Shown piece after piece: positions 1 to 49,564 of a DNA stretch of 49,564 nucleotides. The notes under the pieces are model-generated. The model was not told the DNA's origin. It was given only the letters and a program-made list of their open reading frames with translations, and did not search any database. Numbering within the stretch: the first letter of the stretch is position 1; the number at the start of each line of letters is the position of its first letter. This stretch comes from Promethearchaeota archaeon (GTDB lineage: Archaea > Asgardarchaeota > Lokiarchaeia > Sigyniarchaeales > SOKP01). A program made the position numbers and the translations under genes. Where the stretch lies: NCBI GenBank assembly GCA_029838195.1, contig JALGVJ010000027.1:1-49564 (forward strand), in the 5' to 3' direction.

Positions 1-453
1 AGAAGCAAGCAATACAGGGAATTTGACGTGGATGTGAATAAGCATGTTCGACAAAAAGCAAAAAAAGGCGGGGCCGCAATTTAGTCGGAGGTGAGATTAA
101 TTTGCTACCTCATATTTTTTTTCCATTAATCGTCCTCTCTTGTTATTAATAATTGTTCTCGATCGACTAAGATAATTGCAGTTTGTTCCCAATTTTCCTC
201 GCATGAACCGTAAAAATAATAGATAGCCTTATTTAAAATATCTATTTTTTAATAAAATAATTTTTTTCTTTTCAAATGAAAACATTCATATAAATCCATA
301 TCTTTTAATATTTTCACAAATCAAACAATATGATTGAAATTGGTAAGTCAAACTTCATTTAAATGATTGGTTTTCCCATCTTTTTAATAGTATCTTTCCA
401 ATCAATTATTTTAAATGTAAAATTTTAATAATAATTAAATAATGTAATAAATC

Positions 454-1464
454 ATGCACCAAGGAAATAAAAATAAATATTTAAGAGAGAAAATCCAACC
501 TTTCAACGTATATAATGTCCGATCCGCTCTTGATATCTTAAATGCTCTTAAATACTGCAGTTTTCAAGGGAGAAATTTAGGAATCGCCTTAGATATCTTG
601 TATGACATGGTTACTACTAAAGATTGTCTAAAAGTGTTTTCTTTAAGTGGTGCAATGGTTCCAGCGGGCTTCGGAGATCTCACTTGTGCTCTGATGGAAA
701 ATGAGTTAATCGATATATTAATTACGACAGGCGCTAATATTTCCCATGATCTCGTGAATGTAATGTCCAATCAAGGACATTATATCGGAACTCCTTACGT
801 GGATGATGAGGAATTATATAGATTAAAAATTAATCGCGTGTATGATACCTATGTCCCTGAAGAAGCGTATAAGTGCGTAGAAGAAAAATTTCCTTCTCTC
901 CTCATGAATGCTTACCCTGATAAAAAGATCGATGACCCTCCCTCTTCCGTGTTTAAAAAACTTGGAAAACAAATCAATGAACGATGCATCCTCTCCGTCG
1001 CAGCAAAACACGACATTCCCATATTTATTCCCGCCATCACTGACTCCGAGTTCACCTTAAACTTGATTAAATTCGCTGTCAATAATGAATTTAAAGTAAA
1101 TTTTAGAGTAATAGATGATTTAATGAAATTTGCCGATATTATTAGACAATACGAGATATGTGGAATTCTCATAGTCGGAGGTGGTGTTCCTAGAAATTAT
1201 TCTCAACAAATCTTTCCTTTCCTCGAAGAATTTGAAAAATTTAGAGATAAAGGCATGGATATGGGATACAAATACTCTGTTCGGATCCACACTGCTACGG
1301 AATACGATGGGGGCTTATCTGGATGTACTACGTCAGAATCCAAATCTTGGGGAAAATATAGCTTGGATTCTCAAAACATCAGCGTTTGGTGCGACGCAAC
1401 CATCGCATTGCCCCTTCTCATCACGGGCTTGTTCGAAAAATTAAAAAATGAAAAAAAAATTTAA
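454..1464 (+). CDS. dys: Deoxyhypusine synthase family protein
   Basis: 336 aa with SFQGRNLG, LSGAMVPAG, TTGANISHD, GGGVPRNY and DGGLSG..SESKSWGK; the Schiff-base Lys of the SWGK motif is retained. Confidence 0.9.
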   Translation: MHQGNKNKYLREKIQPFNVYNVRSALDILNALKYCSFQGRNLGIALDILYDMVTTKDCLKVFSLSGAMVPAGFGDLTCALMENELIDILITTGANISHDLVNVMSNQGHYIGTPYVDDEELYRLKINRVYDTYVPEEAYKCVEEKFPSLLMNAYPDKKIDDPPSSVFKKLGKQINERCILSVAAKHDIPIFIPAITDSEFTLNLIKFAVNNEFKVNFRVIDDLMKFADIIRQYEICGILIVGGGVPRNYSQQIFPFLEEFEKFRDKGMDMGYKYSVRIHTATEYDGGLSGCTTSESKSWGKYSLDSQNISVWCDATIALPLLITGLFEKLKNEKKI

Positions 1465-2009
1465 AGAATAAAGATAGCTGCTGCCAATGCAGTAGCCCAT
1501 TCATTTTCTTTCCTAACTATTGCAGAAGCAGTTATATTTTTTGTTTCTATTATTTTTCCATTAATTTTAAAAATTTCTCTCTTCGCATCATAATCTGCTT
1601 CTGGATCAAACGGAATTCCCAAAGTAGTTGCTAACATCTCCGCCGCCAAATCCTCCGCAAAATCTCCTACTTTCTCTTCTTTCACCCCAAAAGAATGATG
1701 CTCGCTTAAATACCCATACATATCACTATTAGCTGGTTTTGCCACCCCAATCGAAGCACAAATCAGGCGATTGTACTCATTTGAACTAATCCGTGAAATA
1801 ACTGAAAATACAATTTGGCCCGCCCTTAATTGCTTTAACCCCTTTTCCTTGTCAATTTCAATACAATAGGGGGGAAGAATGGAGCTTACTTTTACAAGGT
1901 TAAATCGTTCAATTCCCGCATCCCGAAGCGCTTGTTCAAAAGAGGTAAGTTTTGATACGTGAAAACCAACCCCCTTGACAAAAAAAACCTTCTTTGGGAT
2001 TAATGACAT
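1461..2009 (-). CDS. pdaD: Pyruvoyl-dependent arginine decarboxylase
   Basis: 182 aa with SFEQALRDAGIERFNLVKVSSILPP containing the Ser-Ser autocleavage site, and GYLSEH; 3' end overlaps the DHS gene by 4 nt. Confidence 0.93.
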   Translation of the reverse strand: MSLIPKKVFFVKGVGFHVSKLTSFEQALRDAGIERFNLVKVSSILPPYCIEIDKEKGLKQLRAGQIVFSVISRISSNEYNRLICASIGVAKPANSDMYGYLSEHHSFGVKEEKVGDFAEDLAAEMLATTLGIPFDPEADYDAKREIFKINGKIIETKNITASAIVRKENEWATALAAAIFIL

Positions 2010-2344
2010 GACGCTAAATGATTTTTACTTTTTTTATTCAATAATATCATTAAATTGATTGCTATTATTTAAATTTTTTTAACATGCTCCATTGTTTTAA
2101 AATTTATTAAAAAAATTTCCTCTACTTCCTTCTCATTTCTCACTTACAACCATTCTCTCTGCTCAATTATTGATAACTACCATTATTAAAATTTATATTG
2201 AAATTAAATTCATTAAAATCCCATTACTCTTCTCCTTTTCCAACTCAAACTCCATTATCCCTTCCCAACTCAAATATCCCCTTAGAAAAACCACCCTTCC
2301 CATTTGCTACCATCGCAAAGTTTTTATTTTCCAAATCAGAAACA

Positions 2345-2352
2345 TTTATATA
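2345..2352 (+). promoter_or_regulatory. Candidate archaeal TATA box for the small acidic protein gene
   Basis: TTTATATA preceded by purine-rich CAGAAAC (BRE-like), about 80 nt upstream of ATG 2429; weak evidence in an AT-rich background. Confidence 0.3.
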
Positions 2353-2428
2353 GGTTTTTTTATATTTTAATAACTTGAAAACACACGCGTTATTATTCTA
2401 ATTAATGAAAAAAAAAAGTGGTGATAAA

Positions 2429-2650
2429 ATGAAGTTCGAACAAGAATTAGGTCCGAGGAGAAAGTCAACATATGATGATTGGGACGATGATGACTATGAC
2501 GAGGATGATTGGGATGACGAGGATGATTGGGACGATGATGACTATGACGAGGATGATTGGGATGACGAGGATGATTGGGACGATGAGGATGATTGGGACG
2601 ACGAGGACGAAGATTTTGATGAATACGACGGAGATTATGGAGATTATTAA
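2429..2650 (+). CDS. Small Asp/Trp-repeat hyperacidic protein (73 aa)
   Basis: GGTGA SD-like site at about 2420 precedes ATG 2429; repeat copies vary mainly at synonymous positions (GAT/GAC), consistent with coding in this frame. Confidence 0.6.
   Translation: MKFEQELGPRRKSTYDDWDDDDYDEDDWDDEDDWDDDDYDEDDWDDEDDWDDEDDWDDEDEDFDEYDGDYGDY
2474..2605 (+). repeat. Coding tandem repeat: two exact 48-nt units plus two 18-nt units (DDWDDDDYDEDDWDDE / DDWDDE)
   Basis: 2474-2521 is identical to 2522-2569, followed by GATGATTGGGACGA(T/C)GAG twice. Confidence 0.9.
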
Positions 2651-3292
2651 AAATCTTAAATGAATTGGAAAAAGGCATTACAAGAAACACTCAAGATACG
2701 GTCATAAATAGCTATTTGATTAGTTAGTTCGATGAATAAAACCTTAAATGATAGATGGTCGGAGATTTAATCAATTAAAGTAAATCACCTTCTTTTTTTA
2801 GCATTATTCTTACGTTCTCTATTTTGAAATTAAAATTCAACTAATCGTTTTTTAAAATTTAGAATAATGCTCCCTTTTTTTAATTTTTTTTAAAAGAATC
2901 TAATTAATCAAGGCATTGAAGAGAAGGGAAGTGAGTTCCTGAAATCATGGATTTTTAATTGAATTATAAATTCACGAGTGGACCGAACAATAGTGATGAG
3001 AGCATGATAATGAATATACATTCATGAAAAGAGTAAGAACGAGCGGGAATGGAAAAATATTTATTGGCGAGGGATCATGTATTTCCTGAAAAAAAATAGA
3101 TATTGAAATCGAGATTTCCCCCTTGGCGTACTGAATTTTGTCTTTTGGTGGCATGGTATCCATGTCTTGGATTTGCCTATCTATTTCTGTCAATGTTAAG
3201 GGCTCTTGTTGTAGGGCCATGCCCTGGGGGAAATCACCTTCTCTTTTAAAGGAAAAATAGAAAAAATCGAATATACTGTCTTTTTTCTCGAG

Positions 3293-4204
3293 TTAGAGCA
3301 GGACATATCCATTTTTTAGATATTGAACGTGTTGGCTTGATGTCAATTTTTCAAGGTGTTTTTGAATCATGATTTTTTCTGCGATGAGTTCGTATTGGAT
3401 TTCGTTGGGGTTATATTTTTTATAGATGATATTTTTATTCATAAGGGCAGAGATCGGGGTGGGAGTGGATTCTGAGAGGTGCTGAAGTATCGTTTCTTCA
3501 CGTTCATGGATAATGCCGAGATACTGGTGGAAACTATCGTGAATGTTTTTTTTACCTTCAATCAAGCCTTTATGTCCAGAAATGGCGAATTCACAGGAGA
3601 TATTCATGAGAGATTTGATAGAATGTTCGAGGTCAAGAAGGTTGGAATCAGTACAGCCATAGAAGGGAAATCTGGAGAGATCGATATCGGCAAGGAATAA
3701 GGTGCGTGTAGTTTCTTCAAAGAAGCAGCAATGACCTGCGGTATGTCCGGGAGCGTGTAGTACCAGGAGGAATTGCGATTCATTGATCTTGATGCGTTGA
3801 GTATCGTGAATTTCATAGTGGATGGGGGTGTTTTCAATTTTATATCCCTCCATGTACGCTTGGAATAGCTTTTCAGCCGGAGTATTTCGAATTCCATAAT
3901 AATCGTACATTAATTGAGTATTTTCAATAATCTGTTTATCTTTAGGATGGCACGAAAATTGGACATTTTTAAGAAACCGATTTCCTAAGATATGATCTTC
4001 ATGCCAGTGGCTCAAAATTACATTCTCAATAATAAATTCTTTTTTTATTTTTCTAATGAATTTATTAGAGATGCCCGTGTCAATTAAAGTGGTGCCAGCG
4101 AGCATGGAATGGGAATAGGGATACCGCCCGTTATTAAATCCTTTAATGAAATAAACTCCCAAGGAGGGGTTGTCTATTGGAAAAACAAAATTTTTTTGAC
4201 TCAT
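3293..4204 (-). CDS. MBL-fold metallo-hydrolase with probable C-terminal winged helix
   Basis: LIDTG, SHWHEDH (HxHxDH), PGHTAGH, LADID, SGH. Confidence 0.88.
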   Translation of the reverse strand: MSQKNFVFPIDNPSLGVYFIKGFNNGRYPYSHSMLAGTTLIDTGISNKFIRKIKKEFIIENVILSHWHEDHILGNRFLKNVQFSCHPKDKQIIENTQLMYDYYGIRNTPAEKLFQAYMEGYKIENTPIHYEIHDTQRIKINESQFLLVLHAPGHTAGHCCFFEETTRTLFLADIDLSRFPFYGCTDSNLLDLEHSIKSLMNISCEFAISGHKGLIEGKKNIHDSFHQYLGIIHEREETILQHLSESTPTPISALMNKNIIYKKYNPNEIQYELIAEKIMIQKHLEKLTSSQHVQYLKNGYVLL

Positions 4205-4412
4205 GGAGGGATTATTTTAGTTTATTTAGCATTCATATTGGTATTAGAATAAAATACGTGGTTCTAAAAAAAAATAATGAGCATGGGCTTCTACTCTTGT
4301 GAATTAAATCATGGAGTTATGAATCATTTTTTACGCTTTATTAAAATAATGATGGTGGCCAATATTCTTATTAATTTCTTGATCTTAGCGTCATTTTTTT
4401 AAAAAAATTCTC

Positions 4413-5342
4413 TTATAAAAAACTATCAATTTTTAGTTGTTCTTTAAATTTTGCGATTCTTTTTCTGGCCAATTCCACGTATTCTGGTACGATTTCATAG
4501 CCGATAAAATGCCGTTTTAATTTTAGCGCTGCAATAGCCGTGGTCCCGCTCCCTATAAAGGGGTCTAAAATTATATCATCTTTAAATGTATAAAATTCAA
4601 TTAATCTTCGAGGTAATTCTTCGGGGAAAGGTGCGGGATGCCCAATTTTTTTAGCAGACTCTGTGGGAAAGGTCCAGATAGATTTTGACCATTCCACGAA
4701 ATCTTTTTTTTTAATCGTGTTGGTTTTATTCCCTTTTTGTAGTATATTTGTATGTTTTGAAAAAACAAGGATATATTCGTGAACATCTCGTAGACAGGGG
4801 TTACTTGCCGAGGCGAAGGAACCCCAAGCAGTAGAGACACCCGCTGACGCGGATTTATCCCATATTATTTCACCCCGCATGTGGAACCCTATTTCATGCA
4901 TGATTTCAATGATATAAGCGTGAAGGGGGATGTAAGGTTTTCGGCCTACATTTGCTATATTAATTGCAGCCCTTCCTCCAGACGCTAAAACTCGCCAAGT
5001 TTCACCGAAAACATTTTTAAGTAAATTTAAATATTCGTCAAGGGTCAAATTTGAGTCATAGGTTTTCATGACGTTATATGGAGGAGATGTAATCATCATG
5101 TGAACTGAATTGTCCGGAATTAAATTCATGTCCTGACTATCGCCTAAAATCACATTATCCAAAATTTTTTTCGGAATTAAATTTGAATTATCCACATGTT
5201 CCACGTTTTTAGTTATTTTTACATGCTCATATAATTTTGAATTATAAAATTGAGAAGAATCATGACTTTCTCGTTTGGATACTCCAAAAGAACTTGTTTT
5301 TGAACCTCTCTTTTTTATTGGTTCTTTTTTATTATTTACCAT
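4413..5342 (-). CDS. Orphan beta-class amino-DNA methyltransferase (probably N4-cytosine)
   Basis: Catalytic TSPPY precedes HPAPFP and the SAM-binding DPFIGSGTT motif; no adjacent restriction endonuclease. Confidence 0.9.
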   Translation of the reverse strand: MVNNKKEPIKKRGSKTSSFGVSKRESHDSSQFYNSKLYEHVKITKNVEHVDNSNLIPKKILDNVILGDSQDMNLIPDNSVHMMITSPPYNVMKTYDSNLTLDEYLNLLKNVFGETWRVLASGGRAAINIANVGRKPYIPLHAYIIEIMHEIGFHMRGEIIWDKSASAGVSTAWGSFASASNPCLRDVHEYILVFSKHTNILQKGNKTNTIKKKDFVEWSKSIWTFPTESAKKIGHPAPFPEELPRRLIEFYTFKDDIILDPFIGSGTTAIAALKLKRHFIGYEIVPEYVELARKRIAKFKEQLKIDSFL

Positions 5343-5857
5343 TAATTTTAAAAAATCTTGTAGCTATTTTAATTCTTAACATTATCCATTTAATTCATTT
5401 ATTTTGTCTTCTTGAACCTTGAGCTAGCAAAATCCCTCTTTTTTCTAATGAATTTTCTCATCCAACATTATTCCTTGATAATTGCAAAGCCAATAATGAA
5501 AAAAGGGGTTAATTTTAAAATGGACGCATCATCGGGTTATTCCTACAAGTGAATCATAATCGCCGTGTACATGATGCGGGGAAAAAAAAATTTAAGGGAG
5601 GAGAAGAAATATTATGAAATCCATTTTAAATGTTCTTAAAAAAAAGAATTTTAAATACGTCTTAAAATTTATAGCTTTTTTTTATATATTTTCTTATTTC
5701 TTATCTTAATTTAAAAAAAAGATCTTTATTGAGTGGGAAAATATTGAAGAAGATTCTTCTACGGCTATTGATTTTATAAGTTATTATTATAATAGTGGTG
5801 AAAATGGAAATTATAAAATATTTTTATTAGAATTTTTTTATAGAATTAAATTAAAAA

Positions 5858-7336
5858 TTAATAACTTTTTGCGATATAAACCGTACACGTGGCGGTTTCA
5901 CCACAGATCAAGCAAGTGGCAAATTCGTGTTTTTCCTCATCTACTCGTTTTCCTCTGACAAAACCTCCCAATTCTTTTTCTACTACTTCTGCACAGTGAT
6001 AAGATTTCATGTCCAAGGAACAAAAGCCGCAACAAACGATTTTTCCTCGTTCTAACGCTTCTTTCGCAGCATCGGGCTCGTAACAAAGTTCAATCTGCTC
6101 CTCAAAATCTTTTAAACTTTTTTCCTTCAGTTCTTTCGTGTAATTTTCAGCTAAATTTTTTAACGTATCAAGTAATTTTGCTTCATGAATGAAAAATTTT
6201 TTGTTATCATGTCGCCGTACAATGACCACTTGCTGTTTTTCAATATCTTTTGGACCGATTTCAATTCGGAAGGGCACGCCTTTTAATTCCCAATAATAGA
6301 ATTTGCTACCCGGAGAGAGTTCAGAATCATCGATTTTAACGTAATAAATATCTTTTAATTTCTCGTAGATTTCTCGTGCCTTGCTTAAGATCATTTCCTC
6401 TTTATTTTTAAAAAGAATGGGTACAATGATGATTTGAATGGGTGCCAAATCAAAAGGTAGGATTAAACCTCTGTCGTCTCCTAGCAAGGCGATCATGGCT
6501 CCATAGATTCTACTGATGGCAGGACCGTAGCAAGTTTGATATCCGTATTGTTCTTTGCCCGATTCGTCAATGAATTTGACATTAAAAGCTTTTGAAAAAT
6601 TTTGACCGAGATAATGGGTAGAAGGTAATTGAAGTACTTTACCGGAGCCCATTAAAGCGTCTGCTGCATAGGAATTAATGCTTCCTGCGAATTTGTCCCA
6701 TTGCGGACGTTGGAAAAAAATGATGGGAATGGAAAACTCTTCTTGGAGCATTTGATAGGTCATTTCCATGTCTTCTTGTACTTGCTTCATTGCATCTTCT
6801 TCAGTGGCGAATACGTTATGAGATTCTATCCAATGAAATTCTCGTCCCCGGAAAAACGGGCGGGTCATTTTTCCCTCATATCGCCATACTTGGCATGATT
6901 GATATCGTTTAAAGGGTAAATCTTTATAACTGCGAATCCATAGTGCGTACATTTTGTAAAGAGCAGTTTCACTGGTTGGTCTTAAAGCCAGGCGCTCTGA
7001 AAGCTTATTTCCCTCACTTCCCGCTTCAGTCACCCAGAACACTTCCGGAGCGAAACCCTTCACGTGTTCGGCCTCTATATAAAAATTACTTTCCGGGATT
7101 AAAGAGGGCATGATTAGAGGCAGGTGACCATTTTTTTCCAGAATTTTCTCATATTTCTCATACATTCGTTTAATCGTGATGGTTGCCCACGACCTATAGC
7201 ACACGAAACCTTTTATATTATATCTGATGTCTGCTAATTCTGCTTTATTTACTAATTCAGTATACCATGCAGAAAAATCTTCTTGTTTCGAAACGGTAAT
7301 TCCAGTAAGCGGAGTTTCTTTTTTCTTATTAGCCAT
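5858..7336 (-). CDS. proS: Proline--tRNA ligase (archaeal/eukaryotic type)
   Basis: DFSAWY, LRPTSET, TRPFFRGREFHW, HYLGQNFSKAF, anticodon domain with GVPFRIEIGPKD, and a Zn-binding C-terminal domain ending AKSY. Confidence 0.97.
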   Translation of the reverse strand: MANKKKETPLTGITVSKQEDFSAWYTELVNKAELADIRYNIKGFVCYRSWATITIKRMYEKYEKILEKNGHLPLIMPSLIPESNFYIEAEHVKGFAPEVFWVTEAGSEGNKLSERLALRPTSETALYKMYALWIRSYKDLPFKRYQSCQVWRYEGKMTRPFFRGREFHWIESHNVFATEEDAMKQVQEDMEMTYQMLQEEFSIPIIFFQRPQWDKFAGSINSYAADALMGSGKVLQLPSTHYLGQNFSKAFNVKFIDESGKEQYGYQTCYGPAISRIYGAMIALLGDDRGLILPFDLAPIQIIIVPILFKNKEEMILSKAREIYEKLKDIYYVKIDDSELSPGSKFYYWELKGVPFRIEIGPKDIEKQQVVIVRRHDNKKFFIHEAKLLDTLKNLAENYTKELKEKSLKDFEEQIELCYEPDAAKEALERGKIVCCGFCSLDMKSYHCAEVVEKELGGFVRGKRVDEEKHEFATCLICGETATCTVYIAKSY

Positions 7337-7477
7337 GACGATTCAATAAAAAAAATTAATGAAAAATTAAATATTTTTTGAGAAATGTGAAAGAATTCAA
7401 GTTTTCCTCATTAAACGAGGGAAAATTTCATAATAGCATGATTCTTTTTGAATGATTTAAAAGAACGGGAATGCTAC

Positions 7478-8848
7478 TCATTCCATTTCAAAACCATTTT
7501 CTTGAATGACGTGCTTGTACCAAAATGCACTTTTCTTCCACGATCGTTCTTGCGTGGCAAAATCGACTTTAATTAATCCAAATTTCTTGGAATATCCTTC
7601 AATCCACTCAAAATTGTCTATTAAAGTCCACACGAAATAACCTTTCAATTTGACGCCCTTATTAATAGCACGATGTACTGCTTCTAAATGGCGCTTGATA
7701 TAACTTATTCTATCATCATCTTGCACGATTCCTTCCATGATTACATCATCTTTACATGCCATGCCATTTTCCGTGATGTAAATAACGGGATGGTCATAGT
7801 CCTTGTCAATTCTAATTAATAGATCATGCAATCCCTCAGGATATACTTCCCATCCCATATCAGAAACTTCTACTCCTTTTTTTGGCCTTCGGGGACTCAT
7901 CAATTTAATCAAATTATTTAGATCTCGCTCTCTTTTCAAATCAACACGAGTACAACTATAATTATTAATCCCTAAAAAATCTCCTCGATGTGCTCCAAGA
8001 AGCTCCCGATCCCTTTCCGTGATGATAGAGAGATCGACTTTATCGGATAAAAGCTCCACTATATCTTGAGGATACTCCCCCTTTAAAATCGGATCTAAAT
8101 ACCATCGATTCATAAAACCATCCACTAATCTCGTAGCTTGTTCATTCAATGGCGAACTTGACTCAGCATAAACTGGATTGAGATTTAACGTGATTCCAAT
8201 TTTACCTTCTGAATGTTGTGAATTTCGATAAGCTTGGATTGCCCTTGCATGGGCTACATTCACCATATGAGAAGCTCGTATTGCTCCGGCAAGATTACCC
8301 CTCTTACCATGAAAACCTGCCAAATAAAAATAAAACGTAAATATCATGGGCTCGTTAAAGGTAATCCAATATTTCACCCGATCTCCGAATTGATTGAAAA
8401 GAAAATCCGCATAATTCACGTAAGCATCCACAACTTCAAGACTTTCCCAAGCACCTATTTTGTTTAAAGTTAACGGTAAATCCCAATGATAAATCGTAAT
8501 GAACGGGTCAATCTCATTTTCAATCAAAAGATTTATTAACTTGTCGTAGAATTCCACTCCCTTCCAATTCACGGAATCCTTACCCGTGGGAAAGATCCGA
8601 GGCCAAGAAATGGAAAATCGATACGCTTTTAATCCAAGCTCTCTCATTAATCGGACATCCTCTTCATACCGATGATAATGATTGCAAGCGATATCTCCCG
8701 TATCTCCATTTTTTATCACGCCCGGTGAATGAGTAATCTGATCCCAAATACTCTCTCCCTTACCATCTTCATTCCATGCCCCTTCTATTTGATAACTCGA
8801 AGTTGCCGCCCCCCACATAAATCCTTGAGGAAAAATGATTTTTTTCAT
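7478..8848 (-). CDS. GH1 beta-glucosidase
   Basis: WGAATSSYQIEG, YRFSISWPRI, TFNEP (acid/base), ITENG (nucleophile), DNFEW. Confidence 0.96.
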   Translation of the reverse strand: MKKIIFPQGFMWGAATSSYQIEGAWNEDGKGESIWDQITHSPGVIKNGDTGDIACNHYHRYEEDVRLMRELGLKAYRFSISWPRIFPTGKDSVNWKGVEFYDKLINLLIENEIDPFITIYHWDLPLTLNKIGAWESLEVVDAYVNYADFLFNQFGDRVKYWITFNEPMIFTFYFYLAGFHGKRGNLAGAIRASHMVNVAHARAIQAYRNSQHSEGKIGITLNLNPVYAESSSPLNEQATRLVDGFMNRWYLDPILKGEYPQDIVELLSDKVDLSIITERDRELLGAHRGDFLGINNYSCTRVDLKRERDLNNLIKLMSPRRPKKGVEVSDMGWEVYPEGLHDLLIRIDKDYDHPVIYITENGMACKDDVIMEGIVQDDDRISYIKRHLEAVHRAINKGVKLKGYFVWTLIDNFEWIEGYSKKFGLIKVDFATQERSWKKSAFWYKHVIQENGFEME

Positions 8849-8961
8849 GAGTCAAACCCTTGCAAATTGAAAGTTTTTATAATTTAATCCTTAATAATCT
8901 TGAACAATTAGTAAAAACCTAAAACATGAGAAACATAAGCACTACTAATTAAAAAAACTGT

Positions 8962-9711
8962 TCATTTTTTGGGCGCATCTGGCAATAATCGTGCATCCGT
9001 GAAAAGCTTATCCCTATCTAATTTTACTTTATATCCTTTTGAAAGCAAGAAGCTTTGGATCTCGTTCCCTACTTTCTCTAATAAATCATCATCATTCTTA
9101 TTGATTTTAAAATGAATGAGGGATTGAGCAAAATTTATTTTTTCTCTCTCCTCTGAACTAGCAGTAAATATCATGATCTCCGTCGCTCCTGCCAATCTCG
9201 CTTTTTTCTTTATTTCTTGTTCAAATGTTCCAAATGTGAAAAATTCTCGCTCCTTGGTCCGAATTTTATCTTCTAAAATACTCTCTAACTCTTTTCTTGC
9301 TTTTGGATTATAAAACGTGGTCAATTCTCGCGTGGCTAATTCCTTAAATTTTCCGTTAATTAGTTTTTTCTTCTCTTGAACATGCTCTTTTAACGAATTT
9401 AAGACATTTTCATCAATTTGTCGGAAATTCTCCACGTGTCGAATGTATGTGGTTAATTTTTCTATTAAATCATAATAAAAGCGTAAAGAAGACTTAATAA
9501 TAATTTTATCCTCCATGTCTTTAATTTCGGGATAAAATTTCTTTAAAATTAAATTAATTTTCTTGACGAGTTCAGAACAAACTTTCGCTATTTCCTCCAC
9601 CTTTTGAAGAGATTTTTCCTTCAAAAGCTCCATCAAGCCTTTTTCCATGGAAGACAACTCTTCAAAAACAAGCGTGATCTCATTCTTAAATTTTTTTTCA
9701 ATGTAAGACAT
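8962..9711 (-). CDS. Hypothetical helical/coiled-coil protein
   Basis: 249-aa ORF, E/K/L-rich, host-like composition; no motif recognised. Confidence 0.7.
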   Translation of the reverse strand: MSYIEKKFKNEITLVFEELSSMEKGLMELLKEKSLQKVEEIAKVCSELVKKINLILKKFYPEIKDMEDKIIIKSSLRFYYDLIEKLTTYIRHVENFRQIDENVLNSLKEHVQEKKKLINGKFKELATRELTTFYNPKARKELESILEDKIRTKEREFFTFGTFEQEIKKKARLAGATEIMIFTASSEEREKINFAQSLIHFKINKNDDDLLEKVGNEIQSFLLSKGYKVKLDRDKLFTDARLLPDAPKK

Positions 9712-10162
9712 TTATAATCTGAATATCACTACAACTATATATTCTTATTCCTAAGAATTTATTAGTAACCTACAAATTTAAAGAAAACTATTTCTAATTT
9801 GCTCCCTTGAAACGGCTTCAGATACTTTTCCCATTAAGACGTATCGAGCCTCCAACGATAGATTAGAAAAACAAGAAAATGTAATTATTTGAAAATTCGC
9901 TCTTTTAATTATTCGTTTTCATTAAAATTGGCAAGGTTTTTAAAAAAACGTGCTGCTACTATTAATGAATGAATCAATTTCATTTAATCGTTATCAAGAG
10001 GAAACGGAAACTGACTATCTCAAATTTCAATCTTAATAAAATCACGTGTCCACGTTGAGACTGAAGATAAAAAAATAAATGAAGTACCAACTTTAAAAGT
10101 TAAGAAAATTAAAAAAAATTGAGAAAAAAATCTACTCTTGTTAAAATCCTTTACGTTCCCTA

Positions 10163-11107
10163 TTAATACTTCAAGTAAAGAGATTCAAGCTTGCCCTTGA
10201 TTTGTTTGCTTCGACTTCGGAGCGTTACCTCCGTGACCTTTGCGACTTCCGATACCTCCGCTTGCGTGCGGCGGCAATTGCTCGCTTTCGCCGCCATATA
10301 TACGACTGATGCGGCTAATCCTTTCGGATCTTTACCCGTTCTTAATAATCCATTTTTTGATGCTTGAATTAACAAGTTTATAGCCTTCTTTTGTACCTCC
10401 ATGGGGAGACCTAAATCATTTCCGAATCTAAATACCAATTGCTCGGCGGTGATGGGTCGATATTTTAAACCAAGTTCGGGCAAAACTTCCTTGACCACCA
10501 TTCCTAAAGACCGATGGACCGTTCTCCTCGGCGTCATGGATGCCTCACATACCTCTTCAAGGAGCCGAGGGAATTCATGTACTCTAATGGCGGCATAGAG
10601 CGAAGCTGCTATGAACCCATCGATTGACCTGCCCATCGTGAGCTTCTTTCGTGCTACAACGCTATAAATCTTCCAAGCGGTTTCCTTAATATATTCAGGA
10701 ATGTTTAATTTGCTTGTTAGCATTTTTAGCTTCGGTTTCGCTTCCCAAAAGTTCCTTTCGATACTGGAAATAAGAGAATTTTGAATTTTGGATAAGCGTG
10801 AAAATAAAGTCTTCCCTTTCGCTCCAATTAAGCGCCCTTTAGAATCTATCTTCGAATTTGGCAGCATGGTTCTTGGACCGAATTCTCTCCATCTAGGTTC
10901 TGTCCGTCTTCGCTTATTTACTTCTTCTACCGTGTAGGCTCTTCTTTCGTGGCCAACGAGGTTTTGGGATACGATCATTCCACAGTTCAAGCATACATTA
11001 TCGCCATCCCGAGATTCAATACAAGGATTATCGCAACAATCTTCAATATCTTGACTCAATTCCGAGCAATCCTTAGCCCGCAATCTTTCTTTATAGTTGG
11101 GATTCAT
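10163..11107 (-). CDS. tfb: Transcription initiation factor IIB (TFB)
   Basis: N-terminal Zn ribbon (CC...CLNCG), two cyclin repeats (MGRS..IAASLYAA; TGKDPKGLAA) and C-terminal HTH RTQAEVSEVAKVTEVTLRSR. Confidence 0.95.
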   Translation of the reverse strand: MNPNYKERLRAKDCSELSQDIEDCCDNPCIESRDGDNVCLNCGMIVSQNLVGHERRAYTVEEVNKRRRTEPRWREFGPRTMLPNSKIDSKGRLIGAKGKTLFSRLSKIQNSLISSIERNFWEAKPKLKMLTSKLNIPEYIKETAWKIYSVVARKKLTMGRSIDGFIAASLYAAIRVHEFPRLLEEVCEASMTPRRTVHRSLGMVVKEVLPELGLKYRPITAEQLVFRFGNDLGLPMEVQKKAINLLIQASKNGLLRTGKDPKGLAASVVYMAAKASNCRRTQAEVSEVAKVTEVTLRSRSKQIKGKLESLYLKY

Positions 11108-11453
11108 GGGAGTTCACAATTTTCATGGTTTATTCCTCGATCCAGAAGCTTGATCGAGTAAATGCGGTAAAATTTAAAAATTGTTGCATTGATATCATGG
11201 TATTTTAATATAGTGATGCACGTGGTGAGTAATAATACTAGTTTTAGAACTAATATTTTTTTCCCATGCTCATGATACCTTTTTAGTTATTTTACTAATA
11301 AGACAAAATATTATTTAAATATATATCTCATGAGGTTGTAGTGATCGTATTAAAACATGGAAATGGGAAATGGCACCCAATTTTTCAATAATTCGATCTG
11401 GCTCGTGTTTTATTAGCAATATGGCTGGAAATAAAGAGAGTGGAGGGTTTACT

Positions 11454-12743
11454 TCAAGAGAGACGGTATAGAGGGAGCACTTGAGGGCCGTTGGGCAAAA
11501 TGAGTATGCTGGCGTCTCTTCCGTGATTTTTTAAGCTCTCCTCAATGGCATTTTCGACCGAGGATGCATGTTTCAAACCGATATTTCCAATATCGTCCTT
11601 GCCCAATCGTGATACGATAAAAATTTCAGCTTTCATGAGAATTCGTGTGAGGATTTGAATTTCCCATTGATCAGGAACCTCAATCGTACCATTCAGAATT
11701 TCCTCATGAATTTTTTGAGGGGATTTCCCCGAAAAGATTAGCTGTCGGAAATTTTCATGTCCTACACCTTCGGATAGTTCATTCACGGCGATGATGGTGC
11801 CGTTTTCTTTTACAGCCATTTCTCCAATAGCCATGCTTTTTACGGCTTGATAAAGATTTAAATCAAGGGGAAAGCCTCCATTCCCGCAGACCACGATGTC
11901 GTAGAGATGCTCAATTTCTTTAAACACGTGGTTCATTTGATAATCAACTAAAAGGCGATGGACTTCATTGCAATCATCTCCGGCGGCGATTCTCGTGATC
12001 TCGTGATTCTTATTAATACATACATTAATGGTGAAATTTACCCCCACTTTTTTCATGATTTCCACGGCATTTTCATGGAGGGGATTTCCTTCGAGCATGC
12101 CAAACCGGGCTCTTGGAGAGGCTATGTTTTTAGCGGAATGATTTGCTTGTATGGTCTTTTCCCCGGCAATGCCCGGCACAATCGATTTTCGGCCACCGGA
12201 AAACCCCATGAAAAAATGAGGTTCCACATAGCCAGTTATTATTTTCAAATCACTTTCAAGGTATTCTTTGTTGATGAAGATAGGAACGCCTGACGCCGTT
12301 CCTAAATATTGCATTGTTTTCCCATCCGACGCCACGTGATTGATGATCATTTGATTCTTGATGAGTTCTTTTCCTAATATCCGTTCTATTTCTTCTTGCG
12401 TGGTCAGACGATGCAAGCCCGTTGCAACTAAAATAGTAATGTGTTTCTTGTTAATGCCCTGTTCCCTCAATTCTTCCATGAGTGGTTCGATTATTAGGCG
12501 AGAGGGAACGGGCCTCGTGGAATCACTCATGACAATGCATGCTTTCTCAATCTTTCCTTTTTCTGCAATCACTTCTCCCAAGGATTTCATCCCTTCGGGA
12601 TTTGTAATGGCTTTTCTTATGGCTTCACGGGGCTTTCCTAAGGCAGGTTGAGTCTTGGGTGTCATGATCGTATAATTCCAATTGGGGTTCAAATTTACTT
12701 TTAACCCACGGATACCATAATCTAACATTACAAATTTAACCAT
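11454..12743 (-). CDS. larA: Nickel-pincer-dependent lactate racemase LarA family
   Basis: SDSTRP, ATGLHR, EPHFFMGFSGGRKS..PG, PLDLNLYQAVK, PDQW; start reassigned to ATG 12743 (MVKFVMLDYG, 429 aa), which overlaps the upstream stop codon. Confidence 0.9.
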   Translation of the reverse strand: MVKFVMLDYGIRGLKVNLNPNWNYTIMTPKTQPALGKPREAIRKAITNPEGMKSLGEVIAEKGKIEKACIVMSDSTRPVPSRLIIEPLMEELREQGINKKHITILVATGLHRLTTQEEIERILGKELIKNQMIINHVASDGKTMQYLGTASGVPIFINKEYLESDLKIITGYVEPHFFMGFSGGRKSIVPGIAGEKTIQANHSAKNIASPRARFGMLEGNPLHENAVEIMKKVGVNFTINVCINKNHEITRIAAGDDCNEVHRLLVDYQMNHVFKEIEHLYDIVVCGNGGFPLDLNLYQAVKSMAIGEMAVKENGTIIAVNELSEGVGHENFRQLIFSGKSPQKIHEEILNGTIEVPDQWEIQILTRILMKAEIFIVSRLGKDDIGNIGLKHASSVENAIEESLKNHGRDASILILPNGPQVLPLYRLS

Positions 12744-14496
12744 GACGTGTCTCTCTCCTTGCATGTAGTATTTCTCGAGCTTTTTCGAAGATTTCATGCG
12801 TGGGAACGCCTGAAGGGCACATGTAATTGCAATTTCCGCAGAGACTACACGCATGAAATATCTCATTAATTAAAGAAGTGGGTTCTAATTCTCCATGAAC
12901 CAATCCATTAAGGAGACATAATCGTCCTCTGGGAGAATACGGCTCTATATGAAAATATTTTTTTGAAACGCATGTTTCTTTACAGAATCCGCATCTCATG
13001 CATCTTAATTCTAAGATCTCATTATTTAGGTTTTTTAGCGTCCTTCTTTCTTGAATTTCATCAGTATAACTCCATGTTCTCAGGCCTTTTCCCGTTCCGG
13101 GATTTAAAATGTGTTTGGGATCAAAGAGATTTTTTATTTTTTCCATCATGTCAAGTACTTCTTTTTCATGCTCACCTTCCATGAAGGAGATTTTTATTTT
13201 CCCTATACCATGTTCTCCCGTGATGCTTCCTCCAGAAGGAATGATAATTTTTTCATATAAATATTTTTTTGCCAATTCAAATTCAAATACATCATGGGGA
13301 TCATTTTCATTAAAGAGGAAAGTAGGATGGATGTTGCCTTCCATGTGGCCAAATGTAGCGACTTGTACTCTGCTTAGTTTGAGATTCTCAGATATTTTTT
13401 CTATTTTTTTAATCACGTCAGAAAAAGAGCTAATTTTAATAGTACAATCTTCCAAGCAACAAGAGGGCGCTATTCTTGACAGGGCAGGTAATGCGGCTTT
13501 TCTTGCTCCAATTAATTTCTCTCGCTCGGCATCATTTTTCGCTGATTTACTCAAGATGGGGTTGTATTTTTCCATGATCAAATTTAACTTTTCGAATTCC
13601 TCTTCGATTCCTTGAGCACTTCTACTTTCCACGTCCGCAAGAAGAACATATCCTAAGGGATATTTGGAAAATTCTCCTCCGAGATTTTCGAAGACTGCCC
13701 GTGTCGTGAGGAGATCTAGGAATTCTAGCAAGATGGGAACAAAGCCTTGTTTTCTTAATTCCAGCACGGCATTTCCCAAATCATCTATGGTTTTGAATAT
13801 ATAAAATCCCAATTTCCTATAGGATGGAAGGGGCTTGATCCTGAGACTTATTTTTGTGAACACGCCTAACGTGCCTTCAGACCCTACAAATAAATCTTTA
13901 AGATTATAAGAAGATACAGATTTTAAGACTTCCTTGCCCAACTTTATGATACTCCCATCTGCTAACACGCATTCTAATGCTAACACGTAATCTTTTGTAA
14001 CGCCGTATTTAAAAGCTTGCACGCCTCCAGAATTGTTAGCTACCATGCCACCAATCGTGCATGCTTGGGAGGAGCCGGGGTCAGGAGGAAAGAAATAACC
14101 AAAGGGTTTTAAGTAGGTGTTCAAGTCATCACAGATTACACCAGGTTCTACTTCCACCACATTATTTTCTATCTCCACCCGTAAAATATTATTCATTTGG
14201 CTTAAATCTAAGACGATTCCTCCATAAGGAGTTAAAGGTCCTCCGGATAAAGAGGTTCCCGCTCCACGTGCGATAACGGGAATGAGATTTTCATTCGCCA
14301 CTTTTAAGATTTTTGAGATTTCTTGCGTGTCATGTGGAGTTAAAATAACATCAGGAACCCAGTTTTTTCGAAACACGATCGGACCAAAAGCATAGACGAA
14401 TCGAATTTCTTTTTGATCGAAAAAATTGCTTTCGCCCACGATTTTCCTGAGTTGTTCCTTGATTTCTTTAGAGATCTTATTATACCGATTTTCCAT
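12736..14496 (-). CDS. FAD-linked D-2-hydroxyacid (D-lactate/glycolate, GlcD-like) dehydrogenase with C-terminal 2x[4Fe-4S] domain
   Basis: ARGAGTSLSGG, FPPDPGS, TIGGMVANNSGG, GSEGTLG, GHMEGNIH, TGEHGIG, LNPG, followed by CMRCGFCKETC and CSLCGNCNYMCP. Confidence 0.92.
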   Translation of the reverse strand: MENRYNKISKEIKEQLRKIVGESNFFDQKEIRFVYAFGPIVFRKNWVPDVILTPHDTQEISKILKVANENLIPVIARGAGTSLSGGPLTPYGGIVLDLSQMNNILRVEIENNVVEVEPGVICDDLNTYLKPFGYFFPPDPGSSQACTIGGMVANNSGGVQAFKYGVTKDYVLALECVLADGSIIKLGKEVLKSVSSYNLKDLFVGSEGTLGVFTKISLRIKPLPSYRKLGFYIFKTIDDLGNAVLELRKQGFVPILLEFLDLLTTRAVFENLGGEFSKYPLGYVLLADVESRSAQGIEEEFEKLNLIMEKYNPILSKSAKNDAEREKLIGARKAALPALSRIAPSCCLEDCTIKISSFSDVIKKIEKISENLKLSRVQVATFGHMEGNIHPTFLFNENDPHDVFEFELAKKYLYEKIIIPSGGSITGEHGIGKIKISFMEGEHEKEVLDMMEKIKNLFDPKHILNPGTGKGLRTWSYTDEIQERRTLKNLNNEILELRCMRCGFCKETCVSKKYFHIEPYSPRGRLCLLNGLVHGELEPTSLINEIFHACSLCGNCNYMCPSGVPTHEIFEKAREILHARRETRHG

Positions 14497-14578
14497 GAGA
14501 AAAAACGATCTTGAGTTTTTAAATTAGATATACTACATTAGAAAAAATTTTCGGTTTTTTAATTTTATCTATTAATTC

Positions 14579-15463
14579 TTATAATGTGGTAAATACCTCC
14601 CCCGAAAACCCCCAAGAACGTAATAATTCCTCAGCCTCCCCGGATATTTTATCTAAGAATTCCTTAACAGAAAGAATCTCATCCACGTGTCCTGCTGCCA
14701 TGCTCCAAATGCTCTTGTCTTTTAATTGATGGTGATAAATTTGGTTATAGAAATCCTCATTAAAAATGTCTTGATTGATTATTCTTTTTTTATAAGTATT
14801 TGACGCAGGACATTCTTTTGTTGCTAATATTGCAGTTCCAAAGCAAACAGCATCAGCACCCATCGCAATAGCCGCTAGAAATCCTCTAGCATTACCGATT
14901 CCTCCCGCCGCAATGATGGGAACGCTCAACATCTTTCTTGCCATGGTGATATTTACTAATGTCGTGTTTTGAAGGGGATTTTTAAAGCCCGTGCCTTCAA
15001 TTCCGACTAATGTAATAGCATCTGCGCCCATTCTTTCTGCAGTTAATGCATGTTTCAAAAGAGTACACTTATGGAACCAAGTACCACCTTTAGATTTAAA
15101 TTTTTTTCCTATAACATCCGAACGATATGCGGAAGTGGTACAAATTTTTACGCCCTCGTCGATTGCTACGTCCATGAATTCTAAATAAAAATTCTCATTC
15201 CGCGGTTTAGGCACGTTTTTGGCCATCATGGGAGGCATGATGGAAAAATTGACGCCGAAAGGCTTGTTGGTCAAATTAAATGTTTTATTAATCGCTTCCC
15301 GAAATTGTTCTGCGGAGGGGTAATTAATAGCCGTGAGAATGCCCAATCCTCCAGCATTAGAAAAAGCTGCGGTGAATTCTGGTCTTCCCAAGCCTGCGAA
15401 GGCTCCTTGGATGAAAGGGTATTTAATTTTCACGAGTTCAGTTATTTTAGTTTTCCATTGCAT
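14579..15463 (-). CDS. Nitronate monooxygenase / FabK-like FMN oxidoreductase (divergent)
   Basis: PFIQG, NAGGLGIL, KPFGVN, PIIAAGGI, MGADAVCFGT..ATKE. Confidence 0.85.
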   Translation of the reverse strand: MQWKTKITELVKIKYPFIQGAFAGLGRPEFTAAFSNAGGLGILTAINYPSAEQFREAINKTFNLTNKPFGVNFSIMPPMMAKNVPKPRNENFYLEFMDVAIDEGVKICTTSAYRSDVIGKKFKSKGGTWFHKCTLLKHALTAERMGADAITLVGIEGTGFKNPLQNTTLVNITMARKMLSVPIIAAGGIGNARGFLAAIAMGADAVCFGTAILATKECPASNTYKKRIINQDIFNEDFYNQIYHHQLKDKSIWSMAAGHVDEILSVKEFLDKISGEAEELLRSWGFSGEVFTTL

Positions 15464-15877
15464 GGTATTATACCAAAATATGGATTAAAAAAAATGAAAT
15501 ACATTTTAATAATATTTTAATTTACCAAATACATTTTAAAAGAAAAAGGTTAATATTTAATCGAAGATAAAGAAAAAAGAAATTCCGTAAAAGGAGAAAC
15601 GGTTGAACAAGTAAAATACCTACTTATTTGATTATTTCTATTTAAGTACTTATAAATATTTAAAGAAATTAAAAATTCTATAAAAATCAAGCTTAAGTGA
15701 GTTCTTGAAGAAATATCTCTTTAAAATAAGGCTTCAGATAAGGATCATAATGATCATTTTATTCTTTTAATTCTAATTTCAGAATTTAAATACTTGAGAG
15801 ATTAGTTATAAAATAGAATACTTAAATTTATATAAATCCGGTTAGTCTATTTTTATAATGTGAATAAAACGGGAAAG

Positions 15878-16249
15878 ATGAGTGATAACACGAGGGTTTT
15901 TATTGTTGATGATGATCAATACATAGTGAAATTATTGAGCGTAATATTAGAGAAAAATGGATTTGAAATAATGGGTCATGCATTTAATGGAAAAATGGCA
16001 ATTGAAAAATTAAAATTATTACATGAAAAACCAGATGTGATTATCATGGATTATCGGATGCCCATTATGAATGGCATTGAGGCCACAATTCATCTAAAGG
16101 AGATTTGCAATCATTCTAAAATAATATTTGCCACCGCTGATAATGAGATAAGAGAAGAAGCCTTACAAATAGGAGTGGCTGATGTTATTAGTAAACCTTT
16201 TGAAATTGACATGTTGATAAAATCCATAAAGAAGGCTTCAAATTTTTAA
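15878..16249 (+). CDS. Stand-alone response regulator receiver (CheY-like)
   Basis: VFIVDDD, PDVIIMDYRMPIMNG (phospho-Asp), FAT, SKPF; ATG 15878 preferred over GTG 15860. Confidence 0.93.
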   Translation: MSDNTRVFIVDDDQYIVKLLSVILEKNGFEIMGHAFNGKMAIEKLKLLHEKPDVIIMDYRMPIMNGIEATIHLKEICNHSKIIFATADNEIREEALQIGVADVISKPFEIDMLIKSIKKASNF

Positions 16250-16298
16250 AAAATAATCCAATCCATAATAATAAATTATAAAACAGGTTTAAAGACCC

Positions 16299-17843
16299 AT
16301 GAAAAATGTAGAAAACCAAATATCGGGTGTGACCAAAAGGGGATTTTGTTGGATTTCTGATATAAATGATATTATCTTTCAAGTCAACAATGGAATTGAA
16401 GTTATTTTAGGCATATCTAAATATGAATTAATTGGATCGAATGTTCTAAAAGATTTTACTGAAGAACCTCTAAAATCCTTTCGAATCCTTTATTTAAAGG
16501 CTAAAGCTTCATTAGAAACCTTGTATTTTGATACTCTACGGCTAGAGATGCCTTCTAAAAAGACAATTTATCTTTCAGGGTGGCTCGTTCCTATGATGAA
16601 GGAGGGGAAATTTAATGGTATGATTTGTACAATGAAGGATGTGACTGAAAAGATAGAAACTTTAAAAAAATTAAGAGCTTCAAATAGAGTATTAAAGAGA
16701 AAATTGGATGAAAAGAGAGAAAAACTACGCATTTCTGAAAAAGAATATCAAGAGCTTTTTAATAATATTAATTGTGGAGTAGCGGTATACGAGGCCAAAG
16801 ATGATGGTGAAGATTTTATATTTGTGGATTTCAACTTAGCTGCAGAACGTATCGAACAAGTAAAAAAGGAAGATATTATCGGAAAAAGTATCATTCAAGT
16901 ATTTCCTGGAGTAAAAGAATTTGGACTTTTTAAGGTTTTTCAACGAGTTTGGAGAACGGGTAAACCAGAGGTACATCCTGATCGTTTATATAAGGATCAT
17001 AGAATTGAAGGATGGAGAAGAAATTATGTATACAAATTGCCTACAGGTAAAGTTGTAGCAGTGTATAGTGATGTTACTAGGCAAAAGATTTCAGAGCAAA
17101 AATTAACGAACTCTGAAAAAAGATATAAGGAAGCATATGATTTGGCTAATTTTTACAAGGATTTGTTAGCCCATGATATGAATAATATCCTTCAAGCAAT
17201 TATTTCCTCTCTAGACTATTATGAATTAATTAAGAATGCCTCTTTTGATTCAAAAGAATCGGAGAATATTATAAAGAATATTAGAACTCATACAAAAAGA
17301 GGAGCACGGTTAATATCTAATGTTAGAAAATTAGTAAAATTAGAAAAAATGACCTATAGGTTATATGGAGTCGATGTTCAAGAAGAATTGGAAAAAGCAA
17401 TTCGAAATACTATAAAATCTTTTAATGATAAGAATGTAAAAATTTCTCTCAAGAGAAAGATTCAAGACATGGAAGTTAAAGTTTTAGCAAATGATTTATT
17501 AATAGATATATTTGATAATCTTCTCAATAATGCCGTGAAATTTAATTATAATGAGAAAGAGATTATAGTAGATATAATCATTTCTGAAGTAAATATCGAA
17601 GGAATTGAATATATCAAATTTGAATTCATTGATCGAGGTATAGGCATTCCTGAAGAGCGAAAAAAAAATTTATTTATAAGGGCTTATAATAAAGACATTA
17701 GTAAAAGAAGAATGGGATTGGGGCTTTCTCTCGTTCAAAAAATTATTACAATGTATGGAGGGAAGATTTGGGTGGAAAATCGTGTTGAAGGAGATTATAG
17801 TGAAGGAAGTAATTTTATAGTGCTATTAAAAAAAGTCTCATGA
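16299..17843 (+). CDS. Soluble PAS-PAS sensor histidine kinase
   Basis: Two PAS-like segments (ending MKDVTE and YSDVT), H-box LAHDMNNILQ, N-box NLLNNAVKF, DRGIGIP, MGLGLS, GGKIWV. Confidence 0.93.
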   Translation: MKNVENQISGVTKRGFCWISDINDIIFQVNNGIEVILGISKYELIGSNVLKDFTEEPLKSFRILYLKAKASLETLYFDTLRLEMPSKKTIYLSGWLVPMMKEGKFNGMICTMKDVTEKIETLKKLRASNRVLKRKLDEKREKLRISEKEYQELFNNINCGVAVYEAKDDGEDFIFVDFNLAAERIEQVKKEDIIGKSIIQVFPGVKEFGLFKVFQRVWRTGKPEVHPDRLYKDHRIEGWRRNYVYKLPTGKVVAVYSDVTRQKISEQKLTNSEKRYKEAYDLANFYKDLLAHDMNNILQAIISSLDYYELIKNASFDSKESENIIKNIRTHTKRGARLISNVRKLVKLEKMTYRLYGVDVQEELEKAIRNTIKSFNDKNVKISLKRKIQDMEVKVLANDLLIDIFDNLLNNAVKFNYNEKEIIVDIIISEVNIEGIEYIKFEFIDRGIGIPEERKKNLFIRAYNKDISKRRMGLGLSLVQKIITMYGGKIWVENRVEGDYSEGSNFIVLLKKVS

Positions 17844-18307
17844 AATAGCGAAATTCGACTTAATTCTTTCCACTTATTTCAGTTATTTATTAGAGGTTAA
17901 GGCATTTGAGGAGGAATACAACAAGATCGAGCGTATTTACATTATTGCATTTGGTATTTTTACTTTCTTCTTTGCTCTCATCGTACATGATGGATTAACC
18001 ATTCTTTTAGATGTTCTGGCATTTCTTTTCATTCTGATCTACGTCGGTTCTGTATATATTCTTTTACTCATCAAAGTTTTTTCTACTTATAGCGTTCTTG
18101 AAGAAAAGAAATTCAAACAGCATTTTGGCCTTATCCTTTATGGCGGCATGCATTTTACTCGTATTTCTTAATTTATTATTGGATCAAGTGATCATTTTAT
18201 TCACGGGGCAAGGGTTTACACAATTATATTTTCTCAGTTGGAGTTTTGGAATATTAGCAATAATGAGAACGTATATGGGCTACATTCGTCCAAAATCAAC
18301 GGGATAG
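17842..18307 (+). pseudogene. 5'-truncated, frameshifted multi-pass membrane protein remnant
   Basis: A start-less open frame from about 17842 (EIAKFDLILSTYFSYLLEVKAF...IAFGIFTFFFALIV...LLDVLAFLFILIYVGSVYILLLIK...EEKKFK) continues in another frame (NSILALSFMAACILLVF...YMGYIRPKSTG) if 1 nt is restored near 18116. Confidence 0.6.
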
Positions 18308-18461
18308 GAAATATTTTAGAGAAATTACTTTAGCTAAATGGGGAAAAGAAATGAGTGAGGATTTATTAGTAAAGTAACAATATATTGATATGGATAGTAG
18401 TATAAATGTTCCCCTTCATCTCCTCAATTTTAATTGTTAGAATAAAATAACTTTCTCTATT

Positions 18462-18875
18462 ATGGTAAAAGCACTACAAGATATTTGGATCTTAACGGAT
18501 ACTGGGACCACATTATTTAGCAGGGTGTTTCATGAGAAATTACCCGATCAATTTTTCGGTGCATTAATGTCTGCGCTCAATAAGTTTGCGGAAGAAATTG
18601 ATAAGGGTGGGTTATCTCATTTTCAAATGCGAAGTAAACAATTTAGCATATTAAAGCAAGAAAATTTATTATTTGTTGCTAGTTCCGATCCTAAAAAAGT
18701 GAGTGAAAAAAAAGCTTTAAATGAATTAAAAAAAATTGCGGCTATTTTTTTTAAAGAATATGGAGAAATAATAAAAAATTGGGATAATGACATTAGCGTG
18801 TTTGAAGGATTTGATAAAAAAATAGAAGAATCTTTAGAGGGGGTCTTAAAAAAGTTCCAAAAAACATTTTGGTAA
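18462..18875 (+). CDS. Longin/roadblock-like small domain protein (Asgard eukaryotic-signature type)
   Basis: 137 aa with the pattern IWIL..TG.TLFSR / DQFFGALMSALNKFAEE / three strands ending LLFVA / C-terminal helices, matching longin-like topology. Confidence 0.65.
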   Translation: MVKALQDIWILTDTGTTLFSRVFHEKLPDQFFGALMSALNKFAEEIDKGGLSHFQMRSKQFSILKQENLLFVASSDPKKVSEKKALNELKKIAAIFFKEYGEIIKNWDNDISVFEGFDKKIEESLEGVLKKFQKTFW

Positions 18876-19017
18876 TTCTTTCCCTCGATTCCTTGTTTCT
18901 TTTAATTTATACAATCGAAAAAAATATAAGAGGGAAAAGATATTTTTTTATTGAATTGAATAAAAGAAATATTTCATGGATAATTTAAAAAAGAAAACCA
19001 ACGAGGAATTAAAATAG

Positions 19018-19341
19018 ATGAGAAAAAAGACACTTCCCATTGATCGTGATTCAAGTGAAGAGGAATCAAGACCAACAGCTCAAAAGGAAAAGGACAAATT
19101 AACAACTTTTCTCTTTAGTGATCCGAACGCCATGTTAAAAAGTTTAATGATACCCCGTTTTTTAGGCTCCTATCATTTAAAAGAAAAACTCGTTTCTAAT
19201 GAATTGAGCGTGGCTAACTTAGTTCAAAATAAAGTACAAATGAAACTTAAAAGCGCCGTTTACAATCCCATTACTCTGAGTTTAATCATGATTGCTTTGG
19301 CCTTTAATCTTTTCTGGTTATTCTTTTTGCTTTTCAGATAG
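19018..19341 (+). CDS. Hypothetical tail-anchored membrane protein
   Basis: 107 aa with a single hydrophobic segment at the extreme C-terminus. Confidence 0.6.
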   Translation: MRKKTLPIDRDSSEEESRPTAQKEKDKLTTFLFSDPNAMLKSLMIPRFLGSYHLKEKLVSNELSVANLVQNKVQMKLKSAVYNPITLSLIMIALAFNLFWLFFLLFR

Positions 19342-19614
19342 CAAGCTTTTCCCAACCTCTTCATTAAATGAAAACTTAAACCCTTCCCTAAAACCGTGAA
19401 AAATAGTTCTTTTTCATGGTAGTGTGCTTTTTCAAGGTTCTCTTTTTTAACCTTAGTTTGTAAAATAAAACATTTTTTCTCTCCTTGAATAACGTTTAAA
19501 AATATATGGCCCGTTAATTTAAAAAAATTTTAAGAGCTTCATTTATTTTCTTACTTAAATTCATAAAATTTATGTTCATGATTTTTTTAATTAAGGTGGA
19601 AAGGTCAATAAAAC

Positions 19615-21087
19615 GTGATTTATGATGTCATTATTATTGGAGGCGGCGTAATCGGGTGTAGTATCGCTCGGACTCTTTCTAAATACAATCTAAAGATTGC
19701 ACTCTTAGAAAAAGAAGCAGATATTGCTTCAGGGACGACTAAAGCAAACTCAGGTGTTGTTCATGCGGGATATGCAGCAGAACGACAATATATTAAAAGA
19801 AACCTTTGCATTCGCGGGAATGAATTGTATACCCAAGCGGCAAAGGAATTAAATTTTCCTTTTAAACGAATTGGTTCTTTCGTCGTGGCGTTAGAGGATG
19901 AGCAAATAAAAGATTTGGAAGAAAAGAAGAAACAAGGAACGGAAGATGGAATTCCTGGCTTAGAAGTCATCTTGGATAAAAAAAAAATCTTAGAAATGGA
20001 GCCTAACTTAACGGATCAAGTCGTTGGCGTCTTACATGCCCCTTCTGCTGGAATTGTAAGCCCCTATGAATTAACCTTTGCGTTAGCAGAAAATGCTGCA
20101 ATGAACGGCGTTCAATTTTTCCGAAATCAAGAAGTCATTAAAATTTTGCATCGAGATTACGTGTTTACCATTCACGCGCGAGGCAGTATCTATAAATCTA
20201 ATAATCTAATCAATGCAGCGGGACTTTATGCGGATAAAATTTCTAAGATGCTGGGTTTGGATTATTTCTCGATTTTACCCAGAAAAGGCGAATATATACT
20301 ATTCGATAAAAATGCCCTTCAATTAAGTAAAATTTTATTTCCCATGCCCACGAAAGTTTCGAAAGGGATTTTAGTTTGTCCAACCGTTCACGGAAACATT
20401 TTTGTGGGTCCTAATGCCCAAAATATCACGGATATTGAGGATATTTCAACCACGGAAGCAGGATTAAAAGAAGTACTGGAAGGAGGAAGAACTTTAGTTC
20501 CAAACTTGCCATTAAGGGCGTCCATCAGAAATTTTGCCGGATTGCGTGCCGTACCAGATTCGTACGATTTCATTATTGATAATACCGACATTTATGGATT
20601 TATAAACGTCGCCGGCATTCTCTCGCCAGGTCTTACCTCTTGTTTTGCCATCGCAGAAAAAGTTGTTGATTATCTAGAATTGTTAGGGGTAGAGCTAAAA
20701 GTTAAAGAAAATTATAATCCTTATCGTCCAAAACCTGAACGATTCAAGGATTTTACCAAACAAGAACTCGATAAAAAAATTAAAGCAGATCCAAAATGGG
20801 GAAAAATTATTTGCAGGTGCGAAACCGTGTCTGAACACGAGATTATAGAAGCCATTCACGCCCCCGTAGGTGCTCGAACCATAGATGGCGTAAAATTCCG
20901 ATGCCGTCCCGGAATGGGCAGATGCCAGGGAGGCTTTTGCACTCCCCGCGTCGTCGAGATTCTCTCCCGTGAACTAAACATCCCTTATCATCAAATAACC
21001 AAACGAGGAGACGATACACATGTATTAGTAGGGCTCACGAAAGAATTTCTTTTAGAAGAAAATGAAAAGGAGGAAAAAGAAAAATGA
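19615..21087 (+). CDS. FAD-dependent glycerol-3-phosphate dehydrogenase (L2HGDH/GlpA-like) with BFD-like [2Fe-2S] domain
   Basis: IIGGGVIG, TTKANSGVVHAG, PRKGEY, SPGLT, and C-terminal CRCE...GMGRCQGGFC. Confidence 0.88.
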   Translation: MIYDVIIIGGGVIGCSIARTLSKYNLKIALLEKEADIASGTTKANSGVVHAGYAAERQYIKRNLCIRGNELYTQAAKELNFPFKRIGSFVVALEDEQIKDLEEKKKQGTEDGIPGLEVILDKKKILEMEPNLTDQVVGVLHAPSAGIVSPYELTFALAENAAMNGVQFFRNQEVIKILHRDYVFTIHARGSIYKSNNLINAAGLYADKISKMLGLDYFSILPRKGEYILFDKNALQLSKILFPMPTKVSKGILVCPTVHGNIFVGPNAQNITDIEDISTTEAGLKEVLEGGRTLVPNLPLRASIRNFAGLRAVPDSYDFIIDNTDIYGFINVAGILSPGLTSCFAIAEKVVDYLELLGVELKVKENYNPYRPKPERFKDFTKQELDKKIKADPKWGKIICRCETVSEHEIIEAIHAPVGARTIDGVKFRCRPGMGRCQGGFCTPRVVEILSRELNIPYHQITKRGDDTHVLVGLTKEFLLEENEKEEKEK

Positions 21088-22397
21088 TTCAAGAAGATGT
21101 GGATGTAGTAGTAATTGGAGGGGGCGCAGCGGGATTAGCTGCAGCAATTGAGGTTAAAAAAGCAGGATTGAGCGTGCTTATCTTGGAAAGAGATAGAGAA
21201 TTAGGAGGAATTTTGCTACAATGCATTCACAACGGATTTGGAATAAAAGAATTCAAGGAGGAATTAACGGGACCCGAATATGCTCAAAGATTCATTAATC
21301 AAGTAAAAGAACTCCAAATTCCTTTTAAAATAAATACCATGGTCATAAATATCACGGGAGACAAAAAAGTGTATGCCGTCAATGAACAAGAAGGCCTCAT
21401 GGAAATAAAAGCGAAAGCCATTATCCTTGCCATGGGTTGTCGTGAGCGAACAAGAGGTGCTATTAATATTCCAGGATTTCGCCCGGCAGGAATATTCACG
21501 GCTGGGCAAGCTCAACGATTTGTGAACATGGAAGGGTATTTACCAGGACGATCAATCGTAATATTAGGAAGTGGTGATATAGGAATGATTATGGCACGCC
21601 GGTTAACTTGGGAAGGGTGCAAGGTAAAAGCTGTTGTAGAAATATTGCCGTATGTTAGTGGTTTAATGAGAAATCAAGTTCAATGCCTTGAGGATTATAA
21701 TATCCCTTTAATCACGAGCTATACGGTCACCAAAATTCACGGTAAAGATCGCGTGAAAGGCGTCACAATTAGCAAGGTTGATAGAAATTTTGACCGCATC
21801 ATTGGCTCTGACAAGTTCATTGAATGCGATACCTTATTATTATCCGTTGGACTCATTCCTGAAAATGAACTCACTTTGCAAGCAAATGCAAAATTGTCAT
21901 CAAATGGCGGACCAGTCGTAGATAATAACTTGGAAACTACCATTGAAGGTATTTTTGCGTGTGGAAACGTTCTTCAAGTTCATGATATCGTGGATCTAGT
22001 CACGGCAGAAGCAAAACGAGCTGGAAAAAATGCCGTTGAATATATTAATAAGCGATTTGGTAAGAAAATAGAAGAAAAACGCAAGATTGAGTGCGTTCCC
22101 GGAAGAAATGTGAATTATATCAAGCCCGATTACGTAAATGTTAGTGATTTTTCTAAAGATATCATATTCACGTTTCGAGTAAGAGAACCAGGGACTCGTC
22201 AATTAATTCAAGTAAAAGATCACGAAAATAACGTGATCTATAAACGGAATAAAGTACACGTGATTCCTAGCGAAATGATAGAATTAAAACTAAATCTGGA
22301 AAAAATTAGGGTAAATCCTGAATGTGACCGATTGGAAATTGAAGTCATACCTCGCCCTGAAGTATTAATTGAAGAGGAGGTAAATAATGAGAGGTGA
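21084..22397 (+). CDS. NAD(P)/FAD-dependent oxidoreductase, partner subunit of the G3PDH module
   Basis: GGGAAG, GGILLQCIHNGFG, ELTGPEY, AMGCRER, GSGDIG, FACGNVLQVHD; ATGA overlap with the upstream gene. Confidence 0.9.
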   Translation: MIQEDVDVVVIGGGAAGLAAAIEVKKAGLSVLILERDRELGGILLQCIHNGFGIKEFKEELTGPEYAQRFINQVKELQIPFKINTMVINITGDKKVYAVNEQEGLMEIKAKAIILAMGCRERTRGAINIPGFRPAGIFTAGQAQRFVNMEGYLPGRSIVILGSGDIGMIMARRLTWEGCKVKAVVEILPYVSGLMRNQVQCLEDYNIPLITSYTVTKIHGKDRVKGVTISKVDRNFDRIIGSDKFIECDTLLLSVGLIPENELTLQANAKLSSNGGPVVDNNLETTIEGIFACGNVLQVHDIVDLVTAEAKRAGKNAVEYINKRFGKKIEEKRKIECVPGRNVNYIKPDYVNVSDFSKDIIFTFRVREPGTRQLIQVKDHENNVIYKRNKVHVIPSEMIELKLNLEKIRVNPECDRLEIEVIPRPEVLIEEEVNNER

Positions 22398-22401
22398 TTA
22401 A

Positions 22402-22797
22402 ATGATGGAAGCATGTAAAACTGACGTTATTGCCGAAATTCGATGCATCGTGTGTCCGACGGGCTGTTTGATTCAAGTAAAGAAAGATGAAGAGGGAAAT
22501 ATCACTTTTTCCGGATACGCGTGTAATCGAGGATTAGAATATGCCAAGCAAGAATTCCATGAACCAAAGAGAATTTTGACCTCGACAATGCGAGTAGAAA
22601 ATGGTTTTTTACCATTAATTCCCGTGCGATCGGATAAACCCATTTTAAAAGAAAGAATATTTGATGCGCTGAAAGAAATTGCCAAGAAAAAAGTTAAACC
22701 TCCCATACATGCAGGCGATATACTAATAGAAAATATTTTAGATTTAGGAATAAATATCATAGCAAGTCGCGATTTGGATAAAAGCCACGAGAAATAA
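22402..22797 (+). CDS. DUF1667 small Fe-S/metal-binding subunit
   Basis: CIVCPTGC...C.RG.EYA.QE..P.R.LTST; usual third gene of this module. Confidence 0.87.
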   Translation: MMEACKTDVIAEIRCIVCPTGCLIQVKKDEEGNITFSGYACNRGLEYAKQEFHEPKRILTSTMRVENGFLPLIPVRSDKPILKERIFDALKEIAKKKVKPPIHAGDILIENILDLGINIIASRDLDKSHEK

Positions 22798-22846
22798 GGA
22801 AGTAAAGAAAAAAATGAACCCGAAAGGGAATGTGGTCTAATCTATC

Positions 22847-23290
22847 ATGATTTATATCTTTAAAGTCCACGAGAATTTATATCTGGGAGGGTATTGGCCT
22901 GATTTCAACCTTCAAAAATTAAAAGAAATAGGCATTACCGCTATTGTTAATTTAATGGAAGAAAATTTATATGATCCTCGATCTCATGGTTTTTTTTATA
23001 AATATAAAGGATTTCCGGATGATTGGTATGTTCCGCACGAGTATTTGGACGAGATTCTAGAATTTATTGACACTCACGTGGAATTGGGAAAAGTTTTAGT
23101 TCATTGCGCTCGAGGCATTAGTAGGAGTGGGGGCGTCATCATTGCATGGTTAATGAAGAAATATCCACATTGGACCTGGCGTGATGCTCATGAATTTGTC
23201 AACCAATCGAGATTGGTTTTTCCCTCGATAGAGATCAAGGAATCAATTCTAGAGTATTTTGAGGCACGAGAAGGAAAGAGAAGGGAATGA
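22847..23290 (+). CDS. Dual-specificity phosphatase (DSP), copy 1
   Basis: NLYLGG, GITAIVNL, FPDD acid loop, VLVHCARGISRS (CX5R). Confidence 0.92.
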   Translation: MIYIFKVHENLYLGGYWPDFNLQKLKEIGITAIVNLMEENLYDPRSHGFFYKYKGFPDDWYVPHEYLDEILEFIDTHVELGKVLVHCARGISRSGGVIIAWLMKKYPHWTWRDAHEFVNQSRLVFPSIEIKESILEYFEAREGKRRE

Positions 23291-23399
23291 TATTTGTTTT
23301 TTAAAAGAACGGGATGATGTATAAATAATTATAAAAAACTTGGTTTTTAGATTATATGATTTAATTATTAAATTTAATTTAAGTTAGAGTAGGAGAAAT

Positions 23400-23864
23400 T
23401 TGGAAGAATTGGATGACATTCATGAGGTACACGAAAATATTTATATTGGTGCGTATTGGCCGCAATTAAACTTTAAGAAAATGAAAAAATTAGGGATTCG
23501 GGCTATAATCAATGTAATGGAAGAGAGCTATTATGATCCCCGGTCAGAGGGATTCCAATACTTGCATGAGGGGTTTCCGGATAATAAAAATATCCCTCAT
23601 GAAAGCTTAGAGAAGATTTTGGACTTCATGGATTACCATCTAAGGCGAGGGAATAAGGTTCTAATACATTGCTCTCAAGGGTTATCTCGAAGTCCTGGAG
23701 TTGCTATTGCCTGGTTATTGAAAGAACATTCTGAATGGTCTTGGAATGATGCGTTTGAGCATGTTAATCGATCTAAGCAAATATTTCCTGCCATAGAAAT
23801 ACGAAAATCGATATTGGATTATTTAGAATCTATTGAAGGATATCGTAGAGAGATTAAAAAATAA
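23400..23864 (+). CDS. Dual-specificity phosphatase (DSP), copy 2
   Basis: TTG start after AGGAG; NIYIGA, FPDN, VLIHCSQGLSRS; clearly paralogous to the upstream gene. Confidence 0.92.
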   Translation: MEELDDIHEVHENIYIGAYWPQLNFKKMKKLGIRAIINVMEESYYDPRSEGFQYLHEGFPDNKNIPHESLEKILDFMDYHLRRGNKVLIHCSQGLSRSPGVAIAWLLKEHSEWSWNDAFEHVNRSKQIFPAIEIRKSILDYLESIEGYRREIKK

Positions 23865-23974
23865 TACTTGTCATCAAGTTAATTTACATGTTTCATGATT
23901 TTTTCTATTATATTACGTGAAAAATTGATGCTCCCCTTAACTTTAGATGTAATAACAGGTTTTTTTTAAACACG

Positions 23975-26308
23975 ATGGACGGAGAAAAAAGAGTTCTTAA
24001 CGTATTAATAGCGGGCCACGCGCAAGCGGGAAAGTCGTCTCTTATAGAGGCGATTGTAGGCATCTTTCCCGATCATTTAAGTTTTGAAATCACGCGAGGT
24101 ACTACTATTACCTTGAAGGTTATTCAATTTTCCCTCCCTTCCAAAAAGATACTATTGAATTTCTTAGATAGCCCTGGGCATGCTGATTTTAAAGGAGGAA
24201 TTGCTCTGGGTTTAGAATTTGCTGATCTTTTAGTACTTGTTGTATCGGGAAAAGAAGGTTTTCAAGCAAGAACATACTGGTTATTTGAAAAAGCTACGGA
24301 AAAAAGAATCCCCATTATTATAGCAGCAACAAAAATGGATCTCCCTCAAGCTTCTATTGAAAGAATCGCTTCTCATGTTAAAACCATGTCTTCAAAACCA
24401 ATATCCATTATTCCAACTTCAGCGAAAAATAAAACGGGAATGGAAAATTTAGTGGAAAAAATCACGCTCTACATGAAAAAGCGGGAAAAAATCGATTTAG
24501 ATCCTGGTTTTATAATTTTAGGTTTTAAATATCAAAAAGGTCTGGGAGTGTTGATTAATGCCGGCTTACTCTCTGGTAGAATCGAAAGAGGTTGGTTAAC
24601 CAACGAAATTAAAATCCGGCAAATCTTTTCAATGAATAATTCTCCGCTTGTAGAAGCGAAGGAAGGGGATATCGTTTACCTTTTATTAAATATCGAAAAA
24701 AAATTTCCATTAGGCACGATTTTTAAAAAGGGCAAGTTTATTCCTCCTCTTGTTAATAGTTTATTATCGGAAATCAAACCTAGAAAAGAATTCTCCATCA
24801 AGATAAAAGAACAAGAAAAGCAAGCCATCGCAATAGAAATATTAGAACAACTAAAAACCGTTATTCCTTCTTTTGATTTTTACTCTGATAAAGACAGCAT
24901 TAATATCATGGTGTTAGGCAATTTACAATTTGATTTTATTCGAGAACAACTTGAAAATTTAATAGAATTCAAGATTATTGGCTCTAAAATTAAAGGGATC
25001 ATCACGATTAACCAAGCAAGCACGGGAAGGCACGGCTCAGCCCACGTTCGAATCATCCCTCGATGCAAGAAACTCTTGACCATTTCTAGATTAGGCGTAA
25101 AAAGTGATAAATTGCACGACCTCTTGGGAGCAACTGCTGCCTTTGAAGCATTTCACTTGGATGGATTGCACGTGGATATCTTTTCCGGAAAAAATGAGGA
25201 TGATATTGCCCAGGCAATCGTAAATGCCATTGAAAAAGTTAAAATCATTAAAATTGTTCCCCATCAAGATGTTTTAGTAAAAATAGAAAATTTTAATGCG
25301 CTAGCATCTTTAATAGAGAAATATGAAATTGAAATCCTCCATCAAACCCCCACTAAATCTTTTTTCCTCCAAATAAAGAATGAATTTTTTGAGGATTTTT
25401 TTAACGCTTTAATGAAAATATCAAAAGGAAAGGCAGAGCTTCGATTATTTAAATTTGATCAAAATGACATGATCTTATCCGTGGATCCAGGAACACGTCA
25501 TTTGGGATTTTCTTTAATTGAAAAAAATGAGCTACCTTCTCTTTGGAAGATAAATTTTAAACATGAAATTACTAATATCAAAACGCAGAAAGCCGCAAAA
25601 ATAAAGTTAAAGAAAGAACTCGATATCTTTTTAGATGCTCAAAAAGATTTCATTACCAAAATTTTCATTGGAAATGGCCCGGGTTCTCAATTCCTAATGG
25701 ATTTTTTCAAGGACTATTTTAATCTTTCTCAAGAAAAACCAAACATTAATTCAATTAATGAAAAAGAAGCAAAGCCTCCCATGAAAGAAAAACCTCTTGG
25801 ATCAAATCATTTCTCACTTTCCTTTAAACCTCCTCAGATTTATTTGGTGGATGAATATAAAACAACCAAAGAGGCCATGTATCACCTCCAAGGAGGACAC
25901 CTAATTAGTGAAGTAAAGAGCAAGGATTTCGTAGATCATGCCATCGCAGCTTTACTCATTGCCAAGAGAGGATTAAAGGGAGAAATCTTGAAAATTGAAA
26001 AAAAACCCATTCAGCAATTACAAGAATACATCATCGAACATTATACCGGCTCGTTTTCCTTTTCTCGCATGCGAGTGAATGCCTTAGAGGAGCTCAAAGC
26101 CGGAATGTACTTAAAAGTAATAGATGCTTCAAAATTAGATTCATCCCTAAAAAATGGAGATGTCATTTCATTTATTGCCATGGATCATGGCTCTAACGCT
26201 CTTCATGCTAAAAATCTTCTCGGAAATAAAATCATGGTGAAGTTTCAAGGAGGCGTGAAAATTAAAAAAGAATTTTTTAATATCCTGACCCCCGTTAAAC
26301 AAAAATAA
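23975..26308 (+). CDS. EF-G-like translational GTPase fused to a YqgF/Tex-like RNase H-fold domain
   Basis: G1 GHAQAGKS, G2 RGTTI, G3 DSPGH, G4 TKMD, G5 SAK; EF-G domain III/IV/V-like segments; then ILSVDPG, IGNG, LVDEYKTT, VDHAIAALLIA. Confidence 0.8.
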   Translation: MDGEKRVLNVLIAGHAQAGKSSLIEAIVGIFPDHLSFEITRGTTITLKVIQFSLPSKKILLNFLDSPGHADFKGGIALGLEFADLLVLVVSGKEGFQARTYWLFEKATEKRIPIIIAATKMDLPQASIERIASHVKTMSSKPISIIPTSAKNKTGMENLVEKITLYMKKREKIDLDPGFIILGFKYQKGLGVLINAGLLSGRIERGWLTNEIKIRQIFSMNNSPLVEAKEGDIVYLLLNIEKKFPLGTIFKKGKFIPPLVNSLLSEIKPRKEFSIKIKEQEKQAIAIEILEQLKTVIPSFDFYSDKDSINIMVLGNLQFDFIREQLENLIEFKIIGSKIKGIITINQASTGRHGSAHVRIIPRCKKLLTISRLGVKSDKLHDLLGATAAFEAFHLDGLHVDIFSGKNEDDIAQAIVNAIEKVKIIKIVPHQDVLVKIENFNALASLIEKYEIEILHQTPTKSFFLQIKNEFFEDFFNALMKISKGKAELRLFKFDQNDMILSVDPGTRHLGFSLIEKNELPSLWKINFKHEITNIKTQKAAKIKLKKELDIFLDAQKDFITKIFIGNGPGSQFLMDFFKDYFNLSQEKPNINSINEKEAKPPMKEKPLGSNHFSLSFKPPQIYLVDEYKTTKEAMYHLQGGHLISEVKSKDFVDHAIAALLIAKRGLKGEILKIEKKPIQQLQEYIIEHYTGSFSFSRMRVNALEELKAGMYLKVIDASKLDSSLKNGDVISFIAMDHGSNALHAKNLLGNKIMVKFQGGVKIKKEFFNILTPVKQK

Positions 26309-26487
26309 CAATTACCCTTTATCATTTCTTCTCATACTTCATGAGATTCTCATGAGTTGATGATAAATCTTCAAAAATTAAAATCTTCTTTTTACGTTTT
26401 TCCAAAAATTTTTAAGACTCATCTACGATCAATAAATTACTTAACTTGAATTTATTAATATTAAAATAAAAGACATGGGAGGATGGC

Positions 26488-26856
26488 ATGTCAGAAAATG
26501 AAAATAAATTAATGCTACTAATGGAAGAGAAAGTCATTAAATTGTTGGAAACGATTAACGGGAAATTGGATAAATTATTAGAATTAGGAGCGGCAACCAC
26601 TACTCCTTCTTTCAAAGCAGGTTCGACCACTATTATCGAACAAAGTGGGAAAAAACCATCGGAGATCGTGCATGAACAAGAAGAGGAAGAACGCTTAAAA
26701 GAAAAACCACCCGTAGAAGGACGACGAGTGTGCCCGCAATGTGGAGGAACCTCATTTAAGGAAGTAGAAGATAAATCGCAAGTAATACATCAAATGGGAG
26801 GCATGAAAATCTACGCTAAAAAGCACATCTGTCGCAATTGTGGGTTTGAGTTCTAA
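26488..26856 (+). CDS. Small protein with N-terminal coiled coil and C-terminal Zn ribbon
   Basis: GGAGG SD; LLETINGKLDKLLEL heptads; CPQC...CRNC. Confidence 0.85.
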   Translation: MSENENKLMLLMEEKVIKLLETINGKLDKLLELGAATTTPSFKAGSTTIIEQSGKKPSEIVHEQEEEERLKEKPPVEGRRVCPQCGGTSFKEVEDKSQVIHQMGGMKIYAKKHICRNCGFEF

Positions 26857-27019
26857 TCTTTACTAATGTCAATCATGCGAGTTTTTTAACTAAGGACGAG
26901 CTGAATTAGTTTTCTCATTTCTTTTTTTAAATTTAAGTGGATACAACCCTCACTTGCCCTATTGCCATGGGTTAAGTTGATAAGATATTTTTATGCCCTT
27001 TAGGTTTCTTTTTAAATTA

Positions 27020-28933
27020 TTAAAAGAATCGGGGGCGTCTATCTTTATCATAGCTCTCTCTTGTCACGTCCACCAGCTCAATTTCCTCATTATCATCCAT
27101 GTTTTCTGTCTTGTAAGGATCTTTAAATTGCATCTCATATAAGTGCTTATAAAAACCATCTTCCTTCTTAACCAGTTCCTCGTGAGAGCCTTGTTCAATA
27201 ATTTGACCTTTATCTAATACTAAAATTCTATCCGAATTGATGACCGTGGATAATCTATGAGCAATGGTAATGCTCGTTCTTCCCTTCAATAAAGTTTCAA
27301 GCGCTTGTTGTATTAATAGCTCACTAAAAGGATCAATAGAACTGGTAGCTTCATCTAATATCAGAATGGGAGGATTAGCAATTAGAGCGCGGGCAAATGA
27401 AATCAATTGACGTTGTCCTTCTGATAAGCGTGTTCCTCTCTCTCCCACTACGGTATTATATCCATTTTCAAGGCTCATGATCATGTCGTGTATTTTTATT
27501 TTTTTAGCCACCTCGTACACATCCTCATCTGAAGCATCTAACATTCCGTATTTAATGTTCTCCATGACCGTCCCCGAGAACAGAAAATTTTCCTGCAAGA
27601 CAATACCCATCAACTTTCTTAAGCTCTTTTTCTTGATATCACGTATATCATGCCCATCAATTAAAATTCTTCCTCCGGGCTCTACGTCATAAAATCTCGT
27701 TAAAAGTTTAATGAACGTGCTTTTTCCGGCTCCCGTGTAGCCTACGAGAGCTAATCTCTCCTTAGGTGCTATAGATACGTTTATATTTTTTAGAACAGGT
27801 ACTCCTTTTTCATATGAAAAATTGACGTTTTGATATTCGATTTTTCCTTCTACGTGATTCAATTCAATAGCGTCGGGTTTGTCTTTAATGGCTATTTCTT
27901 CATCTAACAGCCGAATAATTCTCGCCCCGGCGGCTAGGGAATTTTGTAAAAGGGTCACGAAAGCGATCAAAGAGAATAAGGGCTCATAGAACATGAAAAT
28001 ATAAAACATGAAGGCAACAAGCGTACCCTCAGTAGATAACCCTTGTCGGATTAATATCCCCGCAGTTAAGAACAAGGCAGCGAATCCACTCGTAATTACT
28101 AAGATCATGGTGCCCGGAATGAACGCCATGAGCTTGGCGGCTTTCATGGTTGCTTTTCGCTCCCATTCCGTTGCCTCATTAAATCGTTGATAATTCTCAT
28201 CTTCTACGGAAAAAGCTTGAATGATTCGCATCCCCATGATGGATTCATCCAAAATACTGGTTACATTTGAAACTTTTTCCCGAAGTTCATTAAAATACCT
28301 TCTTGCTTTTCTAAATAAGGTGCCTCCAATTAATAAAAAAACGGGGATAATTGAAAAGACGATTAACGTTAGCAAGGGGCTCAAGATTAACATGAAAAAA
28401 ACGGCTCCAAAAATCAGAAAAAAATTACTTACTGCTACGAGCATTCCGGATTGGATCAACTCGTTAATAGTTTCGATGTCTCCGGTTAAATAATTAATCT
28501 TTTTTCCGGCCGTTTTATCCTTGCGATGGTGATAATCCAATCCTAATTCGAGAAATTTAGTGAACATGCGTTCTCTTAAATTATACATGGTAATGATGGC
28601 AATCTTTTGAACAATATATCCTTGAGCAATACGTGTTATGACACCTGCGATGGTCATGAAAAAAAATAAAAATCCTAAATAAACTACGATATCAATATTT
28701 CCTTCACTTGATTGTCCCCCCCCTAATCCTTCATCGATAAACGCCCTGAAAATGAGAGGTGTGAACCAGGAAAACAGTACGTTCAAGAGCATGATAATGC
28801 TAAGGGGAATCATTAATCGCTTATTGCCTAATCCGATATATTGAAATAAGCGTCTTAATACTTTTAAAACGGACATATCCTTCATGGTTTCCTCAAGATC
28901 TTCTTGATCTTGAACGTACATAGCTGAACTCAT
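27020..28933 (-). CDS. Heterodimeric ABC exporter subunit (TMD-NBD; canonical Walker B and H-loop, degenerate signature)
   Basis: Six-TM region; GYTGAGKS, LSEGQRQ, ILDEATS, IAHRL. Confidence 0.95.
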   Translation of the reverse strand: MSSAMYVQDQEDLEETMKDMSVLKVLRRLFQYIGLGNKRLMIPLSIIMLLNVLFSWFTPLIFRAFIDEGLGGGQSSEGNIDIVVYLGFLFFFMTIAGVITRIAQGYIVQKIAIITMYNLRERMFTKFLELGLDYHHRKDKTAGKKINYLTGDIETINELIQSGMLVAVSNFFLIFGAVFFMLILSPLLTLIVFSIIPVFLLIGGTLFRKARRYFNELREKVSNVTSILDESIMGMRIIQAFSVEDENYQRFNEATEWERKATMKAAKLMAFIPGTMILVITSGFAALFLTAGILIRQGLSTEGTLVAFMFYIFMFYEPLFSLIAFVTLLQNSLAAGARIIRLLDEEIAIKDKPDAIELNHVEGKIEYQNVNFSYEKGVPVLKNINVSIAPKERLALVGYTGAGKSTFIKLLTRFYDVEPGGRILIDGHDIRDIKKKSLRKLMGIVLQENFLFSGTVMENIKYGMLDASDEDVYEVAKKIKIHDMIMSLENGYNTVVGERGTRLSEGQRQLISFARALIANPPILILDEATSSIDPFSELLIQQALETLLKGRTSITIAHRLSTVINSDRILVLDKGQIIEQGSHEELVKKEDGFYKHLYEMQFKDPYKTENMDDNEEIELVDVTRESYDKDRRPRFF

Positions 28934-30747
28934 GCTCTTTCCTCTATTTTAAGAGTTGAATATAATTTTTTATAAATTCCATCATTTTTGTTAAGTAATT
29001 CTTCATGCGTGCCAAATTCGGAAATCTCGCCGTTTTCCAGCACTAAGATTCTATCTGCATTTCTCACGCTGGAGAGCCTCTGCGTTATGAGAAATGTCGT
29101 GCAATCTTTAAAAACTTCCTTGAAATGCTTTTGAATGTTGAATTCTGTATCCACATCCACGGAAGAAGTAGCATCGTCTAAAATTAAGATTCTTGGCTTA
29201 ATGGCTAGAGCCCTTGCAATAGCTATTCTTTGTTTTTGACCTCCTGATAAGGAAGCTCCTCGTTCACTTACCTTCGTATCATATTTCTCGGGTAATTCAT
29301 TTTCTATGAAAGTATTAATATCGGCGGCGATGGCTGCTTTTTTAATATCCTCGAAAGGAATATTTTTAACTCCAAATCCAATATTTTCTCGTATAGTGCG
29401 GGAAAACAGCAATCGTTCTTGCGACACGTATCCAATTTGTTTTCTAAGAGATTGTAGCGAAACCTCTTTCACGTTAATTCCATCGATTAACAGTTCTCCT
29501 TTCGTAGCATCATAGAATCTTGGAATTAATTTGACTAATGCTGATTTTCCTGAACCTGTAGGACCTAAAATAGCAATGTTTTCTCCCGGATTTACTTTAA
29601 AATTAATATTTTTTAAAACAAAATGCCCACCATCCGCATGATTTGAATCGAAAGAAAAATATACATTCCTAAATTCCACCTCTCCCTTAATCCGAGGTAA
29701 TTCGATTGCGTCCTCTTTCTCTTTAACAATTATTTCGGAGTTTAAGATGTAGGTTATTCTTTTTGACGTTTCACTTATTTGTGGCATGTTTCCAAGAAAA
29801 CGAGAGATAAAATAGAGAGGTTCAACGGAAAAATTTAAAATCATTACAAAAGCGAAGATTTCTCCAAAGGTCATTTCTCCTTGAAGGACAAACATGCCTC
29901 CTAATAAAATAACGACGAGAAAGGCGACATTATCTATGAGATAAATAATAGGGTCAAATGTCGCTTGAAGTTTAATGATTCCTACGGAGTCATCAAAATA
30001 TTTATCATTTTTTATCTTAAATTGAGAGAATTCATGGTCTTCGGTTGCAAAACTTTTTATTACACTAATCCCCATGACATTTTCTTGAATTTTATGGGTG
30101 AGATCCGCATAAGATATTCTTGATTTCTTAAAAACGGGTCTTAATTTTTTTCTAAATAACAATAAGACGTAAAACAAGAAAGGAGAGGAAGCAAGGACGA
30201 ACAAGGCTAATTTAACATTAATCAAAAACAAGAACATGAAGCTAAAAAGAAGAGTGGCTATTTGTCGAACAAAAAATTGAAGATTATTTCCCAAGAATTC
30301 TTTTAAATTATTAACATCCGTAGTAGTACGCGCTATTAACTCCCCGCTTTTATTTTTATCGAGCCATCCAAAACTCATTATTTGAATGGTAGCAAAAATG
30401 TCATTTCTTAAATTGTATATAACTTTAGCTCCCACCCAGCGATTAATATAAATTCTCAAACCAAAAAGAATGGCTACAATTCCTTGGACAAGGATCATTA
30501 ATACAAAAATTGGGATGACATCTTCCAGGGGAATATCTGGATTCACTAACATGTCAAGAGCGGGTCCCAAAAATAAAGGGACAGTCAAGAATAAAAAGGA
30601 TTGGATTATGCCTAGAATTAAAATGAGAATGAAGTGCTTTTTATATTCCCATAAATAACTGAGAATTTGTCTTAAAGGAGTTTTATAATTTTTCGATAGA
30701 TTTCTCTCTCTTCGTTTTAAAAAAGCTTCTCTTATCTCATTTTTCAT
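28930..30747 (-). CDS. Heterodimeric ABC exporter subunit (TMD-NBD; degenerate Walker B and H-loop)
   Basis: GPTGSGKS, LSGGQKQ, ILDDATS (E to D), ITQRL (H to Q); 4-nt overlap with its partner. Confidence 0.95.
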   Translation of the reverse strand: MKNEIREAFLKRRERNLSKNYKTPLRQILSYLWEYKKHFILILILGIIQSFLFLTVPLFLGPALDMLVNPDIPLEDVIPIFVLMILVQGIVAILFGLRIYINRWVGAKVIYNLRNDIFATIQIMSFGWLDKNKSGELIARTTTDVNNLKEFLGNNLQFFVRQIATLLFSFMFLFLINVKLALFVLASSPFLFYVLLLFRKKLRPVFKKSRISYADLTHKIQENVMGISVIKSFATEDHEFSQFKIKNDKYFDDSVGIIKLQATFDPIIYLIDNVAFLVVILLGGMFVLQGEMTFGEIFAFVMILNFSVEPLYFISRFLGNMPQISETSKRITYILNSEIIVKEKEDAIELPRIKGEVEFRNVYFSFDSNHADGGHFVLKNINFKVNPGENIAILGPTGSGKSALVKLIPRFYDATKGELLIDGINVKEVSLQSLRKQIGYVSQERLLFSRTIRENIGFGVKNIPFEDIKKAAIAADINTFIENELPEKYDTKVSERGASLSGGQKQRIAIARALAIKPRILILDDATSSVDVDTEFNIQKHFKEVFKDCTTFLITQRLSSVRNADRILVLENGEISEFGTHEELLNKNDGIYKKLYSTLKIEERA

Positions 30748-30854
30748 GAGACATAAAAAGATTTATTTTAAAAAAGATTATCCGTTATAATTGTATTAGT
30801 AATCAATACTTTAAGAAAAAGAAACGTATAGCCGGAGTTCGGGATATTGTTCTA

Positions 30855-31934
30855 ATGAAAATAAGAATTACTAATTGGCTGAGATATTTTAAAAATTTTC
30901 TGCTTAATACTTTTACGGAACGGGTTATTCCTTATTCTGCCCAAATTGAAGTCACCTTGCGATGTAATGGAAAATGTCCTTTTTGTTCCATTCATTCGCT
31001 TCCAAGAGCTTATATTCAAAATGAAATGACTACGAGCCAGATTAAACAAATTATTGACCAAATCGCCGAGTTTGGAATTAATACTTTATCATTTACAGGA
31101 GGAGAACCCACGTTAAGAGCGGATCTTAAAAAGTTGGTATATCATGCCGGAAAAAAACATGATTTAATCACCGGAATTGCAACAAATGGGTTTCTAATGC
31201 CCAAACTTTTGAAAAATGGGGATTTTCATGGATTGGATTACATTTTATTATCCTTAGATTATCCAACGGCAGCCCAACATGATAAAATTAGAGGGTTATG
31301 CTTGTTTGATAAAGTAATAGAAACGATAAAATTAGCAAGGAAGAATTCAATTTATCCCATCATAAGTACTGTGGTGATGAAAGACAATTTAGACCAATTA
31401 GAGAAACTCTGCTTGCTAGCTCAAGATTTAGAGTGTTCCATTGAACTTTACCCGTGCGAAAATATCATTCGAGATTATCCCGATGAGTGTTATCAAGTAA
31501 AAAATATCCATGAGTTCATTCCTAATCTTTCTGAATGGGCAAAAACCTTGAAAACATTACGGCAAAAATACAAAAATGTAATAACGGATCCGTATAGCAT
31601 AGAAGTGATTGAGCGAGGAGGATTTGGGGGTAAATTAGGACATTATCAACCTTATCTGAGATGTCACGTGGCAGAAACTCATTTATTCATTCGTTTTGAT
31701 GGTTTTGTAAATTTTCCTTGTAAGATCCATCCCCTTCTTAGTTTAAACTTGTTTAAATATCCTCTTTCTAAAATTTTCAATATCGAGGAAGTTATACACA
31801 TAATTGAAAGCCATGATACCTTTAATTTCTGTGATGGATGCCGCTTGGGCTGTGCTATCGTTTCTTCCATGTCTGCAAAATGGAAAACTCTTTATGCTAA
31901 ATACCTTAAGGCAGCTCTCATGGGACAGCTTTAA
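30855..31934 (+). CDS. Radical SAM protein with SPASM/Twitch-like C-terminus
   Basis: CNGKCPFC, FTGGEP, TNG, SLD; C-terminal CH...FPC...CDGCRLGC. Confidence 0.9.
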   Translation: MKIRITNWLRYFKNFLLNTFTERVIPYSAQIEVTLRCNGKCPFCSIHSLPRAYIQNEMTTSQIKQIIDQIAEFGINTLSFTGGEPTLRADLKKLVYHAGKKHDLITGIATNGFLMPKLLKNGDFHGLDYILLSLDYPTAAQHDKIRGLCLFDKVIETIKLARKNSIYPIISTVVMKDNLDQLEKLCLLAQDLECSIELYPCENIIRDYPDECYQVKNIHEFIPNLSEWAKTLKTLRQKYKNVITDPYSIEVIERGGFGGKLGHYQPYLRCHVAETHLFIRFDGFVNFPCKIHPLLSLNLFKYPLSKIFNIEEVIHIIESHDTFNFCDGCRLGCAIVSSMSAKWKTLYAKYLKAALMGQL

Positions 31935-32070
31935 AAATTTTTCCCACTTTTCGGTAATGAAAGAAATTAAAAATTATTAAAATCATGTTGAGTTTTTTTC
32001 CTTAAATTCGTAATGAAATAAAGAAAAAAATTTTATTAAAATAGTTAATTTTAAAAATCGTTGGAAAATA

Positions 32071-32703
32071 ATGGCTGATATGGAAATTATATCTCAAATC
32101 GTGCTAATCGCACTTGGAATGGTTATTTTAGGTCACGTTTTAAATAAAATTTTAGGTTTAAAGCGGGAAACTACTGCCGAATTGAGAGAAAAATCCCTCA
32201 ACTTGCAAGAAAGAATGAAAACAGCTCAAGTCTTACAAGATAGGCGAATGATGCTGGAGCTTCAATTAGAAATGAAAGAATTAATGGCAACCATGTTAAA
32301 AAAACAAATCCTTCCCTTAACCATTCGATGCATCATCTTCTTTGGAATTTTTACGGTAATTGGGATAATATATGGGCAGTATTCTTATTGGTTTTTGACC
32401 TATTTTATAGCCTCATTATGCTTTTCTTTAATTTCATATGGATTGAATAGATTATATCGAAAAATAACAGGAAAAGAAGACAAAACAAAATCATTACTCA
32501 ATGGAATAATGGGCACGATGACGCAGGAATTCAATCCTTCTGAAAACATCGTGTCTCACTCAAGTTCAATTTCAACCCCAATTCAACAAGCGCAACAAGA
32601 AGCATTGTCTTGGAAAAGTAAAATAAATATCTCTAAAGAAAATGATCTAGAAAAGGAAACATCACGTACTCCTGCGAATTGGAAAGAAAAACTTGAAAAA
32701 TGA
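32071..32703 (+). CDS. DUF106 / EMC3-TMCO1 (Oxa1 superfamily)-like membrane protein
   Basis: TM1, Met/Gln-rich coiled coil, KQILPL plus TM2, then TM3 with YWFLTY; this topology is typical of the family. Confidence 0.6.
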   Translation: MADMEIISQIVLIALGMVILGHVLNKILGLKRETTAELREKSLNLQERMKTAQVLQDRRMMLELQLEMKELMATMLKKQILPLTIRCIIFFGIFTVIGIIYGQYSYWFLTYFIASLCFSLISYGLNRLYRKITGKEDKTKSLLNGIMGTMTQEFNPSENIVSHSSSISTPIQQAQQEALSWKSKINISKENDLEKETSRTPANWKEKLEK

Positions 32704-32738
32704 ATGATTTAATCAAAAAAATCATTTTATAATGAAAA

Positions 32739-33032
32739 ATGAAGCGAAACAAGGTCATTTTAATAAATTTAATTTTTCTTGTGATTTTCCTCATTTCACT
32801 TATCATTTCTTTAACATGTGGCGTATTATTTTCATTTTTCTTTCTACCCTTATTTTGTTTTTTACCCTTTACTTGGCGTCCTAAACCTAAAATCTGGATT
32901 ACTGAGGAACAAGATCTGTATCAAGCGCCATCCATTCAAGTAAAGCGATGTCCCGTATGTGGTGGAATTATCAAGGAAGGAATAGATGCCCAATATTGTT
33001 ATCATTGTGGCGCCAAACTAAAACATTATTAA
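32739..33032 (+). CDS. Small membrane protein with C-terminal zinc ribbon
   Basis: Hydrophobic N-terminus; CPVCG...YCYHCG. Confidence 0.75.
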   Translation: MKRNKVILINLIFLVIFLISLIISLTCGVLFSFFFLPLFCFLPFTWRPKPKIWITEEQDLYQAPSIQVKRCPVCGGIIKEGIDAQYCYHCGAKLKHY

Positions 33033-33038
33033 GGAGAT

Positions 33039-33524
33039 TTGATGGAAAAAGAAAATATTAGGAACCAATTCATTTTATATTTCCTTTTTGCTATTTTGAT
33101 GATCCTTTTAAATTATTTAATTCAAAAATCAAATCAACTTTTCCTTTATCCATTTGCTTGTCAAAATAGAGATACTTTTCCATTTCTTACTTCTATTTAT
33201 TGCAGAATGGACCCATATAATTATCCAGAATTATTTGGTTCTATTTTAGCGGTTGGGATAACCTATATCGTGAAGTTCATGCTCGATAAATTCGTGGTTT
33301 TCAGGAGAATAGAAAAAAATTTAAGGCAAATTTCAAGAGAATTCATGAAATACTTCTTCTTTGCGCTTATTACTACGGCAGAAAATATTGGCATCCAGTT
33401 CCTAATGACCAATTTTTTACACACGCCCTTAGAATTAAGTATGGGAGTTGCCTTAGCTATTGGCTATACCACCAAGTTTTTTTTCGATAGAACCTATGTG
33501 TTTATTGAAAAAAATAAAAATTAG
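33039..33524 (+). CDS. GtrA-like small membrane protein
   Basis: Four TM segments; internal duplication YIVKFMLDKFVVF / YTTKFFFDRTYVF; REFMKY. Confidence 0.75.
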   Translation: MMEKENIRNQFILYFLFAILMILLNYLIQKSNQLFLYPFACQNRDTFPFLTSIYCRMDPYNYPELFGSILAVGITYIVKFMLDKFVVFRRIEKNLRQISREFMKYFFFALITTAENIGIQFLMTNFLHTPLELSMGVALAIGYTTKFFFDRTYVFIEKNKN

Positions 33525-33663
33525 TAATCTTCTTTAATTAAATAAAATAATAAATATAGTTTTTAGTAGGGGTGAAATAAACTCCTTCTCATGGAAATAA
33601 TTCAAGTTTTTATAGGCGAAATGATTACGTATAAAAAAGATCACAGGAGGTGGAAGTGAGATC

Positions 33664-34680
33664 ATGGATTTCGAGAAAAAATTTAAAGAAAATCCCGAAC
33701 ATTACAAGAAAAAGCTCCAAAAAACTCAAGAAATTAAATTGTACAAGGTAAATCATTTTATTTTTGATTTTGCGGGAGTCATGATCGAATCTCCTAATAT
33801 AATTTCTACTCTATTTGAAATTATCAACTCGGATCTTGGCACTAATATTTCGAAAAAAGATCCTTACGTTTCAAAATTGCGGAGAATGATGAGTTCGGGC
33901 AGAATCTCGAGCCGGGAATTTTTAGAAAAGATTTTTGAAAAATATAGTCCCCCTTCAGAAAAGGGAGAGAAATGTTTTCCCCCTAAAGAAACTATAGGTG
34001 ATTACTATCTAGACCTCTGGTTTAATTTGTATCATCAATCTACGGAACTTTATCCGGAAATGGAAGAAATTGTAATGCGATTACATGATTCGGGATATAC
34101 GGTAAGCTTATTATCGAATACTTATGATATTCATGCAAAAAGTAATGAACTTAAGGGATTTTTCAAATTATTTGACTATGTCTTCCTTTCTCATGAATTA
34201 GGCATGCGAAAACCGGAAATCGAGAAATTTAAATATGTTCTTAAAAAATTAAATGCTAATCCTGAAGAATGCATCTTTATTGACGATAAATTGGTCAATT
34301 TAGTGCCGGCAAGAAAATTAGGTCTCATTGCGATTCATTTTGTTTCTTTTGAAAGTTTTAAGGGATACTTGGATGCCATGGGAATATCAAATATTTCTGA
34401 GGACATGAGAAAAAAAATTATGGAAAAATATCATTTTTATAAACAATCTAAAAAAGATTATAAACATGCTAAAAAAGAATATAAAAAACTTAAAAGCAAG
34501 TATAAAAAGGCAAAGAAAAAAAGAGAACCTATAAAAGCACTACAACTAAAAGTCAGATTAAGTTATAAGAAAAAACAGTATGAAAGAAGCAAAGAAATTT
34601 ATAAAAAAAATAAAGAAATGAAAAAGAAGGAGTTAAAACGCAAAATAAAATTACAAATGGCCCCCGAAGAGGCTTGTTAA
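33664..34680 (+). CDS. HAD-family phosphatase (YihX-like) with Lys-rich C-terminal tail
   Basis: FIFDFAGV, LLSNT, GMRKP, FIDD..VN; the last ~90 aa are extremely Lys-rich. Confidence 0.85.
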   Translation: MDFEKKFKENPEHYKKKLQKTQEIKLYKVNHFIFDFAGVMIESPNIISTLFEIINSDLGTNISKKDPYVSKLRRMMSSGRISSREFLEKIFEKYSPPSEKGEKCFPPKETIGDYYLDLWFNLYHQSTELYPEMEEIVMRLHDSGYTVSLLSNTYDIHAKSNELKGFFKLFDYVFLSHELGMRKPEIEKFKYVLKKLNANPEECIFIDDKLVNLVPARKLGLIAIHFVSFESFKGYLDAMGISNISEDMRKKIMEKYHFYKQSKKDYKHAKKEYKKLKSKYKKAKKKREPIKALQLKVRLSYKKKQYERSKEIYKKNKEMKKKELKRKIKLQMAPEEAC

Positions 34681-34755
34681 ATTTTTAAGCAATTAATTTG
34701 ATCTTAAAGATAATTAGCAAAAATAAATTAATAAAATAAAAAATTGAATTTCATC

Positions 34756-36165
34756 ATGGTAAAAGAAAAGAACAAGGATTCCCAAGAAAAAGATGATAAA
34801 TCCATTATGGAAGCACTCTCTACTTTGGGATGGGAAGAAGATATAGAAGAGTCTAGTGAGAGTCGTGAAGCAGAATTAACCAATGAAGAAAAAATAAAAT
34901 TCTTAACGGAAAAAATAACAGAGTTAGAAAAAGAATGTAAAGACTTGGAGGAGGAAAAATTTGATCTCATAAAAGAATGGGAAAGTGCCAAGAAAGAAAA
35001 TGAAGAATATAAAAAAAAGATAAATGAATATGAAGTTACCGTTGAAAACCTCCTCTTATCGATGGACAATTATAAAAATGAACTGAATGAGAAAAATCAG
35101 AACATTAAAGAATTAAAAGATAATGCAATACGCATGACGGAATTAACTAAAACGCTTTCGGAAAAAGAAAAAGAAATTGAAGATTTAAACGAATTTTTAA
35201 GGAAAAAAGAACAAAAAATAGAAAAATTAACCGCAATACTAAAAGAAAAAGAACAACAAGATAAAATACTTGAAGAAAAAGATAATTTGATTCATTCTTT
35301 AAATGAAAAAATAAACTCTCTAACAAAAATCATTGATACAAAACCCACTCACGAGAGAGAACTCGAAGAATTAAAAAATGAGATTAAACTTAAAAATGAA
35401 GAATGTGAAAAATTAAAAGCTATCGTGGAAAAACAAGCCCTTGAACTTGAAGATATTCGATTAGCAAGGGAACAAAATCAACAAGTCCAAATGTATCAAA
35501 AAGAAACGGAAGATAAATATAAAAAAATCATAAATGATCAAATTCAAAAAATTAAAGAACTAAACCAGCAAATTGAATACTTGAAAACCAATACGGTTGA
35601 CAAATCTAAATTTGATAACATGACCATTTTATTAGAAAAAAAAGATGAGGTTATCACTGAAAAAGAAAAAGAAATATTTAATCTAGAAACCTCCTTGGAA
35701 AAGACCAGACAATATGTAAGTGAATTGAAACAAAAAATCGAAACATTTTCGTTACTCCAAAAAGATGTAGAAAAAAAAGAGGAGAGAATTCAAGAACTTG
35801 TTGTAAAAATAGAAAAATTGAAAGAAAAAAATTTCTCTCTAACCGAATCTATTGAAAAATGGGAGCATAAATTAGAAGAATTACAAGAAAAAGTCATAAA
35901 GCAAGAGATAAAAATTAAAGAATTAACCGGTCAACTCCAACAAAAAGATAGAAAAATAGAAGAATTAAATCGAGATAAGGAAGAATTAAAAATTAAATTA
36001 AAAGAAGCGGAATTAATTGAAAATAAAATTTTATCAGACCTACAAGGATTAAAAGATTTAAATTTAAAACAAGAACGCATGCTGGAAGAAAAAGATGGTG
36101 AATTAATAGAATTAAAAAAGAAAGTTAAACTATTAAGAAGAGAATTAAATAAACCTCAAATATAA
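34756..36165 (+). CDS. Long coiled-coil protein
   Basis: About 470 aa of near-continuous E/K/L heptads, no Walker motif, no TM; ATG 34756 preferred. Confidence 0.85.
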   Translation: MVKEKNKDSQEKDDKSIMEALSTLGWEEDIEESSESREAELTNEEKIKFLTEKITELEKECKDLEEEKFDLIKEWESAKKENEEYKKKINEYEVTVENLLLSMDNYKNELNEKNQNIKELKDNAIRMTELTKTLSEKEKEIEDLNEFLRKKEQKIEKLTAILKEKEQQDKILEEKDNLIHSLNEKINSLTKIIDTKPTHERELEELKNEIKLKNEECEKLKAIVEKQALELEDIRLAREQNQQVQMYQKETEDKYKKIINDQIQKIKELNQQIEYLKTNTVDKSKFDNMTILLEKKDEVITEKEKEIFNLETSLEKTRQYVSELKQKIETFSLLQKDVEKKEERIQELVVKIEKLKEKNFSLTESIEKWEHKLEELQEKVIKQEIKIKELTGQLQQKDRKIEELNRDKEELKIKLKEAELIENKILSDLQGLKDLNLKQERMLEEKDGELIELKKKVKLLRRELNKPQI

Positions 36166-36365
36166 TAATTAAATAAAAAAAATTCACCATTTCATATTTT
36201 TAAATAAATTTCTAATGTACGAATAATTTACGCATTAACTTCGTTCCAGTTGATAATTGGGTTTATTATTTACCTCAAATTAAAAAAATTTAAAAAATAG
36301 AAAAGATAAAATAAAAAGCTTTGAGATTTCTTACCTTAACCCATAATTGACGGAGTAGATTAATG

Positions 36366-37454
36366 CTAAACCTCACGCCATTCTACTCCACAACGCCCAC
36401 ATTTATATTTTTTTCCATATACCCGTGGATAATCAAGAAGAATGTTACTTTTATCGATGGATTCGTAGATCATGTTCTTATCATCTAATCCGCATTTAGG
36501 GCAACGCCTTCTACCAGTCGGTTTTTCAATAGTCAGTACAGATTCATCTAATCTTCCAGGAATGCCAGGAGCTGCCCCAGAGGAGGGTCTGGTTTTAATT
36601 TGTGCTGGTGCAGGAGCTGGTGCAGGAGCTGGAGCCTTCTCTTCTTTTACTTCTGGTTCCGTTAGAGTCGATTCGGAGGGAATGGATTCCTCGACTTTTG
36701 CGGGCTCTTCTTCTACAACTTCCTTTATTTCTGCTTTGGTTTCCGGATGAATTTCTTCTTCCACGGTAGATGGTTCTATTTCTGATTCTGCTCTTAATTG
36801 TACCGCATCAGACTCTTTATAATCCTCTCCCCGCTCAAGAGCAGCAAGAAATTCGGCATCATTTCCCTCTTCAAAAATGACTTCATTTTGAGCACCAGCT
36901 CGTTCTGCATCTAATAATCGTGCCCATTGCCCCGCTTTTACTCTCTCTTTTACATTAGATGCATTTCCATGCCAGATATAAATTTTTGTTCCTAAATCTA
37001 ATACAAAACAATCTTCACTATCAAGGGAATCTTTTGAAAAGGGGACTTGTATCATTTTCATGGCATTAATATCTTCAAATTCTTCCGCACTTACTCTATA
37101 TAATACATTTTTCCACTCAGAAAATCCCGCAAAATCTCCGGTGGAGACATCCTGGAGCATGGTTTTAGCAAGATTTTTTTCAACAATTTTCATGGCTCCC
37201 ATGGAAGATATTAATTTCATGAATTCTGGAGTTTCTTGTCCTTGGTCAATGGTAATTACTTTCGCAGCACCCCCCCTTTCTTGGTCCAATCTTCGAGCTT
37301 CGGAGGCGCCCGTGGTTTTTTCATCCACGCTACATTTGCTTCCGATCCACACGTAAATCGTGTTTTGGTCGTCAAGCAAGTACACGTCGCCAGTACTAAA
37401 GATGGGTTTATTAATCTCCTTTAGTTCTCCTTGGTCAATCATGTATAATTGCAT
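36366..37454 (-). CDS. Two-domain gelsolin protein with acidic/Pro-Ala linker and C-terminal Zn ribbon
   Basis: GDVYLLD..TIYVWIG..CSVDEK...QGQETPEF and LDSEDCFVLD.GTKIYIWHG..SNVKER...EGNDAEF; CPKC...CGRC. Confidence 0.9.
   Translation of the reverse strand: MQLYMIDQGELKEINKPIFSTGDVYLLDDQNTIYVWIGSKCSVDEKTTGASEARRLDQERGGAAKVITIDQGQETPEFMKLISSMGAMKIVEKNLAKTMLQDVSTGDFAGFSEWKNVLYRVSAEEFEDINAMKMIQVPFSKDSLDSEDCFVLDLGTKIYIWHGNASNVKERVKAGQWARLLDAERAGAQNEVIFEEGNDAEFLAALERGEDYKESDAVQLRAESEIEPSTVEEEIHPETKAEIKEVVEEEPAKVEESIPSESTLTEPEVKEEKAPAPAPAPAPAQIKTRPSSGAAPGIPGRLDESVLTIEKPTGRRRCPKCGLDDKNMIYESIDKSNILLDYPRVYGKKYKCGRCGVEWREV
36604..36636 (-). repeat. Short coding repeat encoding (AP)n in the gelsolin linker
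   Basis: GCTGGTGCAGGA twice plus GCTGGAGCC on the + strand. Confidence 0.8.
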
Positions 37455-37653
37455 TTTATATCCCTTACCTCACGTTATTTAAAAATTTTTTAATTATATT
37501 ATAAGAATCTCTCTATTAAAATATTGATACCTATTTTTCAAAAAATTGGTTGATCAAACAAAGATAGAAAATTTAAATATATATATGTTGAGATTTCGAT
37601 TAAATAAATGAAAATGAGATTAAATTAAAAAAAAAAACGAACGAGCGTGTTAT

Positions 37654-39036
37654 TTAATAATCCTTTAGGGCTGAACGGATTCTGCTCACGAATTCCGGGA
37701 TTTTTTCTATATCTATGGAGCAATAGGCGATTCGAATGCCGTTAATATTATCATTAGGTTTTTCAATAGGAATGACTCCAACTTTATATTTTTTTAAGAG
37801 GTGATCCGCGAAGTCCGTGGCTTTAATGACGTCTGGTTTTAAATTCATGAAAAGGAAAAACCCTCCAGAATTAGGATCTAAAGAGATCTTGTCATCTTGT
37901 ATTTGATTTATTTCTTGATTAATCTTGTGATATCTCTGTTCCAATAGATCTTTCACGGGTGTTCTCATGGCAATGATTTCATCCATCCCTTTAGATTCAA
38001 AGATTTTTCTTACTACGGCTTGATAGAAATGATTGCTGTTCGAAATGGTGCTCCGAATCATGCCCTCTAATTTGTTATTAATTTCATTTTTTAGCAATTC
38101 TAATTGCTCATCGTCAGAAATCCAAGATTCTTTTAGTCCAACGGTAAGAAAACCGATTCTTCCTCCATATAACAATAATTCTTTAGAAATGCCATCAATT
38201 TTTATGGGAATAACATCAGTCTTGAGTTCATGGAGATCATAAAAAAGAGATTTCTGAAGCACGTCCTCTCTATAGATGTACGGTTCATAAGCATCGTCAA
38301 CCATGACAATCATTGGCAGGTTAAGTCGTTGCTGAAGATCGTTCAGAGCATTTACAATATCCCGTGCTTCTTGCTTGGAAGGAACATAACCCGTAGGATT
38401 ATTGGGAAAGTTTAAAATGAGAACTATTTTTTTCTGGACTTCTGCTACTTGTCTGATTGCATCTTTTAATCCTTCTAAGTTAATTTGATCATCTTTAAAG
38501 AACTCAAATGATTTTATCTTAGCCCCTATAAATCGAGAGATGATATTATCATAATTTCCCCATCGCTTGTTCGGAGATATAATGAATTCGCCGGGATTTA
38601 AAAACAGGGCACTCGCCAGATAAATTCCATTGGTCAGACCCGCAGTAATAACGGGTAATGTCGTGAACTTTTCTAAATGGTGAATCTCTCTGAAATTAGA
38701 ATGTTCATCAAGAAGCGATTTTTTAATCATCCATTTTTTCCACTGAGTTCTAATGTCTGCTAATCCGGCGATCGATGCATAAGGCGTGATTTCTTTCACG
38801 TGTAAATTGTTAATGTAGTTTCGAATTTCTGATAGATAGCAAGGAAGCCATTCCTCTGATCCACCGTTGATAAAATCACTTTCGCGGGCATGAGCGGAGC
38901 CGATCGTGCCAATTAATTCTGCTTCTTTTTTAGCCCTACCAGACCAATAAAATATTCCTTCTGGTAAAAAGATCCGTTTTCCCAATTCTGAAAATGCATC
39001 GAAAAGAGGTGTCTTCTTAATTTCTGTAAACTCCAT
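37654..39036 (-). CDS. PLP-dependent aminotransferase class I/II
   Basis: WGNY, NFPNNPTG, DDAY, DGISKE (PLP Lys), GGRIG, GIRIAY; start reassigned to ATG 39036 (460 aa). Confidence 0.9.
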   Translation of the reverse strand: MEFTEIKKTPLFDAFSELGKRIFLPEGIFYWSGRAKKEAELIGTIGSAHARESDFINGGSEEWLPCYLSEIRNYINNLHVKEITPYASIAGLADIRTQWKKWMIKKSLLDEHSNFREIHHLEKFTTLPVITAGLTNGIYLASALFLNPGEFIISPNKRWGNYDNIISRFIGAKIKSFEFFKDDQINLEGLKDAIRQVAEVQKKIVLILNFPNNPTGYVPSKQEARDIVNALNDLQQRLNLPMIVMVDDAYEPYIYREDVLQKSLFYDLHELKTDVIPIKIDGISKELLLYGGRIGFLTVGLKESWISDDEQLELLKNEINNKLEGMIRSTISNSNHFYQAVVRKIFESKGMDEIIAMRTPVKDLLEQRYHKINQEINQIQDDKISLDPNSGGFFLFMNLKPDVIKATDFADHLLKKYKVGVIPIEKPNDNINGIRIAYCSIDIEKIPEFVSRIRSALKDY

Positions 39037-39148
39037 GATAATCATCATGTTAAATGAGAGATGGAATAAATATATAAGTATCAAAAACTATAAGAACCAT
39101 GAAACATCATTAAAATTACATCCAAAAAATAGATGCATCAGTTTTAAA

Positions 39149-39613
39149 ATGAATGAATCAGGACCTTCAAAAAAGGAAGAAAAATCACCATTAAAAGGAT
39201 GGAACGATTTTCTCACCAATATTAATGAAGGATTTCAGAAATTCCAACAATCATTAGAAGAACAATTAAAAAAAAATCAAGAAAATTGGGAGAAAAGTAA
39301 AGAGCATGCCGGAAAATTTTTTAAAAAGATACAAGAAGACTGGCAAAAAAAAATAAATGAATGGGATAAAAAAGTAAAAGAATCACAACTGAAAAATAGA
39401 GAACAATGGGAGGAAACGAGAAGGCGAATTCAATGGGATATCGAGAAATGGGAAAATAAAACCCGAAAGGATATAAAAGATGGATTAAAATGGTGGAATT
39501 GGCAAACTATTAAAGGAGCGTATCTATTTCTCATAGTAATGATCCCCATCATCATCGTATTGTTCCTCGTTTTTTATATCTTAACAAAATTCTTCCCCTT
39601 TCTCTTTTATTAA
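39149..39613 (+). CDS. Trp-rich amphipathic-helix protein with C-terminal membrane anchor
   Basis: Start reassigned to ATG 39149 to avoid overlap with the divergent gene; periodic W/F among K/E/Q; hydrophobic C-terminus. Confidence 0.75.
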   Translation: MNESGPSKKEEKSPLKGWNDFLTNINEGFQKFQQSLEEQLKKNQENWEKSKEHAGKFFKKIQEDWQKKINEWDKKVKESQLKNREQWEETRRRIQWDIEKWENKTRKDIKDGLKWWNWQTIKGAYLFLIVMIPIIIVLFLVFYILTKFFPFLFY

Positions 39614-39734
39614 ACACTTGAATTCATATCAGAGAATAAAGGGTCATGATTTATTTTTCTTTAATCATAAAAACTATATTCAATAAAATATTGTTTCCAT
39701 TAATCAATTCCATACTCGCTTATAAGCACTGAAC

Positions 39735-40526
39735 ATGAGATTATTTCCTTCAGAAATTAATAAGATTGTCATTAAAGTCAGCACGCAAATGATTACTGAT
39801 GGGGTAGCGAAAATTTATCATGATAAAATTCATGCGCTTGTTGAAGAAATTGCTGAACTCATTAATAAAGGCATTTCTGTAATCATTGTCAGTAGTGGTG
39901 CGATAGGTTGTGGATTAGCTAAATTAGGATTAGATAAACGCCCTGAATCGCATAAAATATTACAAGCTCTCTCTGCGGTCGGTCAGATTCATCTAATGAG
40001 CTTGTATCAAGAAGAATTCAACAAGCATGGAATAGAAGTGGGACAAATTCTCCTTTCTGCTGATGACATGAAAAATTCTGTTAGAAGGTCTAATGTAAGA
40101 AATACCTTGGACGTGTTGCTCTCAAAAGGAATCGTACCCATTATAAATGAAAATGATTCCGTTGCGATTGAAGAATTAAGCTATGGAGATAATGATAAAC
40201 TTTCAGCGTTGGTAGCCGTGTTATTATACGTTGATTTATTAATCATCTTAACAGATGTGCCGGGTTTATGCGATAAAAATCCTAAATTACACCCGAATTA
40301 TCACGTGATTGAAACAGTGGAAGCAATCGATGATAAATTACTAAAATTGGTGGAAGATATTGATGGAGGAATCACGTTTGGTGGCATGCTATCAAAAGTC
40401 AATGCCATTAAAAAATTAATGAATATAGGGATTCCGGCTATCATCACTTCTTTTGAAAATAGTTCTGTATTAAAAAGAATTCTTCAAGGAGAAGAAATTG
40501 GCACATATTTCGTGCCTCAAAAATGA
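39735..40526 (+). CDS. proB: Glutamate 5-kinase (no PUA domain)
   Basis: IVIKVS, VSSGAI, AVGQ, PIINEND, GDNDKLSA, LTDVPGL, GGMLSK. Confidence 0.96.
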   Translation: MRLFPSEINKIVIKVSTQMITDGVAKIYHDKIHALVEEIAELINKGISVIIVSSGAIGCGLAKLGLDKRPESHKILQALSAVGQIHLMSLYQEEFNKHGIEVGQILLSADDMKNSVRRSNVRNTLDVLLSKGIVPIINENDSVAIEELSYGDNDKLSALVAVLLYVDLLIILTDVPGLCDKNPKLHPNYHVIETVEAIDDKLLKLVEDIDGGITFGGMLSKVNAIKKLMNIGIPAIITSFENSSVLKRILQGEEIGTYFVPQK

Positions 40527-40569
40527 AATAATTCTTCAAATAAAAATTAGAAAAATGAGGTTATAAAAC

Positions 40570-41832
40570 ATGAGCTCCGTGATAAAAGAGAAAATGGAAC
40601 AAATGGGGAAACAAGCCCGAGATGCCGCATTCATCTTAAAAAATGCAAGCACGCTTGCAAAAAATAATGCACTTCTTAAAATGGCGGATGATTTAATTAA
40701 ATACCAATCTAAAATTCTTCAAGCTAATCAAATTGATTTAGATAATGCAAGAAAAGCTAATTTAGAACAAGCAAAAATAGATCGCTTAGTCTTGACAAAA
40801 GAAAAAATCGAAAACATTGCGAATGGCTTGCGTGAAATTGCTCGATTCCCCGACCCGATTAATGAAATCATATCCATGCGGCGAAGACCAAATGGAATGG
40901 ATGTTGGGTTAATTCGCGTGCCGTTAGGCGTCGTGGGAATCATTTATGAATCGAGACCAAATGTCACGGCGGATGCGACGGGATTATGCATTAAAGCGGG
41001 TAATGCCATCATCTTGCGTGGCGGAAGCGAAGCCATTAATTCAAATATTGCCATCGCAGATATCCTTCATGAAGCCGCGGTGGCGGAAGGGCTGCCTAAA
41101 AATTGCATCCAAATCGTGCGGGATACCGATCGAGAATACGTGGGGGAAATGCTTAAATTAAAAGACTACATTGATGTAATCATCCCCCGCGGCGGTAGTG
41201 ATTTAATACAAAGAGTGGTTCAAAATTCCTTAGTTCCCACCATTGAAACGGGGATCGGCATTGTCAGCTTGTTCGTGAATTATGATGCTGATTTTGAAAT
41301 GGCTGAAAAAATCATCATTAATTCAAAATGTTCCTATCCTGCTGTATGCAATGCTCTCGATAAACTCCTCGTCCATGAGAAAATCAAGCAAGAATTTCTC
41401 CCTTTCATCATTAATTCACTACGAAAGCACGGCGTGGAGGTGCGAGGTTGTGAAAAAACAAGAGAAATCGTGCCTGACGTAATTCCTGCCACGGAAGAAG
41501 ATCTCAGTGCGGAATATCTCAGCTTAAAAATATGCGTGAAAGTGGTTAAAGATATCGATGAAGCCATTCAACTCATTACTAAATATGATTCAAAGCACAC
41601 CGAATCCATTTTAACGAGTAATTATAACGACGCAAGGCGCTTTCTCTATGAAGTCGATGCTGCTGCCGTCTATGTAAATGCAGCCACTCGACTTACCGAT
41701 GGCGGGGTGTTTGGCATGGGTGCAGAAATCGGCATCTCTACTCAAAAACTCCATGCTAGGGGTCCCATGGGTATGAATCAATTGACTTCCACTAAATTCA
41801 TAATCTATGGCAATGGACAAATACGAGAATGA
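40570..41832 (+). CDS. proA: Gamma-glutamyl phosphate reductase
   Basis: VPLGVVGIIYESRPNVT, LRGGSEA, IPRGG, AVCNA, GAEIGISTQKLHARGPMG. Confidence 0.97.
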   Translation: MSSVIKEKMEQMGKQARDAAFILKNASTLAKNNALLKMADDLIKYQSKILQANQIDLDNARKANLEQAKIDRLVLTKEKIENIANGLREIARFPDPINEIISMRRRPNGMDVGLIRVPLGVVGIIYESRPNVTADATGLCIKAGNAIILRGGSEAINSNIAIADILHEAAVAEGLPKNCIQIVRDTDREYVGEMLKLKDYIDVIIPRGGSDLIQRVVQNSLVPTIETGIGIVSLFVNYDADFEMAEKIIINSKCSYPAVCNALDKLLVHEKIKQEFLPFIINSLRKHGVEVRGCEKTREIVPDVIPATEEDLSAEYLSLKICVKVVKDIDEAIQLITKYDSKHTESILTSNYNDARRFLYEVDAAAVYVNAATRLTDGGVFGMGAEIGISTQKLHARGPMGMNQLTSTKFIIYGNGQIRE

Positions 41833-42503
41833 ATAAATTCATGCTTGAAATCTTTCTTTTCTCCTTTTTAGTTGCCCTCACGGGCGCTTTAAGTCCCGGG
41901 CCTCTCCTGACATTCACCATCTACAAGTCTCTTAAGGAGAAAAGGGGATACTTAGCAGGTGTTTTTATAATCCTTGGTCACGCTACTTTAGAATTTTTAT
42001 TCATCTTGTTATTACTCGCCGGACTTTATTTGTTTTTCCAAAACCTCCTCGTGCTCATGCTCATTGGAGTAATTGGTGGAATTTTCTTGGTAATATTTGG
42101 CATCTTGGTCATCAGAGATACCCTGAAAAATCCGATTGAGCTTAACATGGAATCGATTGAAACACAAAACTATAAGGGATTTAAAGGAAATAGCTTTTTG
42201 GGAGGTATTTTAGTGAGTCTCAGCAACCCATTTTGGACGTTCTGGTGGATAGTTATCGGATTAAGCCTCATGATCAATCTAAATGTTACTTTCCAAGAAC
42301 CCTTAGGTATTTTCATATTTTTTATTGGCCATGAGACAGGAGATTTTGCATGGTACATTCCCCTATCCATATTCGTTTCTTTGGGAGGGCGTTCCTTGAA
42401 TCAAAAGCTTTACAAGTACATTTTGATTATATGTGGGCTTTTTATGATTATCTTTGGATTTTATCTTGCCCTAAATATCATGTTTTTTCCTCCCTCCTTT
42501 TAA
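41829..42503 (+). CDS. LysE-family translocator
   Basis: ALSPGP, GH..LE, SLSNPFW; ATGA overlap with proA. Confidence 0.88.
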   Translation: MNKFMLEIFLFSFLVALTGALSPGPLLTFTIYKSLKEKRGYLAGVFIILGHATLEFLFILLLLAGLYLFFQNLLVLMLIGVIGGIFLVIFGILVIRDTLKNPIELNMESIETQNYKGFKGNSFLGGILVSLSNPFWTFWWIVIGLSLMINLNVTFQEPLGIFIFFIGHETGDFAWYIPLSIFVSLGGRSLNQKLYKYILIICGLFMIIFGFYLALNIMFFPPSF

Positions 42504-42633
42504 ATTCAATATAAAAAAGTAGAAAGGAGGATTAAAGCTCTTTTTGATAAAAAAAGCACAAAATAAGGGAAGGTAATAAAAGAAAAAAAACTAAAAATAA
42601 ATAAAGATACATTCCTTAAACAAGAATATTAAT

Positions 42634-43686
42634 TCATTCTAATAAACCATAAGCATTTTTTAAATATTTTTCAGCATCGGCAACTATTCTGTTAATGATG
42701 GTCTTGACAGATTCAATGCTATTGATGATTCCGATGGATTGGCCAAGGAGAACTGCTCCATCTTTTATGTTTCCTTTGTATGCCAACTCATATTTCTTTC
42801 CTTCTTCAATCACATCTTGTTCGGTCATTTGAGCTTCTTGAGCCATTTTTTCCTCTTTATCTGAAACTAAATCGTGGTGTAAGGAGTATTCATTTTTCCA
42901 TAACCTAATAGGGCCTAACGCTCCCGTTACCAATACCGTATCTTGCGCCTTTGCTTGAGGCACGACATTTTTATAAGTTTCGTGAAATTCACTTTCTTTA
43001 GAAGCAATGAAACGTGAGCCCATAGCAATTGCGCCCGCTCCCATGGCCAATGCTGATGCCAAGCCTCTTCCACTCGCAAAACCACCACAAGCTATGACAG
43101 GCATGTCTGGATATTTCTCCAGGACTTGTTGTAATAGTACTAACGTGCTTACTTTTTCATAGCTCTGATGACCCCCACCCTCCGTGCCCGTAATGACCAA
43201 TCCGTCGACATTTGCCGCCACGCACTTGTCTGCTAACCATAAGGCAGGTGCCACATGAAAATGCTTGATTTGTGATCCATTTTCCCTCAATTTATGAAAG
43301 CTCTTCGATTGTGGTAAGGTTTTAGAGGATCCCGCACTCGTGACGGCATATATGCATTGTTCCCGTAGTTTTGGGTTGTTCATGATGAATTTGGGAATTT
43401 CCGTCGTGAGAGCCTTGGCGTATATTTCCCTGCGGGATGTCCTTATGTTAAATCCAAATGGCTTGTCTGTATGTTCAATAACGTGTAGCATGTTTTTTTT
43501 CATGATTTCCACGGGATTTTTACCAGCCATTAAATCGCTAATCAAGGCTGTATGGCTTAAAACGCCCAAGCCTCCCGCCTCAGAAACGGCGATGGTTAAC
43601 TCCGTGGTATAAAAGGGACCCATCGGAGCGGCAATAATAGGATGCTTGATTCCAAGCATTTCAGTTATTTTCGTTTTAAATACCAT
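42634..43686 (-). CDS. Nitronate monooxygenase / FabK-like FMN oxidoreductase
   Basis: HPIIAAPM, EAGGLG, GTEGGGH, PVIACGG, MGSRFIASKES, GQSIG. Confidence 0.9.
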   Translation of the reverse strand: MVFKTKITEMLGIKHPIIAAPMGPFYTTELTIAVSEAGGLGVLSHTALISDLMAGKNPVEIMKKNMLHVIEHTDKPFGFNIRTSRREIYAKALTTEIPKFIMNNPKLREQCIYAVTSAGSSKTLPQSKSFHKLRENGSQIKHFHVAPALWLADKCVAANVDGLVITGTEGGGHQSYEKVSTLVLLQQVLEKYPDMPVIACGGFASGRGLASALAMGAGAIAMGSRFIASKESEFHETYKNVVPQAKAQDTVLVTGALGPIRLWKNEYSLHHDLVSDKEEKMAQEAQMTEQDVIEEGKKYELAYKGNIKDGAVLLGQSIGIINSIESVKTIINRIVADAEKYLKNAYGLLE

Positions 43687-43845
43687 TTCAAATCACGTGT
43701 TTTAATTTTCTTCTTTACACCAATGATAACAATAATGAAAAATAAAATATCATTAGTAAAAAAAATTATTTGATTTGAAGAGTTCTCTTTCCTCGTTTGT
43801 TAATTAAGAAAAAAGAGGCAAGGTGCTACCTAATCTTGGCCGATT

Positions 43846-45516
43846 TTAGCGCTTTTGTAAGGCTTTCTTATCTATTTTTCCTACTGCCGTTCTTGGTAAG
43901 GTAGGCACAAACTCTACGAATCGCGGATATTTATATGCTGCCAAATTCTCTTTTGCCCACTCAATAATTTCTCCCTCAGTTATTTTGCCCACGTAATCCT
44001 CGTTTAATGAAACAAATGCCTTGATATTTTCGCCCGTATTAGGATCTTCAATTCCCACAACTGCAGCAGAAGATATGGCGGGATGTTCTTCTAATTTCTC
44101 TTCTATTTCTTTCGGCATTACTTTATATCCTTTATATTTTATCATTTCTTTAGTCCTTCCCATAATATAAAACCATCCATCTTCCGTCATTCGAGCAAGA
44201 TCGCCCGTCCTTAGCCACCCATCTTCAGTTATGACTCTTTTGGTTGCTTCAGGATTTTTCCAGTATCCTTTCATGACTTGACGTCCTTTAATGAGCAGTT
44301 CTCCTACTTCTCCTGGCTTTACCTCTTCTAATGTTTCGGTGTTCACGATTTTTGCATCCGTATCGAGTAGAGGAATACCGATCGAGTCAGCCCTGACTTC
44401 AGGAAGCCAATCAGGTTGCATGTGAGTTATTGGAGAAGCTTCCGTAAGACCGTAGCCCTGCGAAAAATGAATGTCGCCAACTACGCTCTTAAATTTTTCT
44501 GTGACTTCTGCCGGTAAAGTGGTAGAGCCAGAAATGGCCCCTTCGAGGGAAGATAGATCAATCTTGCCGAAATCGGGATGATTCACGATTAATTGGAACA
44601 TTAGAGGCACTCCTACAAAGCTTTTGATTTTATAATCCCTGATATGTCTCATGATTACATCTGGATAAAAATCTCCTTCCATTATCATCATTACGCCTAA
44701 TAATAATGACGTGATGAGGACCGTGAAGCCAAACGTGTGACAGAGAGGTAACACGCACAAGGTCACTTCTCGTCCCATATTTTCTTCATATACTTGTTTT
44801 TGTAAATATATCGTATATAACACGTCAGAGATAATATTATCGTGGGTTAGCATTACGCCTTTTGGAAGCCCCGTAGTTCCACCTGTATAGAGTAGCGTGG
44901 CAAGATCATTCATCGGGTCAATCATGACCCTTTTAGGCTCTGTTGGCTCAGCATCTTCGAGAAACGTACTCAAGGGTATTCCTTCGCCTTTTGGTTCTTT
45001 TGTGCCTAATAAAATGATATTTTCAATTTCTACTTCCCTGGATGCTTTTTTAATGATTCTATAATTCTTGCTATGAACAAACACGGTTTTAATGATGCCC
45101 GCGTCTTTAATAATATGCGTGACATCACCCACGTTCAATAATGGGTTAATGGGAGTCAAAGATGCCCCCGTTTGAAGGATACCAATAGTGGTAAAAGCAA
45201 ATTCCGGAATATTTCCCGTCATTAAGCCAATGGATTCTTTTTTAGAAATACCTAGTTTTTCATGAAGAGCATTCGTTATTTTATTTGCCTCTAAAAACAT
45301 TTCTAAATAGGTATATTTTCTCTCTTCAGGAACGTAATAAATTGCACAGTGAGTTGGAAATAATTCTTTAGAAATCTTTAAGATATCCGGAATGGAAATG
45401 GGGTCCCATGAAATGGATTTAGGATTGTCATCGGGGTAAAATTTCAGCCATGGTCTATGGGGGTCGACCGAGAAATGTTCATAATCTTCTTTAATGTTTA
45501 AAAAACCTTCAAACAT
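43846..45516 (-). CDS. Long-chain acyl-CoA ligase (AMP-forming)
   Basis: YTGGTTGLPKG, QGYGLTE, GWLRTGD, GRTKEMI, PRTAVGK. Confidence 0.95.
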   Translation of the reverse strand: MFEGFLNIKEDYEHFSVDPHRPWLKFYPDDNPKSISWDPISIPDILKISKELFPTHCAIYYVPEERKYTYLEMFLEANKITNALHEKLGISKKESIGLMTGNIPEFAFTTIGILQTGASLTPINPLLNVGDVTHIIKDAGIIKTVFVHSKNYRIIKKASREVEIENIILLGTKEPKGEGIPLSTFLEDAEPTEPKRVMIDPMNDLATLLYTGGTTGLPKGVMLTHDNIISDVLYTIYLQKQVYEENMGREVTLCVLPLCHTFGFTVLITSLLLGVMMIMEGDFYPDVIMRHIRDYKIKSFVGVPLMFQLIVNHPDFGKIDLSSLEGAISGSTTLPAEVTEKFKSVVGDIHFSQGYGLTEASPITHMQPDWLPEVRADSIGIPLLDTDAKIVNTETLEEVKPGEVGELLIKGRQVMKGYWKNPEATKRVITEDGWLRTGDLARMTEDGWFYIMGRTKEMIKYKGYKVMPKEIEEKLEEHPAISSAAVVGIEDPNTGENIKAFVSLNEDYVGKITEGEIIEWAKENLAAYKYPRFVEFVPTLPRTAVGKIDKKALQKR

Positions 45517-45971
45517 GAGTTACACCATCCAAACTTTAATCTTTTCCTTATGTAATTCATTAATAATATTAGTTTTGTTTATTAATTATATAAATTTTTG
45601 TCTCCTATTTAGATAAATTTCGACGAGTGGAGATATTAAAAAGAACAAGCATTATTATTTATCCAAATTAGGATGAAATGAAAAAATTGGCTTCCATTTA
45701 TCTCGTTTTACCATGAGAGGTTTCTTTATAACAATGGAAAAAATTCAAGTTTATATCAAAAGTTTTTCTAATTCTATTTTATCTTCTTTGGATTTTCTCC
45801 CTCTCTTAGCTAATAAAATATTTTTTTTAAAGAATTTTTTTGCCATTAATTATTAAAATGAAACAACTCAATTAAAATAAAAATTTAAAATAAACGCAAG
45901 TTAAGTTTTCTATGAAGTATTATTTTATAGGTGTCATGGACTTGCCTTGCCTTCTCACTTAACCCTTCCTT

Positions 45972-47168
45972 CTACAAGGAAAATCCTTTAAATCCCTCTG
46001 GACCAATCTCAAGAGAAATTGAAATAAGGTCCGGGAGGTCCACTATCGGATTGTCCTCCAAATAATTCATCTCCAGCGAAGGAGTGCGGAGCAAGCTTAC
46101 GGGAAACTCCGTGAATTGATTGTGCCGCAAGTAGATTTCTTCAAGCTTGATGCCAGCATCGAAGGAATCGGGAACGCGAGAAAGACCACAATCAGACATG
46201 TAAAGCTTTTCCAAGGAAGGGTGGTGGAGCAGATGCTCGGGAAATCGCCAGAAGGGGGTTCCTCCTAAATTGAGCCTCTTGAGATGTGGCAGGGCGGACG
46301 AGAGGTCGGGAACCTCCGCAATATTGCAATCTATTAAAACTAATTCTTCTAGAGCCATAAGCGAAAGGAGCTGTTCGGGAAAACTCCGAAAGCGGCAGTC
46401 CCATAAAACTAAATATTTTAATTTCTTCAAGTTTCGAAATGAATCGGGCAATCTTTCTAATTTATTATAATCTAGTTCAAGCTTTTCCAAATTGGCAAGA
46501 TTTCCAAATGATTCGGGTAATTCCGATAAAGCATTACATACTAAATTCAACTTCTTTAAATTTCTCAAGTTTCTGAATGATTCAGGCAACTCTGATAACG
46601 CATTCTCTTGCAAATTCAACACCTCTAAATTCCTCAAGTTTTCAAACTCCTCAGGCAAGCGTTCTAAATTAGTGTGCCAAAGGTTTAAAATCTTTAGCAA
46701 AGTCATTTGAGTAAACCAATCGGGCATCATTTTCAGCGGATTTCCTTCCAGGTCCAAAATCAAAAGAGAGGAAAATTCCCTAAACCATTTCAGAAACGAA
46801 GAGAAATTATTTGATGTTAACCATAATTTTTTAATGTAATTGAATTTCCAAAAATAGGAAGGAAGCCTCTCAGCCTGGATTTTATCATTATAATGTATAT
46901 CTAAATCCTCAATGGTTTTATTAGGAAAACTAAACTCAATCTTTTGGATACAATATTCACTGATCACCCGCTTAATGAGGTGTTTTTCCTCTTCAGATTC
47001 CAAAAAATAATCGATCTTCTCCTCTCGCGTGAACTCCTCACAAAGATAGGTTCTTAGCGTCCCTCGAAACATCGCGTTTTTGGTAGTATAGAACCAGTTG
47101 AAAAGATTTTTAATATACCGTATACGGAGTCTCGGGTTCTTTCTATTCATGCGCTTGAGAAGGGGCAA
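45972..47168 (-). CDS. Leucine-rich repeat protein (23-aa LRRs); remaining open part of a longer gene
   Basis: About 11-12 LxxLxLxxNxLxxLPxxF units; true start uncertain (TTG 47168 or ATG 47150). Confidence 0.85.
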   Translation of the reverse strand: MPLLKRMNRKNPRLRIRYIKNLFNWFYTTKNAMFRGTLRTYLCEEFTREEKIDYFLESEEEKHLIKRVISEYCIQKIEFSFPNKTIEDLDIHYNDKIQAERLPSYFWKFNYIKKLWLTSNNFSSFLKWFREFSSLLILDLEGNPLKMMPDWFTQMTLLKILNLWHTNLERLPEEFENLRNLEVLNLQENALSELPESFRNLRNLKKLNLVCNALSELPESFGNLANLEKLELDYNKLERLPDSFRNLKKLKYLVLWDCRFRSFPEQLLSLMALEELVLIDCNIAEVPDLSSALPHLKRLNLGGTPFWRFPEHLLHHPSLEKLYMSDCGLSRVPDSFDAGIKLEEIYLRHNQFTEFPVSLLRTPSLEMNYLEDNPIVDLPDLISISLEIGPEGFKGFSL

Positions 47169-47462
47169 GGAGAGGCGGCTGTCGAGGATGCGCGTGTTAA
47201 AATCGTTTTCGACCTAAGCTTGTATGTTTGAGCAGTTCACGAAGAAATCGAGTTTGGCAAGTCTCTCGCCGTGAACCCCTTTAGGGGGACGAACCTCGTA
47301 CTCCCTATCCAAGTGCTGGATGATGTCATCAATAGACTCGATGTTTTCAAGAGCGGGTAGCTAATCTATGGGGATAGCAAGGGGCACGAAGCGGCAAGCC
47401 TTGAATCTCTCTCCGTAGCCGTAAATGTATGACCTACAATCGATTAGTTTGATGGAGAACTA
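47169..47462 (-). pseudogene. In-frame N-terminal domain of the LRR gene interrupted by three TAG codons
   Basis: Manual translation in the LRR frame: *FSIKLIDCRSYIYGYGERFKACRFVPLAIPID*LPALENIESIDDIIQHLDREYEVRPPKGVHGERLAKLDFFVNCSNIQA*VENDFNTRILDSRLS|LPLLKRM; stops at 47460-62, 47361-63 and 47214-16. Confidence 0.75.
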
Positions 47463-47598
47463 ATTAGAACAAGTAAAATTATGTCGGTGTGAATATCAAA
47501 ACTAATCCATACTAAATTTTAAAAAAATAATATTTTATTAAGTCAAGAATTTAATTAAAAATCTTTATTAAATTAATGAAAAGAATTTTTTAACAGCA

Positions 47599-48945
47599 TC
47601 AACTATTAAATATATTGAGAGCTTTTCCGGTCATCCATTTAAGTTTCTCAATACCGAATAATTTTAAAATAGTAGGAGCAATATCAATATAGCATACTTT
47701 ATCTCCTTTACCATTTTTAATATTATTTCCATAAGCAATAAAAATCCCATCCAGTGAATGACTAATAACATTAGTATTTCGTGTATTATATATTGAAGGA
47801 TCAGCACTGAAATAATATTTATTTTTTAATAAAATATAAAAGTCGGGAAAGAATTCATTTTTAGGTGATATGATTTTAAAAACATTTTTATCTTTTAATA
47901 ATTCTTCTTTTATTTTTTTTTTTAAAAATTTATATCTATTTTCTAAATATAATCCACCTAAATTGGATTTAAAAGATTGAAATCTGAAAACACCGGGAAT
48001 TACTAAAGAAGCTCTTGGTTTAATTTTTTTAAAGGGAATTCCGCTCTTCGATTTATTAATTTTATTTTGTATTTCTTTTTTACCTTTATATAAGAATAAA
48101 TAGTGATAAAATTTTTTTAATTGATTTGTTGGTTCTAAAATGGGTCTAAAAATATCATATAATTTAAGTAAAATACTATACCATTTCTCTCTCTCTCTGT
48201 CGGGAGGAAATTGAAATAATCTTTTTTTTTTAATCCAAGAATAAAAATAAAAAACTTTTTTATAAATTGTTAGCCCATGATCGCTTATAATGAAGATATT
48301 ATCGTAATTTTTAGTTTTTAATATTTCTTTAAAAAATTTATCGATTTTAATATAGCTTAGATCAATATAATGGAGAATTTTATCCAACTTTAAATAATTT
48401 AAATGAGATATATGATCTGGTAATCCGATTATATAAGTTAAAAAATTAAAATTTTCATTTAATTTTTGGAGAAAGATCTTTTTTTTAACTTCAAATGCTT
48501 TAAATATTTCTCTTAAATTTGAACCTCCAACTATCCATTCTTTATCATAAATATCTTTCAAATTTGAAGGATAAGTTGATAATTCTGGAGATAAAATTCC
48601 CGTGAACATTTCTCCATTTATTTTCCAAGGTGGATATGTTCCCGGAAGGTTTAATACAAGAGATTTTAATTTAGGATTGGAAAAAATTGCTTTTTCTCTC
48701 CATATTGTTGAATTAAATAATCCTTTCCCGCGTAATGAGAAATAATTAAAGCCTAATTGATCTGGTGTGAGACCAGAAAATAAACAAGGAAAAGAAGGAA
48801 TAGTGATTGGAGGGATAGTTACTTCTAATTTAGCACTATATCCATGTGTTATTAGTTTTTCAAAATTTGGTAATAATTGTTTATTAATTAATGGATTAAT
48901 TTGTTCAAAACTACCCCCATCTATACCTATAACTAAAATCTTTAT
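47599..48945 (-). CDS. Alkaline phosphatase superfamily (NPP/phosphodiesterase-like) protein, 448 aa if initiated at ATA
   Basis: The frame is open 112 codons upstream of the tracked ATG: IKILVIGIDG...LPNF...TIPPITIPSF..LFSG...NLPGTYP; later PDHISH, ISDHG, SHSLDG, DIAPTIL. Confidence 0.8.
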   Translation of the reverse strand: MKILVIGIDGGSFEQINPLINKQLLPNFEKLITHGYSAKLEVTIPPITIPSFPCLFSGLTPDQLGFNYFSLRGKGLFNSTIWREKAIFSNPKLKSLVLNLPGTYPPWKINGEMFTGILSPELSTYPSNLKDIYDKEWIVGGSNLREIFKAFEVKKKIFLQKLNENFNFLTYIIGLPDHISHLNYLKLDKILHYIDLSYIKIDKFFKEILKTKNYDNIFIISDHGLTIYKKVFYFYSWIKKKRLFQFPPDREREKWYSILLKLYDIFRPILEPTNQLKKFYHYLFLYKGKKEIQNKINKSKSGIPFKKIKPRASLVIPGVFRFQSFKSNLGGLYLENRYKFLKKKIKEELLKDKNVFKIISPKNEFFPDFYILLKNKYYFSADPSIYNTRNTNVISHSLDGIFIAYGNNIKNGKGDKVCYIDIAPTILKLFGIEKLKWMTGKALNIFNS

Positions 48946-49234
48946 TTAATATCACTTATATTTTTATTAATTTAATTTTATATTCAAATTGATAAGCTGA
49001 TAATTAGATGATAATTATCATTTATTTATATAAATTTTCTTTTAATGACTATGAATTAAACATGATAGCTTCCATTTAAAGCTATTTCAACCATAAAGAC
49101 TAAATATGTGGAAAGCATCCCTTTCCTCCGGAAAGAATCTCTTCGATCTCTCACTTTGGATCGTTGGGGAGTGTTATCAAGTGAATTCACCCCTCTCTCT
49201 ATTCCATCTCTCTTAAATACTAAAAGATTTAAGT

Positions 49235-49564
49235 ATGGAGAAAACCAAGTAATTACGTGGAAGAAAATGTTGATGATGGGATTGAGTTAGAAATCCGGGA
49301 ACATTCCGATGCGGATTTTTTCCCGGAACACTGTCCCCACTGCAAGTCATCCCATATCAAGAGACTCTCTTATTGAATGAGAGAGATCCAGGATTTGGGA
49401 ACACCCCGTATTTGTTGGCGCATCCATTACGAACGTGTTTATTTTCAATCCACGGAATGTAAGGAGATCTTCACCATCGAGCACCCGCTCATCCCAATTG
49501 GAACCCGTTTCATACCGGGAGTTATAGAATATATAATCACCCGCGTGCTCAAAATAGGGGAATC
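49235..49564 (+). mobile_element. Degraded ISL3-like transposase N-terminus (pseudogene, runs off the window)
   Basis: MEK/frameshift/PSNYVEE...HCPHCKSSHIKRLSY*MREIQDLG...RVYFQSTECKEIF..EHP....RF: zf-ISL3-like pattern with TGA at 49374 and one Cys changed to Ser. Confidence 0.6.

Follow-up and report, generated by a model that had tools for sequence, protein, structure and literature searches.

An EF-G-like GTPase fused to a YqgF/Tex-type RNase H-fold module in Asgard archaea and Methanopyrus

The window, a stretch of 49,564 nucleotides from a Promethearchaeota archaeon, carries at positions 23975..26308 of the forward strand (stop codon included) a single intact and uninterrupted open reading frame (ORF). 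Based on the ORF list and its translation, the product is a protein of 777 aa (P0001) in which an EF-G-like GTPase is fused to a YqgF-type nuclease. No tRNA genes or Rfam families were found in the window. The motifs quoted in the initial annotation, from aa 14-21 through D654, all lie at their positions in the translation. The fusion architecture is real and not a chance resemblance, because Pfam GTP_EFTU, Pfam RuvX, the hhalign comparison of domains III-V and the fold searches all match, and the analysis showed the order and identity of all domains. Full-length relatives span 30-90% identity. In an alignment of 64 relatives with identity down to 30%, to which the figures for invariance and charge refer, conservation was alike among all domains (0.58-0.71), and the catalytic residues of both GTPase and nuclease are intact throughout the family.

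The G domain (aa 1-170; 23975..24484, + strand) is matched by Pfam GTP_EFTU over aa 5-168 at E 1e-29, exceeding the cut-off of the model. It contains G1 (AGHAQAGKS, with GHAQAGKS at aa 14-21), RGTTI with T44 of switch I (41-45), G3 DSPGH (65-69), G4 TKMD (119-122) and G5 SAK (149-151). The catalytic H69 in DSPGH is encoded at 24179-24181 (+), and K20, S21, T44, D65, G68, H69, K120, D122 and S149 are invariant in the 64 sequences. As initially proposed, the G' insert is absent, and so is a G'' insert; the domain is 170 aa long and LepA aligned over model residues 1-338. Domain II (aa 171-262; 24485..24760, +) is a β-barrel, assigned from the VIA superposition and from EF-G_D2 Pfam matches on the Methanopyrus orthologues. 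When model residues 1-260/340, covering the G domain together with domain II, were compared using VIA, EF-Tu, LepA, IF2 and SelB were matched with Z 23-25, while residues 1-338 superposed on ribosome-bound LepA (5j8b_z) with Z 25 over 328 aa, and also on EF-G and BipA. Spliceosomal Snu114 was also present among the structural matches of the GTPase module. The G1-G5 motifs, the catalytic His of DxxGH and the β-barrel domain II that follows place the protein in the superfamily of translational GTPases (trGTPases).

For the region behind domain II, the initial annotation had proposed a resemblance of aa 270-495 to EF-G domains III-V, which was borne out by hhalign. A profile of aa 265-497 from 64 sequences matched 18 EF-G/TetM-like proteins with a probability of 94.6% and E 7e-8 over 221 columns, and the match is colinear with their domains III-IV-V. 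Domains III and V of the EFG_III and EFG_C types thus follow domain II in the fusion, as in the EF2 family. The Pfam models EFG_III, EFG_IV and EFG_C gave no direct match to the 777-aa protein at E<=1. Domain III (aa 268-340; 24776..24994, +) has the order β-α-β-β-α-β and is supported by hhalign, by profile matches to domain III of TetO/TetM/RF3 (E 6e-5 and E 0.0065) and by the LepA superposition, which extended to model residue 338 and thus into this domain; it is marked by IPSF at 297 and by G315. Domain IV (aa 341-428; 24995..25258, +) is shortened to about 88 aa with a β3-α-β-α core, based on the hhalign match to the EFG_IV region and the secondary structure of the model, and STGRHGSAHVRIIP is located in it at aa 348-361. 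The tip loop of domain IV in EF-G touches the decoding centre; in the family consensus of the fusion the sequence of this loop varies, and no diphthamide-type loop is present. Domain V (aa 429-495; 25259..25459, +), again β-α-β-β-α-β, was assigned from the hhalign match to the EFG_C region and secondary structure, with the motif LMKISKGKAEL at aa 479-489. The domain IV-V part of the structure model has low confidence (pLDDT 50-60).

Residues 496-672 (25460..25990, +) form the YqgF/Tex-type RNase H-fold nuclease module. YqgF/Tex/RuvC folds were recovered for this region by VIA, Foldseek and the ESM Atlas shape search, and together with the invariant acidic residues (n = 64) this agrees with the initial prediction of an RNase H fold at aa 500-670. 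In the wide VIA search, the best match was Tex (3bzc; Z 12.9, rmsd 3.0 Å over 126 aa), followed by YqgF of D. radiodurans (DrYqgF, 7w89; Z 11.8), and then Spt6, RuvC and RuvX. DrYqgF, MtRuvX and the YqgF proteins of B. subtilis and E. coli were matched with Z 10-12 and Spt6 with Z 10-11, the shape neighbours in the Atlas were mostly Tex_YqgF proteins, and RuvC, MOC1 and poxvirus resolvases were also present among the fold matches. Pfam RuvX (PF03652) matched 18 of 19 family members at E<=1, with a best E of 8.9e-9. The window protein itself scored 15.2-17.8 bits, under the gathering threshold of 29.2 bits, and precomputed Pfam annotation assigns PF03652 to three members (P0096, P0124 and P0284). 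Searches of PDB sequences using profiles of the C-terminal module gave no genuine match, and a search for stand-alone relatives of the nuclease-barrel module returned fragments of the same fusion family only.

In both models, D504 (codon 25484-25486, +; ILSVDPG) lies at the end of β1, E627 (25853-25855, +; LVDEYKTT, which holds D626/E627) just after β5, and D654 (25934-25936, +; VDHAIAALLIA) opens the last helix. All three are invariant in the 64 relatives, as is His655. The segment IFIGNG (563-568) is β4, has no acidic residue and is followed by a GNGPG loop. The RNase H fold with Asp on β1, Glu after β5 and Asp on the last helix is the YqgF/RuvX layout; the YqgF-specific triad has been described as Asp on β1, Glu at the C-terminal end of β5 and Asp on the last helix (PMC9601230), with a β4 that lacks an acidic residue (PMC9601230, PMC3985635). 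Mutation at the same three positions in DrYqgF impairs or abolishes RNase activity (PMC9601230). Between helix 2 and β5 lies a disordered, Lys/Glu/Asn-rich insert (aa 583-620; 25721..25834, +), recognised from pLDDT <50, alignment gaps and poor conservation (0.28), of which the orthologues from Asgardarchaeia and Methanopyrus retain 0-7 residues.

After the nuclease module come a helical linker of basic character (aa 673-705; 25991..26089, +), assigned from the secondary structure of the model, with a net charge of +1 to +7, and a small C-terminal β-barrel (aa 706-777; 26090..26305, +) modelled with pLDDT of about 90. The barrel has a net charge of +2 to +9 in 64/64 sequences and a pI of about 10; it is basic even in the Methanopyrus protein, which is otherwise acidic. 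No Pfam family matched the barrel in any of 19 members, and a protein-atlas feature search with aa 676-777 gave no usable match. An integrase catalytic core with an SH3-like CTD, considered as the fold of the C-terminal module, was rejected, as the Foldseek superpositions had rmsd values of 15-21 Å and were distrusted.

To place the fusion among trGTPases, whose tree has been described as tripartite (Atkinson 2015, PMC4342817), we built a maximum-likelihood tree from the G+II region (G domain plus domain II) of 35 sequences. The fusion family was sister to LepA, EF-G-like proteins and aEF2 with support of 94/92, just under the starred level for this EF2-side placement. In an AU test, the grouping of the fusion family with the IF2 clade was not rejected (p 0.095), so an IF2 affinity of the G+II region is also compatible with the data. 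Within the genome, SelB and aEF1A ranked above aEF2 against the fusion protein in phmmer. A chimera of SelB/EF-Tu-like G and II domains on EF-G domains III-V was considered and is not needed, because the tree sets the G+II region on the EF2-family side. As initially claimed, the protein is not a canonical aEF-2: the EF-G models among the 25 NCBIfam matches listed scored <65 bits against cut-offs of 583-890, the Tet models were likewise far under theirs, no aEF-2 model was among the matches listed, and the same genome encodes a separate canonical aEF2 (C54:46613-48814). The 2015 census of trGTPases named 57 subfamilies, and its main text does not mention a nuclease (PMC4342817); the M. kandleri member was probably binned there automatically as 'IF2'. 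Our literature search found no paper describing a GTPase-YqgF fusion family, in agreement with the initial annotation, which knew of none.

The family comprises about 100 clusters at 90% identity in many assemblies and is thus not limited to one. An occurrence in Asgard lineages only did not hold, since Methanopyrus also carries the fusion, including the cultured, hyperthermophilic M. kandleri AV19 (Q8TV36; WP_011019932). None of the four findings named at the outset as speaking against the fusion (a different fold, no likeness to domains III-V, a single assembly, an architecture already characterised) was made. Among 400 Asgard species genomes, the gene is present in 36 and missing in 364. 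Of 134 genomes of the same family, 33 carry the gene and 101 do not. Five genomes of this family that are 98-100% complete lack it even with every candidate scored, and two of these belong to a genus where other species carry it; no gene remnant was found in the syntenic slot of the gene-less genomes. The gene is dispensable, because such complete close relatives lack it, and where present it is under purifying selection. In Lokiarchaeia, it occupies one stable chromosomal slot across 54-70% identity, between a G3P-dehydrogenase/DSP-phosphatase block and a radical-SAM/EMC3-like/GtrA block, among metabolic and membrane genes whose synteny is conserved. The Asgardarchaeia loci have rRNA/tRNA-modification and aminoacyl-tRNA synthetase genes nearby, but this neighbourhood changes from lineage to lineage. 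Near the gene, neither integrases nor defence genes nor an antitoxin-like partner were found, the examined loci showed no repair or recombination genes, and the neighbour genes offer no hint on the function of the fusion. Two neighbours were rejected as partners. The downstream zinc-ribbon ORF (26488-26856) was found in 134 of the 135 family genomes, irrespective of whether the GTPase gene is there, and occurs on either strand, and the upstream DSP phosphatase, considered as an obligate partner, is retained by a genome of 98% completeness without the fusion gene. In PADLOC-DB 2.0, the window protein had no match and two orthologues had a weak, generic P-loop match to LeoA.

We consider it somewhat probable that the fusion is a stand-alone, non-essential ribosome-associated factor, namely a GTP-gated, ribosome-docked RNase for quality control or turnover. 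The N-terminal 495 aa would be a compact EF-G/LepA-type translational GTPase, whose GTP form would bind the factor-binding site of the ribosome, where the sarcin-ricin loop would set off the hydrolysis of GTP via His69. The YqgF-type nuclease and the basic barrel would hang off domain V and would be brought into or beside the intersubunit A-site region, because they sit where LepA and BipA have their C-terminal domains. There, the D504/E627/D654 metal site may cut RNA (mRNA, tRNA or rRNA) of ribosomes that are stalled, immature or in surplus, and GTP hydrolysis would then free the factor. We thus infer that the protein binds ribosomes, cleaves an RNA substrate there and couples cleavage to its GTP cycle, and that its biological role would lie in quality control or turnover and not in housekeeping maturation. 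A complex prediction of aa 1-497 with the last 45 residues of the stalk protein aP1 from the same genome scored 0.00, which counts neither for nor against docking. Several observations count against this reading: EF-G-like GTPases can act off the ribosome, as Snu114 does, some bacterial YqgF homologues cut DNA junctions, the Pfam models EFG_III/IV/C are silent, the domain IV tip is unconserved, the AU test gave p 0.095, pLDDT in domains IV-V is 50-60, and the gene neighbours are uninformative.

The same architecture could be read in other ways. The YqgF fold and barrel might only bind RNA, as in Tex/Spt6, in a LepA/BipA-like ribosome remodeller that does not cleave. LepA and BipA have C-terminal domains that are not catalytic in the place of the fold and barrel, the Tex YqgF domain is the closest structure and most of the Atlas neighbours are Tex proteins; for Tex, nuclease activity had not been confirmed (PMC3985635). 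However, the three carboxylates and His655 are invariant in 64 sequences, whereas Tex lacks the third (PMC3985635), and such an invariant set would be the pattern expected of a working active site, so we regard a non-nucleolytic factor as unlikely. If the nuclease is active, it may serve housekeeping pre-rRNA maturation, in which the fused YqgF would trim pre-16S rRNA in assembled ribosomes and the GTPase would act as a test-drive checkpoint. E. coli YqgF was reported to process pre-16S rRNA solely within 70S ribosomes (PMC9601230), the fusion architecture would fit a ribosome-bound substrate, and the translation-related neighbours in Asgardarchaeia are in keeping with such a role. Nevertheless, these neighbourhoods are not kept across lineages, the gene is absent from most Asgard species genomes and from the five nearly complete family genomes, and the syntenic slot holds no remnant. 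The absence of the gene from most close relatives speaks against an essential form of the rRNA maturation initially considered, and because the gene is so dispensable, a core maturation role is disfavoured and seems quite unlikely.

Some bacterial YqgF homologues cut DNA junctions; those of M. tuberculosis, M. smegmatis and H. pylori (YqgF/RuvX) do so in vitro (PMC9601230, PMC11466669). The fusion might accordingly be a RuvX-like nuclease for branched DNA or Holliday junctions, controlled by a GTPase module that has lost ribosome binding, and the RuvC, MOC1 and poxvirus resolvases among the fold matches are consistent with this. However, the five-domain ribosome-factor scaffold, including the catalytic His, which needs the sarcin-ricin loop, shows conservation as strong as that of the nuclease, the active site is laid out as in YqgF and not as in RuvC, and repair or recombination genes were not found nearby; a DNA-directed enzyme appears very improbable. 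The initial annotation had also listed abortive defence, and the patchy presence of the gene, even inside genera, would suit an antiviral or abortive-infection effector that stops translation by triggered cutting of ribosomal RNA, tRNA or mRNA, a purpose for which a ribosome-delivered nuclease would be a potent toxin. We hold this for the most improbable reading, considering that the PADLOC match is limited to a generic P-loop, that the Lokiarchaeia slot is stable and syntenic, with no integrases, defence or mobile genes or antitoxin-like partner, and that the adjacent zinc-ribbon ORF is kept irrespective of the fusion gene.

To our knowledge, characterised translational GTPases all act through binding and conformational change, and a separate nuclease is recruited where RNA is cut on the ribosome; the nucleases of archaeal mRNA surveillance and ribosome turnover are, as far as we know, largely unknown. 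If our favoured reading of a ribosome-docked RNase is true, the union of a ribosome-docking GTPase scaffold and a nuclease that looks active would give the superfamily a new way of acting and could reveal how some archaea handle stalled or unwanted ribosomes. With a chance just short of even, the fusion may be the first translational GTPase to carry a catalytic effector of its own, giving GTP-controlled RNA cutting in the A-site region, a one-polypeptide form of archaeal surveillance or ribosome disposal, and a deep-branching EF2 subfamily common to Asgard archaea and Methanopyrus. Since Q8TV36 belongs to the cultured M. kandleri, the idea is directly testable using recombinant protein and archaeal ribosomes.

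Among known systems, LepA (EF4) and BipA/TypA are alike to the fusion in the short G domain lacking G', the HxDHGKS-type P-loop and domains II, III and V, and they also attach a family-specific C-terminal module after domain V. LepA is the best rigid superposition (5j8b_z), and its profile match spans aa 4-347. LepA and BipA occur in bacteria or organelles, lack domain IV and have C-terminal domains without catalytic function after domain V, whereas the fusion family is archaeal, retains a short domain IV according to hhalign and lies outside the LepA clade in the G+II tree; LepA_C has no match in the fusion, and the lepA equivalog model scored 61.5 bits against a cut-off of 533.9. EF-G, aEF2 and TetM share the domain order I-II-III-IV-V. 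TetM and TetO are the top PDB sequence-profile matches, while the best Foldseek matches are aEF2, LepA and EF-G with 600-700 aligned columns. In contrast with EF-G/aEF2, the fusion has no G'/G'' insert, a domain IV of only about 88 aa and no diphthamide-type loop, and we know of no EF-G, aEF2 or TetM that carries a nuclease.

With YqgF/RuvX (PF03652), the fusion has in common the RNase H fold and the YqgF-specific triad. Bacterial YqgF is free-standing, about 140 aa long and often essential; in the fusion, by contrast, the fold forms the C-terminal portion of a GTPase of 777 aa, with a GNGPG loop and a basic barrel after it, and in Lokiarchaeia it differs further by the 38-aa disordered insert. 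The YqgF-like domains of Tex and Spt6 are also similar, with Tex the closest structure overall, but the similarity to Tex is structural only. As in the fusion, the YqgF fold of Tex lies inside a multidomain RNA-binding protein and has a small barrel after it, which in Tex is S1. The third carboxylate, invariant as D654 in the fusion family, is missing in Tex (PMC3985635). Tex_N, HhH and S1 domains were not detected in the fusion family. GTPases are also paired with nucleases in Hbs1/Ski7/GTPBP1 with the exosome, Era with YbeY and the eIF5B-dependent cleavage by Nob1. These pairs may follow the same logic, in which the GTPase reads the state of the ribosome and the nuclease cuts RNA, but in them the two partners are different chains and belong to other families of GTPases and nucleases, whereas the fusion would hold both activities in one chain.

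The GTPase-nuclease gene (window 23975-26308, + strand) is one uninterrupted frame of 777 codons, in which each motif quoted in the initial annotation was found at its given residue. In the encoded protein, Pfam GTP_EFTU matched aa 5-168 (E 1e-29), and weak matches were obtained to RRXRR (aa 497-542) and RuvX (aa 621-662). Considering the GTP_EFTU match and that the NCBIfam selB, Tet, EF-G, LepA and IF-2 models gave near-equal scores, all far under their cut-offs, the window protein is, as judged by these profiles, a translational GTPase (trGTPase) outside every named subfamily. Reading by eye, we noted a TATA-like A/T-rich element, CTTTAGAT (window 23940-23975), ~30 nt 5' of the ATG and saw no clear Shine-Dalgarno; transcription may thus start from a promoter belonging to this gene alone and give a very short leader. 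The source genome encodes separate SelB, aEF1A, aIF5B, aEF2 and aIF2-gamma. Its SelB-type factor (G000:C3:30908-32356, locus L060) scored 256.7 bits against the NCBIfam selB cut-off of 242.25, which suggests selenocysteine use by this Lokiarchaeon.

The full-length AlphaFold model (mean pLDDT 68.9) was good for the G domain, domains II and III, the nuclease core and the C-terminal barrel, while aa 340-495 reached only pLDDT 50-60. Its top PDB matches in Foldseek were aEF2, LepA, EF-G and BipA, with 600-700 aligned columns, and residues 1-338/346 aligned rigidly on LepA (5j8b_z, Z 25, 328 residues), EF-G and BipA. The profile of aa 170-497 matched TetO domains II-III (E 6e-5) and RF3. When 64 sequences of the family of full-length relatives were compared by hhalign with 18 proteins bearing Pfam EFG_III, EFG_IV and EFG_C, aa 265-497 gave a single colinear 221-column alignment over domains III, IV and V (94.6%, E 7e-8). 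The predicted secondary structure agrees with this alignment, being beta-alpha-beta-beta-alpha-beta in III and V and a beta3-alpha-beta-alpha core in the short domain IV, whose tip-loop sequence varies across the family. The proposed resemblance to EF-G III-V was borne out.

For the nuclease module and barrel, a model of aa 496-777 with the 64-sequence input reached pLDDT 78, and >88 in the core and barrel. In a search against 48,161 chains, the YqgF domain of Tex ranked first (3bzc_A, Z 12.9, 126 residues, 3.0 A) and D. radiodurans YqgF next (Z 11.8), followed by Spt6, phage RuvC, MtRuvX, MOC1, poxvirus resolvase and the B. subtilis and E. coli YqgF. Foldseek and an ESM Atlas search concurred on the YqgF/Tex-type fold, and Pfam RuvX was matched by 18/19 family members (best E 8.9e-9). 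Searching the PDB by sequence with the C-terminal module gave no credible match, and an atlas feature search of aa 676-777 yielded nothing usable. The YqgF site comprises an Asp on beta1, a Glu at the end of beta5 rather than on beta4 as in RuvC, and a single Asp carried by the last helix, and mutating these residues impairs or blocks the RNase activity of DrYqgF (PMC9601230). In our models D504 lies at the end of beta1, E627 just past beta5 and D654 at the start of the last helix, in agreement with the RNase H fold and retained acidic residues of the initial annotation. In the Lokiarchaeal proteins beta5 is preceded by a disordered insert of 35-38 aa, which is missing from the deep-branching orthologues. 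The final 72 residues form a confidently modelled small barrel with a net charge of +2 to +9 in 64/64 sequences, including the acidic Methanopyrus protein.

The same architecture recurs in ~100 clusters at 90% identity (word-indexed search), nearly all full length (735-786 aa) and, where named by the source, called only 'GTP-binding protein'. They come from Lokiarchaeota/Promethearchaeota, Hermodarchaeota and Asgardarchaeia, with Odinarchaeota labels from a further search, and from Methanopyrus. When 1.84 billion representatives were scanned exhaustively by HMM, six full-length clusters at 50% identity and some fragments were recovered, and scores dropped from >500 bits in the family to 143 bits in ordinary trGTPases, which matched in the G domain only. 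One of the clusters is that of Methanopyrus; it takes in the isolates KOL6 and SNP6 as well as M. kandleri AV19, whose protein (AAM02777.1, WP_011019932.1, UniProt Q8TV36) is annotated as 'Translation initiation factor 2, GTPase'. Among 64 aligned members, with identity down to 30%, G14, H15, G19, K20, S21, T44, D65, G68, H69, K120, D122 and S149 of the G domain and D504, P505, G506, G566, G568, G570, E627, E633, D654 and H655 of the nuclease module were invariant. As the initial annotation had supposed, full-text searches for the fusion and for the M. kandleri accessions, and of the trGTPase census, turned up no description of it. The census gives M. kandleri two extra matches binned 'IF2, SelB' (PMC4342817), and one of these is probably the family protein.

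A maximum likelihood tree inferred from 264 columns of the G+II region in 35 sequences recovered the EF1/SelB, IF2 and EF2 tripartition of Atkinson (PMC4342817). The family formed a single clade (96/91) whose sister group was LepA+EF-G-like+aEF2 (94/92), and within it Methanopyrus was sister to the Asgard members (99/99); a union of the family with IF2 was not rejected by the AU test (p 0.095). Based on this tree and domains III-V, we read the family as a separate, deep EF2-family branch and not as a chimera.

Probing specifically with the C-terminal module, we detected the gene in 36/400 Asgard species genomes and 33/134 genomes of the window's own family, and its presence splits inside genera (e.g. 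5/10, 11/42, 2/54). It was absent from five 98-100% complete genomes in which all candidates were scored; in a negative genome the flanks were intact, the slot held two unrelated ORFs and no gene remnant was found. Taken together with the conserved Lokiarchaeal slot, this distribution and clean absence indicate that the gene is vertically retained where present, repeatedly lost and dispensable. In the empty slot of the gene-negative genome G173, a 211-aa ORF (L057:6835-7470) with weak BAR matches (BAR_3 E 1.2e-5, FAM92 E 1.9e-5, both below cut-off) lies with an unannotated 152-aa ORF.

The Lokiarchaeial slot runs from DAO/Pyr_redox_2/DUF1667 genes and a DSP phosphatase through the GTPase-nuclease gene to a zinc-ribbon ORF and then, in some cases after two ABC exporters, to radical SAM, EMC3-like and GtrA genes. 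In the window, DAO (FAD-dependent, with a BFD-like 2Fe-2S domain), Pyr_redox_2 and DUF1667 precede two tandem DSP-type phosphatase paralogues (19615-23864); relatives have the same three-gene block and a single phosphatase immediately upstream, and the phosphatase is retained where the GTPase-nuclease gene is absent. The conserved zinc-ribbon protein (window 26488-26856; CPxCGG...CxxCG; 106-122 aa) matches no Pfam family, and its central stretch is acidic and of low complexity. Since it occurs in 134/135 genomes of the family, often multicopy or at the C-terminal end of longer ORFs, it was ruled out as a specific partner. The loci of Asgardarchaeia and of Methanopyrus have other neighbours. 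In the latter, the stop codon of the orthologue lies in a 4-base overlap with a 227-aa ORF (L001:8229-8912), suggesting co-transcription; this ORF has no Pfam match, no counterpart of it was seen at the Asgard loci, and dCTP deaminase-like and metallo-beta-lactamase-fold genes follow it. One relative has a heliorhodopsin gene immediately upstream of its GTPase-nuclease gene (L019:5936-6760). Near the GTPase-nuclease gene, the window also encodes a eukaryote-like two-repeat gelsolin-domain protein (36366-37454, - strand, E 7.5e-30) and a small eukaryote-like protein with a weak Fuz/MON1 longin match (18462-18875, + strand, E 3e-4), both recurring in syntenic loci of relatives (L018, L021). None of the PADLOC defence families searched matched.

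In all trGTPases the sarcin-ricin loop positions the catalytic His. The whole ribosome-factor scaffold, including this His, and the nuclease site are equally conserved in the family, and because both are conserved we infer a ribosome-docking nuclease carrier. The factor would probably dock on the ribosome in its GTP form, carrying the YqgF nuclease and basic barrel to where LepA and BipA bear their C-terminal domains; RNA would be its substrate, and GTP would gate its action. According to one report, pre-16S rRNA is cut by E. coli YqgF when in 70S ribosomes and not otherwise (PMC9601230), and thus the YqgF fold can act on ribosome-bound RNA. Since the gene is dispensable, a role in quality control, stress or turnover seems to us likelier than one in core maturation. 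In comparison with Tex, from which the third carboxylate is missing (PMC3985635), all three carboxylates are invariant in this family.
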